Source: Candidatus Poseidoniaceae archaeon (GTDB lineage: Archaea > Thermoplasmatota > Poseidoniia > Poseidoniales > Poseidoniaceae). From it: a stretch of 64,000 nucleotides of DNA. The translations under genes were made by a program, and so were the position numbers. Numbering within the stretch: the first letter of the stretch is position 1; each line of letters starts with the position of its first letter. The DNA is taken from NCBI GenBank assembly GCA_949372875.1, contig CASIAW010000007.1:24736-88735 (forward strand). The letters run 5' to 3'. Below the pieces are notes generated by a model. It made no database searches, was not told the origin of the DNA, and worked only from the letters and a program-made list of their open reading frames with translations. Shown here piece after piece: positions 1-64,000 of this stretch.

Positions 1-2
1 CT

Positions 3-647
3 GCAGGTATTATGGAATTCACATACGATGAAACCAACAACATGTGGTATTCGAAAGATGACGGATGCAGTGACATTGGAAGCATTACCTTCATTCTCAA
101 CAAGACTGAAAACGGAGCACTACCAGATGCACAAGATGATGACTGGACATGGGAAGAAGAAGAAATGAACATGTTCCCAATCTGCAGTTGGCATTACTCA
201 GTTACCCTCGCAAACGGCTCCATGATGGAAGATCAATGGATGGATGAAGCACCTGAAAGCGGCGATTACGAAATCGTTCTCATCGATGATGCTGCTTACG
301 AAATCTTTGTTTCTTGCTGGGACCCAGAAGGCGGTAAGATGGTCGTTGAAGTAACTAACCCGCTCGGCGTGAACAGCTCAAACACCAGTATTGGAGAAGC
401 AATGGGACACGTCTCATTCAAACTCCCGGCTGGAACTGGTGGTAATGTTACCTTTGACGTCACATGGACTGATGGTTACCATACTGAAAGTGGAACTTTG
501 ACTGTGTTCGCAACTGGAAACGGAACTGTTGACCTTTCTGATGTTGAAACGGAAGGCGAAGGAGTTCTTCCAGGATTCACAGTAGGATTGGGCGTTATTG
601 CAATGCTCGGTGCTGCAATGATTGCTGGCCGACGAAACAACGCTTGA
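3..647 (+). CDS. 5'-partial secreted surface protein with C-terminal PGF-CTERM archaeosortase sorting signal. The frame is open to the window edge.
   Basis: The ORF ends in the PGF-CTERM tripartite signal ...LPGFTVGLGVIAMLGAAMIAGRRNNA. The sequence is acidic with N-glycosylation sequons (NxS/T). There is no stop codon between base 3 and the first ATG at 12, so the N-terminus probably lies outside the window. Confidence 0.6.
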   Translation, partial: AGIMEFTYDETNNMWYSKDDGCSDIGSITFILNKTENGALPDAQDDDWTWEEEEMNMFPICSWHYSVTLANGSMMEDQWMDEAPESGDYEIVLIDDAAYEIFVSCWDPEGGKMVVEVTNPLGVNSSNTSIGEAMGHVSFKLPAGTGGNVTFDVTWTDGYHTESGTLTVFATGNGTVDLSDVETEGEGVLPGFTVGLGVIAMLGAAMIAGRRNNA

Positions 648-664
648 ATTCAAACTGAATTCAA

Positions 665-682
665 AGGCGGGGAAATCCGCCT
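665..682. terminator. Short GC hairpin (AGGCGG-ggaaat-CCGCCT) between convergent ORFs
   Basis: A perfect 6-bp inverted repeat sits 18 nt after the stop of the 3..647 gene and just past the 3' end of the minus-strand small ORF. No clear T-tract follows, so a terminator role is uncertain. Confidence 0.25.
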
Positions 683-694
683 GACCTGACCAAG

Positions 695-889
695 TCATAC
701 GGTGACGAATCGGAAGAGTACCTTCGATACTGCGCTGAGCATGAGAACGATCATGAACGAGCCGAGAGCCCAACGGGCCCACGGCCTGTCTGGTTTCTCT
801 GCTGGCCAAGGGTCAATTCCAAGTGCCTCTGCTTCACGAACAATTGCTGCTAATTCTTGCAGTTCTTCTTCAACTGATTGCGCCGCCAT
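695..889 (-). CDS. Candidate small (64 aa) tail-anchored membrane protein
   Basis: The ORF lies in an intergenic gap and has an acidic helical N-terminus followed by one C-terminal TM helix (ALGSFMIVLMLSAVSKVLFRFV). Its codon usage resembles neighbouring genes. No homology is recognised. Confidence 0.25.
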   Translation of the reverse strand: MAAQSVEEELQELAAIVREAEALGIDPWPAEKPDRPWARWALGSFMIVLMLSAVSKVLFRFVTV

Positions 890-981
890 GCCCTATGGTA
901 ATGAACGGCGCTACATGATATTCACGCTTGAGCAGCAGTGTACAAACAAAGCCTTGAAACCCACGGCGTACAGCGAAATGC

Positions 982-2499
982 ATGAGTGAAGTTCCCGATG
1001 GCGTATCTCTCGGTTCATTCGAGCGGCGGCCACCCCGGCCTACCGCCACCATGACCATGACTCGTGACGGCCCTGAAGGCGTTGAAGTTCTGCTTGGTCT
1101 TCGCTCTGAAACAATGGCTGCATTCCCAGGTTACTGGGCATTTCCAGGTGGGGGATTGTCTCGTGTTGATACTGCTGCGGTTGAAGCGTTGGAAGGTTTT
1201 GAAGGCCCTGAAGCAAAAGCAACTGCATGTATTCTTCGTGAAATGAGTGAAGAATTAGGTTTAGCTCCTTCAGAGAAAGGTTTAGTCGCACTTCCCATCG
1301 AGGCGCGGAAACAGATTATTGCTGACAAAAGTCAATATTTACCGCTTGCATTACAAGGAGAGTTCCCGTACGACACCCATTCTTTGAAGGTTTTAAGTCA
1401 CCGAATAACACCTCCTTTTGGCCCCATTCAGTTTGATAATGCGTTCATGCACTTCCATGCGGGTCCGAAAGAAAATGTTCCGGAAATCGACCTCGAACCA
1501 CAAACTGAATTCACACAGATTATGTGGGATACGCCAAGTAGTATTCTTCTACGCTGGTCTCAGCATGAAATCAAGGTCGCCCCGCCCGTTGTCACACTTC
1601 TTATGGAAATTGAAAGAACACTCCACCGTAAAGAGCGAGATATGATCAAAGCCGCTCAAGATATTAGTGAGCGCTTACCCAATCGTCGCTCAATATTATT
1701 CGCTCATGGGGTCGAAGTCGTTCCAGTCAAAACGGCTACTTTACCTCCAGCCGACCACACAAATTGCTATCTTGTAGGTGATCCAGAAGGAGAATTTATT
1801 CTGGTTGACCCTGCATCTCATCTCCGTGAAGGAATGGAAGATATGGCCAAGGCTGTAGGGCGTCACAAGGGTGAACTCATCGCGATGATGTTTACACATT
1901 CACATGGGGACCATGTTGGCGACATTGGTTTGCTGCGAGAGGCGTTTGACGTTCCGATTTGGGGGAGTGAATATACCGCTCGTAGTGTTCAATGTGACCG
2001 TATTCTTGAAGACGGTGAACAACTCAAACTCGGCAATCAAACCTGGGAGGTTTTGATTACACCCGGTCACCATCCGGGCCACATCTGCTTACTCGGTGAA
2101 GCAGGGCTTATCGCTGGCGACATGGTTGCTGGAATCGGAACGATATTGATACCACCTCATACCGGGGATATGAACATCTACATGGAACAACTTGAGCGCT
2201 TGAAAAACCTCAATCCTCATCTCTTGTTTCCAAGTCATGGTCCGGTTATTGCTCTACCAACAAAAAAATTCAATCAGTATCTCTCGCATCGTCAAGCACG
2301 ACATCAAGCGGTTTTCAATGCAGTTGAATCAGGGATTGATACTCTTTCAGAGATAACCAGAGCAGCCTATTCAGACACACCGGACGCACACCCTGGACTG
2401 GCTGAAGATCAAACCCTCTCCCACCTCATGTCCTTTCAAAGAGCAGGAACGTTGCATGAAGAGTCTCAAAAATGGTTTATCAAAGGTACCAAACCTTAG
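982..2499 (+). CDS. Nudix hydrolase / metallo-beta-lactamase-fold hydrolase fusion protein. The true start may be ATG 1051.
   Basis: The N-terminal domain carries a Nudix box (GGLSRVD...ACILREMSEELGL, i.e. Gx5Ex7REuxEExGu). The C-terminal domain has the MBL motif HSHGDHVGD plus downstream PGHHPGH and PSHG. Confidence 0.8.
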   Translation: MSEVPDGVSLGSFERRPPRPTATMTMTRDGPEGVEVLLGLRSETMAAFPGYWAFPGGGLSRVDTAAVEALEGFEGPEAKATACILREMSEELGLAPSEKGLVALPIEARKQIIADKSQYLPLALQGEFPYDTHSLKVLSHRITPPFGPIQFDNAFMHFHAGPKENVPEIDLEPQTEFTQIMWDTPSSILLRWSQHEIKVAPPVVTLLMEIERTLHRKERDMIKAAQDISERLPNRRSILFAHGVEVVPVKTATLPPADHTNCYLVGDPEGEFILVDPASHLREGMEDMAKAVGRHKGELIAMMFTHSHGDHVGDIGLLREAFDVPIWGSEYTARSVQCDRILEDGEQLKLGNQTWEVLITPGHHPGHICLLGEAGLIAGDMVAGIGTILIPPHTGDMNIYMEQLERLKNLNPHLLFPSHGPVIALPTKKFNQYLSHRQARHQAVFNAVESGIDTLSEITRAAYSDTPDAHPGLAEDQTLSHLMSFQRAGTLHEESQKWFIKGTKP

Positions 2500-2523
2500 A
2501 ACCCATTTACGGTAGGGCGTTTC

Positions 2524-3543
2524 ATGCCACGAAGGGTTGAGTTTACCAAAGCCGGCGCACCAAACACAATTCGTATTGCAGAAATGCCGATGCCGGAACC
2601 AAAAAACGATGAAGTTCGGGTCAAAGTCTCCTATGCTGGAATTAATTTTGCCGACCTGTTGATGCGTCTTGGGTTCTACCAACCTCGCCCACCATACCCA
2701 TTTACTCCCGGATACGAAGTCAGTGGAGTTATCGATGCGGTTGGAGATGAAAACACGGGGTTCGCCATCGGACAACGCGTCGTAGCAGCTATGTCAACCG
2801 GCGGTCAAGCAAGCCATGTTCTTGTTGACAAGAAACGAGTTCTCGCCTTACCGGATGAAATCGAATTAGAGGTTGCTGCAGCCATGCCTGTAACATATCT
2901 TACCGCTCACCATATGTTGCATCATTTGGGCCATATGGAGAAGGATGATTCTGTATTGATTCATGGTGGTGCAGGTGGCGTTGGAACTGCTGCATTGCAG
3001 TTATGTCAATGGGCAGGGGTGACCAAAGTGTGGGCAACTGCTTCAGGTTCGAAAGCGAACATCATCGAATCCTTTGGAGGCCGAGCCATCGACCGGCACA
3101 ACGAAGATTTTGTTCAAATTATCAAGCAAGAGACTGAAGGGGATGGGGTCGATCATATTCTCGACCCGATTGGAGGTGAACACCTCACTCGTTCTCTGTC
3201 TGCCCTCAAAGAAGGCGGACGGCTTTACACGTATGGAATGTCAGCAGTCGCACCCACCTCCAAACGCTCAATGCTGCGAAGTTTCCTCGCATGGAGGAAA
3301 ACTCCTGCATTTGACCCGCTCCGCCTTATGAGTCGAAACCGAGGCGTGTTCGGCGTCCATATGGGCACATGGAAAGATGAAGCAGTAATGCAACGTCAGC
3401 TTCACCGTATCTTAGACGGAATGATGAGTGGAGCACTCTCCCCGGTAATCGATTCTGTATTTGATGTTGAGAATGTTGCAGAAGCGCATCAATATCTTCA
3501 TGACGCAAAGAACGTCGGAAAAGTTCTCCTTCGTTTCAAGTGA
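2524..3543 (+). CDS. Zn-dependent alcohol dehydrogenase / NADPH:quinone oxidoreductase family (MDR superfamily)
   Basis: The N-terminus resembles the GroES-like domain. The protein has the Rossmann motif HGGAGGVGTAALQL and a length of 339 aa, which is typical of Qor-like enzymes. Confidence 0.85.
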   Translation: MPRRVEFTKAGAPNTIRIAEMPMPEPKNDEVRVKVSYAGINFADLLMRLGFYQPRPPYPFTPGYEVSGVIDAVGDENTGFAIGQRVVAAMSTGGQASHVLVDKKRVLALPDEIELEVAAAMPVTYLTAHHMLHHLGHMEKDDSVLIHGGAGGVGTAALQLCQWAGVTKVWATASGSKANIIESFGGRAIDRHNEDFVQIIKQETEGDGVDHILDPIGGEHLTRSLSALKEGGRLYTYGMSAVAPTSKRSMLRSFLAWRKTPAFDPLRLMSRNRGVFGVHMGTWKDEAVMQRQLHRILDGMMSGALSPVIDSVFDVENVAEAHQYLHDAKNVGKVLLRFK

Positions 3544-3588
3544 GGATTCAAGAAGCGTCGATGACAGGTCAGTAAGGAGGCGGGGTGC

Positions 3589-5763
3589 ATGAAAGCGACA
3601 ATGTCAGGCTTTGATTTGCGAGCAGTTGCACGTGAATTGAATGAGTACTCTGGCGCTTACGTCAAGAAGGCATACATGCCACACTACGAGCAAATCGTAC
3701 TCCGCATCAATCCAAAGGACATTGACCAATTTGATTTGGTCCTGGTTCGGGGCGCTCGAATCTACACTTCGAACAGAGACCGGCCGATGCCTATGACGCC
3801 CCCCCCGTTTGCCATGGTGCTCCGAAAACATCTGAAAAATGCTCGAATGACGGGCGTTCATCAACTTGGATTCGACAGAGTGTTGTGCTTTGACTTTGAC
3901 ACGAAATTCGGCCAATACCACCTCTATGTCGAAGTTTTTCGTGATGGAAATATTATTCTCACCGATGAAAAGAACATCATCATTCAGCCCTTAACACACG
4001 CCTCTTATGCTGGTCGAACATTGAAAAAAGGAGTTGAATATCAACCACCACCTCCAGCAATGGACCCTCATGAGATAAAAATGGAACATTTGGTTGAAAT
4101 GTTTGAAACTTCAGATCGAGACCTCGTATCCACACTCGGTGGCAAAGTCAATCTTGGTGGTACTCACGCCAATGCTGTCTGTGCTCTGGCTGGAATGGAA
4201 GCGAACATCGACACACAAGAAGCAGATGCGCAAAAAATACACACGGCATTACAGTCGCTTCTTACCGATTTAGCAGAGAGCAAAGAAGGATTTTTACTTC
4301 TCAAGCCCGACCAAAAAAATACCACTGAATCTCTTGAAACTCAAGCCTCAAAACATGAACCAAATGGAAAAAGAGACCGCTTCTTTGAACAATTTGCTTG
4401 TGAAGCAACACCAACTCTTCTGCCGAATCACGAACAATTTGCGAAAGCTACCTTTCCGACTTTATGTCAAGCAGTTGATGCTTGGAAGGGTGCTCACGAT
4501 GCAATGGCACTTGCGCGACGCGAAGCAGAAAAATTGGATATCGCAGCACCAGGCCGAGGTCATTCAACCGATGTCGAACGACTCGAACGACGCCAAGTGC
4601 AGCAGGAAAAAGCATTGAAAGGGTTTTCAGTGAAAATTGAGAAGCAACAAATGCTTGGACACGTCATCCAAAATAACTGGACACATGTCGAAAGTCTTCT
4701 GACCCAAGTTTCAGCAGCCGTAGAAGAAAAAGGCTGGAGTCAAGTGAAAAAAGATGCCAAAGAAATACCTTGGATTCAATCATTAAATCCTGCTCAACGT
4801 AGTTTTGTAACGATATTGCCAAATGAAAACAATGAGCCTAAAGGACCTCAAGCAACGCTTTCTTTAGACGAAACAGTTCATCAAAATGCTCAACGTCACT
4901 TCGAAGCAGCAAGAAAACAGAAGGACAAAACGAAAGGTGCTGTCGAAGCGCTTGAGGAAACGATTCTCTATTTACAGCGTGCCAAAAAGAAAGAAGAAAA
5001 ACAACAAGCAAGTGGAAAACTCAACAAAATCAAGCGAAGTAAGCGATTATGGTTTGAAAACCATCGATGGACTATGCTTAGCGGAGGCCATTTACTGGTT
5101 GGTGGAAAAGACGCTAAAGGCAACGATGCAATTGTCAAAAAGCACCTTTCCGGTTCTGACATGTATCTTCACGCTGACTTACATGGCGCACCGAGTTGTA
5201 GTCTGAGAGCAACACAAGGATTCGCCCCCGACCAGCACAAACCAGCCCACATACCTGAGGATGTTCCCGCCTTTCGATTGGTCGATAAGCTCGGTGATGA
5301 ACGAATCACCGCTGAAAAACTCGAAGAAGCAGCTACATTGGCCTTGTGTTGGAGCCGTGCATGGGCTGGTGGTGGTGCACACGGAACTGTTTACGCAGTC
5401 AAACCTGCCCAAGTATCCAAAACGGCCCAAACGGGAGAATATGTAGGCAAAGGGGCCTTCATTGTTCGAGGACAACGACAATGGTTCAAAGATCTCGATG
5501 TTCAAATCGGCATCGGAATTGTAGCCATTAATGGCGTCCCCTTGCTCATGGGAGGATTGCCGGAAACCATTCGCTCACTGTGCCAGCGCTTTGCAATACT
5601 TCGTCCAGGCATGGTCAAAAAAGAACAACTGGCGAACCGGATTTACAAGAATACGGGTTTAATGACGGATGATGTCCTCGGCGTCTTACCAGGAGCTGCT
5701 GATATCATAGAAGACTTCGGGATTTTTAGCCCTGCGAAGAAAAGTGCTCAAGAAGAAGAGTGA
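3589..5763 (+). CDS. NFACT-family protein (FbpA/Rqc2/NEMF homologue; archaeal ribosome quality-control factor)
   Basis: The N-terminus MSGFDLRAVARELNE...YVKKAY is typical of the NFACT-N domain. There is a central coiled-coil, a DUF814/NFACT-R region (GGKDAKGNDAIVKKHLSGSDMYLHADLHGAPSC) and a C-terminal NFACT-C domain. A Shine-Dalgarno-like AGGAGG lies 10 nt upstream. Confidence 0.8.
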   Translation: MKATMSGFDLRAVARELNEYSGAYVKKAYMPHYEQIVLRINPKDIDQFDLVLVRGARIYTSNRDRPMPMTPPPFAMVLRKHLKNARMTGVHQLGFDRVLCFDFDTKFGQYHLYVEVFRDGNIILTDEKNIIIQPLTHASYAGRTLKKGVEYQPPPPAMDPHEIKMEHLVEMFETSDRDLVSTLGGKVNLGGTHANAVCALAGMEANIDTQEADAQKIHTALQSLLTDLAESKEGFLLLKPDQKNTTESLETQASKHEPNGKRDRFFEQFACEATPTLLPNHEQFAKATFPTLCQAVDAWKGAHDAMALARREAEKLDIAAPGRGHSTDVERLERRQVQQEKALKGFSVKIEKQQMLGHVIQNNWTHVESLLTQVSAAVEEKGWSQVKKDAKEIPWIQSLNPAQRSFVTILPNENNEPKGPQATLSLDETVHQNAQRHFEAARKQKDKTKGAVEALEETILYLQRAKKKEEKQQASGKLNKIKRSKRLWFENHRWTMLSGGHLLVGGKDAKGNDAIVKKHLSGSDMYLHADLHGAPSCSLRATQGFAPDQHKPAHIPEDVPAFRLVDKLGDERITAEKLEEAATLALCWSRAWAGGGAHGTVYAVKPAQVSKTAQTGEYVGKGAFIVRGQRQWFKDLDVQIGIGIVAINGVPLLMGGLPETIRSLCQRFAILRPGMVKKEQLANRIYKNTGLMTDDVLGVLPGAADIIEDFGIFSPAKKSAQEEE

Positions 5764-5777
5764 AGTTCGTTTCACTC

Positions 5778-7412
5778 TCAGTTTCCGCCGCTATTATAGC
5801 CGCCTTTTTTACCGCTGTTTCCGCCTCTCGACTGAGGTTTTTGGCCACCTTGGTAGCCTTTGCTTGAGTTTTTACTTGGTTTGTAATTTTGGCCACGTGC
5901 TTCACCGCGATAGCCACCGCTGCTTCCGCCGCCGGAGTTACTTCTACCGCCACCGCCGCTTCGACCACCGCCGCCGCTTCGACCACCGCCGCCACCGCCA
6001 CGGTATCCACCGCCGCCGCTTCGACCACCGCCGCCGCCTCGACCACCGCCGCCACCGCCACGGTATCCACCGCCGCCGCTTCGACCACCGCCGCCGCCTC
6101 GACCGCCGCCGCCACCGCCACGGTATCCACCGCCGCCGCCTCGACCACCGCCGCCACCGCCACGGTATCCACCGCCGCCGCCTCGACCACCGCCGCCACC
6201 GCCACGGTATCCACCGCCACCGCCACGACCGCCTGAATCGTTCCGATTGGAACGTTGTCGGCGTTCTGCTGCAATATATTCGACTTCAAATTCGGGTAAG
6301 TTTGTAAATTCTGGAGGTTCAAATTCAACTCGGATACCAACTTCTCGTTGGATTTTTCCAAATTGCTTTTTCTGAGGTTTTTGAACCAGTGAGATGACGA
6401 TTCCAGTGGCTCCACCTCGGGCAGTTCGGCCACTACGGTGCTTGTAGGCCTTACCGTTTTCTGGAGGATCGTAATGAATAACACAGTTGACACCCTCTAC
6501 GTCAATACCACGTGCTGCCACATCTGTTGCGATGAGAGCCATACACTCACCATGTTGGAACCGAGACATTGCTGCATCACGTTGGCGTTGAGATAATCCA
6601 CCATGCAGTGTTTCGATAGCCATTCCATCGAATTGCATTTCATCACCAACGCGGTCAACACCATTTCGTGTTCGACAGAAGATAATTGTTCGACCACACT
6701 TTCGAATGATTTCTGAAGAGATTGCCGACTTTTTCGAGTTTGGCATTAACCAGAAGAAATGCGTCATGCTCTCCATTGTAACTTCCTTTGGGCCAACTTC
6801 AATGGTAACAGGGTCGGTTTGGTAGTCGCGAACTAAATCTGCAACTTCATCATCTAAAGTAGCACTGAATAAAATCGTTTGACGGTCCGGTTTACATTTG
6901 TCAAGAATCTTACAAACGGGTTCCATGAAACCCATATCGGCCATTCGGTCCGCCTCGTCAAGGACGACCACGCCAACATCATCCAATGAAACTGCGCCTC
7001 TGTCCATCATATCGATTAATCGGCCAGGACATGCAACAAGAATATCGACACCTCGGTCAAGGGAGCGAAACTGCTTGTTGTATGAACTTCCACCATACAT
7101 AGCGAGAACATACAGTTGAAGTTCGTAAGCAAGCGGATCAAGAACTTTGTAAATCTGTTCAGCCAACTCTCTGGTTGGTGTAAGAATAAGAGATGTAGGA
7201 CGACGAGGTTCTGCTTCTTTTGTTCGAGCAAGTAAAGGTAAACCGAAGGCAAGAGTCTTTCCAGAGCCCGTTGGAGCTCTACAGCAAACATCCCGACCAA
7301 GCATACCGTCTGGAATAGATTCTCGCTGAACTTCAAACGGTTCAAGAATGCCTTGCTTTTTCAAGGTCTCAACCAAAACAGGCTCAATGCCCAAATCTTC
7401 GAACGATACCAT
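5778..7412 (-). CDS. DEAD-box ATP-dependent RNA helicase with a long C-terminal RGG/GGY glycine-rich tail
   Basis: The Q-motif is followed by motif I (APTGSGKTLAFGLP), motif II (VLDEAD), motif III (SAT) and motif VI (HRSGRTARGG). The C-terminal ~150 aa consist of (GGGGGYRGGGGGGR)n repeats. Confidence 0.9.
   Translation of the reverse strand: MVSFEDLGIEPVLVETLKKQGILEPFEVQRESIPDGMLGRDVCCRAPTGSGKTLAFGLPLLARTKEAEPRRPTSLILTPTRELAEQIYKVLDPLAYELQLYVLAMYGGSSYNKQFRSLDRGVDILVACPGRLIDMMDRGAVSLDDVGVVVLDEADRMADMGFMEPVCKILDKCKPDRQTILFSATLDDEVADLVRDYQTDPVTIEVGPKEVTMESMTHFFWLMPNSKKSAISSEIIRKCGRTIIFCRTRNGVDRVGDEMQFDGMAIETLHGGLSQRQRDAAMSRFQHGECMALIATDVAARGIDVEGVNCVIHYDPPENGKAYKHRSGRTARGGATGIVISLVQKPQKKQFGKIQREVGIRVEFEPPEFTNLPEFEVEYIAAERRQRSNRNDSGGRGGGGGYRGGGGGGRGGGGGYRGGGGGGRGGGGGYRGGGGGGRGGGGGRSGGGGYRGGGGGGRGGGGGRSGGGGYRGGGGGGRSGGGGRSGGGGRSNSGGGSSGGYRGEARGQNYKPSKNSSKGYQGGQKPQSRGGNSGKKGGYNSGGN
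5941..6232. repeat. Tandem 60/45-bp GC-rich repeats encoding the Gly/Arg-rich tail of the DEAD-box helicase
   Basis: The unit cggtatccaccgccgccgcttcgaccaccgccgccgcctcgaccaccgccgccaccgcca is repeated about 4-5 times. This produces spurious antisense ORFs. Confidence 0.9.
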
Positions 7413-7499
7413 CAGTCTACCCCATTTGGTGGCCGTTGTCCTGCCCTATTTGATACCCACAGTCGGAAAAACCGTTTTCTTGGGCTCTGAACGGATGCT

Positions 7500-8693
7500 T
7501 CAGGAACGCCGAACAAGCATTGCGACAGCATTACCGCCGCCTAAACAAAGGGTTACGATTCCAGATTGGGCATCACTACGACGCATGACGCCAAGCATGG
7601 TCATTAGGCAACGTGTACCACTTGAGCCGAGTGGGTGACCGATGCTAATTGCACCGCCGTGAAGGTTAAATCGATCTTCTGGAATGTTCAATTCTTGAGC
7701 AACTGCACAAGAAGCAGATGCAAAGGCCTCATTGTGCTCATAGATATCAACATCAAGAACATTCAACTGGTTTCGTTCAAGAAGGGTCTTGACCGCTGGA
7801 ATCGGTGCACTCATCACTCGACCAGGTTCGACTCCGCTGGTGCAATAGTCTTCGATATATGCAATGATTTCCCAGCCTTGTTGTTGAGCATAAGACGCAT
7901 TTGCAATGACGACGGCACTTGCTCCATCATTGAGTGTGCTTGCATTACCTGCAGTTACTTGACCGTCTTTTTGGAACACCGGTCTCAATCCTGAAAGAGA
8001 TTCTGCATCCGTATTTGCACGGATACCCTCATCATGGGACAAGAAAATTGATGCTCCTCGTCTTTGAGGAATCTCAACATCGAAAGTTTCCCAGTCCAAC
8101 CATCCCTTTGCTTGGGCTTCTGCCGCACGTTGATGGCTGCGAGCAGCAAATCGGTCTGATTGTTCTCGAGAGATAGAGCATTCTATGGCAACAGTTTCGC
8201 CGGTATTACCCATGTGTACGTCGTTGTAACCATCCCATAATCCATCATGAATCATTGAATCTACGAGTGTTGAGTTGCCCATTTTAGACCCTTTTCGGTG
8301 GTTCATCAAGAGGTGAGGCGAGTTCGACATGCTCTCCATCCCACCAGCAATAATCACATTGTATTCTCCTGCCCGGATACTGTTCGCAGCAATCATGGCT
8401 GCTTTGAGCGAACTTCCGCATACTTTGTTAATCGTAACACACGGTGTAGTCACAGGCAATCCAGAGCCAAGAGCGACTTGCCGAGCAGGATTTTGTCCAG
8501 AACCAGCCTGTAAAACTTGACCAAAAATGACCTCGTCAACACCGCCTTCAGAAGGTTTGATACCGACTCGTTCACAGACTTCTTTAACGGCAAGAACCCC
8601 CAAATCTACTGCACTCATGCTTGAAAGTGCTCCCATGAACTTGCCTACAGGAGTTCGAGCCACGCCACAAATTGCTACTCTTGGTTGGCTCAT
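7500..8693 (-). CDS. Acetyl-CoA C-acetyltransferase (thiolase II)
   Basis: The N-terminus VAICGVARTPVGKF carries an active-site Cys region (NKVCGSSLKA). The C-terminus has the His/Cys motifs GGAISIGHPLGSSG and CLGGGNAVAM. Confidence 0.9.
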   Translation of the reverse strand: MSQPRVAICGVARTPVGKFMGALSSMSAVDLGVLAVKEVCERVGIKPSEGGVDEVIFGQVLQAGSGQNPARQVALGSGLPVTTPCVTINKVCGSSLKAAMIAANSIRAGEYNVIIAGGMESMSNSPHLLMNHRKGSKMGNSTLVDSMIHDGLWDGYNDVHMGNTGETVAIECSISREQSDRFAARSHQRAAEAQAKGWLDWETFDVEIPQRRGASIFLSHDEGIRANTDAESLSGLRPVFQKDGQVTAGNASTLNDGASAVVIANASYAQQQGWEIIAYIEDYCTSGVEPGRVMSAPIPAVKTLLERNQLNVLDVDIYEHNEAFASASCAVAQELNIPEDRFNLHGGAISIGHPLGSSGTRCLMTMLGVMRRSDAQSGIVTLCLGGGNAVAMLVRRS

Positions 8694-8789
8694 ACCACCC
8701 CTAACCGAATGGTATTCTTCAATGTGCGCGCATCTCTGTTAGGTGAAAGTGAGGAGAAGACTTGATGAAGAGAAGGTGCTGGCGGTAGC

Positions 8790-9614
8790 ATGGCGAAATT
8801 CAAGACCGAGTTTAACACAGACCGAAAGGCGAATGAAATGCGACACGTCGAAGTCGAAATCGACTTCACACCGAATGCACTGGCATCGATTCTTTACCGC
8901 CAAGGAGATACCGTCATTCTCGTTTGCTGTACCAAAGAAGCAAGATTGCCTGGTTGGTTCCCACGAGACTCAACAAAGGGCTGGGTTCATGCAGAATACT
9001 CGTTGCTTCCTGGTTCAACAGATTCCCGCTTCCGTAGAGAACGAAGAGGGGCAAAAGGCCGAACTCAAGAGATTGAACGCCTCATTGCTCGCTCACTTCG
9101 AGCTGCTGTAGACTTGGAAGCACTTGGGCCGGTCGCACTCAATGTCGATTGTGATGTCCTTAACGCAGACGGTGGCACTCGCTGTGCATCCATTACTGCC
9201 GCAAACATTGCTCTACGCCTCGCTGTTCGACGCTTAATCGCTCAAGGTAAGTGCTTACCTTTGGACATGCGACCAACCGAAGACCAGCGCAAAGGCGGTT
9301 GGACCGCACCATCTCTTTCTGACACTGAAAAAGAAAACCACGAGAATGCGGTCATTCCTCATGACTTAGCCGCAATCTCTGTCGGGCTTATCGACGGAGA
9401 TGTCTATCTTGATCTTGACTATGTGCTCGATTCAAATGCTGATGTCGACATGAATGTTGTCAAAACTGCTGATGGAAAATACGTCGAAATACAAGGCACT
9501 GGTGAAGAATCAACCTTCTCGAGTGACGAACTAATCGCACTGCTCGGTAGCGCTGACGGGGGACTTGATGCTCTGTTTGAAGCTCAAAAAGTCATTCTTG
9601 ACGGTATTGAATGA
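8790..9614 (+). CDS. rph: Ribonuclease PH (RNase PH-fold 3'-5' phosphorolytic exoribonuclease) with a ~40-aa C-terminal extension
   Basis: The sequence aligns along its length to bacterial-type RNase PH: RxDGR...GW..AEY.LP.ST..R..RE..GR..EI.RLIARSLRAAVDLEALG...DCDVL.ADGGTR.ASITAA. Confidence 0.8.
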   Translation: MAKFKTEFNTDRKANEMRHVEVEIDFTPNALASILYRQGDTVILVCCTKEARLPGWFPRDSTKGWVHAEYSLLPGSTDSRFRRERRGAKGRTQEIERLIARSLRAAVDLEALGPVALNVDCDVLNADGGTRCASITAANIALRLAVRRLIAQGKCLPLDMRPTEDQRKGGWTAPSLSDTEKENHENAVIPHDLAAISVGLIDGDVYLDLDYVLDSNADVDMNVVKTADGKYVEIQGTGEESTFSSDELIALLGSADGGLDALFEAQKVILDGIE

Positions 9615-9688
9615 GTTCGACACTCTTCAAAGATTCAACATTCATTGGCGAAAGCCTTGATATGGCAGGGGTTATCGCCGAACTGCAC

Positions 9689-9761
9689 GGGTCAGTAGCT
9701 TAGTTGGGAGAGCGCGGCACTGAAGATGCCGAGGTCGCTGGTTCAAGTCCGGCCTGACCCA
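9689..9761 (+). tRNA. tRNA-Phe (anticodon GAA)
   Basis: A cloverleaf can be drawn with a 7-bp acceptor stem GGGTCAG/CTGACCC. The anticodon stem CGGCA/TGCCG carries the loop CUGAAGA (anticodon GAA). The T-arm is GGTTCAAGTCC and the discriminator is A. The 3' CCA is not encoded. Confidence 0.85.
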
Positions 9762-9794
9762 CCTCAACTCATCACTGCGAATGCTTTGGCTTGC

Positions 9795-9810
9795 AGTTAA
9801 CTTTTTTTCA
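9795..9810 (+). terminator. Oligo-T tract (aactttttttcaaa) downstream of tRNA-Phe; archaeal-type terminator candidate
   Basis: A T7 run lies about 35 nt after the tRNA 3' end. Confidence 0.3.
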
Positions 9811-9855
9811 AATTGCTCAGACCTTTGGCTGTGAGAAATCAATCGTTGGGTTCAT

Positions 9856-11985
9856 GTGCTATGCCTTTCTGCTCTGTGTATGCCCGAAGTGAAGAGCGAT
9901 TCTGACGGCGAAATTGACCATGAGACAAAGTCTCATAACAAGGTCACAAAAGAGTTGCTTGAAATTCGAAATCGTCGAACTGGTGATGTGAAGCAAAACT
10001 TCCTGGTCCAAAAAGAAAACTTTGTTTTGGCTGGTGGAATCGTCTACACGGTCTTGTACGTATTACTCATATTTGGAATGACATCGGGGACTTTTGGAAA
10101 TTCAACATCAATTGACCACTCCGCATCAAAAACATTCCTCGACATTGGAGGAGAATGTGAGGAGATTACAGATGAGCCATGGATCCTCATATTCCCGAAC
10201 GATGATGCTCGAAAGTTTTCGATGTATGGCTACAACCTCCCGTCCGGCTATGCACTTGGAGAATATACCATTGAGCATCATGATGATGCAGGTGATGTGT
10301 TAGAATCATGGAAGAACTCATCGACTAAATTCATCAACCCAGAGGGCGAAACCGATGCTGGAAGAATGTATTATTCAGCCCCATTTGGAGAACTTGAAGA
10401 GGGCCATTACAGCCTCAATTACACAATTTCGGTATACAACCAAACAAACCTTTCAGGTGCACAAACTGTTGAAGGTGGAGAAGAAATTTACAAAAAGGTT
10501 GAATTTGAACTGGACATCTCCAAGCAAACATTTGCTTTCTTACCGTTTGTCGACTCAGAGAAAAAGCATCAGGTTCGATTGACTGATACAGGCGCTCGCT
10601 CTTGCTGGGGCATTCAAGACCTCGGGAACTGGGGATATGTACTCATTGGAGCAGAATTAGGTGGCGGAAGAGAAACCGCCATGCTAGCTGGTGGCGCTGC
10701 GGGTATTCCTGCTTGGTGGATGGCTTTCTCATCGCTCTCGCTTTCTGCAATTACATTACTGATTATTTATCCATTGATGTATAAGGTATATCACCAAGAC
10801 AGTGATGACATCCTCTCAAGATTACACATTGCACGCCTGGTAGAGGACTCGATTAATAAAACGGCGAAACGATTGAACATTGAGATCGACTGGGAATTGT
10901 ATAAACTCGAACCGAGGGACTTATCAATTGACATAATGGTACCATACAAAAATACTGAATCCACACTTTCTGATAGTAAGGATGTGCGTGCGGAAGTGCT
11001 GCGTGAAGTGCTTGAAGAGTTCGCAATTTTCCATGTATTCAAACCTGTCCAACTCACCGTTCGTACCATCGGCATAAATCAAGGAATTGATTTTGAGTCA
11101 GGCGTCGGAATTGGAACATCGAATGAAGTCGAAGAAGATGAAGAGCAAAATTATTCAGACTTCTTTTCAGAACTACATACTCTTTCCCGTGTTGAGGAAG
11201 AAGTTCGGGAAAGTTTGGAATTATTCTTTGCTCGACGAAATAACTTGAAAATGGAAGCTGCTGTTGTAACGAGTGATGATCGAATCATCTTCGTTTCAGT
11301 GATTTATCGACCTACGCAACGCTTTGCTTTCTTTAGATTCAAGAAAACTCGTGACGAAGTTCAAACAGAACTTCACCACTTTATCTCAAAGCGAAATGCG
11401 GACTTGCTTGGTTCTCAAGAATTGATTGTAAAGGGACGTAACCAAGTCTCCACATTATCAGAACGGTCAGGCGCAGGACGTGTTGAGCGAGATCTAAAGA
11501 ACGATGAGCGAATTGTGGCTGTCGCAAAGCAGGATGGTTTTGGTGGTAAAATGTTGCAAACAAAACTCCTCGGAGATACGCTTTCAACCGTCGAATACAT
11601 GGCAAACGAAAAGCGAGAAATGATCAACAAGTGGGGATTCTGGGGACTGATTGTATTCGTTTGGATTCCGTTCATGGCATCCGGAGTATTAGTCGGTGCA
11701 ATGCTTGGCTTGCTTTCTCGAATGAATTTCATGCGTGTTTTAACCGCTACAGCCATCGGTGGAAGTATAGCTTCAATCACTTGGGCCTATACTGCTGAAG
11801 GTATCGTGAAGTTCATGCACCAATACAAACTTGAAGCGGTGATTCCATTGATTATTATCGTCTTTGTAGGCGCTGCATTCCTTCACATACGCTCGACCAA
11901 GATGCGCCGTCAAACTGAATTGTTTGAAGACACACTGCTTGACAACTTCCATGCAAACATCCAAGCCAAATACGGCTCTGAGTGA
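9856..11985 (+). CDS. Large polytopic membrane protein. It has an N-terminal extracytoplasmic domain and a C-terminal ~90-aa hydrophobic module resembling the COG2426 putative small multidrug export family.
   Basis: This is a long clean ORF with an N-terminal TM, a large N-glycosylation-rich domain, central TMs and the C-terminal segment KWGFWGLIVFVWIPFMASGVLVGAMLGLL...IGGSIASITWAY. No firm family call can be made. Confidence 0.6.
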   Translation: MLCLSALCMPEVKSDSDGEIDHETKSHNKVTKELLEIRNRRTGDVKQNFLVQKENFVLAGGIVYTVLYVLLIFGMTSGTFGNSTSIDHSASKTFLDIGGECEEITDEPWILIFPNDDARKFSMYGYNLPSGYALGEYTIEHHDDAGDVLESWKNSSTKFINPEGETDAGRMYYSAPFGELEEGHYSLNYTISVYNQTNLSGAQTVEGGEEIYKKVEFELDISKQTFAFLPFVDSEKKHQVRLTDTGARSCWGIQDLGNWGYVLIGAELGGGRETAMLAGGAAGIPAWWMAFSSLSLSAITLLIIYPLMYKVYHQDSDDILSRLHIARLVEDSINKTAKRLNIEIDWELYKLEPRDLSIDIMVPYKNTESTLSDSKDVRAEVLREVLEEFAIFHVFKPVQLTVRTIGINQGIDFESGVGIGTSNEVEEDEEQNYSDFFSELHTLSRVEEEVRESLELFFARRNNLKMEAAVVTSDDRIIFVSVIYRPTQRFAFFRFKKTRDEVQTELHHFISKRNADLLGSQELIVKGRNQVSTLSERSGAGRVERDLKNDERIVAVAKQDGFGGKMLQTKLLGDTLSTVEYMANEKREMINKWGFWGLIVFVWIPFMASGVLVGAMLGLLSRMNFMRVLTATAIGGSIASITWAYTAEGIVKFMHQYKLEAVIPLIIIVFVGAAFLHIRSTKMRRQTELFEDTLLDNFHANIQAKYGSE

Positions 11986-11995
11986 TGGAGTTGAA

Positions 11996-12583
11996 CAAAT
12001 GGATTCCATCCACAGTTTACTCGGAAAGCCAAATCATTGTGGCGAACATGCTATTCTTGGTATTGTGACCGTGAGTGACAGAGCCAGTTCTGGCACCTAT
12101 CAAGATGAAGGTGGACCTGCTGTCCTAACCTTTTTTGAAGAGGGGTTGGCAAGCCCTTCAACCGTTCATTACCGATGTGTTGCTGATGAACAATCACTCA
12201 TCGAAGAAGCGCTGCTTGAACTGAGTGACGACATTGGATGCCATGTTATTGTCACAACGGGTGGCACTGGACCAGCAGCAAGAGATGTTACGCCAGAGGC
12301 TACTGAAAAAGTGTGTGAGAAAATCCTCCCTGGTTTTGGTGAACAAATGCGAGCGATCTCTTTGAAATTTGTACCTACTGCAATTCTCTCACGACAAGTC
12401 GGCGGAATAAGAGGTTCATGCCTCCTGTTTAATCTCCCAGGAAGGCCAAAATCAATCCGAGAAACCATTGATGAAATTTGGAAAGCAGTGCCATATTGCG
12501 TCGACCTTATTGGAGGTCCCTACATTGATACTGACGACCAAGTTTGCGATGCATTTCGACCGAAGTCAGCACGCCGTCGCTAA
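11996..12583 (+). CDS. Molybdenum cofactor biosynthesis protein MogA/MoaB (molybdopterin adenylyltransferase family)
   Basis: Motifs GIVTVSDRAS...G, HVIVTTGGTGPAARDVTPEAT and GSCLLFNLPGRPKS are present. ATG 11996 was chosen because the longer ORF (from 11924) overlaps the preceding gene. Confidence 0.8.
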   Translation, partial: QMDSIHSLLGKPNHCGEHAILGIVTVSDRASSGTYQDEGGPAVLTFFEEGLASPSTVHYRCVADEQSLIEEALLELSDDIGCHVIVTTGGTGPAARDVTPEATEKVCEKILPGFGEQMRAISLKFVPTAILSRQVGGIRGSCLLFNLPGRPKSIRETIDEIWKAVPYCVDLIGGPYIDTDDQVCDAFRPKSARRR

Positions 12584-12611
12584 GTGTTGAATGGCATAGT
12601 TCATTGAGTAG

Positions 12612-14051
12612 ATGCTCTCAAACCCGCCCATGGAGACCCCTCAAAACCCCGGTAACATGCTCATCATCGGGGCAACCGTAGTCTTGCCTGATTCAACCCG
12701 CCTCGCTGATGTTCGAGTATCAAACGGAATCATCGATACAATCTCGAATCCAAATGAACTGAATCCTCTGGATGATGAACTTCTTATCGATGGTTCAGGC
12801 TTACACCTTCTTCCCGGAATAATAGACCCACAAGTCCATTTCCGTGACCCTGGCCAGCCTGAAAAGGAAGATTTGGAAAGTGGTTCTGCTGCTGCAGTAA
12901 GTGGTGGCGTGACCTCCTTCCTCGATATGCCAAATAACAAACCTTCAATCACCAATATGGAAGGTATGCAGATGAAACTCGACACCGCTGCGGCAAAGTG
13001 CGTCAATAACTACGGATTCTTTATCGGAGCGACTCCAGAAAATGTTGAGGATTTGCAAGAAGCAGTTGGGACTCCAGATGCGCCTCTTGCTGTTCCAGGA
13101 ATTTGTGGAATTAAGATTTTTATGGGCTCTTCAACCGGTACATTACTGGTCAATGAAAGGGATGCTTTGGAGAACATTTTCTCAAAGACTGCTGGACTTA
13201 TCGCAGTTCACGCGGAAGATGAAAAGCGATTGGTTTCCAGATATCCCGACTATGAGAATCGTACCGACATTGCGGCTCACGCAGAATGGCGGGACGACAT
13301 TACAGCCTTGCTCGCAACTCAACTAGCTGTGGAGCTAGCACAGATGTATAACCATCGATTGCACGTATTACACTTGACCTCGGGACTTGAAGCAGACTGG
13401 TTGAATGGAATCACTTCACTCCCATCACAAGCTGGAGAGGGTGCTATCATCACCACTGAGACACTCCCACAGCACCTCACGCTAACAGATGTCGATGTTG
13501 CAGAACAGGGAACTCGGCTACAAATGAATCCACCTATACGATATCAAGAAGACAAGGATATTTTGTGGAGACGGTTGATTGACGGCACCATTCAATGCAT
13601 GGCTACAGACCATGCACCGCACCCTCTGGAAGCAAAAGCCCTCGGATTCCCAAAAGCACCGAGTGGAATGCCGGGTGTTGAGACCTCACTTGCAGTAATG
13701 CTTACTCATGCCAAATCAGGCCGATGCTCCATCGAACAAGTGGCACAATGGATGTCAACCAATGTAGCGGATTGTTTCAATATGATCGGCAAAGGCCGTA
13801 TTGAAGTCGGACTCGATGCTGACTTGGTTCTCGTTGATATGGAAACAGTTCAACAAGTGAAAGATGAGAATACCTGGGCTCGTGTCGGATGGAACCCGTT
13901 CAATGGCCATGATTTAGTGGGTTGGGCAAAGGTGACAATTGTTGCAGGTGTCCCCGTGTTTGAGAGAACAGAAGCAACTGGACCAAAAGGCCGTATTCTG
14001 GTCGAAAAAGGCAGTTGTGGGACTCCAATTCTCATGGCACCTTGGAAATAG
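12612..14051 (+). CDS. Cyclic amidohydrolase of the dihydroorotase/dihydropyrimidinase/allantoinase family, probably dihydroorotase
   Basis: The metal-binding motifs PGIIDPQVHFRDPG and CMATDHAPH are present, along with the carboxylated-Lys region ...GIKIFMGSSTG... The real start may be an internal Met (12630 or 12657). Confidence 0.75.
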   Translation: MLSNPPMETPQNPGNMLIIGATVVLPDSTRLADVRVSNGIIDTISNPNELNPLDDELLIDGSGLHLLPGIIDPQVHFRDPGQPEKEDLESGSAAAVSGGVTSFLDMPNNKPSITNMEGMQMKLDTAAAKCVNNYGFFIGATPENVEDLQEAVGTPDAPLAVPGICGIKIFMGSSTGTLLVNERDALENIFSKTAGLIAVHAEDEKRLVSRYPDYENRTDIAAHAEWRDDITALLATQLAVELAQMYNHRLHVLHLTSGLEADWLNGITSLPSQAGEGAIITTETLPQHLTLTDVDVAEQGTRLQMNPPIRYQEDKDILWRRLIDGTIQCMATDHAPHPLEAKALGFPKAPSGMPGVETSLAVMLTHAKSGRCSIEQVAQWMSTNVADCFNMIGKGRIEVGLDADLVLVDMETVQQVKDENTWARVGWNPFNGHDLVGWAKVTIVAGVPVFERTEATGPKGRILVEKGSCGTPILMAPWK

Positions 14052-14055
14052 GTGC

Positions 14056-14080
14056 CCATTTTTGCTTTTTTTAGCGCATT
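14056..14080 (+). terminator. T-rich tract (cccatttttgctttttttagcgc) after the amidohydrolase gene
   Basis: Two oligo-T runs follow immediately after the stop codon. Confidence 0.35.
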
Positions 14081-14130
14081 TTGAGATAGTATTATACACT
14101 CAACCTCATATTCACCGTTAGGGATACTAC

Positions 14131-14418
14131 ATGAGTTGGCTTGAAGAAAATATTGGAGAAGGATATCAGCAAGTGGTTGTCGGTTTTACCGTTTTTATAA
14201 TCGGCGCATTGCTTGGTTGGATGGAAGCAGCAAATGGACAAATGACGGCTGCTGAAGTGTATATGCCAGCAGTCATCATGCTATCTGGCGCCATGGTTAC
14301 CATGCTCGGATTGTCTTTTGGAACTGAAAGTGAAGAAGACAGAACTGATGATTTGATGAATGCAATCAACGACCTTACCGCTCGCATGAACAGGATGTTG
14401 GGCCAAGAAGAAGAGTGA
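14131..14418 (+). CDS. Small (95 aa) membrane protein with two TM helices and an acidic C-terminal helix
   Basis: The ORF has its own AT-rich upstream region with a TATA-like attatac about 35 nt upstream. Hydrophobic segments are VVGFTVFIIGALLGW and VIMLSGAMVTMLGL. Confidence 0.4.
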   Translation: MSWLEENIGEGYQQVVVGFTVFIIGALLGWMEAANGQMTAAEVYMPAVIMLSGAMVTMLGLSFGTESEEDRTDDLMNAINDLTARMNRMLGQEEE

Positions 14419-15948
14419 TTACAACCCGTACAAGGAGCCATACTTTTCTTCGACATACCGAAGGAATGGTTCCGGAGATGGAGGAGATCCTGTTGCAAAC
14501 TCAATGAGTTCTGCGGGAGTCATCTTACTGCCTTGTTCGTGTATTCGTGGTCGTAACCATTGAAGGAGGCTTGACCAATCGCCAGATGTGATAATCGCAT
14601 CAATATCCCCGAGTTCATCAGCCATTGATTCAAGCAATTGAGCTGCGTAAAGATTCCCTAACGTATACGTTGGGAAATAACCAAAAGCACCCATGGACCA
14701 ATGGATGTCTTGTAAACATCCAACTCGGTCTTCGGGAACCTTCACTCCAAACCACTCTTCAAACATCATGTTCCAAGTTTCAGGTAATTGAGCGATAGGT
14801 AGGTCTTCATTGAAAATTTTCTTTTCGATTTCATAGCGTAGCATTACATGTAAGTTGTAAGTGACTTCATCGGCTTCGACCCGAATGAATCCTTTAGAAA
14901 CAGTATTTGCTATGCGGTTCAGTGTCGCAGGATCCCAATCTGGTGCATCTGGGAAATGTTCTCGGAACCAAGGTAGAGCAACGCTCCAAAACGCTGAGGT
15001 TCTTCCGATTTGATTTTCCCAAAAGCGACTTTGAGATTCATGGACACCAAGCGAAACAGCAGCACCTCGAGGCGTCAATGAATCCGCCTTGGAAAGGCCC
15101 TGTTCATACAAGGCATGGCCTGTTTCATGCATGACTGCATACAAGCATGAGAACGGATCTAGTTCATCAAAACGTGTTGTAAATCGAGTGTCTCCTGGCC
15201 ATAAACCTGCGGAAAAAGGATGTGTTGAAGCATCCATCCTTCCTGCTTCAAAGTCAAAACCCATCGCTTTAGAAACGCTGGTGCAAAAGTCGGTTTGTGC
15301 ATCAATCGAAAAGCGAAGCCCTTCGGGAAGAACAGGGTCTGGGTTTGATTCTTGTGCTGTCGTAATTTTCTGCAGTAAAGGGACAAGGCGAGCGCGTAAG
15401 CCCTCGAAAAGAGGATCGTAATCGGTTACTTTCATGCCAACTTCATACTCATCAAGCAAGACATCGTATGGATTATCTTCACCTCCATAATACGCAATCT
15501 TCTCTTTCGTCATTGAAATGAGCGATTCCAACTGTGGTTGAAAGGCTTGAAAATCAGAAGCCTGTCTCGCTTTTTGCCAAGACAAAAGAGCTTCTGACTT
15601 GGCCTTTGCAAACGCAGCAACAAATGCTGAAGGGAGTTTTATCGCTTTATCGTAAGATCTCCGCATTTCCCGGACATTGGCTTGTTGGTCTTCAGTTAAC
15701 GAATCTTCTTGCTCGAGAGCGTCTAACATTTGACCCATCTGAGGATCAATAAGCCGGTCGTGACGTTCTGCTGCAAGCCATGAGAGAATATCAGAACGCG
15801 CATCCGAACCCTTAGCAGGCATAATCGTCTCTTGGTCCCAGCCTAAGTGACCCTGTAACGCTCCGAGGCGATGTATGTCTTTGACTCGTTCAATAAACAC
15901 TGAATATGCTTGCATCAATCCGTCCATGACACCCACCGTCAAGAACAC
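14419..15948 (-). CDS. Carboxypeptidase Taq-like metallocarboxypeptidase (MEROPS M32)
   Basis: The M32 signature motifs HPF, DTRFTTRF, HESQSRFWEN, HETGHALYEQG (HEXXH), IRVEADEVTYNLH and GCLQDIHWSMG are all present. Confidence 0.9.
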   Translation of the reverse strand: MFLTVGVMDGLMQAYSVFIERVKDIHRLGALQGHLGWDQETIMPAKGSDARSDILSWLAAERHDRLIDPQMGQMLDALEQEDSLTEDQQANVREMRRSYDKAIKLPSAFVAAFAKAKSEALLSWQKARQASDFQAFQPQLESLISMTKEKIAYYGGEDNPYDVLLDEYEVGMKVTDYDPLFEGLRARLVPLLQKITTAQESNPDPVLPEGLRFSIDAQTDFCTSVSKAMGFDFEAGRMDASTHPFSAGLWPGDTRFTTRFDELDPFSCLYAVMHETGHALYEQGLSKADSLTPRGAAVSLGVHESQSRFWENQIGRTSAFWSVALPWFREHFPDAPDWDPATLNRIANTVSKGFIRVEADEVTYNLHVMLRYEIEKKIFNEDLPIAQLPETWNMMFEEWFGVKVPEDRVGCLQDIHWSMGAFGYFPTYTLGNLYAAQLLESMADELGDIDAIITSGDWSSLLQWLRPRIHEQGSKMTPAELIEFATGSPPSPEPFLRYVEEKYGSLYGL

Positions 15949-16033
15949 TTGTACTCATCAGTTTCAAAATTAAGTGTAAAATGTTTGAAAAATACTGCCA
16001 CACATTGAAGATGCAAGCCCTCCTCGGTTTACT

Positions 16034-17206
16034 ATGGTGCGACCTTTTTCTCGTAAAGTGAAAAACATTCCACCTGTTGACTCCCAAGATGAAGAATTGG
16101 AAGAAGTCATTGATGAAGTGAAGGAGATTGGTGAAGAACCAGTCGATATGATGGGTCAGCCCAATGACGTCGCAGAAAGCGAGGATGTTCCATTCGAAGA
16201 ACTTTCTATAGAAGAAGTTGCTAAGCATTTGAAAATTAGTGCAGAAACTGTAATAAAAACATGTATGGACGTTCGAAGAGGAGAGAATGTCCTCATCGTT
16301 TGTGACCCTACCACCGGGGATATCGGACAAGCATTGCATGAAGCCGCAAACGAACGTTCAGACAATGTATTACTGATTGTAATGCCCAAAGCCCGGCATC
16401 ATGGTGAAGAACCACCTACTCCAGTATCGAATCTCATGCGACGGCAGCAAGTTGTAATCGCTCCTACTCGATACTCATTGACCCACACGCGTGCAATACG
16501 CCAATCACTACGAGAAGGGGCTCGCGTCGCAACAATGCCTGGAATGACGAACGAAATGTTCAGTCGAGGTGGCATGTCTGCGGACTTCTCACTCATCAAG
16601 CAGAAAATCAGTGATTTAGGACCTTACTTCCGTCGGAGAAGGATTGCCAAAGTAACTTCTGAACAAGGCACGGATGTTACTTTTGAAGTGAATTGGAGGG
16701 AATGGAAATTAGATGACAATGGTATTTGTAATCGTCCTAAAATGCTCACGAACCTTCCTGCAGGAAAAGCGTTTATCATGCCAAGAGAGGGTTCCATGAA
16801 CGGAACGGTCGTTATTGATGGTTCTTGGGAGTCAAATCTCGTTGACGAACCAATTTCACTGATTATTGAAAATGGGATGGTCATGGATGTTAAAGGAGGT
16901 ACTATTGCTGCAACGATACGTCAAGAATTCGGCGAGGCTGCAAAGCGACTCAAAACCAAAGAGAGAGAGAATGTCTGGACAATGGCCGAATTTGGTTTTG
17001 GCATGAACCCGCAGGCTCGACTTTTTGGAAACGTTCTTGAGGATGAAAAACGCCTTGGAACATGCTACTTTTCTGTAGGAGATAACACTGCCTTGGGCGG
17101 AACATCCGCAGTTGGAATTCACATTCCTGGAGTTCTCAAAAACGCTAGTGTTTGGCTTGATGATACACAACTTATCTCAAACGGCGAATTCACCCTTTGG
17201 GATTAA
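16034..17206 (+). CDS. Aminopeptidase, probably MEROPS M29 (AmpS/AmpT-like), with an acidic N-terminal extension
   Basis: The C-terminal half matches the M29 pattern: NLPAGKAFIMP, ENGMVMDVKGG, EFGFGMNP...FGNVLEDEKRLGTCYFSVGDN and HIPGVL. Confidence 0.7.
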   Translation: MVRPFSRKVKNIPPVDSQDEELEEVIDEVKEIGEEPVDMMGQPNDVAESEDVPFEELSIEEVAKHLKISAETVIKTCMDVRRGENVLIVCDPTTGDIGQALHEAANERSDNVLLIVMPKARHHGEEPPTPVSNLMRRQQVVIAPTRYSLTHTRAIRQSLREGARVATMPGMTNEMFSRGGMSADFSLIKQKISDLGPYFRRRRIAKVTSEQGTDVTFEVNWREWKLDDNGICNRPKMLTNLPAGKAFIMPREGSMNGTVVIDGSWESNLVDEPISLIIENGMVMDVKGGTIAATIRQEFGEAAKRLKTKERENVWTMAEFGFGMNPQARLFGNVLEDEKRLGTCYFSVGDNTALGGTSAVGIHIPGVLKNASVWLDDTQLISNGEFTLWD

Positions 17207-18778
<1,572 letters not shown>

Positions 18779-18867
18779 CTTCTATCCCCCCTTTTTTGTA
18801 GCCAAATGAATCCCGTTCTTGAGTATGATGTTGTAAATCGTTCCCTGCTGCCATACCCATGTGCTCT

Positions 18868-21800
18868 CTAACGGCTTCGACCCATATTGAAGATGGCTCT
18901 GGATTGAGGGGCGGTCCAACCAGTTTCTTGTAACTGCATCATGATTGAACGTTCTTCCTCTCCGTCATCAAGTGAACTTCGAACCCAATCCGCTGCGGAT
19001 TCACGGTCCTCTGTTTGCCAGTCTTCAAAGAGCGACAAATCAATTTTGAACGTCGCCTTTCGCACCTTAGCACCGCTCTCTTCTTCCTCTTTTGGTTCGG
19101 ACGGTGAATCAAAAGACGGGCGAGTTGAAACTCGGCCCCGAGGAGAAGGTTTGCTTCGTGGAGGGGTTGCTGCTTGAGGTGGGGGGGAATTAGGTCCTCG
19201 TCCTTGTGGGCCTTTAGGAGGGCTTCGGGACGGTCCAGGGCCGCCTTGAGGGCCCTTTGTCGGTCCTTTAGATGGGCCTCTGGAAGGTCCTGCTTGTGAC
19301 ACTGGAGCCCGCTTTGGCGCAGATTCTTGTGCACTTCGGCTGTTTCTAAAAGGAAGTGAATCGTCATCGTCGTCATCGTCCCAATCATCATCGTCATCGT
19401 CATCATAATCGTAATCATCACCTTGACGGCGAAGAAGAATCACTGCTACGACAAGAAGAACAACCATTCCTGCAACAACCGCAATGATGATTGTGGATGT
19501 CCCCAGCGCTGATGAGGAACCATCGTCGGAACCGGATGATCTTAACGGACAACCATCCGAATATCCATCTTCTCCCTTCGGTTCATTTTTACATTGGTCT
19601 AATTCATCGTTGACACCATCATTATCTGAATCAAGTTGACGAGGCGCACAACCATTTTCATCAACAGAAACTGATAAGGCTCGGTCTGTGCCCGGACACA
19701 AGTCTGGATAAGTCCCGTTTGGATTATCACCGTAGCCGTCGGCATCTTTATCGAACCACTGCGTAGCATTGCCAGCCAGATAAGGGAGTTCAGTAAAATC
19801 TGCATATCCATCCCCATCATCATAACATCCGTAAATATTTTCGCGTGTTGAAGTCCCAAACTCAGTTGGACAATAGTCGGAATAAATCCCATCTGGATTA
19901 TCTCCCCAGCCGTCGCCATCTAAGTCGGACCATTGCGAGCTGTTTGTAGGGAAGGCGTCACCTTGTTGGTCTTCTCGTAGACCACTGGTTTCGTTCAGCG
20001 TGTAGGTATATTCTCCAAGGTATCCATCGCCGTCTAAATCTTGTTCAAAGGCCGTTTCATCGGTACAACCATCTGCAAGAACTGGATATCCGGAAGGTGT
20101 TTCTGGACAAGCATCCACATCATCTTTCACACCATCACTATCCGAATCTCGTTCGGAAGGTGAGCATCCGTTCTCGTCCACTTCTGAACGTTCACTGTAA
20201 AGCGTCTCAGGACAGAGATCAGCAGGTCCACTCACGTTATCCAAATCGTCATCGGTCTCGAGTTGTGCATTACTACAGCCACTCGCATCAACGAGTACAC
20301 CAAACGGTGTCGACGGACAAATATCAAGGTCATTGGTAACACTGTCATCGTCGTCATCCAATTGGTTCTCTCCACATCCTACAGCATTGACGGAGAGACC
20401 TGCATCAGTATCCGGGCAGATATCTTCTGCATTCGGTACGAAATCTCCATCATCATCTGTATCATCAATAAAGCGGCATCCAATACCAGTGCCGCCTTCG
20501 GTAGGACTCGTTCCTTCAAGAACGCCGGCAATTGTTGGACATTCATCTGCTTGATAGCCCGCTGGGTTATCTCCAAAGCCATCGGAATCGAAATCCAGCC
20601 ATTGAGTTGGCTCGAGAGGGAAAGCGTCTTCGGAATTCATCCAACCGTCACCATCTGCATCAGGACATCCTGGGTAAGGACTCGTTGAATTGCCTGTCAC
20701 ACCAGGGCAGGCATCAAGCAGAAGTCCACCGCCATCATTTTCCGTGACGTCATCTGTAATGTCGTAAAACTCAGTCCATCGATCAGGATATCCGTCTGAA
20801 TCGTTGTCTTCTGCAGCCCCTATGTTATCTGGAAAACTATCAGGGTTCGTGGCGAATTGAGAACTGTTATCGCCGTAACCATCTCCGTCTGAATCAGCCC
20901 ACTGCGTGCTGTCAAATGGCCATGCATCTGCTCCATGAGATACATTCCATTCGAGGCCTCCGCTGTTAGAAGGATCTGATGAACCGTCGAGGTCGGAATC
21001 AAGGCAACCGTTTCGGTCTCGCCATGAAGCACCCCAGTCCCATTTGCAATTATCACCATCAACCCAATCAGAAGAGTTGTCTCCCCAACCATCACCGTCT
21101 TGGTCTTTGTATTGTGAAGGGTTGAATGGGAACAAGTCGCCATCTGGCTGGGACGAATCGTATTCAGTGAGGCAGCAATCAGGACCTGAATTATCCCCAT
21201 ATCCATCTCCATCGCTATCCAAAGCAAGTTTCCAATTGAAGATGAAAACATCACCAGAAAGATAGTTGAATTTGTTGTTAGACCAACCGTCTTGGTCGTA
21301 ATCATCGCAACCCATTCGGTCAATCCAAGAGTCCCCAGGGTCGTCATTACAAGCATCATCAACATCTGCATAACCATCATTGTCGTAATCGAGGCACCCG
21401 TAGGTGTAGAGCGAGGAAGGAGCATTGGTTGATGGGCAATAATCTGCTAACGGACCGAGTGTGTTATCTCCATATCCATCTCCGTCACTGTCCGACCATT
21501 GGTTTGCCAGCAGTGGTAGGTCATCGACCAAATCAAAGATGAGGTCTCTATCAGCATCAGGGTATAACCGCAAAACTTCAACGTCCCAAAGAACACTGTC
21601 TTGAATAGCAAGATGGAGGGTCTCGTTGGAATCTGTGTAGAAGCCTACTGAACCCGTAGCGGTTACATCACCGAAGGAGAGGCTGTTCCAGAAATATTCT
21701 GAAGAGGATTGACTCGAAAGAGTGGGTTGAGTGTTCAGACTGTTCCATGTAAGGAGGTTGTTTTGGCCGACGCTTGTCATCAAAACATAGGTGCCACCTT

Positions 21801-24800
21801 CAGAAGAAAGATCCCATGCTCCTTCGACCGTTGATGCAGGTTGTGAACCGAATGAATGCCAATCTAGTGAGCCGTTTCGAATGTAGATTACATCACTGTT
21901 TGAATCACCTCGGACAGCCATTGCAGGTTCAGAACCACCATTCAAATCGAGATTAAATGAGTTTATTGCGCCACTTGGCTGAGAGAGAAGAGTGGAGTTC
22001 CATGTTGAATTTTCTGCCCAAGTTGATTGATTCATTTGGCGTTCATAGAGATTCAAGGCTCCAGTAGAGGTCAGTGTAGCGACCATCATTGTTCCATCGT
22101 CTGTCATCGCGAGTTGGATGTTACTCGAGAGATCTGTTAGACTCGAAATAAAACTTGGTTCAACTGATGTTCCATCATACATCCATACGCTGAGGTTTTG
22201 GTTTTGGCCATCATTAGAAATCAAAGCGATGGCAAGATTGTCGTTAGGCATATACATTGCAGGGAAATGACTTGAGACGACCTCACCTTGAGAACCGATC
22301 ATGGCTGCGGACCATCCACCATCGTCGTGGGACATGATTAATTGGTCATCTGTTGAATCGCGGTAAAGAATGGTTGTTGCATCGCTTTGGTTGGTCAAAA
22401 CAACCAGTGGATCGACCAAATTGAGATTGGTAGCAACTTGAGTAGTTGCCCATCCCGAATCATCTTCAAGAGAGGCAAAGATTTGCTGCCCTCCGATACC
22501 TGAAGTCGCATGAGCGAGATGTTGGTGACCTTCGGAATCAAGGGCTGAGCCGAGTAAAGCCCCCATTGTTCCGGATGTAAGGATACTTTGTTCAACAGCG
22601 GTGTAACTTGATGTTGTTTGCATCTTCAGCGCCTGACCTCCTTCTGTAGAGAGAACAATCGGTCGGCCGGAACTTGTCCCAGCAAAAGCAAAGCTCGTTG
22701 AACTTGGAGATGAAGTTGAAAGCACTGTATCGGCCCATACTCCGGTAGCGGTACCGTCACTTACGTGCTCTAAGAAATGAAGAGAGTCCCAGTTCTGGAA
22801 TGAGAGGAGCATACTGGCTTCACCTCGGCTTGAGGTTGAAACATCTAAGAATTCTAACTCATCGGTATCAAATGCGAATGTAGATGATTCCCAATCACGT
22901 TCTGAGTAGAACTGGTAAACAACTCGGAATGAGGAATCAGGAATTGACTCCCGATAACTGAGACAAATCTCGTTGAGGCCATCACCATCAATATCACCAT
23001 GGGTTGCCATTGAAAGGCCTCGGTATTCTTGGGCATTGCCGGTGGCGAGTAATTCCGAATCACTGCTTAAGCCGGATGCTGAACCGAGAATAAGGTCAAC
23101 TTCACCACTGCGAGTTGCCCCTTGCTGCATAAGCAGGATATCATCATACCCATCTTCATTGACGTCGCCTGCTCCCATGAACATTCTCCCAAGCATTGCA
23201 TTGGCAGAGTCGCCTACTTTGGTCCAATTAGGGACAACAGAATGAATGCCGGAAGAAGATCCATGATACATCCATACCTTTCCGACTTGATAGCCTCCTG
23301 TGCCGTTATAGACTTCTGAAAACATCATGTCATCATATCCATCAGAGTTGATGTCCCCAATGAAATCGATTGTATGTCCGAACATCTTACCCTGGACATT
23401 CGAATCAATAGTTTGGTCTGCAATTCCGTTGAATCCAAAAGAGGCACCAAAGTAAATTTCAATCCTTGGAAAGCCACTGAATGAATCAAAACTCGCAGCA
23501 TTGGAAACAAGAAGATCATCAAACCCATCTCCGTTCAAATCCCCTGAACCACTCATTGAACGACCAAGCAGGGTTGATTCTTGCGTTTGAGTAATGTTAC
23601 GCACATGGTCCATAGACGAGGAATTTCCCTTGTAAATCGCTATCTTTCCATTGTGCACTATTTCGTTTGGAATGGTAGCAACAACTAGAGAATGATTGGC
23701 AGCAACTGCAGCGAGGTCTGCAAATCCATCACCGTTCATTCCAGCAATTGCTTCAAGTTTCCAGCCAAGAGCCTCACCTTGATTTCCAGTTACACTCCAC
23801 CACGAATTCAAACAATCAAGGCTTCCAGACGTGTTACCGAGGAAAATGTCAATTTTACCGTTATCCCCATTGGAGGAGTTCCACCCGGGTGAGCCTACAG
23901 CGATATCGACAATTCCATCTCCATTGAAATCTTCAACTGCTAAGCCCGATCCAAACCGTTGTCCTGCTTGCGTGCCATCACACAGGGTGATGGAACCATC
24001 ATGACCGAGTCCAAAGGCAGAACCGTAAGAAAGAGAGATGCGACCTGCCTCGAGGTGTTCAGTGGAATAACCGGGTTCAGAATAGATAAAGTCGTCAAAT
24101 CCGTCGCCATTGAAATCTGCCATGAAAGTGACACCTTCATCGAGGTTCTGTGAAGCGGTGGATTGGACTGGTGGCAACTGAATCTCAGAGAACTTAGGCA
24201 CCGGATTGATGCGACCTTCATCTTGTCCCGAAAGGCTTCGAAGTAATTGCACATTCGTAATGAGGTTCCCAGATCCATCGTCAACAACAGACGTCGTTGC
24301 AATTTGTTCAACAGCATTCGAATCAAGACCCATGCCAATATGTGTACCAAGGTTCGAGTCGCGAACGAGGACTCGACGGTCATATGTCGAGCCATCATAA
24401 CGAATCAAACGAACTTCTTCGCCTGCGGTGTAGAGTAAATGTGCAACACCATTATCATCCATTTCTAATTCAATAGAATGGCCGATTGGCCCTACATCAA
24501 GGAGGTCATGATACCACAAATTGCCACTGTAGTTTAATTGCCATAACGAACCATTGACATCCCGAAATACAGCATATTCCAGTTGATTCGGCAAGAGTAC
24601 CATCTCGATATCGGTTGGTCCAACATCATATCGGATGGTGATTTTTTGCCAAGAAAGTTCCGAAAAGACAGAGTTTGGATAAGCGATATGAGCTGACTTG
24701 AGATTGCTACCGTCTGCATAAAGCACATACTGACGGCCGTCTTCATTGACGGCAAGAGCGCAATCAACCAGAGAACTAGCGTTTGATGGGGTCACGGAGT

Positions 24801-25287
24801 CAACCAAATACAGCGACCAACCGGACTGAACCGACGAGTAGGATTGTTGCCCCCCGTCAAGGGAACCAACGTAGACATTCCCCTGTTCAGTTGTCCAGCA
24901 TGCATCAAAGCCTTCATCATGACTGAGTTGAATATCTGGGCGGCCCATTGTTTCATTTGGCAACATCACAAGCATTTCAGCCATCCAGAGATCTAATGCT
25001 GACTCTTCCCGAACCGTTGCATCATCTAATCCGTCGAAAGCAAGGTTGGTTCCTGCAAAATCATGGCTATATGAGTTATTGAGAGGGACATAATCGCTTG
25101 AAGAAGAAACAATGTTCTCATTAAACTCTAAGCCAGATTCTGTAGGATATTGCACCAAAGGAGAGAAGAGATGCACGACAAACAAAAAAGTGAGCAGCAA
25201 TGAAACTATTGGAAAAGGTCTGCTCGCCGCTGCCGCCATGCAACCTTGTCGGCCGGCTTCCTTGAAAACGCTTCTTGAAGATTGCAT
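18868..25287 (-). CDS. Giant (~2,139 aa) type-I membrane surface protein with integrin-alpha-like FG-GAP beta-propeller repeats, thrombospondin type-3 (TSP3) Ca-binding repeats, a TM helix and a poly-Asp plus Pro-rich cytoplasmic tail
   Basis: The predicted signal peptide is MAAAASRPFPIVSLLLTFLFVV, from ATG 25239, with alternative starts at 25287 and TTG 25425. At least six FG-GAP-like repeats (e.g. ...DFNGDGIVDIAVG...) form the propeller. Many DxDxDGxxDxxDxCP TSP3-like repeats follow. The TM is IIIAVVAGMVVLLVVAVILL, followed by RRQGDDYDYDDDDDDDWDDDDDDD and then a PxxP-rich tail. Confidence 0.85.
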   Translation of the reverse strand: MQSSRSVFKEAGRQGCMAAAASRPFPIVSLLLTFLFVVHLFSPLVQYPTESGLEFNENIVSSSSDYVPLNNSYSHDFAGTNLAFDGLDDATVREESALDLWMAEMLVMLPNETMGRPDIQLSHDEGFDACWTTEQGNVYVGSLDGGQQSYSSVQSGWSLYLVDSVTPSNASSLVDCALAVNEDGRQYVLYADGSNLKSAHIAYPNSVFSELSWQKITIRYDVGPTDIEMVLLPNQLEYAVFRDVNGSLWQLNYSGNLWYHDLLDVGPIGHSIELEMDDNGVAHLLYTAGEEVRLIRYDGSTYDRRVLVRDSNLGTHIGMGLDSNAVEQIATTSVVDDGSGNLITNVQLLRSLSGQDEGRINPVPKFSEIQLPPVQSTASQNLDEGVTFMADFNGDGFDDFIYSEPGYSTEHLEAGRISLSYGSAFGLGHDGSITLCDGTQAGQRFGSGLAVEDFNGDGIVDIAVGSPGWNSSNGDNGKIDIFLGNTSGSLDCLNSWWSVTGNQGEALGWKLEAIAGMNGDGFADLAAVAANHSLVVATIPNEIVHNGKIAIYKGNSSSMDHVRNITQTQESTLLGRSMSGSGDLNGDGFDDLLVSNAASFDSFSGFPRIEIYFGASFGFNGIADQTIDSNVQGKMFGHTIDFIGDINSDGYDDMMFSEVYNGTGGYQVGKVWMYHGSSSGIHSVVPNWTKVGDSANAMLGRMFMGAGDVNEDGYDDILLMQQGATRSGEVDLILGSASGLSSDSELLATGNAQEYRGLSMATHGDIDGDGLNEICLSYRESIPDSSFRVVYQFYSERDWESSTFAFDTDELEFLDVSTSSRGEASMLLSFQNWDSLHFLEHVSDGTATGVWADTVLSTSSPSSTSFAFAGTSSGRPIVLSTEGGQALKMQTTSSYTAVEQSILTSGTMGALLGSALDSEGHQHLAHATSGIGGQQIFASLEDDSGWATTQVATNLNLVDPLVVLTNQSDATTILYRDSTDDQLIMSHDDGGWSAAMIGSQGEVVSSHFPAMYMPNDNLAIALISNDGQNQNLSVWMYDGTSVEPSFISSLTDLSSNIQLAMTDDGTMMVATLTSTGALNLYERQMNQSTWAENSTWNSTLLSQPSGAINSFNLDLNGGSEPAMAVRGDSNSDVIYIRNGSLDWHSFGSQPASTVEGAWDLSSEGGTYVLMTSVGQNNLLTWNSLNTQPTLSSQSSSEYFWNSLSFGDVTATGSVGFYTDSNETLHLAIQDSVLWDVEVLRLYPDADRDLIFDLVDDLPLLANQWSDSDGDGYGDNTLGPLADYCPSTNAPSSLYTYGCLDYDNDGYADVDDACNDDPGDSWIDRMGCDDYDQDGWSNNKFNYLSGDVFIFNWKLALDSDGDGYGDNSGPDCCLTEYDSSQPDGDLFPFNPSQYKDQDGDGWGDNSSDWVDGDNCKWDWGASWRDRNGCLDSDLDGSSDPSNSGGLEWNVSHGADAWPFDSTQWADSDGDGYGDNSSQFATNPDSFPDNIGAAEDNDSDGYPDRWTEFYDITDDVTENDGGGLLLDACPGVTGNSTSPYPGCPDADGDGWMNSEDAFPLEPTQWLDFDSDGFGDNPAGYQADECPTIAGVLEGTSPTEGGTGIGCRFIDDTDDDGDFVPNAEDICPDTDAGLSVNAVGCGENQLDDDDDSVTNDLDICPSTPFGVLVDASGCSNAQLETDDDLDNVSGPADLCPETLYSERSEVDENGCSPSERDSDSDGVKDDVDACPETPSGYPVLADGCTDETAFEQDLDGDGYLGEYTYTLNETSGLREDQQGDAFPTNSSQWSDLDGDGWGDNPDGIYSDYCPTEFGTSTRENIYGCYDDGDGYADFTELPYLAGNATQWFDKDADGYGDNPNGTYPDLCPGTDRALSVSVDENGCAPRQLDSDNDGVNDELDQCKNEPKGEDGYSDGCPLRSSGSDDGSSSALGTSTIIIAVVAGMVVLLVVAVILLRRQGDDYDYDDDDDDDWDDDDDDDSLPFRNSRSAQESAPKRAPVSQAGPSRGPSKGPTKGPQGGPGPSRSPPKGPQGRGPNSPPPQAATPPRSKPSPRGRVSTRPSFDSPSEPKEEEESGAKVRKATFKIDLSLFEDWQTEDRESAADWVRSSLDDGEEERSIMMQLQETGWTAPQSRAIFNMGRSR

Positions 25288-25291
25288 CCAT

Positions 25292-25310
25292 TGACCCCCG
25301 TAGGGGGTCA
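25292..25310. promoter_or_regulatory. 19-bp perfect palindrome TGACCCCCGTAGGGGGTCA in the divergent region between the giant FG-GAP/TSP3 gene and the TPK gene
   Basis: The palindrome has 8-bp arms and a 3-nt centre. It lies about 50-70 nt upstream of the predicted signal-peptide start (25239) of the giant gene. A near-identical copy sits at 30807-30825. Confidence 0.5.
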
Positions 25311-25386
25311 TAACAACAAACTGCAAAACCATCGTTTTGAACCGCTCAATGGATGGGTTTGACAAGATGGACAACCTCGCCGGAGC

Positions 25387-26019
25387 ATGGCGGGAGAGCG
25401 ATATGTGATCATCGCCAATGGTCATTGGCCTAAAGAGGCAATATGGAGACCGTTAGTCGAAGATTCGGACCACGTCATGGCGTGTGATGGAGCGGCCGTT
25501 CAGTGTATTGAACACAAGGTTACAATGAATTCCATTATCGGCGACATGGATAGTCTACCGATTGAAATTGAATCGAAACTCAAACAAGAAGAAGAAATTC
25601 AATTTTTTGAACAAACGATTCAAGAAGAAAACGACTTGGTCAAAGCCATCCATTGGGCGATTAAACAAGGAGCCTCTCAGATCGAAGTATTCGGAATCGA
25701 AGGCGGAGATATGTCCCATCAATTTGCAGCTTTTTTAGCACTGTGTGAAGTCCCATTTCACACTCGATTAAACACATCGCAGGGCACCATTGAACTCATC
25801 CCGAAAAGTGGATATAGAAACTGCTCTATAGAAAAGAAGAGGCTCTTCTCCCTCTTCGCAATAGGGGCTGTTGAAGGCATCAAAACCTCGGGCGCAAAAT
25901 GGAATCTCAAAAACGAAGAGTTACGTCCTGGAACACGAGGCCTCCACAATCAAGTCGAGGGAGAATGTCTTGAGATCAGTATGGATTCTGGTCAACTACT
26001 TCTCTTCTTGAACCGTTGA
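25387..26019 (+). CDS. Thiamine pyrophosphokinase (TPK family)
   Basis: Motifs ACDGAA...IIGDMDSL, QEENDLVKAI and GIEGGDMSHQFAAF fit the TPK fold. The 210-aa length also fits. Confidence 0.7.
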   Translation: MAGERYVIIANGHWPKEAIWRPLVEDSDHVMACDGAAVQCIEHKVTMNSIIGDMDSLPIEIESKLKQEEEIQFFEQTIQEENDLVKAIHWAIKQGASQIEVFGIEGGDMSHQFAAFLALCEVPFHTRLNTSQGTIELIPKSGYRNCSIEKKRLFSLFAIGAVEGIKTSGAKWNLKNEELRPGTRGLHNQVEGECLEISMDSGQLLLFLNR

Positions 26020-26853
26020 TTCAGGGAGATACTTGCGAAGCATTTCTGAATAACTTCCTTTACCATCCCATTCTTGAGCGATTTTGTCAATACGTGCTTT
26101 TTCAAGCGTATCTTCTAGACCGCCCCAGTCTTCTATGAGGCCGAGTTTTAGTGCAGCCCGTGGAGTATAACCCGGGAGGAAATTACGCCACAAAAAGGGT
26201 ACGCGGCCCGGAGTGACTCGATTCACCATTCGAACAATCGAAGTATTGCAGGTGGTCAAAAACGAATGATACCATTCCGGTTTTTCAGCGAGTTGGTTTG
26301 CCTTATTTGCGAGGCGGCGAAGCATGTCTTTGTCCTTACCAGGTGGCGTGATGGCTCGAAACATGTAGTCCTTATTTCCTCGAGCATTTGTTCGTAATCC
26401 TGTGAGGTCGTGCTCAAAACCGACCAGGAGATACAGTTCAAAATTACGCCAAAGACCAGTCCATGGGTGATAGCGTTGTTTGACTCGACGACGTGCTTCA
26501 AAGGAGAAAGAGAGGCATGTGCCATCATTAAACTCAAAGGTCAGATAGGTATGTGCCATTCCGTGGATTGCATGGAAATGATCGACTATGAACCAGATGT
26601 CTTTCAGTTCTTCAACATCGACAACCACCTCATCCGCCCATGCTTCATCACGGTCCCGAGTTGTGCGCCAGAAGAAATCACGAACATTTCGAAACGTGAT
26701 GAGGTTACCATCAGTCGTGGTTGTGGTTAGAAACTCACAGTCTGAATTCCATTTTGCGTCATTTTGGGGAATGCGTGGACGAACTTTTACCACCCAAATG
26801 AGTATGCATATGCCTACCAATGAGAGAAGTGAAAGAAAAAAAATGTCCAACAA
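25996..26853 (-). CDS. Membrane-anchored hypothetical protein, possibly DUF4105 (Lnb N-terminal periplasmic domain)-like
   Basis: There is an N-terminal TM (FFLSLLSLVGICILIWVV). The motifs HGMAHTYLTFEF and WYHSFLTTCNTSI resemble DUF4105. The family call is low confidence. Confidence 0.5.
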   Translation of the reverse strand: MLDIFFLSLLSLVGICILIWVVKVRPRIPQNDAKWNSDCEFLTTTTTDGNLITFRNVRDFFWRTTRDRDEAWADEVVVDVEELKDIWFIVDHFHAIHGMAHTYLTFEFNDGTCLSFSFEARRRVKQRYHPWTGLWRNFELYLLVGFEHDLTGLRTNARGNKDYMFRAITPPGKDKDMLRRLANKANQLAEKPEWYHSFLTTCNTSIVRMVNRVTPGRVPFLWRNFLPGYTPRAALKLGLIEDWGGLEDTLEKARIDKIAQEWDGKGSYSEMLRKYLPESTVQEEK

Positions 26854-26865
26854 CGAAATTACCCC

Positions 26866-28197
26866 TCACCACTTGTGCCAAATACGAAGCTGATCATCCC
26901 ACCAATCAGTACCACCGTCTGGATGTTGACGCCAGAGAATACCTTCACCATCGGTCATCGTTGGAAGACCCTGAGCATCAGGTGAGCCGTCAGCAAGAAT
27001 CATTGGCATCGGACCAAGGTCCCGAAGAGAAGAGACTCCTGTTTCTTCCTTCACACGAACCAAGAGAATGAATACGACAACACAAACGATCAAGCCCAGA
27101 ATACCAATTGAGAACCAACCTACGGATTCAGTAGGAGTTTCATCTCCAAAAGAGCGGCTCGGAAGAGTTGCTGCTTCATCTTCAGAAAGGTTGAGCCCGG
27201 GGAGCCGAACAAGATTTATTCCGTGAACGGTTCGGATTTTTTCGTTATTGATTACTTCTAACGTAATCAAATGAACACCTGCGGGAAGGATGCTACAATC
27301 ATACGATGTGCTACGATTGCCGGGCAAGACAACTCCTTGAACGGTCCAGATTTTATCAAATGTAGAAAAGTCTACATCAATCATGTTTGGAATCATCGTG
27401 ATTTGGCAAGGATTGTCTGTAACGTTTTCATTCCCAACAACTGACATAGAGAATGCAGGCGCTGGCCGATTGTTTATCGAGAGATTGAGCCAATACTCTG
27501 CGGTTTGGCCTAAGTCATTTCGATAGGCTTCTTTGAGTAAATATTCGCCTGCAGGCCAGTGAGAACAATCTAAAATTGTCTGGTTATCAAGAACCGTGAA
27601 TGGCGCACCAGAGAATGTGCGCACGCCTGATGCGTCATATCGAGGGCCAGTTTCATCTGCAAAAATGCGGTTGATTGAACAGGGGTCTCCCGTTTCAATC
27701 CAGCTTGGCGCCTCTAAATCCAGCATAAGTTGTGGCGTTTTCAAAGCAGGCGTAAGCACATAGTTCGGCAATTGAAGCGTTGTGATTTTATTCCCGTCTT
27801 GGTTGATAAATTCAAGTCGGAGGGAATGTTCACCTTCTGACCATGCATCGTAAACGAGACTTACATTCGATTGGCCGGTAAAAGCCATGTATTGCGATTC
27901 AAGAACTTCTTTATCCTTGTGAAGTCCATACAATCGTAATTCAATTTCGGTTAAGTCGGAACTCGAATTGAGAATGACAACCACCCGAATCGCATCGGGT
28001 TCACCATCTTGGTTCATGTCCATGGTATCATTTCTCAAGGCAACGAGCGTCAGTCCTTCAGCAGAAAGAGCGTCTTCAACAGGAGTCGTTTCTGCTTGAA
28101 CTTCATCGACAAGACCGAGAGGGAGCATTATGCAACCGAGAAGAAGAGAGGTAAGAAGCAAAGGCAGAACTCGTGAGACTTCACTCATTGACTTCAC
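26866..28197 (-). CDS. Secreted C-terminally TM-anchored hypothetical surface protein (443 aa)
   Basis: The signal peptide is MKSMSEVSRVLPLLLTSLLLGCIMLPLG. An extracellular domain follows, then a TM (WFSIGILGLIVCVVVFILLV) and a short cytoplasmic tail. The start overlaps the end of the preceding TSP3 gene by 17 nt. Confidence 0.65.
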   Translation of the reverse strand: MKSMSEVSRVLPLLLTSLLLGCIMLPLGLVDEVQAETTPVEDALSAEGLTLVALRNDTMDMNQDGEPDAIRVVVILNSSSDLTEIELRLYGLHKDKEVLESQYMAFTGQSNVSLVYDAWSEGEHSLRLEFINQDGNKITTLQLPNYVLTPALKTPQLMLDLEAPSWIETGDPCSINRIFADETGPRYDASGVRTFSGAPFTVLDNQTILDCSHWPAGEYLLKEAYRNDLGQTAEYWLNLSINNRPAPAFSMSVVGNENVTDNPCQITMIPNMIDVDFSTFDKIWTVQGVVLPGNRSTSYDCSILPAGVHLITLEVINNEKIRTVHGINLVRLPGLNLSEDEAATLPSRSFGDETPTESVGWFSIGILGLIVCVVVFILLVRVKEETGVSSLRDLGPMPMILADGSPDAQGLPTMTDGEGILWRQHPDGGTDWWDDQLRIWHKW

Positions 28198-30760
28198 CTC
28201 CTTGTTCTGGAATTGGTTGAGCGGGTGGTGGCATCTCCATGCCTTCGGGAATTGGAAGAGGAGGTAAATCCTCCAATGGAATCATTGCTGGCGGCATTGC
28301 ATCCATCGTTAGTGCGTCTAAGTCTGCTGTTTCTTTGGAGTCAAACAATTGCTCTTCAAGGAGTTCATTGTCTCTCCCTCTACGAACAATGAGTGCTAAT
28401 GTTGCTCCGAAAATAAATCCAAAACCAATGACTAGATACGTCAACCAAGAGGCTGCTGGATCTTCACCTAAGATTGCAACAGCCGCTGAAAATTCACCAT
28501 AAGAATCCGACCAGCCATCGCCATTTGAATCGACACAGCCTTGGGTATCTCGCATGGAAATACCTGATATTTCTGGGCAGTCGTCTCGGAGTGCGCCTAA
28601 TGGAACATCACCGAAACCATCACCGTCGGAGTCTCGCCACTGAAGAGATTCAGTAGGGAATGAATCCGCAGCACCATACGGATGGGCTTGCCAACTATCG
28701 GTTGGATCTGACCAACCATCACCATCGGTATCACGACATCCCAAGCGGTCAAGCAGAGAAGTACCACGAACCTCAGGACAAGCATCGCCTTGATTGCCAT
28801 CTTCCGAATCTCCAAAACCATCGCCATCAGTATCGCGAGATTGGGTTGGCTCATGGATGAATGCATCACCTAAATCAGACCAGCCGTCGCCGTCTGTATC
28901 CGGGCAACCCCAACGGTCGCCGCCGGATGAAGGACCGACAGAAGTTCCTGCTTGACTAGGGCAAACATCTGCGGTCGTCCCAAGTGGGTTATCGCCACGT
29001 CCGTCACCATCAATATCGTGCCATTGGGTAACATCCATTGGCCAAGCATCGCCCTTTCCACCGGGACTTGCCAACCAAGAATTCGTTGGATCAGACCAGC
29101 CATCTTCATCGCTATCTGGGCATCCCCATCGGTCAAAAGTTGAGGCCCCTTCAGTCGTTCTACATCCGTCGCCTCGATAGGCAACACGAAGCGTTTGACC
29201 GTCGAAATATTCGAGGTTATCACCGTAACCATCGTCATCGGTATCATACCATTGACTTTCATCGTTCGGGAATGCATCAGCAAACCCATCGGGGTGAGCA
29301 ATCCAATCACTGCTCGGGTCTGAATAGCCATCTGAATCAACATCTCGACAACCAAGTCGGTCGAAACGAGAAATCCATTCGGACTCGACTTCTTCTGCTG
29401 AGGAAAAGACACAAACATCGCCTTCAAATCCGTCGAGGTTATCACCGTAACCATCACCATCGGTATCTCGGTATTGTGATTCTATGAATGGGAAATCATC
29501 GATTTGTGTCGCACCATAAGATTGGTTATCACCCCAACCATCTTCATCGGAGTCCGCCCACTGGGTTGGGTTGTCTGGGAAGTCATCGACTTGTAGAGCA
29601 CCTTCCGATTGGTTATCGCCCCAACCGTCAAAATCACGGTCTTGCCATTGGGAAGGTTCCAGAGGGAATGCATCAGAACCATTGGATTTCGTCCAATTCA
29701 AATCTCCGTCAGAAAATCCATCGCCATCTGTATCAGTGCAACCGTACCGGTCACCTGTTGAGGTCCCCGTAATGAATGGACAAGCGTCGGGTGTCGAGGC
29801 ATTGAACAACCACGAACCAATTCCCCAACCTGCACGTGAAAGGTTCCAATCTCCATCTTCCCAATTATCTCCAAAACCATCAGCATCGGTATCGTTCCAC
29901 TGTGACTGGTCAAGCGGAAAAGCGTCTCCAAACCCAACTGGGTGAGCATACCAAGCGGTAACACCGTCCAATGCACCGGGGTCTTCGTTTGAATAACCGT
30001 CACCATCTGAATCTAAACAACCGTATCGGTCTTGAACTGAATAGCCTCTTCGGAATGGACAATGATCTCCTTCAAAGCCATCGAGATTGTCTCCATAGCC
30101 ATCGTTATCGCTGTCAAGCCATTGGGAATTTTCGCTAACAAAAGCATCAGCCCCATTTTGAGGACCCCATCCTGAATCAGGATCAGACCAACCGTCTGAA
30201 TCTGAATCTGTGCAGCCCTTGCGGTCGTTTGTGGAGGTTCCTACCAAATTGTCACAGTCATCATCGTTATCGATAAATCCATCCTCATCAAAATCCCGGT
30301 TTGCTTTGTCAATTGAAGGCGTGAGGGTGTAATCAAATCCGTCGTTACACCACGAATCATCTGCCTTGACTTTGACATACACATAACTCGCAGTGTTCAC
30401 TGTTGTCGAGAGAACTTTGGAAGCCGCATTATCATCAGCATAGGTATCGACAATGACGCCACCTTGTGCATCGAGAAGAGAAAATCGACCGGCCCATCCA
30501 TCCCCAGGACACCACCATGCAGGTCCATTCATCGAACCGGAAAAAGAAACTTGAACGATATCGCCTTTCCGAGCTTCGACCTTCCAAAAGTCGGCTTTAT
30601 CTTGCCCTGCATCACAGTCAGGGTCGCACACATAACCGTTAGATGTAACGCCATCTGTGAGAGGATTTGCGCTTTGAATGTCGTCATCAGCCGAGACAGG
30701 CGGTAGCATTGAAATCATCATCGCGGCGAGGCAGATGGCCATCAACCGCTTCGCGAGCAT
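28181..30760 (-). CDS. Large (~859 aa) surface protein with an N-terminal beta-sandwich-like domain, ~15 tandem TSP3-like Ca-binding repeats and a TM anchor with a Pro-rich cytoplasmic tail
   Basis: The signal peptide is MLAKRLMAICLAAMMISMLPPVSA, from ATG 30760; the ORF track extends it to TTG 30838. Repeats of the form W.D.D.DG.GDN.D..P (e.g. WLDSDNDGYGDNLDGFEGDHCPF) recur throughout. The TM is LTYLVIGFGFIFGATLALIV. Confidence 0.85.
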   Translation of the reverse strand: MLAKRLMAICLAAMMISMLPPVSADDDIQSANPLTDGVTSNGYVCDPDCDAGQDKADFWKVEARKGDIVQVSFSGSMNGPAWWCPGDGWAGRFSLLDAQGGVIVDTYADDNAASKVLSTTVNTASYVYVKVKADDSWCNDGFDYTLTPSIDKANRDFDEDGFIDNDDDCDNLVGTSTNDRKGCTDSDSDGWSDPDSGWGPQNGADAFVSENSQWLDSDNDGYGDNLDGFEGDHCPFRRGYSVQDRYGCLDSDGDGYSNEDPGALDGVTAWYAHPVGFGDAFPLDQSQWNDTDADGFGDNWEDGDWNLSRAGWGIGSWLFNASTPDACPFITGTSTGDRYGCTDTDGDGFSDGDLNWTKSNGSDAFPLEPSQWQDRDFDGWGDNQSEGALQVDDFPDNPTQWADSDEDGWGDNQSYGATQIDDFPFIESQYRDTDGDGYGDNLDGFEGDVCVFSSAEEVESEWISRFDRLGCRDVDSDGYSDPSSDWIAHPDGFADAFPNDESQWYDTDDDGYGDNLEYFDGQTLRVAYRGDGCRTTEGASTFDRWGCPDSDEDGWSDPTNSWLASPGGKGDAWPMDVTQWHDIDGDGRGDNPLGTTADVCPSQAGTSVGPSSGGDRWGCPDTDGDGWSDLGDAFIHEPTQSRDTDGDGFGDSEDGNQGDACPEVRGTSLLDRLGCRDTDGDGWSDPTDSWQAHPYGAADSFPTESLQWRDSDGDGFGDVPLGALRDDCPEISGISMRDTQGCVDSNGDGWSDSYGEFSAAVAILGEDPAASWLTYLVIGFGFIFGATLALIVRRGRDNELLEEQLFDSKETADLDALTMDAMPPAMIPLEDLPPLPIPEGMEMPPPAQPIPEQGGEVNE

Positions 30761-30806
30761 GCTTGTCCAATAGGTGGTGTGCCTATGAACACCGCGCCTT
30801 CTCGGC

Positions 30807-30825
30807 TGACACCCGTAGGGTGTCA
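30807..30825. promoter_or_regulatory. 19-bp perfect palindrome TGACACCCGTAGGGTGTCA between the BNR gene stop and the TSP3-repeat gene start
   Basis: It is the same motif as at 25292-25310. It lies 10 nt after the BNR gene stop codon and about 50-65 nt upstream of ATG 30760. Confidence 0.5.
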
Positions 30826-30834
30826 TTGAAATGT

Positions 30835-32568
30835 TCAACTTCGTGAAGCAAGAATCAGTTCTTCAAGTGAAAAAGCAGGCATCATCATTGAAGCGTTGCT
30901 GGACTGAGTAACCACGCTATGGGTTAACGCCACATCGCCTCGGATGAATTTGATGTATCGCTGCTCTTCATTTTCTTCAAAAGGATGCAGACCAACGTTC
31001 TCTTGGTAAGCAATACCCACCCACGAACCATCTGGAGACATGACTGTTTCAAAGAAGTCGTGCAGTGCGTGTGTATCACCACTGCTTTCTTCGTATGCAG
31101 TGACGGTATGAAGGGGTGTTGGATCAGCGATTCTAAAGTCCCATTCATCACCCTCCATCGGATGGTGAAGAGCACCAGCATAGAGGTACCAATCCTTTCC
31201 AGCTACGTAACCGTCTTCGCTATTTTTCTGATCGAAATCAAGACCGTAAAAAGCCAAACTCACGACTTGATCTTCAGTAATTGATACGAATGGATACATG
31301 TTGATGCCGCGGTCAAATGCAGTAGCGTTCCAAGATTGCCAACTGCTACCGTTATCGTAAGACACGGCAATTCGCATAGCCCAAGCACCGGTGTTTCCAT
31401 TCGGACAATCTGCCCAAACAACGACCACCATACCGCCTTCGTTGTTGTTGACAACTGGATAACCTTCGGGACAGTTCCCCTCACGAGGACCCACTTCAAC
31501 AGGTGATTGCCATGTCCCGTCGCTCGGACTCGGGCCCGTTCCTCGGCCGTAGTCATCACTGATTCGAACTTGAACAACACCGGTTGAAGTATCTGCATCT
31601 TCTTGTGCTACAAAGACATAGGGGCCGTTGTTTTGACTGGAAATAGTTGACCAGCCCCCCGGCATGGCATAGCATTGAGAAAAGGGAGCACGACCGGTTT
31701 CGGAGTGATAATACCAGTATCGGCCACTGTCACCAGAGCATTCTGGAGGAGACGCACCTGAATTGCCAAGATAGTGGATGATTCCATCGCCTTGGGCAGC
31801 AACCCAAGGTCGGTCATCCGCAGCCATTGTTTGCATTCGCTCACAAACTGATGGTGAAATGTAGGTATTGCCTCCATCTTCAAACATATGCCACCAATTG
31901 TCCTCAAGAGTCGTATCCAGATAATAGACAACATCGTTTGCATCGACTGCAATATCGCCTTCATCGCCTAAACATTCTGATCCCGCACCAGCAGCTGAGC
32001 CGACAACGGAATTTCCTAAATTACCAGGAGTCGGGTTGAAGTTTTCACCATGACCCCACGTCTCACCGTTATCGTTTGAGACCCAAAACCATGAAGCCCA
32101 GTAATCCCAACTTGTCATTTCGCCATCTTGGCAAGCATACCACGTGTCAAGGTTTCCTCCGATAATTGGTGCGAATGGATTACCTTCTCCACCCCAACGC
32201 AAATCTTTGTGTGCAGTGACGAATAAATTGCCCTGACTGTCGATGGAAAGGCTCGGCTCATATCCAATGCCATAGCCTTCATACCCCGGGTCTTGACCGT
32301 TATCGGGGTCGATACATTCCTCGTGACGAGGCATGTATTCAGGTTCGTTCCAAGTGAAGTAGACTTGATCGCCTTTGAAGGATTCTTGTGATTCTGATTG
32401 ATTGAGCCCGTTTGACATTGAAGGGCCCCAAATAGCTGCGAGAAGTAGTGCGATAATGGCAACTGCGATTGTTGCTCCTATCGCCATATTGAGCTCTAGT
32501 TTGCCAGACACATCAGAGTCTGCAGATGTTTCAGCGAGTAAGATTCCCTCTGGGTCTTTGTTCGCCAT
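30835..32568 (-). CDS. BNR/Asp-box repeat protein (sialidase-like beta-propeller), N-terminally membrane-anchored or secreted
   Basis: The N-terminal hydrophobic segment is IGATIAVAIIALLLAAIWGP. Asp-box motifs are SNDNGETW, SYDNGSSW and others of the form S.D.G.TW. Confidence 0.7.
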   Translation of the reverse strand: MANKDPEGILLAETSADSDVSGKLELNMAIGATIAVAIIALLLAAIWGPSMSNGLNQSESQESFKGDQVYFTWNEPEYMPRHEECIDPDNGQDPGYEGYGIGYEPSLSIDSQGNLFVTAHKDLRWGGEGNPFAPIIGGNLDTWYACQDGEMTSWDYWASWFWVSNDNGETWGHGENFNPTPGNLGNSVVGSAAGAGSECLGDEGDIAVDANDVVYYLDTTLEDNWWHMFEDGGNTYISPSVCERMQTMAADDRPWVAAQGDGIIHYLGNSGASPPECSGDSGRYWYYHSETGRAPFSQCYAMPGGWSTISSQNNGPYVFVAQEDADTSTGVVQVRISDDYGRGTGPSPSDGTWQSPVEVGPREGNCPEGYPVVNNNEGGMVVVVWADCPNGNTGAWAMRIAVSYDNGSSWQSWNATAFDRGINMYPFVSITEDQVVSLAFYGLDFDQKNSEDGYVAGKDWYLYAGALHHPMEGDEWDFRIADPTPLHTVTAYEESSGDTHALHDFFETVMSPDGSWVGIAYQENVGLHPFEENEEQRYIKFIRGDVALTHSVVTQSSNASMMMPAFSLEELILASRS

Positions 32569-32600
32569 GATGAGTTGTAGCAGCCGGGGTGCTTTGGAGG

Positions 32601-33893
32601 TTACGCAGGAGAAGGCATTCCCTTTTCTGTGGTTTGAACAACATCCAAGTAGATTTTTTCGTAATCTTCTGCATTGTGCTCATAGGTATAGGTCTCAAGG
32701 ACTCGTTCTCGACCTCTGAGTGCTTGGGCAGTTCGACCTTCTGGGTCATCGAGAGAACGGCAGACTGCATCCGCTAAATCAGCCGGATTACCCGTTTCAA
32801 ACAATTCTCCAACCGTTGAATCAATCATTTCTGTGAGCGGGGCTTGGTCAACCGTAACCACAGGAGTTCCACTTGCCAATGCCTCTAATGGAATCAAACC
32901 TTGACCTTCATAATATGAGGGGTAGACGACTAAATCCGCAGACCGGAAATGTTGTGCTAAGTCATCAAAAGACATGCTGCTTCGAATAAATAAAGCATGT
33001 TCCACCCCTAATTTGCGGGCATTTTTTAGAAGACGCTTCTTCATATGACCTCTTCCAACAACGACGAGTCGGGCGCCTGGATGGCTTTCTAGAATCTTGG
33101 GCAAGGCCCTGATTAAAGTCATGTAACCCTTTCTAGCTACTAATCTTCCAACTGCCAAAATCATTGGAGTTTTGGTTTCAGGCATGTAACTCAAAGCTAA
33201 TTCATCATCGCAATCATAATTTTTACGTAACTTCTCATGACTCAATTGTTCCTCTTCATCATCCTGATTTGGTGGCCTGAAGACCTTATGATCGCAACCC
33301 CACAAAACGACTTCACATCTGAAATCTTTCGAGGGGTCATACCATTCTTCGAACTCTGAAAGAGTGGATTTAGAATTAGCAACACACACACTTGATTCGA
33401 GTATTCCTGCTCTTTCATACTTGGAATAATACTTACCCGTCAGCCTGATAGCAAGGTCGTTTGGATTTCTCCAAGTAGCGGATTCTTTCGCCTTAGCTGC
33501 CCGAATCACACCTTGCTTCTCCCCCAACCATGAACCATGGAGAGATGAACAAACTGGAGCGATATGTTCTTCCATAAATCTGAATTCCTTCCGAGTAAAA
33601 GATGCCAAAGGAAGATGAATATGTATGGCATCAACCGGCTCTCGACTATGCAGGTGCTTGAGAGCAAGTAAGGCATGCTTCCCGTAGGAACGGGTGAACG
33701 CCATTGGAGCTTTCAGCCAAGGAACTTCAATCACCGAAACGCCTTGTTGAGGTGGAGCCCTGTCTTTGTGAGTTCGAGTGATGATGCTCACTCGGTGTCC
33801 ACGAGCAGCGAGGTGGCCTGCAAGATGGAACACAACAGAGCCAATACCACCCCATCGGGGGGGGTATTCACCGGACACCATGGCAATGTGCAT
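32601..33893 (-). CDS. Glycosyltransferase family 4 (GT-B fold, group 1)
   Basis: The C-terminal motif EGQGLIPLEALASGTPVVT (EX7E) is present. The N-terminal start MHIAMVSGEYPPRWGGIGSVV at 33893 was chosen because the longer ORF overlaps the divergent GT2 gene. Confidence 0.85.
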   Translation of the reverse strand: MHIAMVSGEYPPRWGGIGSVVFHLAGHLAARGHRVSIITRTHKDRAPPQQGVSVIEVPWLKAPMAFTRSYGKHALLALKHLHSREPVDAIHIHLPLASFTRKEFRFMEEHIAPVCSSLHGSWLGEKQGVIRAAKAKESATWRNPNDLAIRLTGKYYSKYERAGILESSVCVANSKSTLSEFEEWYDPSKDFRCEVVLWGCDHKVFRPPNQDDEEEQLSHEKLRKNYDCDDELALSYMPETKTPMILAVGRLVARKGYMTLIRALPKILESHPGARLVVVGRGHMKKRLLKNARKLGVEHALFIRSSMSFDDLAQHFRSADLVVYPSYYEGQGLIPLEALASGTPVVTVDQAPLTEMIDSTVGELFETGNPADLADAVCRSLDDPEGRTAQALRGRERVLETYTYEHNAEDYEKIYLDVVQTTEKGMPSPA

Positions 33894-33998
33894 GTATGCT
33901 GCAGAGGGCCCGGTGGTTTCAATGTCACCGATAACAATCTCAAAAATATCGACTTTTGAACCCAATGCCTTCAAGGAGGTGAGTAAAGTGGGCGTAAC

Positions 33999-34775
33999 AT
34001 GGGCGATAAACTCCCTGTAACGGTCACGGTAATTCTTCCGACTCGAAATGAAGAAGAGGCGCTCGGACCTACGATAGATGCAATCCCGCGTGGATGGTGT
34101 AAAGACCTTGAAATTATGATTGTCGACGGTAATTCTACCGACCGCACTCGTGAAATTGCGCTTGAAAAGAAGATTCGAGTCCACCTTGAAAGTCGAAAAG
34201 GATACGGGCGGGCCTACAGAACAGGGTTTGATGTTGCTAAAAATGATATTATTGTCACCATGGATGCTGATTGCACTTATCCTGCAGAATTGGTTCCCAC
34301 CTTGGTAAAGCGTCTGCTTGATGATGATCTTGATTTCATCACCTGTGACCGCCTCTCACTTGCTGAAGATGGGTCGATGTCCGGAATCCACGGATTTGGG
34401 AACTGGGCGCTCTCTTTCACCGCTCGTTTGTTGTTTGGATATGGGATAAAAGATTCTCAATCAGGCATGTGGGTATTCCGAAAGTCTATTTTCAACAACG
34501 ATGCTATGCGCCCAACGAACGATGGGATGCCTCTCTCCGAAGAAATGAAAATCCTTGCTCGCCGGGTACTCGGTAAAGACAAGGCGGTCGAAATCTCAGT
34601 CCCATATCGCCCACGTGTAGGCGAAGCAGAAATCCATACTTGGGGCGACGGTTGGAAAAATTTCAAGTTCCTGTTTGCCCGTCGAATAGGCCTTCATCGA
34701 ACTGTTTCACCTTGGGGTGGTCGTGAATCAAACCCAGATTCATTGAACAAAGATTTGCCTGAGCAAAAGAAGTGA
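33999..34775 (+). CDS. Glycosyltransferase family 2 (dolichyl-phosphate sugar synthase-like)
   Basis: Motifs VTVILPTRNEEEAL and the DXD motif VTMDADCTYP are present. An AGGAGG-like sequence lies about 20 nt upstream. Confidence 0.85.
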   Translation: MGDKLPVTVTVILPTRNEEEALGPTIDAIPRGWCKDLEIMIVDGNSTDRTREIALEKKIRVHLESRKGYGRAYRTGFDVAKNDIIVTMDADCTYPAELVPTLVKRLLDDDLDFITCDRLSLAEDGSMSGIHGFGNWALSFTARLLFGYGIKDSQSGMWVFRKSIFNNDAMRPTNDGMPLSEEMKILARRVLGKDKAVEISVPYRPRVGEAEIHTWGDGWKNFKFLFARRIGLHRTVSPWGGRESNPDSLNKDLPEQKK

Positions 34776-35579
34776 TTACTCGACCACAATATCTTCAAGA
34801 CCTTCTGCTGGTTCTGGCCATTTCATGTTGAATTGGTCCATTGTTTCCACGATGAGAGATGAAATGAGTTCATTTCGGTATTTCTTATTGTTTGCTGGAA
34901 TGACATACCACGGGGCTGAATCTGTTGATGTGCGCTGAAGCATGGTTTCGAAAGCATCCTGGTAGTCATCCCAGTAAGCTCGTTCCTTGAGATCACTCAT
35001 CTCGAACTTCCAATTCTTTTCAGGTGTGTTCAGTCGGTCTTCTAGTCGGCGCTTTTGTTCATCTTTCGTAATGTGAAGAAAAATTTTGATAATTGTGGTA
35101 CCTTCATCAACCAACATTTGCTCAAAGTTACGAATGTGAGCATAGCGTTTCTCAATCTGTTCTTCAGAGACATACCCGTGTACTTTGACAACGAGAATAT
35201 CTTCATAGTGGCTTCGATTGAATACAGCGATTTCCCCATTTGCAGGTACGTGAGGGTGGACTCGCCACAGGTAGTCATGGGCCAGTTCAATGTTCGTAGG
35301 GCGCTTGAAAGGTTGAACATTGAAACCTTGAGGGTTTGTCCTTCCAAAGACAGCTCGTAGAGTACCGTCTTTACCACCCGTATCAATGGCTTGTAAAACC
35401 ACCAAAAGGCGTTGCTTCTGTCCAGCCCACATCAGTTCTTGTAAAGTCCGAATACGCTTCGTGAGGGCTTTCACCATCTTTTTTGAAACATCTTTATCAA
35501 AATCTTCAGGGGCATCGGTAGCAGCGTCTGCAAGAGAAAACTTGTCTCCTTGGGTTACCCGAAACGGCGAAGTGTCCAT
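34776..35579 (-). CDS. Polyphosphate kinase 2 (PPK2) family phosphotransferase
   Basis: The Walker A-like motif IDTGGKDGT, the lid region and the 267-aa length are typical of single-domain PPK2. Confidence 0.85.
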   Translation of the reverse strand: MDTSPFRVTQGDKFSLADAATDAPEDFDKDVSKKMVKALTKRIRTLQELMWAGQKQRLLVVLQAIDTGGKDGTLRAVFGRTNPQGFNVQPFKRPTNIELAHDYLWRVHPHVPANGEIAVFNRSHYEDILVVKVHGYVSEEQIEKRYAHIRNFEQMLVDEGTTIIKIFLHITKDEQKRRLEDRLNTPEKNWKFEMSDLKERAYWDDYQDAFETMLQRTSTDSAPWYVIPANNKKYRNELISSLIVETMDQFNMKWPEPAEGLEDIVVE

Positions 35580-35622
35580 AGTATCATGGCCTCTATCTTA
35601 GATTAAAGAATTTACGAGGTAC

Positions 35623-35958
35623 TCATACGTTGTCCCAGTCAAGGTCAATACCAGCCACAGGCTGAGTGTCAGCCGCTGAGTCTTCAAGAACTGGCTTTGC
35701 TGAATCAAGTATTTCTTCTTCTGCAAGAACCTCTTCTGCACCTTCAACTGCACCACCTTCAAGTTCGTCTCGCTTTTTGTCATCGTTCGAAGAAGGTTTG
35801 AAACCGCCGAATGAATCCCAAGTGTCAATCATTGCAAGTTCAGCCTTCTTTTGACGACGTAATGCAATAACGGCAATAACGACAAGAATACCGACGAAAC
35901 CTGAAGTGGCTGCAACGAACATGGCAACTCTGCTGTCGGATTCCGCCTGCTTCAACAT
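35623..35958 (-). other. Detached C-terminal TM anchor plus acidic cytoplasmic tail of the upstream 1,554-aa adhesin, lying in a different reading frame. This implies a frameshift near 35940-35990.
   Basis: The segment encodes ...AESDSRVAMFVAATSGFVGILVVIAVIALRRQKKAE plus an acidic tail. This is the same TM-RR-acidic architecture seen at the C-termini of the other giant surface proteins. The big ORF instead ends in the nonsensical Cys/Arg-rich tail CHVRCSHFRFRRYSCRYCRYC. Confidence 0.55.
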
Positions 35959-38900
35959 AGAGTGTGATACTGAGAATATCGATCATCGGGTCAGCGCCTG
36001 TCCCGTCGGTTGCAATGACTTTCAAATTCGGACGACCTGCAGCATCAGGGTTCATCTCAACGCTGCCTTCCCAGTAGCCATCACCGTCTTCATCTGTGAG
36101 ATTAAACGCCCAGTTCTGAACGTTAAAAACAACCGTTGCTCGAACACTTTGAGTCGTCCCATCAGGGTCACTCATCATCACTCGAACAGAAAAAGTGTTT
36201 TTCTGTTGTGCAAGAAGTGTATCTGGCATAACGGTGAGATTGGAAAGTTTTGGAAGACTCGATTGAACTGTAATGTTGGTATGAACTTCGTCACTTGCTC
36301 CACGGCTGTCTTCGACATAGAGTGAGAGGTGATGCTGACCCGGAGGGAGTTGAATCGAATCAGTACTCATGGTTGAGACGATTTCATAGTCTCCAGTAAC
36401 CAACCACCGGCGCCATTCACGTGTTTCCATATCACCATCAGCATCGGAAGACTGCTCTTCTAAGACCACAAATTCACCAGGTGCTACCGAGAAGAGATTT
36501 GACGGTTGAAGTAAGAGTGCAACGGGGTCTGATTGTCCAATTGTAAGACTCACGAAGGAGATTTGTTCATCTCCGGTGTCATCTGTAAGAGTGATTTTGA
36601 TGGTGTGCTCTCCAGCAGGAAGAGGTGAAGAGTGAACTTGAGAGGTCGAAACATCACTCAACAATGGCTCAGTGAGCAAATCACTTCGAATGGTCATTGT
36701 AAACGAATCGCCGTCATAATCCACCGATTGGCGAGCGTCCCATTGAATCGGGTAACTGGAAGAATAGGCATCGCCGTCGGCAGGGGAATCGAGAGTTAAT
36801 TGCGGCGCCGAAGTCAGAACTTCAACGGTTCGTGAAACGTTGACTGGCTGATGTATGCCATCATCGAGACTGAGCGTTATCGTGTGCGTTCCAGCACTCA
36901 AACGCCCCTCGAAAATGAGCCAGTCTTCACCCTCTGGAGTAAGGCGTCCGTCCAAATCGCTGTTCCAAACCACAACCAAATATTCCGAGCCGCTGAAAGG
37001 TTCTGAATCAGCACAATGCCAGATTCCATCCATTGGGAAGGTAGAGCATGCAGAATCGTAATCACCCGAAGAATTAGCAGAGAACCATATCAGTTCCGAG
37101 GATACGTACGTTTGTGTGGAAAGTGGAGTTTCAATATTTGACTGTGGAAGCGAATTCTCAACGTCCACTAGCAGCGACGCAACCTTTGTGTCGTTGATAT
37201 GTTCTGGTCGGTTATCGACTACCCTCATTTCTATAGAATGAACGCCTCTGGAAAGGTGTCCAGTCCACGTTTTGCCGGCCTCGGTATTATTCCAGGAGAG
37301 TTGACCGTCAAGGCTTGACCAAAATTCAACCTCAAGAATATCCCCCTCAGGGTCGATAGTTGCCGTTCCATCGAGTGTGACTTCATCTTCACTAGCATTC
37401 CCAAGACGAGTTAATGTGAACACGGGGTCTGGAACTTCATTATACAGTTCTACTGGAATTGTGTACGTGGATGGAGGGTTAATGCCATCAGAGGCGTAAA
37501 TCACTACATCAAAAGTAGAAGGAACTGTTTCAGCCATTGAAAGGTTCATCCAAATTTCTGTGGGACAGTCGGTGATTGAACTTTCTGAGGTAACCGATTG
37601 ATACGAGCGGTCAATCCAACACGACAGCGTATCTCCTTCTGGATCAAAAGTTCCAGTGAGGTTGAAGAGAACATGTTGGGTTCGGGGAATCACAAGTTCT
37701 GACCATGGCGTCAATTCAGGAGTAACCTCGAAGACAATTGTAGGCGCTTGATTGACAAGTTCGATTGTTCGGCTTTCAGAAACACAGTGTCCGTAATCGT
37801 CACATATTTCCAAAGAGATGATATGAATTCCATCTGAGAGAGTGCAATTCCCTGCATGGTTCCCATTTACAGTGAATGGATACCCTCTCGTCACATTGTA
37901 TTGATTTTCAAACCCTTGACCTTGCCCAGTGCAAGATGCCAAAATATCGCCATCGAGGCTACTTGTCCATGCGAAAGTAAGTTCATCGTCATCGAGATCC
38001 CAAGAATCTGAGGCATTGAATTCGACAGAGCCTTGCGATGAGAACACCGAAGAATCAGAGGGAGAAGTCCACATGAGGAAAGGTGGTTGATTGTCGAGAG
38101 GGAGAACGCAATTGACAAATCGGTCTTGATCAAGCGTTACAGTCGTAGAATTGGATACACTGTCGTATCCACAGGAAACGGTCACTGTTGTGAAACTCGA
38201 AGCGCCCGTATTGGTCCATCGTTGACCTATGAAGTTTGGAAGAGAGCGATAACCGAACTCATTGCTCGAGTCTTGAACCGTGCTTTCAAATTGGGAAAAA
38301 GCGGCCTCAACATTTGCCCTTGGAACACCGTTACTGTTGTTATTTATGACCCAGACATTGATGTCATAAGCAACATCTACGGTTGCACCGGATGCGATGG
38401 TTGGATACGATTGGTTCAAATCGATGTTCACAGGTTGATGTAAATGCAAATTCGAATTCGAATCGAGTTGGAGAAGGGTTGAAGTCAGCCCAGAATCTGT
38501 AAATCCGGACCAATTCACCTGACTGTTAACAAATTGTATTGTTCCTGTACAATCCGTGGCAATTGCATTCCCATTTCCGGACAGGTCAAGGTGGTTTGAA
38601 ATCTGAAGACAGCCAGTACCACTGAAAGAGCTGTTACTAAGTTCTGAAGGGTAATTGTTGTTGTTTTGGCCATCCCATTCAATTCCTGAATGGTTACCAT
38701 ACATCATCAATCCATCAATTGAAGCGGCGGCTTGGTTGATGAGTAGTGCAGGTGCTCCCGCCCCACTTCCTCGCTCGGTGTGGATTTCAAGGTCTTCGAT
38801 GTGGATGACGCCTCCTTGTTGACCGAGATTTAAGCCAGAGTTGTCTGCCGCAAGCGGTGCGAAATCTTCTCCATTTTCAGCGAGATAAATATCGCTTAAC

Positions 38901-40504
38901 CAAAGGTCTGCTGAATCACGAATGAGAATACCAGAGCCTGCAGAGCCAGTCACCTCACAATTGGAACAACCAACATCAAGTTGAGGGTGAGTTACAGTCT
39001 TTGAGCGATCGAAAAACATCCCTGCTTTTTGGTCATCCGTATTTCCATTCAATCCGTTGTTCGTCACTGTGAGGTTTTGCAGGTCAGTATCAATATTGTC
39101 GAGGAGATGAACACCAGAATGACCGTTATTCTCCATTGTTGAATCATGAATACTCACTGAGGAATAATCCAAGTATAATCCATCTTCAGAGTTATTGTGA
39201 AGATATAATCCACTTGCTTCCCATTCCGCTTTGTATGAATGTATGCCCGGTCCGACTGAGCCCGATATTTCAAGACCGTCAAACACGGGAGCTGATGTAA
39301 AAATCCACGTAATAGCAAGACCTGCTTTATGCGGACCTTGACCTGGGTCCCCCGAATCGCGAATGGTAAGGTTACGGAACGTCGTCGATGAATCGGCATA
39401 ATACAAACGCACACCTGTCGAGGTGGAGTTTTCAATCAGCGTGTTCTCAAACCAAGCTCCGGTTGAGTTGACATCGATTGCTGCATACGCAATGTTGGCC
39501 GTCTTTGCTCCAACTCCACCAGTGCCTGTTACGGTTAAGTTTGTGAAATCAGCTGTTTCATAATTGGTATAATTGGAGTGGTTTTCTTTATCGACATAAA
39601 CGCCTCGATACATGGAATTAGAGACAGTACAATCTCTGAAGACTGCACGAGTGTATCCACTGTCATCAATATGGCGAACGACGATGCCATAGTCTGAACG
39701 GTCGACAGTCAAGTTGATCAACAACGGCTGGCTATCTTCAATCCAAACGCCTGCTGAAATCTCCCAACTCGAGCCACTGATATTACTCATTACAAGATTA
39801 CGCAGAATGCCACCGGAGCCACCCCAGATGTTGATTGCTCGAGTAAGGTGGTCAGTGAAGGTGGCACCGTCGACAATTGGAGTCGAACCAGAACCAATCG
39901 ATAAGCCCAAACCGTATCTCCAATCACCTTGGAAAGGGAGAACTCGTCCCGCTTGGTTGATGACTAAATCATATATTTGCGGTGCAGAATTGCTGAACAT
40001 GTCAATGCCAACACGGTCTGGATTGAGGATGGTTAAATTATGAATCACTGGGTTTGCACCATACATTGTAATACCGTATATTGAATCTTCAATCGACAGA
40101 TTGTTGAGGACGGAACCTCGATTGTTTGAACTGCTGTTGAATTGGATACCCTCATGGTCAGAACCCGTCAATGAACTCAACGTAACGGGACACGTAACTG
40201 TACCTTCAACTGTTAAACGCCCTTCGACATAAAGTCGAGCACCTGAGCCCATTTCGACTTGTGTACACGCTGAAATAATCAATTCATCAAAGACCGAGAC
40301 CGTATATGTGGAAGTGATTGTGACCGAACCTGTCCACGTTGTCTGAGCACGAGCACTAGTGGACTCTGGTATGAGAGAAATCTCTAATTCAGTCGAAGGC
40401 TCCTCTCCGTCATAAACTGAAGAAGATAGACTCGTGAAAGGGGCTCCGAGCATCAAAAAAAGAACAATCCAAATCCCAAAAGAAGAACGATTTTGAAGGT
40501 CCAT
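35840..40504 (-). CDS. Giant (~1,554 aa) secreted adhesin-like protein with a right-handed parallel beta-helix (pectin-lyase-like/PbH1) region followed by multiple Ig/PKD-like domains. It is probably disrupted near the C-terminus.
   Basis: A signal-peptide-like N-terminus MDLQNRSSFGIWIVLFLMLGAPFTS follows ATG 40504 (alternatives 40528/40645). Periodic N..G....S repeats mark the beta-helix, and long Thr/Ser-rich beta domains follow. The C-terminal 40 aa are non-biological, indicating the frameshift. Confidence 0.8.
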   Translation of the reverse strand: MDLQNRSSFGIWIVLFLMLGAPFTSLSSSVYDGEEPSTELEISLIPESTSARAQTTWTGSVTITSTYTVSVFDELIISACTQVEMGSGARLYVEGRLTVEGTVTCPVTLSSLTGSDHEGIQFNSSSNNRGSVLNNLSIEDSIYGITMYGANPVIHNLTILNPDRVGIDMFSNSAPQIYDLVINQAGRVLPFQGDWRYGLGLSIGSGSTPIVDGATFTDHLTRAINIWGGSGGILRNLVMSNISGSSWEISAGVWIEDSQPLLINLTVDRSDYGIVVRHIDDSGYTRAVFRDCTVSNSMYRGVYVDKENHSNYTNYETADFTNLTVTGTGGVGAKTANIAYAAIDVNSTGAWFENTLIENSTSTGVRLYYADSSTTFRNLTIRDSGDPGQGPHKAGLAITWIFTSAPVFDGLEISGSVGPGIHSYKAEWEASGLYLHNNSEDGLYLDYSSVSIHDSTMENNGHSGVHLLDNIDTDLQNLTVTNNGLNGNTDDQKAGMFFDRSKTVTHPQLDVGCSNCEVTGSAGSGILIRDSADLWLSDIYLAENGEDFAPLAADNSGLNLGQQGGVIHIEDLEIHTERGSGAGAPALLINQAAASIDGLMMYGNHSGIEWDGQNNNNYPSELSNSSFSGTGCLQISNHLDLSGNGNAIATDCTGTIQFVNSQVNWSGFTDSGLTSTLLQLDSNSNLHLHQPVNIDLNQSYPTIASGATVDVAYDINVWVINNNSNGVPRANVEAAFSQFESTVQDSSNEFGYRSLPNFIGQRWTNTGASSFTTVTVSCGYDSVSNSTTVTLDQDRFVNCVLPLDNQPPFLMWTSPSDSSVFSSQGSVEFNASDSWDLDDDELTFAWTSSLDGDILASCTGQGQGFENQYNVTRGYPFTVNGNHAGNCTLSDGIHIISLEICDDYGHCVSESRTIELVNQAPTIVFEVTPELTPWSELVIPRTQHVLFNLTGTFDPEGDTLSCWIDRSYQSVTSESSITDCPTEIWMNLSMAETVPSTFDVVIYASDGINPPSTYTIPVELYNEVPDPVFTLTRLGNASEDEVTLDGTATIDPEGDILEVEFWSSLDGQLSWNNTEAGKTWTGHLSRGVHSIEMRVVDNRPEHINDTKVASLLVDVENSLPQSNIETPLSTQTYVSSELIWFSANSSGDYDSACSTFPMDGIWHCADSEPFSGSEYLVVVWNSDLDGRLTPEGEDWLIFEGRLSAGTHTITLSLDDGIHQPVNVSRTVEVLTSAPQLTLDSPADGDAYSSSYPIQWDARQSVDYDGDSFTMTIRSDLLTEPLLSDVSTSQVHSSPLPAGEHTIKITLTDDTGDEQISFVSLTIGQSDPVALLLQPSNLFSVAPGEFVVLEEQSSDADGDMETREWRRWLVTGDYEIVSTMSTDSIQLPPGQHHLSLYVEDSRGASDEVHTNITVQSSLPKLSNLTVMPDTLLAQQKNTFSVRVMMSDPDGTTQSVRATVVFNVQNWAFNLTDEDGDGYWEGSVEMNPDAAGRPNLKVIATDGTGADPMIDILSITLYVEAGGIRQQSCHVRCSHFRFRRYSCRYCRYCITSSKEG

Positions 40505-40619
40505 GTCTTCCGCTGTATGAAAGAGCATTTGAAGGGTTCTATGAAATGTGAGAAACGGTATCATTGAGCCCAAGAGTTTCCTTCGATAGCAATAAGACCG
40601 GTCCGCAATTCGGCTGTTT

Positions 40620-40853
40620 ATGCCCGAAGCGTTTGTGTTGTTCAAAACCCAACCTGCTCACGAGCGAGAAGTCTACCTTTCATTGATGGAACATTCAGCC
40701 GTTGCGGAAGTTCATGCACTTTACGGTGAATTTGATTTAGTCGTTCGTTTGTCTGTGGAAAACTCCCAAAACCTCACCAAAATGTTGATGACCGATTTTC
40801 GCCAAATCCAAGGAGTTAAAGATACTCAAACACTGATTGCAGTGGAATACTGA
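40620..40853 (+). CDS. Stand-alone Lrp/AsnC ligand-binding (RAM) domain protein, 77 aa
   Basis: The protein shows the betaalphabetabetaalphabeta RAM pattern: VLFKTQPAHEREVYLSLMEHSAVAEVHALYGEFDLVVRLSVENSQNLTKMLMTDFRQIQGVKDTQTLIAVEY. It has no HTH. Confidence 0.7.
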   Translation: MPEAFVLFKTQPAHEREVYLSLMEHSAVAEVHALYGEFDLVVRLSVENSQNLTKMLMTDFRQIQGVKDTQTLIAVEY

Positions 40854-40862
40854 GGTGAATGA

Positions 40863-41096
40863 ATGGCTATTGGATTTGTATTGATTACGACGCAACCCGG
40901 CTCTGAAAGTTTGGTTAGACGCGCATTAGATGGAATTGAATACGTTACTGACCGTTGGATGTTATTTGGAGAATACGACCTCATTGCCCGAGTCCAAGCG
41001 GATGATGAGTTTGCACTTACGCGATGTATTGTCGAAGAGATCCGTGTGCTTGACGGCATCAGTGATACCAAAACTCTGATTGGCGCTGAACTTTAA
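40863..41096 (+). CDS. Second stand-alone Lrp/AsnC RAM-domain protein, 77 aa, in tandem with the first
   Basis: The sequence is FVLITTQPGSESLVRRALDGIEYVTDRWMLFGEYDLIARVQADDEFALTRCIVEEIRVLDGISDTKTLIGAEL. It lies 9 nt after the first gene's stop, preceded by an SD-like ggtgaatgaATG. Confidence 0.7.
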   Translation: MAIGFVLITTQPGSESLVRRALDGIEYVTDRWMLFGEYDLIARVQADDEFALTRCIVEEIRVLDGISDTKTLIGAEL

Positions 41097-43313
41097 TCAC
41101 AAGAAAGAATGCAGTCGTGCTTCCAGTATGTTCGCTGCTCGCGGACAACCTGCTGCTCTGTGTTTAGAAATGGCTTCTTTCAATGCAATTTGTCGCATCG
41201 ATGGCTCAAGTTGAGAGGAGCATGTCCACCAACGAGCGTGAAGTCGTTGGTGAGAGATATGAATCGCAGATTCATCTGGTTGAGATACGAAGAGAAATTC
41301 TGCTCTAGCTAGCTCAATGTCATGCTCCAACAGTGCTTCCACGAGCGTTAACCGCAGTGACTCACGATGGATAGGGCTGATCTGCTGTTCAATGGCTTTA
41401 CGAGTGATACCCACTGCGGAGGAAAACTCTTTGTTGCTTTTCTTAGCCTTGGCCAAAGATGCCTTGGCTTCAAGACCCAATACCAATGCATGATCGATAC
41501 CTCCGATGGATACGAGAGTTGCGCGAAGTGTTTCTGCTTTCACATAGTTTTCTTCATGTAAGGCAAGTGCATGTTGGACCATGGTCAGTGCAACCAATGT
41601 TACAGCACGGAGTGAGGGTTCATTCGGCAGAACAATCTGACTGAGGTAGTGTTTGATTTCCCCAATAGTTTGCTTGGAGAGTGTTGTTTCGACTCGGTCA
41701 TCTAATCGTCGGGAAGATGCCGATAAAGCCAACTGGTTTTTCTGTTGCTGTGAACCGATTTCCAACCCCTTTGTAATGGCGATTTCAGCATCCTCTATAC
41801 GCCCTTCGAGATAGGCTAAATTCATTTCAATTTCGTTGAAAGAGCCTTCTTCATGAATCGACTCCAGATGGTGACGAGCATGACTCGATTCACATCGGTC
41901 AAGTGCTACTTTTGCAGCGAGATAATGGAGATGAGAAGGCTCGTGAGAACGCTCAATGGCTTGCTCAAGAAGAACTGAAAGAGCATTGCTATGTTCCGAA
42001 GGAAGAGAGCCATAAGCGGTAGTACAATGAGCCTCTAAATCCTGAGTATCTGAACAAATGCGATGATAGAGTAAGATAATTTGGTCTTCCGGAGTTTGAG
42101 CACAGGACTCCCAATGCGTAACTGCCTCACGATGGAGTTTTAATTTCTCTTGTTCGGTCATTGTTGAGCGGCGCACGTTCCGTATCAAGTGATGCAATTC
42201 CATTTTCTCCGTACCTGAAGTCCAACGTAAAAATGCTGATTCATCAAGAATGCCAACGATTTCATTGTCCTGTGCCTTACTGGCTTCAATAGGCATTGGA
42301 AGTATGACCAGGTGGTCCAATTCAGACCGAGTCGTTTCATCAAGTGTCGACAAAACAACCTCTTCGACATACGACTGAACCTCCGAGTTTGTTTCAGGTA
42401 AAGCCGTTTCATGCTGATAGAGAAGGAGAGCTAATGGATGGCCCCCGAGTCGCTCAGCAATGTGTTCTCGCTCTTCTTTAGATTGGGAGGTTCCTAGTAA
42501 TTTAATCGCATCAGGGGTATCAAGTGGAGGAATCGAAATTCGTTCAACTTGTTCAAAGGAAACAAGTGGTTCTCTTCCAATAAAAATCATCTTTGGGCCA
42601 TTGAGGCGTTCTATCTGATGACAGAGGGCATGGAATTGAGGTAAGTGGCGCTGAGAGATGAGATGAACATCATCGAAGATGAAAATTTCGTCTCTGCATT
42701 GCATTACGATATACTCGGCGAGTGCATCGATATCGGAGGGCAGGGGAGATGCGAAAGCCATTGATGAGCACAATGCTTCAAAGTCCGAAAACGCATCGGC
42801 TGTAGCCCAGCGAAGATCTAAACCCATTGAGAGAAGTTCATGTCCGACTGCAATTCCGACGGTTGTTTTTCCAATGCCGGGTAAACCACTGAGAAGAATA
42901 GTGTGCCGTTCTTGGACCATGGCAAGGGCGTTTTGTATGACATCTGAACGTCCATGGATTTCACCACTTTGAGGATAATCTCCGTAAGACATCCCAACAG
43001 AACTGCTCTTTCGTGGTTTGGAATTGTCCTCGCCGAATGAATCGAAAAGAAGACGACCTTCATCTGTGAGATGGTAGACATTTCTTCTACGAGAGCCACC
43101 TCCAATCACATGAGCCATTCGCTTGAAAATTAGGCCTTGATCTTCAAGGATTGTCAAAGGTCCATTCAATGCTGAGCGGACCACGCTAAGTGACTCACTT
43201 AATCCAGGGAGTGAAATTTCACGCGTCACATCCCATGCTTTTTCTAAATTTTTAGAATATTGCCCTAGACAGCGCAGGAGGCGTTCCTGCGGCAAAGACA
43301 GTCGAGGTGACAT
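41097..43313 (-). CDS. wHTH-STAND(NB-ARC-like P-loop NTPase)-TPR/helical regulator (738 aa)
   Basis: The N-terminal winged helix (LRCLGQYSKN...RNVYHLTDEGRLL) is followed by Walker A (LLSGLPGIGKTTVGIAV) and Walker B (IFIFDDVHLIS). The long C-terminus is alpha-helical and TPR-like. This AfsR/MalT-like signal-transducing ATPase architecture is established knowledge, not a search result. Confidence 0.75.
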   Translation of the reverse strand: MSPRLSLPQERLLRCLGQYSKNLEKAWDVTREISLPGLSESLSVVRSALNGPLTILEDQGLIFKRMAHVIGGGSRRRNVYHLTDEGRLLFDSFGEDNSKPRKSSSVGMSYGDYPQSGEIHGRSDVIQNALAMVQERHTILLSGLPGIGKTTVGIAVGHELLSMGLDLRWATADAFSDFEALCSSMAFASPLPSDIDALAEYIVMQCRDEIFIFDDVHLISQRHLPQFHALCHQIERLNGPKMIFIGREPLVSFEQVERISIPPLDTPDAIKLLGTSQSKEEREHIAERLGGHPLALLLYQHETALPETNSEVQSYVEEVVLSTLDETTRSELDHLVILPMPIEASKAQDNEIVGILDESAFLRWTSGTEKMELHHLIRNVRRSTMTEQEKLKLHREAVTHWESCAQTPEDQIILLYHRICSDTQDLEAHCTTAYGSLPSEHSNALSVLLEQAIERSHEPSHLHYLAAKVALDRCESSHARHHLESIHEEGSFNEIEMNLAYLEGRIEDAEIAITKGLEIGSQQQKNQLALSASSRRLDDRVETTLSKQTIGEIKHYLSQIVLPNEPSLRAVTLVALTMVQHALALHEENYVKAETLRATLVSIGGIDHALVLGLEAKASLAKAKKSNKEFSSAVGITRKAIEQQISPIHRESLRLTLVEALLEHDIELARAEFLFVSQPDESAIHISHQRLHARWWTCSSQLEPSMRQIALKEAISKHRAAGCPRAANILEARLHSFL

Positions 43314-43479
43314 GTGTTAAGCCACTGCCCCGTTTCTTTCTAAGGGAATCCCCTTCATGCATACAGTAATTTGAAAATTTAAATTGTTCAAGTCACTGTA
43401 AAATTAAAAAAAAAGTAAATTGATTTTTTTAAAAATATAATTCCTTGTTAGGTATTTAAGAACAATCCAAGTTACTTAA
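43314..43479. promoter_or_regulatory. AT-rich (~25-30% GC) divergent promoter region with A/T tracts and TATA-like boxes (tttaaa, ttttaaaaatata)
   Basis: The region is strikingly AT-rich compared with the ~48% GC surroundings. It separates the divergent STAND-regulator and TPR-protein genes. Confidence 0.45.
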
Positions 43480-45261
43480 ATGCGAAAGCCTCTAGATTCA
43501 ATCATGAACCTTGCACCAACTGATTATGACTACGGCGTCCCGGCGAACTATTTCTTTGCTTCAAATATTACATGTGCGAACGACGATGCTCGTAAGATGT
43601 ATGTCCAAGCCTTTGGTCACATGCTCAACTATAACCACGAAGAAGCAATTGCCTGTTTCAGTAAATGTACTGAACTCGACCCAACCTGCGCTATGGCTTA
43701 CTGGGGAATCGCATACTGCGTCTCTTCAAACTACAATTGGAGCCCAGGACTTGGCTCTGGACACGATTCGATTCAACAAGCTGTTTCTCTCAAAGCAGGC
43801 TGCACCGAACTTGAGCAAGACCTCATCGATGCATTGGCACAACGCCATTCTGCAGAAGCACGTGATGCAGCAGATCCGTCGGTCCTCAACATGGGCAACG
43901 ATCCTGAACTCAACGTTGCATTCGCAAAAGCAATGGAGCCTCTTTATCGAAAGTACAGTGGAAACTTGGATGTTGCCGCCATTTATGTCGAGGCTCTCAT
44001 GAATTTGAAAGCATGGCAACTTTGGGATAAGAATGTCAGTACCGGAGAAATTACTCCCGCTGACGACAACACATTGCTGTTGGTCAAAGTAATGGAAGAT
44101 GCATTTGCAAACATCGAAGGTGCAAAGGAACACGTTGCAATGTGCCACCTATACTGCCACGCTCTTGAATTATCTCCGTTCCCAGAACGCGCTCTACCAG
44201 CAGCAGACGTGCTTCGCACCGTCATGCCTGGCATGGGTCACCTCGTGCACATGCCCTCTCACATCGATGCATGGGTTGGACAATGGAAAGAAGCAATTGA
44301 ATGTAACATTGCTGCGGTTGAAGCCGATGACAAATACGTCGAACTCACAGGCAATGAATCCCAGTTTTACAAGTTCTATCGAATGCACAACCACCATTTC
44401 GTGGTTTGGTGTGCTATGTTTGAAGGACAATACGAAACTGCTCTCAAGTATGCTCGAAAGGCAGTCGATACACTTCCTGCTGGAGACGAAAACTCAGGCG
44501 TTCAGTTCATGCTTGCTGGTATCATCCCTATGGGTGCAATCTTCCTTGAATCCTATGTTACCATGCCATGGCACGTCATGATTCGTTTCGGAAAGTGGGA
44601 CGAAATCATTGCTGAACCAATGTATTCTGACAAGGATGTATTCCCTGCAACCATCGCAACACAACACTACGCTCGTGGTGTGGCTTATGCATCCAAGGGA
44701 ATGGTTGCTGAGGCTGAAGCAGAACAAGTTCTGTTCAATGAAGCGATTCAAAACCCTGCACTTGCTGGCCGTGTATTACACAACAATTTGATGTATCAAG
44801 ACCCAAGTGATGGGCCATGTATTCTTTTGGTCAACGCTGCTGTTCTTGCTGGTGAAATTGAATACCGAAAGCAATTCCAAGCAAAGGCTCGTGGTGAAGC
44901 ATCTGACTTCACTGCTGCTTTTGATCACCTACGCCGTGGTGTCGATCTTTCACTCAACCTTGCTTACAACGAACCTTGGGGTCAAATGCAACCTGTGCGC
45001 CACATTCTCGGTGCTCTTCTCCACGAACAAGGTGAAATCGAAGAAGCAGAAGCGGTCTACCGTGCTGACATCAAACTTTGGAAAGACAACATGTGGGGTC
45101 TCCTCGGTCTCAAACTTTGTCTCGAAGCTCGTGGCGATGCTCCAGAGGAACTCGCTGCAGTCACTGCATTGTTCAACGAACGTAGTTCTCGTGCTGACAT
45201 CGTTCCAGCCAAGACCTGCTTCTGTGCCCAAGACAGTCTCGAAAAGAGTTGCTGCGATTAA
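43480..45261 (+). CDS. TPR-like all-helical protein (593 aa), function unknown
   Basis: The long clean ORF has repeated helical hairpins with TPR-like signatures (AMAYWGIAY, ALKYARKAVD). The C-terminus is cysteine-rich (KTCFCAQDSLEKSCCD). Confidence 0.7.
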   Translation: MRKPLDSIMNLAPTDYDYGVPANYFFASNITCANDDARKMYVQAFGHMLNYNHEEAIACFSKCTELDPTCAMAYWGIAYCVSSNYNWSPGLGSGHDSIQQAVSLKAGCTELEQDLIDALAQRHSAEARDAADPSVLNMGNDPELNVAFAKAMEPLYRKYSGNLDVAAIYVEALMNLKAWQLWDKNVSTGEITPADDNTLLLVKVMEDAFANIEGAKEHVAMCHLYCHALELSPFPERALPAADVLRTVMPGMGHLVHMPSHIDAWVGQWKEAIECNIAAVEADDKYVELTGNESQFYKFYRMHNHHFVVWCAMFEGQYETALKYARKAVDTLPAGDENSGVQFMLAGIIPMGAIFLESYVTMPWHVMIRFGKWDEIIAEPMYSDKDVFPATIATQHYARGVAYASKGMVAEAEAEQVLFNEAIQNPALAGRVLHNNLMYQDPSDGPCILLVNAAVLAGEIEYRKQFQAKARGEASDFTAAFDHLRRGVDLSLNLAYNEPWGQMQPVRHILGALLHEQGEIEEAEAVYRADIKLWKDNMWGLLGLKLCLEARGDAPEELAAVTALFNERSSRADIVPAKTCFCAQDSLEKSCCD

Positions 45262-45337
45262 GCAGAATCCAACATCCAATCGGGACCCTTTTGTTCATAA
45301 AGTGCCGATTCAACCGACCTCATAAGATGGTGTCGCA

Positions 45338-45802
45338 ATGTTGACAGTCGCAGATGTAGAGGAAGCCCAGCAAGCATGGGGAGAAGGGATTGTAGAGATT
45401 GCTGCAGCGCATAATGCTGGAGCGGACTATGTCCAAAGGGCACGTACTCATGTAGAATCGTTGTATAGTTACGACATTGGACCCGTATTGTTCAAACCAA
45501 CCTTGGCTGTAAAAAATCAGTTTCGCCCGACCTTTGAAGGAGCATTATCCTACTTTGTTGGGGGAAACAGCGCATTTTCAGAAGACAAGGGATTCGCAAT
45601 CAAGAGTTGGACAAAGGTGCGGTTTGAGAATGAGGATGTCATCATCAGCGGAACAACTGCAATAACCATGGGAAATTATTTTTTCACACCACCAAGCGGT
45701 GAAGAGGTTAAGGTTGAATTTACCTTTGGATACATCGTTGATTCAAACAGAAAGTTGCGAATTAACCTGCATCATTCTTCAATGCCGGCAGACATTGACT
45801 GA
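45338..45802 (+). CDS. NTF2-like superfamily protein resembling the CaMKII association-domain/SnoaL-like family (DUF4440-like)
   Basis: The pattern is EEAQQAWGEGI...LYSYD...F.G...F.....DG.....H.S.. The 154-aa length and C-terminal HHSS signature fit. Confidence 0.55.
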   Translation: MLTVADVEEAQQAWGEGIVEIAAAHNAGADYVQRARTHVESLYSYDIGPVLFKPTLAVKNQFRPTFEGALSYFVGGNSAFSEDKGFAIKSWTKVRFENEDVIISGTTAITMGNYFFTPPSGEEVKVEFTFGYIVDSNRKLRINLHHSSMPADID

Positions 45803-45849
45803 ACTTTTTCAGTTTGTTCGATAAAAATACTTAACGTATAATTTCGACA

Positions 45850-46305
45850 TCAATTATCGGTGTTTTCAATCGTTTTCGGTTGTTCAGGGAAAATTGAATA
45901 CATCAATAAAACCAAAGTCGCAGAGACAGGAATCAAAGTAGCGAATAAGAACTTTAACTCAAACTCTATCAACCCAGATGTCCATCCATATACCTCCAAG
46001 AATACGGTCGAACAGAGGCCCAGTGAGAACAAACGTCCGAAGATATGCAGGTTTTCCTTAACATAAATCGCTACGAACCATTGTGTCAATCCAATAAAAA
46101 TGGCAAAGACTCCCACATACATACTCACAAAGATACCATGCTCAGTAAGGTAGGGGCCAACAGCAATAGAGGTTCTTGGCGAAAAGAGAAATGTCGCACC
46201 AATCATTATTGGTAAAAAGCCAGTTAACTTCATTATTCCAGATAAGCCAATATTGAGTTCATCCTTTTCTTCCATACTTTGATTAGGATACACAGTCCAT
46301 ATCAA
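45850..46305 (-). CDS. Polytopic membrane protein (4 TM), hypothetical
   Basis: There are four hydrophobic helices. The actual start is probably an internal Met (46275). Confidence 0.5.
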   Translation of the reverse strand: MIWTVYPNQSMEEKDELNIGLSGIMKLTGFLPIMIGATFLFSPRTSIAVGPYLTEHGIFVSMYVGVFAIFIGLTQWFVAIYVKENLHIFGRLFSLGLCSTVFLEVYGWTSGLIEFELKFLFATLIPVSATLVLLMYSIFPEQPKTIENTDN

Positions 46306-46379
46306 ACTACTCCCGGAGAGGAAAGGAGTGAAGGCATTTTACAAAGGAAACAGGAAAGCGAATATTGCGCTAAGTAGAA

Positions 46380-46988
46380 TCAAACCTGTGGAAAGAGAAG
46401 AACTTCATCGCCTTCTGTCCATTGTTTGTATTTCTTCATACAGATTTTGAACGGCTCACTTTCAAGATTCTCATGAAGCCAAGTCAACACGTTGCCCCAC
46501 TCTTGTGCATCGAACCATTCACGGTTATGATTTGCAAATTGCCGGACAAATGGAAACAATGCATCGCTCAATGCCTCACTGATCGGAGGTTGAGAAGCAA
46601 GACGGGTATCCAAATCCATGAGATAGGATGATGCAGCAGAGCGTTGTTCAAGTTCGTCAACTCCTTCGTATCGATTGGGATACTTGTAGCGGTCAAGATG
46701 ATACTTGAACTCATCATCATTTCTTGTAATCCAATGGCTCTCTTCTTGTGAAAGTGTCCAGTCCAAGACGTGTTGCATAATCTCAAGACTTTCCTCAATC
46801 AGCGTTCCATCTTTGAGGAGTAAAACTGGAACTGTTCCCTTCGGTGAGATTTCCATCATGTGAGCCGGTCGGTGTCGTAAAACGACCTCTCTCAATTCAA
46901 CTTGAAAATTTTCACGAACAATCGACATTCTGGCTCGCATCGCATATGGACATCGCCGAAACGAGTAAAGAAGGGGAGTTTCAGCCAT
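46380..46988 (-). CDS. Glutaredoxin 2 / GST-fold thiol transferase-like protein (CPYA active-site motif)
   Basis: LLYSFRRCPYAMRARM...VPVLLLKDGTLIEESLEIMQHV aligns to the Grx2/GST N-terminal thioredoxin fold. A helical C-terminal domain follows. Confidence 0.7.
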   Translation of the reverse strand: MAETPLLYSFRRCPYAMRARMSIVRENFQVELREVVLRHRPAHMMEISPKGTVPVLLLKDGTLIEESLEIMQHVLDWTLSQEESHWITRNDDEFKYHLDRYKYPNRYEGVDELEQRSAASSYLMDLDTRLASQPPISEALSDALFPFVRQFANHNREWFDAQEWGNVLTWLHENLESEPFKICMKKYKQWTEGDEVLLFPQV

Positions 46989-47002
46989 GTTCTGGCTTCA
47001 CC

Positions 47003-48067
47003 TCACTCTGGTGGAATTGGAGGCGCATAGCCGCCATTGACTGCTTCTTGGACAAGTGCCATATCAGAGTCAACCATCATTTGAACCAGTTCTTCAAACG
47101 AAGTTCCTGGGACCCATCCAAGTTCTTTCTCTGCAAGAGCAGGATCGCCGATTAGCAAATCAACTTCAGCTGGTCGGAAGAATTTCGGATTTGTACGCAC
47201 ACGGATGTTTCCATTTTGGTCTGTAGCAATGGTGTCTACACCCTCCCCTGACCAAGTAAGATTCATTCCAACATGTGAAAAACCGAGCGTAATCATGTCC
47301 CGAACACTGTGTGTTCGACCGGTAGCAACAACGTAGTCACCAGGTTCATCTTGCTGAAGCATTCTCCATTGCATCTCGACATAATCGCCGGCAAATCCCC
47401 AATCTCGCTTTGCATCGACGTTGCCAATCCAAAGGCATTCATCAAATCCATGGGCGATACGTGCTGCAGTCATCGTAACCTTACGAGTGACGAATTCCAG
47501 TCCACGGCGTGGGCTTTCGTGATTGAAGAGAATACCTGTGCAAGCAAACATATCGTAAGACTCTCGGTAATTACGGGTGATTTCGAATGCGAACACTTTG
47601 GCACATCCATATGGGGAGCGCGGGTGGAACGGAGTCAGTTCTGTTTGAGGAACGTCTCTCACTTTTCCGTATTGCTCAGAAGAACCTGCTTGATAGAAAC
47701 GGCACGTTGGTGCGTGCTTTCGAATTGCTTCAAGGCAACGAAGCGCCCCTAAACCAGTGATGTCTGCAGTCATCATTGGCGAGCGCCATGATTCTGGAAC
47801 AAATGACATTGCACCGAGGTTGTAAAATTCATCTGGTTGGGCGAGAGTCACTGCATTATCAATTGAGTTCTGGTCAGCAAGGTCACCGTTAACCAGTCTA
47901 AAATTATCATTGGTCATCAAGTGATTAATGAGGCTTCGACCAGAGGTTGGTTGAGACACGCGGCGAACCAAGCCATAGACGATGTAGCCCTTTTCCAACA
48001 ACAGTTCTGCAAGGTATGAACCGTCTTGGCCAGTGATTCCGGTTACCATTGCTGTCTTTCCGCTCAT
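47003..48067 (-). CDS. gmd: GDP-mannose 4,6-dehydratase
   Basis: MVTGITGQDGSYLAELLLEKGYIVYGLVRR carries the SDR Rossmann motif. The YxxxK catalytic region and 354-aa length are typical of Gmd. Confidence 0.9.
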   Translation of the reverse strand: MSGKTAMVTGITGQDGSYLAELLLEKGYIVYGLVRRVSQPTSGRSLINHLMTNDNFRLVNGDLADQNSIDNAVTLAQPDEFYNLGAMSFVPESWRSPMMTADITGLGALRCLEAIRKHAPTCRFYQAGSSEQYGKVRDVPQTELTPFHPRSPYGCAKVFAFEITRNYRESYDMFACTGILFNHESPRRGLEFVTRKVTMTAARIAHGFDECLWIGNVDAKRDWGFAGDYVEMQWRMLQQDEPGDYVVATGRTHSVRDMITLGFSHVGMNLTWSGEGVDTIATDQNGNIRVRTNPKFFRPAEVDLLIGDPALAEKELGWVPGTSFEELVQMMVDSDMALVQEAVNGGYAPPIPPE

Positions 48068-48120
48068 GGCTTACCGTAGACTCCTCCCTTTTTCAATCGG
48101 TCGCGTGTTCGTATGCGTAA

Positions 48121-49470
48121 ATGGCAACTGGAATCCACCTGCTGAGGGAGGATTTGAAGGGGAGTCGCCGGCTGTACGGTCCAATGGCTGAATTGAAAGA
48201 CGGAGTTGGGAGCGGTCTACGCGTTCTCATTGTTCGTGGTTCATTCGCTTCACTGGGAGGTGCTGAACGTGAACTACTGCAGCTCATTCGGGCAACTTCT
48301 CAACGTTGGGATGTGAGTTTAGCGAGTCTTGATTTGACCAAAGATGCTCAAGATTTGCTCAATGATGCAAATGTGCGGCTCCTTTTACCTACAACAGCAA
48401 TGAAGTGGCCAGCAGGCGCTGTTGCTGAAATCATGGCAAAGGCAAGCACATCTGCACAAAAAATGTGGCGGAGCATCGACATTCCTTGGGATGAGTTTGA
48501 TGCAGTTCACATGTCGGTTTGCCGTGGCACCCTCGAACTGCTACCGCTCATCCCTGCTCATCTTCCAGTTCATTACCACTGCCTCGAACCGCCAAGGTGG
48601 TTGTATGAAGATGTGCTTCACCGTCATATTGATGGTACTCCAAAACGCCCACTATGGTTCACAAAAGCACTTTTCACTCGTCAAAGAATTCGAGACCAAA
48701 CTTTTGTTAAAAAACTCCTCAAACGCCCGAAGTCTTCGATTTCAGGAAATTCAATGTGGATACAAAAGCGACTGAATCAAGTCTACGGCATAGCGTGCGA
48801 TAGTGAAAAAGAAAACGGCAAACCACCAAAGCGAGATGCTGGGGGGCGACCTGTTGAAGCAAGCCATGTCATGCATGTTATCGACTGGAAGTTATGGCCT
48901 GAGAAAGCAACCGCAAAGGAATTGAAATCACTCAAAGAAATGGGGACCATACCCGAAGAATACGTAGTAACTGTTGGACGAGTATCTCATGTGAAAGGAA
49001 CCTGGGACACATTACAATCTCTGAAGGATACCGGACTGGCTTTGGTTCAAGTTGGTGGTGGAGATGACGCAGACAAGAGTAAGCTCATCGAAGAGGGAAA
49101 GAGAATTGGAGTTGAAGTAAACTGTATGCCTCGACTTTCGCAGACGCAACTTTGTGCTTTGATCAGAGGTTCTCTGGCGATGGTAAGTCACGCCCATGAT
49201 GAGCCATTTGGACTCACGCCCATTGAAGCGATGGCAATCGGCATTCCTGCGCTCATGGTCGATGAAGGAGGATTTACCTGCACCATGTCACCTGTTGACT
49301 CTGGACGCCTCTTACCTCGAAACGACTTAGGGGCTTGGAAAGCCTCGTATCTTGATTCAAAAGACCCCGTCTTACGCAAGGCTTGGGCCGATGTCGGACG
49401 GCCTTATGTGGAAACGCATTTCACTCTTGAAGTTCAAATCGCTGCCCTTGAACGGATGATGTCTATTTGA
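48121..49470 (+). CDS. Glycosyltransferase family 4 (group 1) with an ~200-aa N-terminal extension
   Basis: The C-terminal motif is HDEPFGLTPIEAMAIGIPALMVDEGG. The start may be an internal Met. Confidence 0.8.
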   Translation: MATGIHLLREDLKGSRRLYGPMAELKDGVGSGLRVLIVRGSFASLGGAERELLQLIRATSQRWDVSLASLDLTKDAQDLLNDANVRLLLPTTAMKWPAGAVAEIMAKASTSAQKMWRSIDIPWDEFDAVHMSVCRGTLELLPLIPAHLPVHYHCLEPPRWLYEDVLHRHIDGTPKRPLWFTKALFTRQRIRDQTFVKKLLKRPKSSISGNSMWIQKRLNQVYGIACDSEKENGKPPKRDAGGRPVEASHVMHVIDWKLWPEKATAKELKSLKEMGTIPEEYVVTVGRVSHVKGTWDTLQSLKDTGLALVQVGGGDDADKSKLIEEGKRIGVEVNCMPRLSQTQLCALIRGSLAMVSHAHDEPFGLTPIEAMAIGIPALMVDEGGFTCTMSPVDSGRLLPRNDLGAWKASYLDSKDPVLRKAWADVGRPYVETHFTLEVQIAALERMMSI

Positions 49471-49501
49471 GATTTATTAAGTGTTGAATACTTCCTTTCA
49501 C

Positions 49502-50158
49502 ATGGAAGAAGAATCTATGCCAAAAAATGTACTTATCGTCGGCACCGGCGGTATTGGAACAACCCTCGTTGAGTTACTTGTACCTGCCTTGGAACGCGTT
49601 CAATTAAAGGCCAAAATCTCGCTTATGGATGGAGATGTTGTGGAAACCTCAAACCTCGGACATCAGCGCTTCTCTCAAGCGAATGTCGGCATGGAGAAAG
49701 TCTCTGCTCTTTCGAGTAAATATGCTGGTGAAACAGAATATGTGGAACTGGTCCCACTGACTGAAAACTTGAGAAGTGCTGAACAACTTGAAGGCTATGA
49801 TTTGGTCGTTGTCTGCGTCGATAGGCCGGAGCCTCGCCGATTGGTTCACGCTCTTGAGATTCCTTGGGTCGACCTGAGGTGTTCTGGAGATGGATGGATG
49901 GTCTTTTCATCTCAGTCAGATTCTGTTCTGGTCGAGCAAATGACTCCCGACCATGAACCGATGAGTTGTCAAGTCCAAGGTGCATTGGATGCAGGGAATC
50001 TCGAATTTGGATTTTCGATTGCAGGAACTTTTGGAGCCCAGTGGCTTCTTCAACACCTTCGTGAAAGAAAATCACCCATGCAATCTATGGGAAGTCTCAC
50101 GTATGGTCAATTCGAGTTTCCGCGCTTGAAGAGCAATACAGTGGAGGTGAAGGCATGA
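49502..50158 (+). CDS. Minimal ThiF/MoeB/E1-like adenylyltransferase (~219 aa)
   Basis: The Rossmann motif VLIVGTGGIGT is followed by the E1 signature ISLMDGDVVETSNLGHQRF (compare DxDxVExSNLNRQ), then DLVVVCVDRPEPRRL and PWVDLRCSGDGWMVF. The ORF track starts at GTG 49481; the ATG at 49502 or 49517 is more likely. The stop overlaps the next start (ATGA). Confidence 0.7.
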   Translation: MEEESMPKNVLIVGTGGIGTTLVELLVPALERVQLKAKISLMDGDVVETSNLGHQRFSQANVGMEKVSALSSKYAGETEYVELVPLTENLRSAEQLEGYDLVVVCVDRPEPRRLVHALEIPWVDLRCSGDGWMVFSSQSDSVLVEQMTPDHEPMSCQVQGALDAGNLEFGFSIAGTFGAQWLLQHLRERKSPMQSMGSLTYGQFEFPRLKSNTVEVKA

Positions 50159-50706
50159 TATTCATCCCTGCTCTCGAACAGTTAGATGTGACCCAAGAGG
50201 TTTGGGACCACGTCACAGAGATGGCAAAACAAAGAAACATCGAGGATGAAGTGTTACTTGACATCCAACATCGTGCATCGAAACAAGGTCGTTGGGATGT
50301 TGTCTATGCAATTTCTTATCTTGCTGGACTTGAAACATCCGTGCTCATTGATGCGGAAAATGTCATTTCAATAGATTGGGGGACTTCTGGACAAGTCCAA
50401 CTCTCACCTCCTGTTGGATGTATTGCCCCATTCAAACTCTGGGTTCATACCCATCCCGGATTTTCTGCATACTGGTCAGGAACGGATACTCGCAGCCTGT
50501 CAATCGGGCTTGGAATTGTTGAGAAGGCAATGGTTCTTGGATCACCTGGAATAAAGTGCACGCATAATGCGACCATGTTGCCCCTCTCCTCAAGCTCGCT
50601 ACGTATTTCGGAAACAGGGCCGTTGAGCGAATGGTCTGATGAAGAAGTGATTCAATGGGAAGACTGGTATGCTCAACATTTCAATAGCGATGAGGTGACA
50701 CAATGA
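50155..50706 (+). CDS. JAB/MPN (JAMM) family metalloprotease (183 aa)
   Basis: The JAMM motif WVHTHPGFSAYWSGTD (HxHx7SxxD) sits with an upstream acidic residue context. The gene is translationally coupled to the flanking genes by ATGA overlaps at both ends. Confidence 0.7.
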   Translation: MIFIPALEQLDVTQEVWDHVTEMAKQRNIEDEVLLDIQHRASKQGRWDVVYAISYLAGLETSVLIDAENVISIDWGTSGQVQLSPPVGCIAPFKLWVHTHPGFSAYWSGTDTRSLSIGLGIVEKAMVLGSPGIKCTHNATMLPLSSSSLRISETGPLSEWSDEEVIQWEDWYAQHFNSDEVTQ

Positions 50707-50942
50707 CTGGCGTTCGCAAACCAAAAGATGAGGCCGAAGAGCGACGTGCACGCATTGCTATTGCACAAGGCAAGGGTATGTCATTACCTGCTTTTATCGA
50801 AGATATTCTGAATGAAAAACCGGAAGAGGAATTTGTCGATGCAGTCCGAAACCGCATCGCATTTGCTCATGAGCAAGATGAAACAATTGACATTGTTACA
50901 CTGGTTAAACAGATGGCTGAGATTCAGGACCAGTGGGCTTAA
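50703..50942 (+). CDS. Small (79 aa) protein, possibly ribbon-helix-helix (CopG/ParD-like); third gene of the E1-like/JAB operon
   Basis: The segment RIAIAQGKGMSLPAFIEDILNE looks like an RHH beta-strand followed by a helix. There is no C-terminal GG, so it is not an obvious Ubl. The start shares an ATGA overlap with the JAB stop. Confidence 0.45.
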   Translation: MTGVRKPKDEAEERRARIAIAQGKGMSLPAFIEDILNEKPEEEFVDAVRNRIAFAHEQDETIDIVTLVKQMAEIQDQWA

Positions 50943-53078
50943 TCACGAATTTGAATAGGTCGGCTTTCGACCTTCAATCAATGCCGAGAGTCCCTCAAGT
51001 GAATCAGCAGTCGAGAAAATCTCAGTAAGTCCGTCGAGTTCGAATTGCAATCCTTGTGCTAGGTCTGTATGTCCACTTTCATCGATGAGCGCACTTGCCA
51101 TCTTTAGGGCATGAGGAGCCGTACGAGAAAGAGATTTGAGTTGACGGCCAACATTCCTGTCTTCTGCATCAAAGCCGTCTGGACACTTTCCTGCCATCAA
51201 ATCAGACATGTTTTCATCTGCGAAAAAAGAACGTGCAAAAGAGGCGACTGCACTGTCTGGATGTGCTGGAACACCCGGGTATTTGTTGTCGGGTTTACCA
51301 CTCTTGGCGAGTTGAGAAACGCAAGCATTGACGCCTGAGACATCGACAAGGTGAGTAAGCAATCCAAGATCAGCAGCAGTTGAAGCATCCATGAAATTAC
51401 CAGCTAAAACAGCCCAGCGCGCTGCTGGAATACCGCTGATTCGGGCAGGTCGTTGTGAGCCCCCGAGCCCAGGATAAATTCCAATCGAGGTTTCGGGGAA
51501 GCGGAATTGTGTGCGACGTGTACCAATCCGATAATCACACGCCAGTGCTAATTCAAGGCCGCCACCAAGCGCAAGTCCAGTCGTCAAAGCAACAGTGGTC
51601 TTGCCTGAGGATTCGAGTTTATCGAGTACAACATGCCCATTGGTGGTAAATTCAACAATGTCTGGTATTGCATCTGCGTGTATTTTATCGACAAAGAATT
51701 TGACATCAGCACCTGCGACAAATGCCTTCCCTGCACCGTCCAATACAATCGTGTGAACCGAATCATTGGCGTTGATTTTATCCAATGCGACACCAAGTTG
51801 AGACACAACGGTTTCATTGAGAGCATTCATTGCTTCAGGGCGGTTAATGGTAACGGTAGCAATTCCATTTTCAATGGCTGTATCCACGGTCGAGAAAGAC
51901 CAATCTTCATCACCTTGTTCGACGAAAAATTCAGGGACATTCCATGCACGGGATGGGTCTGCTTCAGCAGCCAAATCAGCATAGGATTGAGCCATTTGGC
52001 ACGAGGCTTGAACGCCGACTTTGTTCATCAACTCAAACGGCCCTCGAGCCCAACGCAAGCCAACTTTAGCACCGCGATCCACATCTTCCATGGAACAAAC
52101 ACCTTCATCAACAATTTGAGCAGCGACGCCGAATACGACTCCATACAAGCGTTCTGAAACAGTGGTGTATTGCTCATCAGAATAAGATTCTTCACCTTCG
52201 ATACTCCAGTGCTCATTTGCATCAATCAGATTTCGAAGGTTTTGAGCCCCGATATATCGGGGAGTGTGCAACTGTTCCGCCAAATAATCAGTCGAGTGGA
52301 GTGCAATCGGTGGACCGGTGAGATTCATCAATCCAAACGGCCCAAGACCAATACGGAAGGCTTTACGGGCAGCAGCATCAATCTGAGCAGCAGTAGCAAC
52401 GCCCTCCTCCAAAAGAAGGCACGCCTCATTCAACCAAGGTACGAAGAAACGATTGACTACAAACCCTGGACGATCTGCACATACGATGACGACTTTGCCG
52501 AGCATTTTGCAGTATTGAACTACTTTTTCAACAGTTTCCGGACTCGAAGATTGAGCAGGAATTACTTCGACAAGTCGGTTTTTAGCAGGATGGTAAAAGA
52601 AATGCAAACCAACAAATCTGTCCGCTCGACCTGTCGCTTCTGCCAGTGCATTGACCGATAGTGAAGATGTGTTTGATGCAAGAATTGTATCAGGGCCACA
52701 TGCTTTGTCAAGGGTGTTAAAAACTGCAGTTTTAATGTCGAAATCTTCGAAAACCGCTTCGATGACCAGATCAGTATCAATCGCCGTATTTTCAACACCA
52801 ACAACACCGGTAATTCGCCCTTGAATGGCTTCGACTTGTGCTGGAGAAAAGATTCGTCGTTCAACAGCTTCAGAAAGGAAATCTCGAATAATTCCTTGGC
52901 CTCTATCAACCCATTGTTGTTCTCGGTCGACCATTTGAACATCAAATTCTTCTTGAGCGGTTTTCTGAGCAATACCTGAGCCCATGTTCCCTGCACCGAC
53001 TATGGCTACGCGTTGAATAGGTTGCATGACCTTGCCAACAAAACTCGACTCAAGAACACTGCGGAGAGATGTTCTCAC
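50943..53078 (-). CDS. Fused 3-hydroxyacyl-CoA dehydrogenase (N-terminal) / enoyl-CoA hydratase (C-terminal) beta-oxidation multifunctional protein
   Basis: The N-terminal motif VAIVGAGNMGSGIAQ marks the NAD-binding HAD domain. A C-terminal crotonase fold carries the oxyanion-hole motifs (AGADVKFF...). The domain order is reversed relative to E. coli FadB. Confidence 0.9.
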   Translation of the reverse strand: MRTSLRSVLESSFVGKVMQPIQRVAIVGAGNMGSGIAQKTAQEEFDVQMVDREQQWVDRGQGIIRDFLSEAVERRIFSPAQVEAIQGRITGVVGVENTAIDTDLVIEAVFEDFDIKTAVFNTLDKACGPDTILASNTSSLSVNALAEATGRADRFVGLHFFYHPAKNRLVEVIPAQSSSPETVEKVVQYCKMLGKVVIVCADRPGFVVNRFFVPWLNEACLLLEEGVATAAQIDAAARKAFRIGLGPFGLMNLTGPPIALHSTDYLAEQLHTPRYIGAQNLRNLIDANEHWSIEGEESYSDEQYTTVSERLYGVVFGVAAQIVDEGVCSMEDVDRGAKVGLRWARGPFELMNKVGVQASCQMAQSYADLAAEADPSRAWNVPEFFVEQGDEDWSFSTVDTAIENGIATVTINRPEAMNALNETVVSQLGVALDKINANDSVHTIVLDGAGKAFVAGADVKFFVDKIHADAIPDIVEFTTNGHVVLDKLESSGKTTVALTTGLALGGGLELALACDYRIGTRRTQFRFPETSIGIYPGLGGSQRPARISGIPAARWAVLAGNFMDASTAADLGLLTHLVDVSGVNACVSQLAKSGKPDNKYPGVPAHPDSAVASFARSFFADENMSDLMAGKCPDGFDAEDRNVGRQLKSLSRTAPHALKMASALIDESGHTDLAQGLQFELDGLTEIFSTADSLEGLSALIEGRKPTYSNS

Positions 53079-53915
53079 TCAGCGGTAAGCGTGAAAAGAC
53101 ATTCGACCTTGATTAATCGTCTGTCTAAACGGTCCACGGCCAGTGAACATTCCCTTGATTGAGGAGAATAACCGAACGGGGAGTGAATAACGAATCCACG
53201 GGTTCTTTGGGTAGACAACTTCCACTCTTGAGAAGCCCAAATCCTTGAGCATGCCTTTCATAGCACCCACATTTGGAGCCCAATAATTTGTATCATCGCT
53301 GTTGAAAGAATCTCCCGGATAATAGACCATTGAAGGTTTCCAGCGATGCAAGTCATCTACAGCAGTCTCAATGATGAGCAATTCTTTGCAGACATTGGCA
53401 GCCACACGAAGACCAGCCATTGGGTCTTGAAGGTGATATAAGACTCCGAGGAACATGACAACATCAAATTCACCAACATTGTCAGGTGACACATCCATCG
53501 CGTCAATATCCAATGATTCGACTTTCGAATTCAGTGCTTTATGAGCGAAATTAAAACCATCTTTCGTCCCCCATCCAGGGCCACTCCAACAGAAATGATC
53601 GGTTGCCAGAACTCGCTTAGCACCAGCCTTTTCTGCTTGGAAAGAGAAAAATCCATCCCAAGAACCGATGTCAAGAACGGTTTTACCGCTCAAATCTTTC
53701 GGGAGGCAAATCTGTTCGAGTTTTGCCATGGAAGCATCTAATCCGGGCGTAACAATGCCGTCGTTAAGAGGGATTGAGTGAAACCATTTGATTGAATCCA
53801 TTCCGTCAGGGGACGTCTCTCCGGCCATGCTCGACGACGCTCTGCTTCTACATATGAGCATATTGTTCACGAAATGACTTACAACGAATCGTAAACTTCG
53901 GCCATTCGAAGACAA
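53079..53915 (-). CDS. Class I SAM-dependent methyltransferase
   Basis: Motif I is VLDIGSWDGFFSFQAEKAGAKRVLATD and the post-I acidic residue is present. The start is probably internal (~53828) because the long ORF overlaps the upstream GT by 37 nt. Confidence 0.7.
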   Translation of the reverse strand: MSSNGRSLRFVVSHFVNNMLICRSRASSSMAGETSPDGMDSIKWFHSIPLNDGIVTPGLDASMAKLEQICLPKDLSGKTVLDIGSWDGFFSFQAEKAGAKRVLATDHFCWSGPGWGTKDGFNFAHKALNSKVESLDIDAMDVSPDNVGEFDVVMFLGVLYHLQDPMAGLRVAANVCKELLIIETAVDDLHRWKPSMVYYPGDSFNSDDTNYWAPNVGAMKGMLKDLGFSRVEVVYPKNPWIRYSLPVRLFSSIKGMFTGRGPFRQTINQGRMSFHAYR

Positions 53916-55054
53916 AATCGACTTTGGTCGAATCGTGATGCAAATTCAATCAGACCTGAACGAGGTTTTGGCCAAACGTGTCCCTCATCCGCCTTGGTGC
54001 GGCTTTGCCAATTTGAATAGACTGAAAGGAGAGCTTCTCTCCAAGCCTCTGTATCTTCGGGGTCAAGACATGTATCATCAGGCATCAACTCATTATGTGA
54101 AGGAAGGTTTGAGCATAAAACAGGGGTGCCACAGGCCATAGCCTCAAGTGGGGGGTAACCGAATCCTTCGCTAGCGCTTGGGAAAAGGAGGGCCTCACTG
54201 GCATGGCGTAAATCCATGAGGGCATCGCTCGAGAGATGACCTCCATAGGAGACCCAATTGTTCACGTCGTATTCACGAGCAAGATGGGAGGCTGATAGAC
54301 CGCCATAAGGGCACTTTTCATTTCCTACATGGTGAACGATAATGTTCTGTTTCATCTCTTCATCCAGCCCACCTATTAATTGACAGAGGAATTTTAGGCG
54401 TTTCCGCGGTGCGTGACTTCCAACAACCAACAGATGGCATCCTTTGGATAAATTCGATGCTGGCAGAGAGGCTACGTTACTCGAACGTCCTTTGGGACTG
54501 AAAGATTGAAGATCTAAACCGAGAGGGACACATACTGATTTGATACCTGGGAAATACTTCATGCATGCTGATAAAGTCGCTTGAGAATCACATACCAAAA
54601 GATCTGCTCGTGCCAAACCTGCACGTAGTTTCACCAAGTCTCGACGCCGATACCATCGCGGATTGTGCTCCCCGACTTCGATGGATTCCTCTCCAACATT
54701 AATTCGCTCTGGAAAGAAATGGAACAAATCATGCACAGTGACAACAACTGGGATAGAACAGTCTTCAGGAATAAGGTGTGCTTGTTCTTGGTCTGTAATG
54801 TGAAGAATATCGAATTCATGCTGCTTTTTGAGAATCTTTGCTATACGTCTTGGGTGTGAAAACCAGCGTTTAAACAAGCGTGAGAAAGGATTCATCCTCT
54901 TTTTAATTGGGTATTCGCAAATCAATGTATTCGCCCATCCCTGAATGTTGCCATGGGTCAGTGAAGTGACAAGGTTGTGATGGGCGCCGCCAATACCGGT
55001 ATTGACGCCTAAGGCACCGCCTCGTACGAGCAACACCTGTTTGGCCATACTCAC
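53879..55054 (-). CDS. Glycosyltransferase family 4 (group 1)
   Basis: The C-terminal motif is FPSASEGFGYPPLEAMACGTPVLCSN. Confidence 0.8.
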   Translation of the reverse strand: MSMAKQVLLVRGGALGVNTGIGGAHHNLVTSLTHGNIQGWANTLICEYPIKKRMNPFSRLFKRWFSHPRRIAKILKKQHEFDILHITDQEQAHLIPEDCSIPVVVTVHDLFHFFPERINVGEESIEVGEHNPRWYRRRDLVKLRAGLARADLLVCDSQATLSACMKYFPGIKSVCVPLGLDLQSFSPKGRSSNVASLPASNLSKGCHLLVVGSHAPRKRLKFLCQLIGGLDEEMKQNIIVHHVGNEKCPYGGLSASHLAREYDVNNWVSYGGHLSSDALMDLRHASEALLFPSASEGFGYPPLEAMACGTPVLCSNLPSHNELMPDDTCLDPEDTEAWREALLSVYSNWQSRTKADEGHVWPKPRSGLIEFASRFDQSRFCLRMAEVYDSL

Positions 55055-55184
55055 CCGTAAGCGCGAGACTTCTTGAAAGGTGAGATGAAGTGTTAATGGA
55101 ATGGCTCGCTTTGTGAAAAAAGGAATCGGTGTTAAAATGGAATTAAGTAGTCGGTGTATCAGCGTTCACATAAGGAGATAAACA

Positions 55185-55646
55185 ATGCCGACTCTACCGC
55201 TCAAAGTACCTCGCGATGATTACAATATGGTTCGGACTTCGATTGAATCTGCTATTAAAATAGGTGGAGATATTCGAGGCATTTTGGGTTCGCAGCAAGA
55301 TCTCAATCCGATGAATGATTTGCATAATGAAGTATGCCGAGCAGGTGAAGCATTGAGTGTATTTGGTTCTCGATGGACCATTGAAATTCTATCAGCACTC
55401 TACATTTCTGGACCTCGAAGATTTAACCAAATGAAGAACCTACTTGAGGGGATTTCATCAAGAACGCTTTCAGACAAATTGCGCTATTTAGCGGACGAAG
55501 GCCTTGTTTCACGACAGGTTGCTGATGGACCACCTATCCGGGTGACGTATCTTCTTACCGAACATGGCCGAACATGTGGCCGACTTCTTTCTCCCCTAGT
55601 CGCTCATTTGAAAATTCATTTAGGCACCGTGCAAGCTCATGATTGA
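55185..55646 (+). CDS. HxlR-type winged-helix transcriptional regulator
   Basis: CRAGEALSVFGSRWTIEILSAL...RRFNQMKNLLEGISSRTLSDKLRYLADEGLVSRQV...IRVTYLLTEHG matches the HxlR/DUF24 family. AGGAGA lies 8 nt upstream of the ATG. Confidence 0.75.
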   Translation: MPTLPLKVPRDDYNMVRTSIESAIKIGGDIRGILGSQQDLNPMNDLHNEVCRAGEALSVFGSRWTIEILSALYISGPRRFNQMKNLLEGISSRTLSDKLRYLADEGLVSRQVADGPPIRVTYLLTEHGRTCGRLLSPLVAHLKIHLGTVQAHD

Positions 55647-56371
55647 GCGTTGCTTTCTGCGACGCACCCATAGGATGGATTAAGAAGGGAGAATGGGAAC
55701 CTCGTCGTATGCCTCTACTTGCACAATGGGTCCGTCAGCGACCGTGGTTGTCTGCTGGTTTGGCAGGTGCTGCTGGAGGCGTGGTAGGACTTGCAAGTGG
55801 AGTCGCAGCCGCCGCTACAGCAGTTGGCGCCCTTGCTATGGGTGGTGTATCTACGAAAGCGAGGACCTATGAGCATCCGTTGCGCCAACGTATTCTCTCT
55901 ACACTTGAACAACACCCAGGTTTGTGTTACAGAGAGTTACAATCAACCTTGAACGCAGCTAACGGAACTCTTCGCCATCATCTCGACGTATTACAAAGCC
56001 GAAAAAGCGTAACCGTTCTACCTGTCAACGGACGCACATGCTATTTTGCCGGCGCTCCAACTCAAGTCGAAATCTTACGGGGAATTGCCGTGAGTGAAGA
56101 GCGAGCAGCATCTGCCCTACCAATCGGATTATCTCTGGTTCAGAAATTGATCATTGAAGATATCAAGAATGAAGGCGTACCACGTTCTCAAGCCTCACTG
56201 GCTCGACGAATCGGCCGCTCACGAGCGACCGTTCATTCTGCGGTGAAAGTACTCCGCAGAAGAGGTATTCTGCGAGAAGACAGAATTGAAATGATGCCGC
56301 ATATCGATATGGAAATCGAATGGCATGGCTCGAAAGGTGTCGATTACGATTGGCACGATGACAGAAGATAA
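55643..56371 (+). CDS. Membrane-anchored ArsR-like winged-helix regulator carrying a second MarR-like wHTH
   Basis: A Gly/Ala-rich TM (LSAGLAGAAGGVVGLASGVAAAATAVGALAMGG) is followed by the wHTH RQRILSTLEQHPGLCYRELQ..., and then a second wHTH, SQASLARRIGRSRATVHSAVKVL. Confidence 0.6.
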   Translation: MSVAFCDAPIGWIKKGEWEPRRMPLLAQWVRQRPWLSAGLAGAAGGVVGLASGVAAAATAVGALAMGGVSTKARTYEHPLRQRILSTLEQHPGLCYRELQSTLNAANGTLRHHLDVLQSRKSVTVLPVNGRTCYFAGAPTQVEILRGIAVSEERAASALPIGLSLVQKLIIEDIKNEGVPRSQASLARRIGRSRATVHSAVKVLRRRGILREDRIEMMPHIDMEIEWHGSKGVDYDWHDDRR

Positions 56372-56379
56372 AGACTCTA

Positions 56380-56412
56380 TTTTTCGCCTCTTGAGAGGCA
56401 AATAAAACATAG
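56380..56412 (+). terminator. T-tract plus hairpin (ctatttttcGCCTCTtgaGAGGCaaataaaa)
   Basis: An oligo-T run and a 6-bp stem hairpin lie immediately after the 55643..56371 stop. Confidence 0.35.
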
Positions 56413-56450
56413 CCTTCAAAGACCCTCGGAATAAACACGTATCGAGTACT

Positions 56451-57560
56451 ATGTTTAGTGTCCGTTTAACAGAGGTTGCTTTACCAACCAGTGAGCGGGA
56501 AGTTGACAACCTCGTTGGCTGGTTTATCGACACATTATGCCTCGTACGCAAACGTGGAGAAGCGACCGCTGACCAAGGAAGAGCGGGGCCTGTTCATCGA
56601 TTATTGAGAGATTACCTCTTTGCACAACCTGACATAAGCTGGGATGCACAAATGTTAGCAGATGAACTCGCTTTAACGCCTGCATCATTGAACCATCACT
56701 TAACTCGATTAGTTGAAGCAGGCATAATTGGTTTTTCGAACGAAGGAAAAGGATGGCGAAGATATTACTTACGTGGCGGCTCGCTTAGTAATGCGATTGA
56801 ATTCTTTACATTACAATGTGAAACAATTGTCAAACAACGCATGGCTTTGCTCGACTCACTTTGGAATCGTGAAAACCCAAATATTGGAACAGAACCTGTT
56901 TCGACCGACACTCCTGCACTTAGTATTGGGATTGTCGACCACCGCCCATTACTTGCTGACAGTGAAGAAAGTCTCTTGTCCCAATGGATGGGTGATTTTG
57001 GATTACTCGGCGAGCGACCTGGCAAAGAAGCACATGCTGAATCAATATCTGTACAATTATTTGAGTTGCTTTTGAATCGAGATTTACCTCTTTCTCTCGA
57101 CGAAGCAAGTGAAGTTCTCGATGACGAAAAACCTCGCCTCGGTAGAATCCTAGAAAGGTTCCGAAATACTGGGATGGTCCAAAGAGTTCCGAGAATCGAC
57201 CGGCTCAACATCACTCTTTGGACGGCTATGACGGCACAACATCAACGCAGGGGAGAAGATTGGATGCTGAAGAAAGGTGGCTTCCAACGAATTCTTAACT
57301 CAAAGCAACAATCTGCTCTACTCTCGAGTCTAAAAAAAGGGAAATTGAAAGTCGAAGAAGTTGAAACATCAATGAAAGGTATTTCCAACGATGAACAGAT
57401 GCTATTACTCAATTTACTCGGTGGACGGCTTCCATTAGGTCACAGGATGGCAGGGTACACATCCGGAGAAGTACACAGAGAGATCGCCTCAAGAATCGAC
57501 AGAACCCTTCGCAGAATGCGCAGAGTTGCTCAATTACTTGAACAGGCAATGGTCTCCTAA
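56451..57560 (+). CDS. Multi-wHTH putative transcriptional regulator (369 aa)
   Basis: The N-terminal ArsR-like wHTH is WDAQMLADELALTPASLNHHLTRLVEAGII. Further helix-turn-helix-like segments follow. There is no enzymatic motif. Confidence 0.5.
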   Translation: MFSVRLTEVALPTSEREVDNLVGWFIDTLCLVRKRGEATADQGRAGPVHRLLRDYLFAQPDISWDAQMLADELALTPASLNHHLTRLVEAGIIGFSNEGKGWRRYYLRGGSLSNAIEFFTLQCETIVKQRMALLDSLWNRENPNIGTEPVSTDTPALSIGIVDHRPLLADSEESLLSQWMGDFGLLGERPGKEAHAESISVQLFELLLNRDLPLSLDEASEVLDDEKPRLGRILERFRNTGMVQRVPRIDRLNITLWTAMTAQHQRRGEDWMLKKGGFQRILNSKQQSALLSSLKKGKLKVEEVETSMKGISNDEQMLLLNLLGGRLPLGHRMAGYTSGEVHREIASRIDRTLRRMRRVAQLLEQAMVS

Positions 57561-57591
57561 GTGGCAATGAAGTTCAAGAAACAGCCAACCC

Positions 57592-58656
57592 TTGAAAAAC
57601 AAGGATTCTGAGCGATTGGTAATGAGCGAGCATATTGGCGCTAAACCTGGTGCGTGGGAAGGCGAGGCTCGTCCTCTTTTTCTTGCTCCAATGGCCGGTG
57701 TGTCGGACCTTCCATTTCGATTACTAGCGAAAGATTGCGGTGCTGATGTGACCATCACTGAGTTTACCAACAGCACAGCTCTTACGCGTGAAGCTGCTAT
57801 GTCGTGGAGAAAGATGGAGTCACATGCCACGGAAATTCCATTTATCCCCCAAATTTTTGGTGGTGATGCAGGCGATATGGCAACAGCTGCTGAAATGTTG
57901 GCACCAAGTGCAGATATTATCGATTTAAACTTCGGATGTCCGGCTCCCAAAGTTACCAAAATATGTGCAGGAGCGGCATTGATGGGTGAACCTGAGAATC
58001 TCGTTGCCATGGTGGATGGAATCATTCAGCGCGTCGATGTTCCTGTTACGGCCAAGATGCGCCTCGGTACGGGACAAGGTGAAAATAATGCATTGGAAAT
58101 ATGCAAAGAGCTCGAAAACATCGGCACGTCTCGGCTATGCGTTCATGGCCGAACGCTTCGACAACGGTATTCTGGCGAAGCAGACTGGAACTCTATCCAA
58201 AGAGTGGTGGATGCAGTCGAAGTCCCCGTTATTGCAAATGGAGATGTTGTCGATACCAAAAGTGCGAAACTGTGCTTAGAAAAAACGGGTGCTGCAGGTC
58301 TTATGATTGGTCGTGGCGCTATTGGTCGTCCTGCAACCTTTGGAGAAATCAAAGTTGGTTTAGGCTGGATGGATGAAGAGGATTTACCGTGGATTAAACA
58401 AATGGGAGAGGAGTGGTATCAGCGTTCAGAGATTGGCCGTGCTTTTGCAACCCGCAAATGGTGTTGGGACAAATACATCGAATATTCTCACCTCACAATG
58501 GGACTTCAACCACGATGGATGCAGAGGCATGCTGTTGCATTCACAAAAGGGTTACCAGGTGCTAAGAAAATTCGTAACCTAATGCATGGTGCCCCGACAC
58601 CAGAAGATTTCGCCACCGGGATTTCCAATTATTTGTCAGCGAACTCTACAGAATAG
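57592..58656 (+). CDS. tRNA-dihydrouridine synthase (Dus family TIM-barrel flavoenzyme)
   Basis: Motifs LAPMAGVSDLPFRLL and DLNFGCPAPKVTK (catalytic Cys) are present, along with a K...H...R pattern. An alternative start lies at 57622. Confidence 0.8.
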   Translation: MKNKDSERLVMSEHIGAKPGAWEGEARPLFLAPMAGVSDLPFRLLAKDCGADVTITEFTNSTALTREAAMSWRKMESHATEIPFIPQIFGGDAGDMATAAEMLAPSADIIDLNFGCPAPKVTKICAGAALMGEPENLVAMVDGIIQRVDVPVTAKMRLGTGQGENNALEICKELENIGTSRLCVHGRTLRQRYSGEADWNSIQRVVDAVEVPVIANGDVVDTKSAKLCLEKTGAAGLMIGRGAIGRPATFGEIKVGLGWMDEEDLPWIKQMGEEWYQRSEIGRAFATRKWCWDKYIEYSHLTMGLQPRWMQRHAVAFTKGLPGAKKIRNLMHGAPTPEDFATGISNYLSANSTE

Positions 58657-58661
58657 CGGAT

Positions 58662-59579
58662 TCAAATGAGTTCAAAAGGTGAAGATGCTAACTTTTTAGC
58701 CGTTTTCACAGCGTCAACGCAAGCCAAATAATCTCCATTGGGGATCAACATTCCTTCTTCACTCTTCATGACTTGTCCATTCAAGTCAAGGATTTGATAT
58801 CCTGAATCAAATAGAATTTGGAACACTTCTTGAGAACTGCGTTGAATCGATTCAAGAAGGGTTTCTTGTAATTCAAATAAAATGTAATCAATTTTTTTCT
58901 CGCCAAGGAGTGTTTGAGCACCGAGAAGAACATCTGATTCGAAACCTTCAACATCTATTTTGAGGAAATGAATTCGTTCAATCGAAAGTTCACGAGAGAC
59001 ATCGTCCATTGTGCGGACTTGAACTTTGATTTTATCGACGGTTGGACTGTTGTCGACATCACCAAGTGAATGGTGGCCGTGAAACCCTTTGACATGCAAC
59101 TGCATTTCTGTCTGCTCTTTACCTAGAGCCATTTGATGCAAAGTAATGTTCTGATTGTTCCTCATCTTCATTTGCGAGTTGATGGTTGAGACGTTTTCTG
59201 GATGAGGCTCGAATGCATGAACATGTTCACAGCGCTGGGAAAACCAGTGGCTTACTACGCCCATATTCGCTCCAACATCAAAGATCATACTCTGCTTATG
59301 GATGAGCGGCTGAATGCGGTCAAGCCATGGAACTGCATCGCATGCTTTACCGGAATTTAAACTCCAATCAAGCCGCTCACCGTAGCTCAGTACCCGAACC
59401 AAACCTCGTTCTTTATCATGAACCAATAATTCCAAATCACTGCTCGCAATTTTTCGGTCGAGCATGGGATAAAAAACCAATCGATTAAACAACCTGCCGG
59501 GAGTTCGGAGGCCATAAAAAAAAGCACGAGCGGGGAGGCTTCGTTTCTTTTCAATATTCGACATCTGCAAATCCCTCAA
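58662..59579 (-). CDS. FkbM-family methyltransferase
   Basis: FDVGANMGVVSHWFSQRCEHVHAFEPHPEN is the FkbM/Methyltransf_21 signature. Confidence 0.8.
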   Translation of the reverse strand: MRDLQMSNIEKKRSLPARAFFYGLRTPGRLFNRLVFYPMLDRKIASSDLELLVHDKERGLVRVLSYGERLDWSLNSGKACDAVPWLDRIQPLIHKQSMIFDVGANMGVVSHWFSQRCEHVHAFEPHPENVSTINSQMKMRNNQNITLHQMALGKEQTEMQLHVKGFHGHHSLGDVDNSPTVDKIKVQVRTMDDVSRELSIERIHFLKIDVEGFESDVLLGAQTLLGEKKIDYILFELQETLLESIQRSSQEVFQILFDSGYQILDLNGQVMKSEEGMLIPNGDYLACVDAVKTAKKLASSPFELI

Positions 59580-59677
59580 CGAAAGCCAAAGCCTCTTTGT
59601 TTATCAGTTGCATTCAACAAACAGTTGAATTTTCAAGGAAAGTACTCAAAAAAGGTTCTTAGAAGTCTCGAACTGCT

Positions 59678-60286
59678 TCAGAACGTTGATTGCCATTCTT
59701 CCAAGTCTTGGGAAGCAGCCCAATCTTCATCGGTCGTTTTTCCACGAACCTTGAGAACTTCACGAGCGAGAAGCCAGTAAATCAAAGCGAGTGAACGGCG
59801 ACCTTTGTTGTTTGCAGGAAGTGCGATATCGACATTGCGAAGATTGTTGTTTGCATCAACAATTCCAACGATTGGCAAACCGGAGTTGACCGCTTCTCGA
59901 AGTGCTTGTTGGTCAGCAGCAGGGTCGGTTACAAACAAGACATCAGGCTCAACATAGGAGCGGAGAACTGGATTGGTAAGAGAACCTGGAATAAATCGGC
60001 CAACAGCCGCATTTGCACCAATTGCTTCAGAAAACAATCGAGCAGGACGCTGACCATATTGACGTGCTGAAACAACCATGATTCGAGAAGGGTCATACTT
60101 GTTGAGGAACTCAGCAATGGAACGAATTCGAGAGTCGGTCATGTTGACATCGAGAAGGTAAAGTCCGTCTTCACGAACACGTTCAATGAAACGAGCCATG
60201 TCAGCACTCTTTTGTTGAGTACCAATATTGACAGCATTCTCCTCATAGGATTCAAAGGGTAAGAGTAAGTTCATTTCCTCGGACAT
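59678..60286 (-). CDS. rps2: 30S ribosomal protein uS2 (archaeal/eukaryotic-type S2)
   Basis: The 202-aa protein carries ...RIMVVSARQYGQRPARLFSEAIGA...DPAADQQALREAVNSGLPIVGIVDANNNLRNVDIALPANNKGRRSLALIYWLLAREVL, which is typical of archaeal uS2. Confidence 0.9.
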   Translation of the reverse strand: MSEEMNLLLPFESYEENAVNIGTQQKSADMARFIERVREDGLYLLDVNMTDSRIRSIAEFLNKYDPSRIMVVSARQYGQRPARLFSEAIGANAAVGRFIPGSLTNPVLRSYVEPDVLFVTDPAADQQALREAVNSGLPIVGIVDANNNLRNVDIALPANNKGRRSLALIYWLLAREVLKVRGKTTDEDWAASQDLEEWQSTF

Positions 60287-60442
60287 GGCAATTCCTCAGC
60301 AGTCACCCGACTTGGACTCTATATTAAACCGCTTCGTAGAGAGGCGGGATGATTTCAACTGCAACCTCAAGGAGATTTAAGCGGGATTGCCATGGGAGAA
60401 CTCAAAGCCTGAAGCAAGTCTGTTGAGGTAGAGGGGGGGTTT

Positions 60443-61624
60443 GTGATGGAAGATAATTCGACAGAAAACGGGCCACCGAAGGCCACAGTTTCTGAAGACG
60501 GGATTTGGCGAGATGAACAAGGAGTCGCACTCCCCGTCAGTGCTAGCGATTTAGAGCGCCATGAATATTGTCCATTGTCTTGGTCATTATCACGTCAAGG
60601 AAATTCCGGCCAAGGAGAAGCCATCGTCGCCGGCATCAAAAGACACGCCCAAATTCATGAGCAAATGAAGGACTTTCAATTCATTCAAACTCAAATGCGT
60701 CGTTCAGTTACAGTTTGGACCTGGTGGTTTTCAGTCATCATTGCATTGACAATCGATGCAGTGGCTTTCAATTTCATTGATGATGTCACTACGCCTTTGC
60801 AAATGGCCCGATACCTCGCCATGTGGGCTGCAGCCACCCTCATCGTAGGGTTAATTGCCATTTCAGTACCTTGGCGCTCATGGATTGGTTTGAGCGAAAC
60901 TATCCCTCGGCAAAAAACAAAATTACTATCGAGAAATGAGGAATTTAAGCCTTTTTGGGAACCTAAAGGGTTTATCGGTGGCTGGTTTGAAGCAGGCCGT
61001 GTTGAAGCAAGTCTACTGTTTGGTTCAATCGTTTTAGGATTACACGCTATTGCCTTGGCAGGTGCTGATGATCGAAACCAAGCGGCTTTCATATTGTTCG
61101 TGACCGCAATGGCATGGACTCTTGCTGCCTCATGGCAACTACAACGAATGTTGTTGTCTGACAATGCTCTCGAGTCAATGAAAAAGGATATCGATATTCA
61201 AACGGATGACGAAGTAGCATATTCAGATGATGATGCAACGTCAAATCTTCTGGTCGATGAAAACATTGGCTTGAGAGGTCGACCAGACCAAATTGTCATT
61301 GTCGATGGAGAGTTTATTCCCGTTGAACAAAAGACCGGTAAGGTCCCCATAAATCCTCACCCCTCGCACCGAATGCAATTACTCGCTTACCTACACCTCG
61401 TGGAAAAAAATACCAACAAAAGTGCCCCCTATGGAGTTCTGCGTTATGGTGAAACAAACCTTCACCAAATACCATGGAACGATGTAGCCAAAAAGGAATT
61501 GAAGAGTGCAGTTAAAGAAATTCAGCGCCTCATGGTCCAAGGAGGAGCATTACGTAACCACAACCGTCCAGGAAAGTGCAAAAACTGCTCAAGGCTATAT
61601 GCGTGCGAGGATTCACTTGTCTGA
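60443..61624 (+). CDS. Cas4-like PD-(D/E)xK Fe-S nuclease with a ~200-aa insertion containing four transmembrane helices
   Basis: The N-terminal Cas4 motifs are SASDLERHEYCPLSW and GEAIVAGIKRHAQIHE. Four TM helices follow. The C-terminal Cas4 motifs are GRPDQIVIVDGEFIPVEQKTGK (D..E.K), QLLAYLHL (QxxxY) and CKNCSRLYAC (CxxCx5C). Confidence 0.65.
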   Translation: MMEDNSTENGPPKATVSEDGIWRDEQGVALPVSASDLERHEYCPLSWSLSRQGNSGQGEAIVAGIKRHAQIHEQMKDFQFIQTQMRRSVTVWTWWFSVIIALTIDAVAFNFIDDVTTPLQMARYLAMWAAATLIVGLIAISVPWRSWIGLSETIPRQKTKLLSRNEEFKPFWEPKGFIGGWFEAGRVEASLLFGSIVLGLHAIALAGADDRNQAAFILFVTAMAWTLAASWQLQRMLLSDNALESMKKDIDIQTDDEVAYSDDDATSNLLVDENIGLRGRPDQIVIVDGEFIPVEQKTGKVPINPHPSHRMQLLAYLHLVEKNTNKSAPYGVLRYGETNLHQIPWNDVAKKELKSAVKEIQRLMVQGGALRNHNRPGKCKNCSRLYACEDSLV

Positions 61625-61625
61625 A

Positions 61626-62216
61626 TCAAATGCATGCATCTTCAAGCGGATATTGTATGCATGTTCGTTTGATGGTGATTTCAATTCGAAAGGAGTCTTG
61701 AGCTGCAGAGTTTTCAATGCCTGCCCCCCGTGCTGAGATTTCAAGTCTCCATGTCCCAGTTTCAAACGTTGGAGTTGGGGCGATATTCGCAGTTGCTGCA
61801 CCTAAGTCCTCACACACATCAATCGACCAAGCCGGTTGATCGTTCGGGCCCGCATTTGGAGCCCAAAGTTCTGCGCGAACATAGCGAGTAAAATTTTCTA
61901 AGCAACCGATGAATTCAGACCCTTGAACCGTTACCTTTCGGAATACAAGAATCTCCGAAACAGTCTCATCTATCTCGAAGGTGGAGACGTTTTCATACGA
62001 TTCCCAGTCCTCTGGGTTCAAAGTACTGAATGCTTTAAAATGAGTGATTTTGATAGACTCAGACTTCGTTTCAGGCTCCCCGCGAAGACTCTCTATCGTC
62101 TCACGTGCTTGTAGGAGGCCTAAACATCCAGAAGTACTGCTGAGAAGAAAAATCATCACCATGAGGATTGGCAGAGACCAACTCTTCTTCATGGCGCGGC
62201 TAGGCTCCACCCACAT
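61626..62216 (-). CDS. Secreted hypothetical protein (196 aa) with an N-terminal signal peptide
   Basis: The signal peptide is MKKSWSLPILMVMIFLLSSTSGCLG. There is no recognisable domain. Confidence 0.55.
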   Translation of the reverse strand: MWVEPSRAMKKSWSLPILMVMIFLLSSTSGCLGLLQARETIESLRGEPETKSESIKITHFKAFSTLNPEDWESYENVSTFEIDETVSEILVFRKVTVQGSEFIGCLENFTRYVRAELWAPNAGPNDQPAWSIDVCEDLGAATANIAPTPTFETGTWRLEISARGAGIENSAAQDSFRIEITIKRTCIQYPLEDACI

Positions 62217-62337
62217 ATCAACTCAATGCTAGAGAACACAAGGGTTTGATATCTTAGAGCCACTGCGTCAACTGTCCGAATGACGTGAAGTGGTTGCCGA
62301 GCAAAGCGATGACGAACCCTATGAAAGCCGACGGACA

Positions 62338-64000
62338 TCACTCAAATTTCGCACCACATGTTCCACATTCAGTTGCATCGACTGCGATTTCTGCGCCGCA
62401 TGCACCACATTCTGCAACATCTGATTCCTTTGGCGTGTCGGTGGTTTCAGCCGCTTTTCGGCGGGTACCTCGGCGACGTGCGGGTTTGACTTTCTCAGGC
62501 GTCAATTCATCAACCATAGCTACTGGCTTGTCGTCATCCTTCATGGTAAAGTCAGAAGTCGCCTCGGAAACTTCATTTCCAGCGAATGCTGAATCTGTGA
62601 GTTGCATTCCGACGTTGACTTTGTCACCAGGCATAATGCCGTCTTCTCCAGTAATTTCAAACAAGCGGCCACGAATATCGGCATCGCTTGCAGAGAGGTC
62701 TTTTCCATCATCTTTGTGAGCGATAATTTCGCCCTTAGAAGCAAGTATTGCATCAATGTCATTGGATTCTTCACTGAGGTCTTTGGTACTCTTGAGTGTC
62801 GTTGTAACTGTATTTTTATACGCTTCTAATTCTTCTTCAGTCATATCTTCACGCAACAACTCGTCCGCATTTCTACGATCATATGCTGCTTCAACTTCAG
62901 CCTCAGCACTCAAGATGTTTTCATCCCATTCGTCTTCGAGTTGTTCTTCATCAAAGCCAAATTCTTTCACTGTTTGAGCAAAGTTCTCAGTTCCGGTAAC
63001 GATAGCATCTTCATCAACTTCTTCAGGAAGCGCGACGACTTCTTTGGCCACTCTTTCTTTGCGTACTCTCTGTTCGAAATACGAGGACACATCTTGGTCA
63101 GCGCCACAATAAACACAATTATCCAGTAAGTCTGGAATCGATTCACCACATTCTTCACAATCGTGGAATTGGTTTCGAGCTTTCTTCAGATTGAAGGAAC
63201 AATGAGGGCAGCGATCTTCATCACCCTCTAATTCCCCATCGCATGCAGGACAATACTCAAAGATGTCGCGCTCTACTTCGTCTTCGGATTCACGTGTAAG
63301 TAAGATAGACACTGCAAGAATAACAATCAATATGAGTGAACCAATACCAATGAGCGTGAATGTACCCAATTCAGAATTCGTCTGCAAATCGTCAAGGTCG
63401 TCTTGACTCATAACGGTCGTAAAGGTTCGAGAAAAGGTGCTCGATATCGTTGAGTCTGAGGGTTTCAAGAGAACGACCGTCGATGGAGCAAGTGCATTAA
63501 AATCACATCTTAGGGTTACTTTATCACCTATATTGACGACTTCCGCATTCATTGTAGCAAGTATTTCTCCTTCGCCATTAAGACAGTCATAGGTCAAATC
63601 TCCTGTTTCTACACTGGTCAAATCCACTTCCAAGGTGTACGATTCTCCTTGAGTCATGGGTAGCACGAGCGGAGAGCCATCAGCACTGGTAACTTCAAGG
63701 GTTGAAAGAGCCCATGACAAACGCAGTTCAGCCTCAACAGGAATCATTCCTGTGGCTACACTGTTTGCAACGTTCGAATCCCAACTGTTCGAACTGGGTT
63801 GCCATTGTGATTCAAAAGTAGCATTGTGCGCTCCTATGGCCGTGGTTAATTCAACTGACCATGTATAGTCCTGAGCAGGGTCAAGATAGATGATAGGAGA
63901 AGATGCTTCAACACCTTCCCAAGTGTAGAATATCTTTCCCGAAACACGAATTTCGCCAGCATTAAATACACTTACATGCCATTCTACTGATTCACCGGAA
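62338..64000 (-). CDS. 5'-truncated membrane protein with an extracellular beta-rich domain, a TM helix, and a cytoplasmic region with three zinc-ribbon CxxC pairs and an acidic tract
   Basis: The frame is open from 63747 to the window end (translated manually, no stops). The TM is TFTLIGIGSLILIVILAVSILL. The zinc ribbons are CPACDGE...CPHC, CEECGES...CVYCG and CGACGAE...CGTCG. Confidence 0.7.
   Translation of the reverse strand, partial: SGESVEWHVSVFNAGEIRVSGKIFYTWEGVEASSPIIYLDPAQDYTWSVELTTAIGAHNATFESQWQPSSNSWDSNVANSVATGMIPVEAELRLSWALSTLEVTSADGSPLVLPMTQGESYTLEVDLTSVETGDLTYDCLNGEGEILATMNAEVVNIGDKVTLRCDFNALAPSTVVLLKPSDSTISSTFSRTFTTVMSQDDLDDLQTNSELGTFTLIGIGSLILIVILAVSILLTRESEDEVERDIFEYCPACDGELEGDEDRCPHCSFNLKKARNQFHDCEECGESIPDLLDNCVYCGADQDVSSYFEQRVRKERVAKEVVALPEEVDEDAIVTGTENFAQTVKEFGFDEEQLEDEWDENILSAEAEVEAAYDRRNADELLREDMTEEELEAYKNTVTTTLKSTKDLSEESNDIDAILASKGEIIAHKDDGKDLSASDADIRGRLFEITGEDGIMPGDKVNVGMQLTDSAFAGNEVSEATSDFTMKDDDKPVAMVDELTPEKVKPARRRGTRRKAAETTDTPKESDVAECGACGAEIAVDATECGTCGAKFE

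Follow-up and report, generated by a model that had tools for sequence, protein, structure and literature searches.

A Cas4-family nuclease of Poseidoniales archaea with a catalytic domain predicted to be split by membrane helices

The Cas4-family nucleases described so far are soluble enzymes of CRISPR adaptation, together with 'solo' copies. Bacterial nucleases anchored at membranes, comprising those of mycoplasmas and, further, the competence nucleases EndA and NucA, belong to folds unrelated to Cas4. The mycoplasma enzymes are described as nucleases at the cytoplasmic membrane whose targets are nucleic acids of the host or from outside (PMC12115388). Cas4-family genes outside cas loci were surveyed as Solo-Cas4 in a study whose text never uses the term 'transmembrane' (Hudaiberdiev et al. 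2017, PMC5704561). The Solo-Cas4 of M. mazei carries a [4Fe-4S] cluster, and its DNA cleavage depends on metal; the protein is a soluble 30.7-kDa oligomer, was reported to be without the RecB motif, and is described in a paper that never mentions a membrane (PMC12501428).

We found no description of a catalytic nuclease domain interrupted by transmembrane (TM) helices in the literature searched, in line with the original prediction that a membrane-integrated Cas4/RecB-family architecture had not been described. The DUF2779 Cas4-like/DEDD fusion of JCVI-syn3.0, an archaeal 'dark matter' paper and the Cas4-like genes of Bathyarchaeia viruses were considered as precedents and turned out to be unrelated, and the M. 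mazei protein was rejected as soluble (PMC12501428). The architecture is, however, not a peculiarity of the gene studied here; it defines a large and widespread family. Annotation pipelines call its members 'Cas4' without noting the membrane part, and thousands of these proteins carry the label 'CRISPR-associated Cas4', which wrongly implies that Poseidoniales and similar organisms possess CRISPR immunity.

The gene lies in the window, by which we mean the whole 64-kb stretch of DNA that was analysed. Its surroundings are as follows:

60443..61624, + strand: complete open reading frame (ORF) of the Cas4-family nuclease, predicted to be membrane-split; 393 aa counted from GTG, with Pfam and NCBIfam Cas4 matches
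60287..60442, no strand: intergenic region between the divergent uS2 and nuclease genes, with A/T-rich TATA-like stretches and a purine-rich run right before the start codon
59678..60286, - strand: ribosomal protein uS2 gene, the divergent and syntenic upstream neighbour
61626..62216, - strand: gene of a 196-aa protein whose N-terminus is hydrophobic, convergent downstream and syntenic in 79 of 80 loci

The ORF as called starts with GTG, and a database protein of the same sequence (P0001, 392 aa, 100%) begins at the ATG at 60446, which is probably the true start and would give 392 aa. The intergenic region may serve as the promoter region of both divergent genes. The uS2 neighbour named in the original prediction was confirmed, and its divergent arrangement is retained in 79 of 80 Poseidoniales loci; uS2 is a syntenic neighbour with no apparent functional link to the nuclease gene. 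No family match was found for the downstream 196-aa protein.

Cas4 signatures of the two nuclease pieces

Outside the hydrophobic region, the protein comprises a short extension and two nuclease pieces:

60443..60523, + strand: N-terminal extension (residues 1-27), Poseidoniales-specific and variable except for A14, W22 and R23; mean majority-residue frequency 0.49
60524..60694, + strand: N-terminal nuclease piece (residues 28-84), with SASDLERHEYC43PLSW, which holds the first candidate Fe-S cysteine, and G64..H68..H72, a putative metal-ligand His helix
61211..61621, + strand: C-terminal PD-(D/E)xK core (residues 257-393), with Y260-S-D262, G279-R-P-D282, E295-Q-K297, Q312-x3-Y316, R371-N-H373 and C379-x2-C382-x5-C388; pLDDT 78-96
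61286..61333, + strand: putative catalytic D282...E295-x-K297 (RecB motifs II and III), of which D282 and K297 are invariant in the Poseidoniales homologs and in the 76-sequence alignment
61577..61606, + strand: candidate C-terminal Fe-S cysteines C379, C382 and C388, invariant

It had been claimed that all Cas4/DUF83 hallmarks occur in the right order, and we found each motif in its place. In 22 Poseidoniales homologs with 58-100% identity, C43 (of YCP), G64, H68, H72, D282, E295, K297, Q312 and Y316 are invariant, as is C379-x2-C382-x5-C388. The same residues are invariant in the 76-sequence alignment, which combines Poseidoniales homologs with distant Thermoplasmata relatives, except for H72 and E295, the latter conserved in at least 90%. 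Besides these hallmarks, the membrane-split family has motifs of its own, namely YxD ahead of the core, SH downstream of ExK and RNHxRxGKC upstream of the Cys cluster.

The intact protein passed the curated cut-offs of both Cas4 profiles, with 40.1 bits for PF01930 (cut-off 22.7) and 67.4 bits for TIGR00372 (cut-off 65). Both matches span only residues ~265-389, corresponding to profile positions ~52-180. In silico deletion of residues 85-246 resulted in a single colinear TIGR00372 match from position 4 to 179 of 180 with 71.2 bits, in which the N-terminal piece occupies positions ~4-50 and the insert thus falls between positions ~50 and ~52; relatives with four TM helices reached 80-88 bits when their insert was spliced out. 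A phmmer search with the spliced protein against PDB sequences yielded weak matches (E about 0.09) and was less informative than the profiles. The N-terminal piece weakly matched the region where the AdnA nuclease domain begins (E 0.08). The best Foldseek matches to the AlphaFold model, which has a pLDDT of 84-92 at residues 11-50, were Cas4, Dna2, MGME1, ACE1 and EXO5, and the modelled structure points to a Cas4/RecB-like fold. The full-length TIGR00372 match of the spliced protein and the agreement with Foldseek speak against the possibility that the terminal segments have nothing to do with Cas4 or PD-(D/E)xK nucleases. Our data imply that the N- and C-terminal segments jointly form one complete Cas4 domain interrupted by a membrane insert. 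Judging from the motifs, C43, C379, C382 and C388 are probably positioned for an Fe-S cluster, which the protein would then bind, and it would be expected to act as a metal-dependent nuclease.

The membrane insert and its variants among relatives

The insert of about 162 residues (85-246) separates the Cys/His piece at the N-terminus from the catalytic core and contains four hydrophobic helices. The original prediction of four TM helices is supported, and its insert length of ~200 aa was too high. The predicted elements are:

60707..60775, + strand: TM helix 1 (residues ~89-111), running on from the His helix (model helix 58-111), with invariant W92, W94, W95 and D105
60803..60874, + strand: TM helix 2 (residues ~121-144), with P143-W144-R145 invariant at its end
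60875..60994, + strand: cytoplasmic loop (residues ~145-184), K/R-rich (mean 4.65 K+R), with the G179-G-W-F-E-A-G185 motif; low model confidence
60998..61063, + strand: TM helix 3 (residues ~186-207), in which E188 and H201 are invariant
61079..61147, + strand: TM helix 4 (residues ~213-235), the most strongly conserved of the four (0.85), prolonged into the core by a helical stalk (model helix 211-250)

The segments at about 89-111, 121-144, 186-207 and 213-235 have 19-residue Kyte-Doolittle peaks of 1.53-2.11. Each is at least 21 residues long and has 0-1 charged residues, an Eisenberg <H> of 0.57-0.74 and a hydrophobic moment of at most 0.13, compared with an <H> of at most 0.04 for three of the protein's own soluble helices that served as controls and 0.25 for the highest value outside the insert. 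The positive-inside rule was followed in 65 of 66 sequences, in which K+R inside exceeded K+R outside (means 11.2 and 2.0). Based on hydrophobicity, charge distribution and the mostly even helix counts of relatives, both nuclease pieces are predicted to be cytoplasmic, and the window protein is predicted to be a multi-pass helical integral membrane protein.

The AlphaFold model built from the 76-sequence alignment (pLDDT 76, pTM 0.60) contains two unbroken helices, 58-111 and 211-250, which connect TM1 and TM4 with the nuclease pieces. It supersedes an earlier run with 22 sequences of at least 58% identity, which reached a pLDDT of 62.9 and had low confidence precisely at the Fe-S parts. No Pfam family was found for the insert in any class of relatives, the only hits, among them VUPS, DUF2339 and tetraspanin, being sub-threshold noise. 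Conservation of the insert is close to that of the nuclease pieces, with a mean identity to the window protein of 63% versus 70%. The G179-G-W-F-E-A-G185 motif is invariant except for E183 (at least 90%), and the cytoplasmic loop as a whole is missing from a short four-TM class. The small-residue motif W225-T-L-A-A-S of TM4 is common to all other classes, and W225 is invariant in the 76 sequences. The polar residues D105, E188 and H201 are strongly conserved inside the TM helices of Poseidoniales.

The gene is present in at least 186 Poseidoniales species-representative genomes. Its synteny, consisting of uS2, the nuclease gene, the small protein and a zinc-ribbon protein, is near-invariant and kept in 78-79 of 80 loci. 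We conclude that it is a vertically inherited, core, single-locus chromosomal gene of Poseidoniales. Related forms occur beyond this order, in other Thermoplasmatota, in Methanofollis, in one Anaerolineae (Chloroflexota) metagenome-assembled genome (MAG) and on many untyped metagenome contigs; a scan of viral contigs yielded none.

At least one hydrophobic segment separates the two pieces in 324 of the 325 full-length relatives. Their counts cluster at two, four and eight, the eight-TM forms being a duplicated four-TM unit. In many other relatives the domain is spread over two adjacent genes, encoding [N-piece + TM] and [TM + core], so that the family as a whole has TM numbers of 1+1 (split), 2, 4 and 8. 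Each half of a split pair has exactly one TM-type helix, and the N-terminal Cys comes from a separate small ORF. Methanofollis formosanus has a fused two-TM gene, whose product is WP_220682637.1; at the same locus of another Methanofollis, a 78-aa [N-piece + TM] ORF overlaps a 186-aa [TM + core] ORF. The Anaerolineae MAG has the same division, and 54 of the 72 metagenomic loci are split. We also considered the Methanofollis relatives of ~180 aa as ordinary Cas4 proteins devoid of an insert; this was rejected, as the alignment revealed no N-piece and a TM helix at the start. One relative (P0220) has a C-terminal TRAM nucleic-acid-binding domain. The split pairs appear to be a rare natural case of a soluble enzyme fold rebuilt from two membrane-anchored fragments.

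From the low confidence of the first AlphaFold run and the predicted nature of the topology, it might be argued that the protein is soluble and the hydrophobic stretch a helical subdomain buried within it, or that the ORF stems from faulty annotation or assembly. We consider this the least credible of all readings, given the four long, nearly uncharged segments with almost no amphipathicity, the positive-inside pattern, the mostly even helix counts, the single helix in each split half and, against an artefact, the identical or nearly identical ORFs on many independent contigs and the number of species genomes.

Genomic context and possible roles

As originally predicted, no CRISPR array and no cas genes, including cas1/cas2, were found in the 64-kb window, and the flanks of more than 90 related loci likewise contained neither according to gene tables or synteny. 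PADLOC detected no defence-system partners in the window. Its models for Cas4 and DruK match the window protein, in the generic nuclease core only. Further PADLOC matches in the window (BrxH, DpdF, Cas3, HamB and DrmD) were rejected as a defence system since each is one member only; in view of the Pfam result, they presumably all represent the window's single DEAD-box helicase.

Relatives outside Poseidoniales have neighbours of another kind. In Methanofollis, an RNase H gene overlaps the family gene, and in the Anaerolineae MAG a gene for NAD-dependent DNA ligase follows directly downstream. A translin-like gene is located at -2 in 13 loci, NAD kinase lies downstream in 21 loci, followed by RecN in 8, and tRNA-modification genes are also found. 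The genes for NAD kinase and RecN are often paired in bacteria anyway, and their nearness may therefore be incidental. These repair-type neighbours belong to distant relatives with about 30-38% core identity and not to Poseidoniales, whose neighbours (uS2, the secreted-looking small protein and the zinc-ribbon protein) are uninformative on function, and no partner gene is conserved across all TM classes.

Based on these findings, we favour, with a probability of roughly 0.6, a stand-alone, membrane-built Cas4-family nuclease with a housekeeping, non-CRISPR function that trims DNA ends or flaps at the membrane in DNA maintenance. Most likely, then, it would be a membrane-tethered end- or flap-processing enzyme rather than one of CRISPR adaptation. 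The replication and repair use of the structural neighbours Dna2, AddB/AdnA, MGME1, EXO5 and ACE1 agrees with the presence of RNase H, ligase and RecN genes beside the relatives.

In our working model, two antiparallel helices of the Cas4 fold would be elongated into TM1 and TM4, the former bearing the metal-ligand histidine and the latter leading into the first strand of the core, and an extra TM2-TM3 hairpin with its cytoplasmic loop would be inserted between them. With an even number of membrane passes, both nuclease pieces would therefore be cytoplasmic and could pack into one Cas4 domain, in which Cys43 of the N-piece would join C379, C382 and C388 in holding the Fe-S cluster. The active site (H68, D282, E295, K297, Q312 and Y316) would sit on a two-helix stalk near the inner membrane face, from where the enzyme may trim ends or single-stranded flaps of membrane-located DNA in a metal-dependent manner, thereby serving repair, recombination or replication-linked maintenance. 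The conserved polar residues of the TM helices hint that the membrane part might do more than anchor, which the model does not account for.

The original prediction left the choice between a DNA-processing and a defence nuclease; the neighbours of relatives favour the former, while defence received no positive support from context or distribution. Defence could take the form of a constitutive innate barrier at the inner membrane face that degrades the free ends of entering viral or plasmid DNA, or of an abortive-infection nuclease triggered by membrane disturbance that is sensed via the conserved TM bundle. We regard this as unlikely but as an alternative to be taken seriously. Cas4-family enzymes attack free DNA ends, the structural neighbours are end-processing nucleases, the membrane would be the first place where incoming linear DNA appears, the TM region is strongly conserved with polar residues that may exceed anchoring, and the PADLOC Cas4 and DruK models match the core. 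Defence genes typically occupy variable islands, whereas this gene is a vertically inherited core gene at a single locus with fixed housekeeping synteny. In addition, defence-system partners are missing from the window, homologs from viral contigs, the PADLOC matches are generic, and relatives adjoin RNase H, ligase, RecN and tRNA-modification genes. RecBCD and AddAB nevertheless show that a constitutive core nuclease may also take part in defence, so that repair and defence need not exclude each other.

A more speculative idea, to which we give somewhat less credence, is that the TM helices act as an assembly and control element of a split nuclease and not merely as an anchor. The core would be competent only when the TM helices of N-piece and core, which in many relatives belong to two different polypeptides, pair in the bilayer. 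Activity might then be gated by the state of the membrane, such as its potential, the packing of its lipids or the disturbance that a virus entering the cell or a DNA translocon causes. If true, this would reveal an unrecognised class of membrane-gated DNA nucleases with a core function in abundant ocean archaea.

It seems rather improbable that the enzyme trims DNA, or degrades one of its strands, during import through a membrane channel in natural transformation or feeding on environmental DNA. A position at the inner face and an ssDNA/5'-end nuclease fold would suit the hand-over from a translocon, and the TRAM domain of P0220 can be read in this sense; however, competence, pilus and DNA-translocase genes were absent beside the family gene in all loci examined, and the variable TM number fits poorly with a conserved channel function of the insert.

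Finally, the protein could be a genuine CRISPR-adaptation Cas4 encoded apart from a cas operon, as automatic annotations imply. Several sources name it Cas4, and it passes the TIGR00372 'equivalog' cut-off, but by a narrow margin. The lack of arrays and cas1/cas2 in the window and around related loci, together with the family's own motifs and a membrane insert that solved Cas4 proteins do not have, makes this reading very hard to sustain.

Comparison with known nucleases

Our analysis adds to the Cas4 family a large lineage whose catalytic domain is predicted to be threaded through the membrane and which includes the globally abundant Marine Group II (MGII) archaea. The fused and split Methanofollis pairs and the single-locus MGII core gene offer entry points to the function of an end-processing nuclease at the membrane.

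The closest known proteins are the Cas4 enzymes themselves (PF01930/TIGR00372/COG1468; SSO0001 4IC1, Pcal_0546, and the type I-C and Geobacter Cas4-Cas1-Cas2 complexes 8D3L and 7MI4), which share fold and catalytic set with the window protein and are its best structural matches. Typical Cas4 is a contiguous soluble domain of about 160-220 aa, and solved Cas4 proteins are soluble; the window protein differs in its predicted four-helix insert of ~162 aa, its extra motifs and its lack of association with cas1/cas2 or an array. The gene is consequently outside the CRISPR-associated Cas4 of the CAS-Cas4 adaptation module, which is defined by a cas or array neighbourhood, and within Solo-Cas4 as an operational class of genes outside cas loci (Hudaiberdiev et al. 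2017, PMC5704561), although a membrane insert is no described feature of that class. From the M. mazei Solo-Cas4 it differs in that it keeps the RecB motif and is predicted to be membrane-integrated.

The nuclease domains of Dna2, AddB/AdnA, MGME1, EXO5 and ACE1 are structural neighbours and represent iron-sulfur or related end-processing nucleases of replication and repair. None of them is known to be membrane-integrated, and the window protein, which has no helicase or accessory domains, is closer to Cas4 proper by sequence. Dna2 and AddB/AdnA as helicase-nucleases are characterised by fusion or partnership with an SF1 helicase, whereas a Pfam search found no helicase domain in the window protein and no helicase gene is adjacent in the window or in Poseidoniales loci. 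With the mycoplasma membrane nucleases, EndA and NucA, the protein would share a nuclease held at the membrane; what sets it apart from them is that its catalytic domain, predicted to be cytoplasmic, is itself interrupted by TM helices.

A Cas4 domain interrupted by predicted membrane helices

The nuclease ORF (60443..61624, + strand) encodes 393 aa counted from GTG; an identical database protein of 392 aa (P0001) starts at the next codon, ATG at 60446. Pfam and NCBIfam scans recognised the C-terminal third alone, which exceeded the curated cut-offs of both PF01930 Cas_Cas4 (40.1 bits versus 22.7; residues 274-388, profile positions 52-158 of 160) and TIGR00372 cas4 (67.4 bits versus 65; residues 265-389, positions 55-179 of 180). 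Because the matches begin at positions 52 and 55, the first ~50 profile positions are absent from this stretch. Residues 16-77 bear a weak likeness (E 0.08) to the beginning of the nuclease domain of AdnA, which includes the first cluster cysteine. When residues 85-246 were removed in silico and the resulting 204-aa sequence was re-scanned, we obtained a single colinear TIGR00372 match (positions 4-179 of 180) with an increased score of 71.2 bits. Relatives with a short insert of four transmembrane (TM) helices, spliced likewise, reached 80-88 bits across positions 5-179; for two of the three there was also a PF01930 match, which started at position 4 or 7 and ran to 158. The N-terminal Cys/His piece (N-piece) and the C-terminal core therefore constitute one complete Cas4 domain, split by an insertion as originally predicted.

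The hallmark motifs claimed in that prediction were all recovered: C43 of YCP, G64/H68/H72, D282, E295-x-K297, Q312-x3-Y316 and C379-x2-C382-x5-C388 are invariant in 22 homologs (58-100% identity). With 54 distant Thermoplasmata relatives added (26-33% identity), they remain invariant except for H72 and E295, the latter kept by 90% or more of the sequences. The gene encodes a member of the Cas4 family whose catalytic residues and cysteines are all in place. In all non-Poseidoniales classes the QxxxY tyrosine is followed immediately by a conserved cysteine (AAYCLL; alignments A3 and A4); in this column (L317 in the window protein), Poseidoniales have Leu or Ile in place of the fifth Cys (LAYLHL, LAYIHL). 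An AlphaFold model from a 76-sequence alignment had a pLDDT of 76.3 and a pTM of 0.60 (residues 11-50 at 84-92, core at 78-96); an earlier run on a shallower alignment was poor.

The insert contains four hydrophobic segments (about 89-111, 121-144, 186-207 and 213-235) with Kyte-Doolittle 19-mer peaks of 1.53-2.11, Eisenberg <H> of 0.57-0.74, a hydrophobic moment of at most 0.13 and 0-1 charged residues each; as a control, three soluble helices of the protein gave <H> of at most 0.04, and the maximum outside the insert was 0.25. Lys and Arg averaged 11.2 in the N-flank, TM2-3 loop and C-flank versus 2.0 for the loops joining TM1 to TM2 and TM3 to TM4, and of 66 sequences 65 had an 'inside' sum above the 'outside' sum. 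This charge pattern predicts that both nuclease pieces lie in the cytoplasm, a location that would also suit Fe-S cluster assembly.

At least one hydrophobic segment lies between the N-terminal Cys and CxxCx5C in 324 of the 325 relatives possessing both, and segment counts cluster at 2 (37 proteins), 4 (216) and 8 (24). A further 44 were called as '3', which we read as threshold misses, since the majority of proteins in the two 4-TM length classes to which they belong were counted at 4. For both parts of a split domain to be cytoplasmic the pass number must be even, as the clustered counts are. The 8-TM insert is a tandem duplication of the 4-TM unit (proteins P0294, P0142 and P0134; locus L006:6001-7662), its halves scoring 44-62 bits against each other, above 200/200 block-shuffled controls (z 3.9-6.3). 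Hydrophobicity, charge bias and mainly even helix counts thus agree with the four TM helices first proposed, in what is a predicted topology.

Within Poseidoniales, mean identity to the window protein is 0.63 for the insert versus 0.70 for the nuclease pieces; TM4 is the best-conserved region, and D105, E188 and H201 are invariant polar residues inside TM helices. A cytoplasmic loop carries a conserved GGWFEAG motif, and the short 4-TM class lacks that loop. The small-residue motif of the last TM helix (WTLAAS, WLIGAS, MLAAAY, LLAGAT, LLGALA), common to fused and Methanofollis split representatives, would suit helix-helix packing.

Relatives encoded by split genes

The 2-TM protein P0236 of Methanofollis formosanus (274 aa) is flanked by an RNase H gene (4-nt overlap) and a TrmO-like gene. 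The same locus in an uncultured Methanofollis reads RNase H, a 78-aa ORF (SAAEIADFAYCALSW...GMQKH, then one TM helix), a 186-aa 'Cas4' (one TM helix at its start, then the entire core) and TrmO. An Anaerolineae MAG is likewise split (89-aa ORF and 179-aa protein), with an NAD-dependent DNA ligase directly downstream. In general, a 78-103-aa ORF (Cys/His piece and one TM) lies directly upstream of, and often overlaps, a ~170-186-aa ORF (one TM helix and Cas4 core); such core-only proteins are annotated 'Cas4'.

Two-gene nuclease loci:
L093:5768-6561 and L094:2616-3409, uncultured Methanofollis
L095:1681-2497, Anaerolineae MAG
L096-L175, metagenomic loci of this class, with the arrangements given below

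Arrangement in the 72 loci with upstream sequence, among 80 metagenomic loci of the split class
Fused: 7/72
Split, N-piece ORF adjacent: 45/72
Split, one ~209-aa HEAT-like gene between N-piece and core ORFs: 9/72
N-piece not detected: 11/72

The only Pfam match of the intervening ~209-aa helical-repeat protein was sub-threshold, to PDS5/HEAT-like repeats (three-gene loci L132, L136, L141, L149, L158, L160, L164, L167 and L171; e.g. L149:4364-4993). Since the halves reside on separate single-pass proteins, the two fragments would have to meet in the membrane for the four-cysteine Cas4 domain to be rebuilt. The split genes independently support both the split-domain and the membrane readings, and we consider a Cas4 domain interrupted by membrane helices highly probable.

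Distribution and gene neighbourhoods

Among clusters made at 90% identity the window protein has 1,097 homologs, the best 120 of which are all at least 58% identical to it; those named are Poseidoniales/Poseidoniaceae or MAGs labelled simply Euryarchaeota. An exhaustive profile search returned 1,093 cluster representatives at E <= 1e-3, 96 of them at E <= 1e-30. Poseidoniales-specific peptide patterns located relatives in at least 186 species-representative genomes, among them the original MG-II chromosome, CM001443.1. Among 80 of these loci, some exceptions being loci with truncated flanks, 79 have uS2 divergent and upstream, confirming it as the neighbour; 79 have, 7-34 nt downstream, a convergent gene for a small protein of the 196-aa type, and in 78 a zinc-ribbon protein gene comes next. 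The nuclease gene is a vertically inherited, single-locus core gene.

Neighbouring genes in the window:
61626-62216, - strand: 196-aa protein, hydrophobic N-terminus then SSTSGC (signal- or lipobox-like)
58662-59579, - strand: FkbM-type methyltransferase gene, between Dus and uS2

The 196-aa gene is convergent with the nuclease gene at a gap of about 1 nt; its product had no match in Pfam or PADLOC searches, and the relatives' proteins are merely 29-63% identical. The FkbM-type gene occurs in just 7 of the 80 loci and so represents a lineage-specific insertion in a gene order that is otherwise conserved.

Classes of relatives and their gene neighbours
Short 4-TM (~331 aa; other Thermoplasmata MAGs): TPD-domain gene; GlmS- and GlmU-like genes
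8-TM (~550 aa; other Thermoplasmata MAGs): 1,447-aa unknown protein
Marine 2-TM (Poseidoniia): NTPase_1, Trm1, RNA polymerase subunit L family gene, TruD
Methanofollis and Anaerolineae (Chloroflexota) forms: RNase H, TrmO (in Methanofollis)
Split, upstream: translin-like gene at -2 (13 loci)
Split, downstream: NAD kinase at +1 (15 loci; 21 within +1 to +3); B-box zinc-finger/TM protein (11 loci, mostly +2); RecN (8 loci, +3 or +4)

A recurrent split-class cluster has the order translin-like, two nuclease ORFs, NAD kinase, B-box zinc-finger membrane protein, RecN (e.g. L157:1776-2429, L143:1016-1888, L136:5893-6420 and L167:3085-4821, within L096-L175). P0220 (635 aa; cluster members P0421 and P0422) combines multiple TM helices, a Cas4 core and a C-terminal TRAM nucleic-acid-binding domain (PF01938, 57 bits).

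Proposed role and comparison with known Cas4 proteins

We propose that N-piece and core reassemble at the cytoplasmic face on a two-helix stalk, and that the reassembled domain would bind an Fe-S cluster and cleave DNA. Cas4, Dna2, AddB, MGME1 and EXO5 are end- or flap-processing nucleases, and this relatedness makes DNA ends or flaps the likely substrate. On the strength of the RNase H, DNA ligase, RecN and translin genes next to relatives, we favour, tentatively and at slightly less than even odds, a housekeeping function at membrane-proximal DNA, whether in repair, in recombination or in processing linked to replication. To architecture and housekeeping DNA processing combined we assign a probability of roughly 0.6.

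The original prediction had left the choice between DNA processing and defence. These neighbours speak for the former; a barrier to incoming DNA is unlikely, as the usual defence-gene signatures are missing. PADLOC matches shown for the window have one member each, mostly from helicase-type models, and the IMG/VR viral contigs scanned held no relatives. Processing of DNA during uptake appears less probable still. That the protein is a true CRISPR adaptation Cas4 is very improbable: as anticipated, neither a CRISPR array nor cas genes (PADLOC and Pfam) were found in the 64-kb window, where tandem repeats are short-period and within predicted ORFs and Pfam content is housekeeping, and cas genes are absent from the neighbourhoods of every class examined. 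Least credible is an insert that does not span the membrane, or an ORF artefact.

Other features of the window:
5941-6230: GC-rich tandem repeat array, periods 12-102, CCGCCACCG-type, inside ORF 5778-7409 (- strand); reading the minus strand would give a Gly-rich stretch of low complexity
17335-17880: several short in-frame tandem repeats, periods 9-24, inside ORF 17207-18775 (- strand), suggesting a repetitive, possibly surface-exposed product
18868-25422, - strand: very large ORF, about 2,185 aa
35840-40642, - strand: very large ORF, about 1,600 aa
9689-9761, + strand: tRNA gene (RF00005, 67.7 bits), sole Rfam family match
Remainder: housekeeping genes (glycosyltransferases, beta-oxidation enzymes, M32 carboxypeptidase, PPK2, NFACT, an RNase PH-domain protein and one DEAD-box helicase)

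Source annotations call family members 'Cas4' or 'Dna2/Cas4 domain-containing'. The Cas4 phylogenomics survey leaves transmembrane forms unmentioned (Hudaiberdiev et al. 2017, PMC5704561), and the full-text literature searched, coverage of which is incomplete, yielded no Cas4 described as inserted in the membrane or split by TM helices. The Solo-Cas4 of M. mazei is soluble and was reported without a RecB motif (PMC12501428). The window protein belongs to the Cas4 family in sequence, motifs and fold but departs from its implicit contiguous soluble domain; its gene differs from CRISPR-associated cas4 in lacking that association and is a solo-Cas4 by context. The chemistry would be the expected one, and the architecture is unusual: a catalytic fold threaded through the membrane in 1+1, 2, 4 and 8-helix versions, encoded in the core genome of a dominant lineage of marine archaea, with fused and split pairs that allow direct testing.
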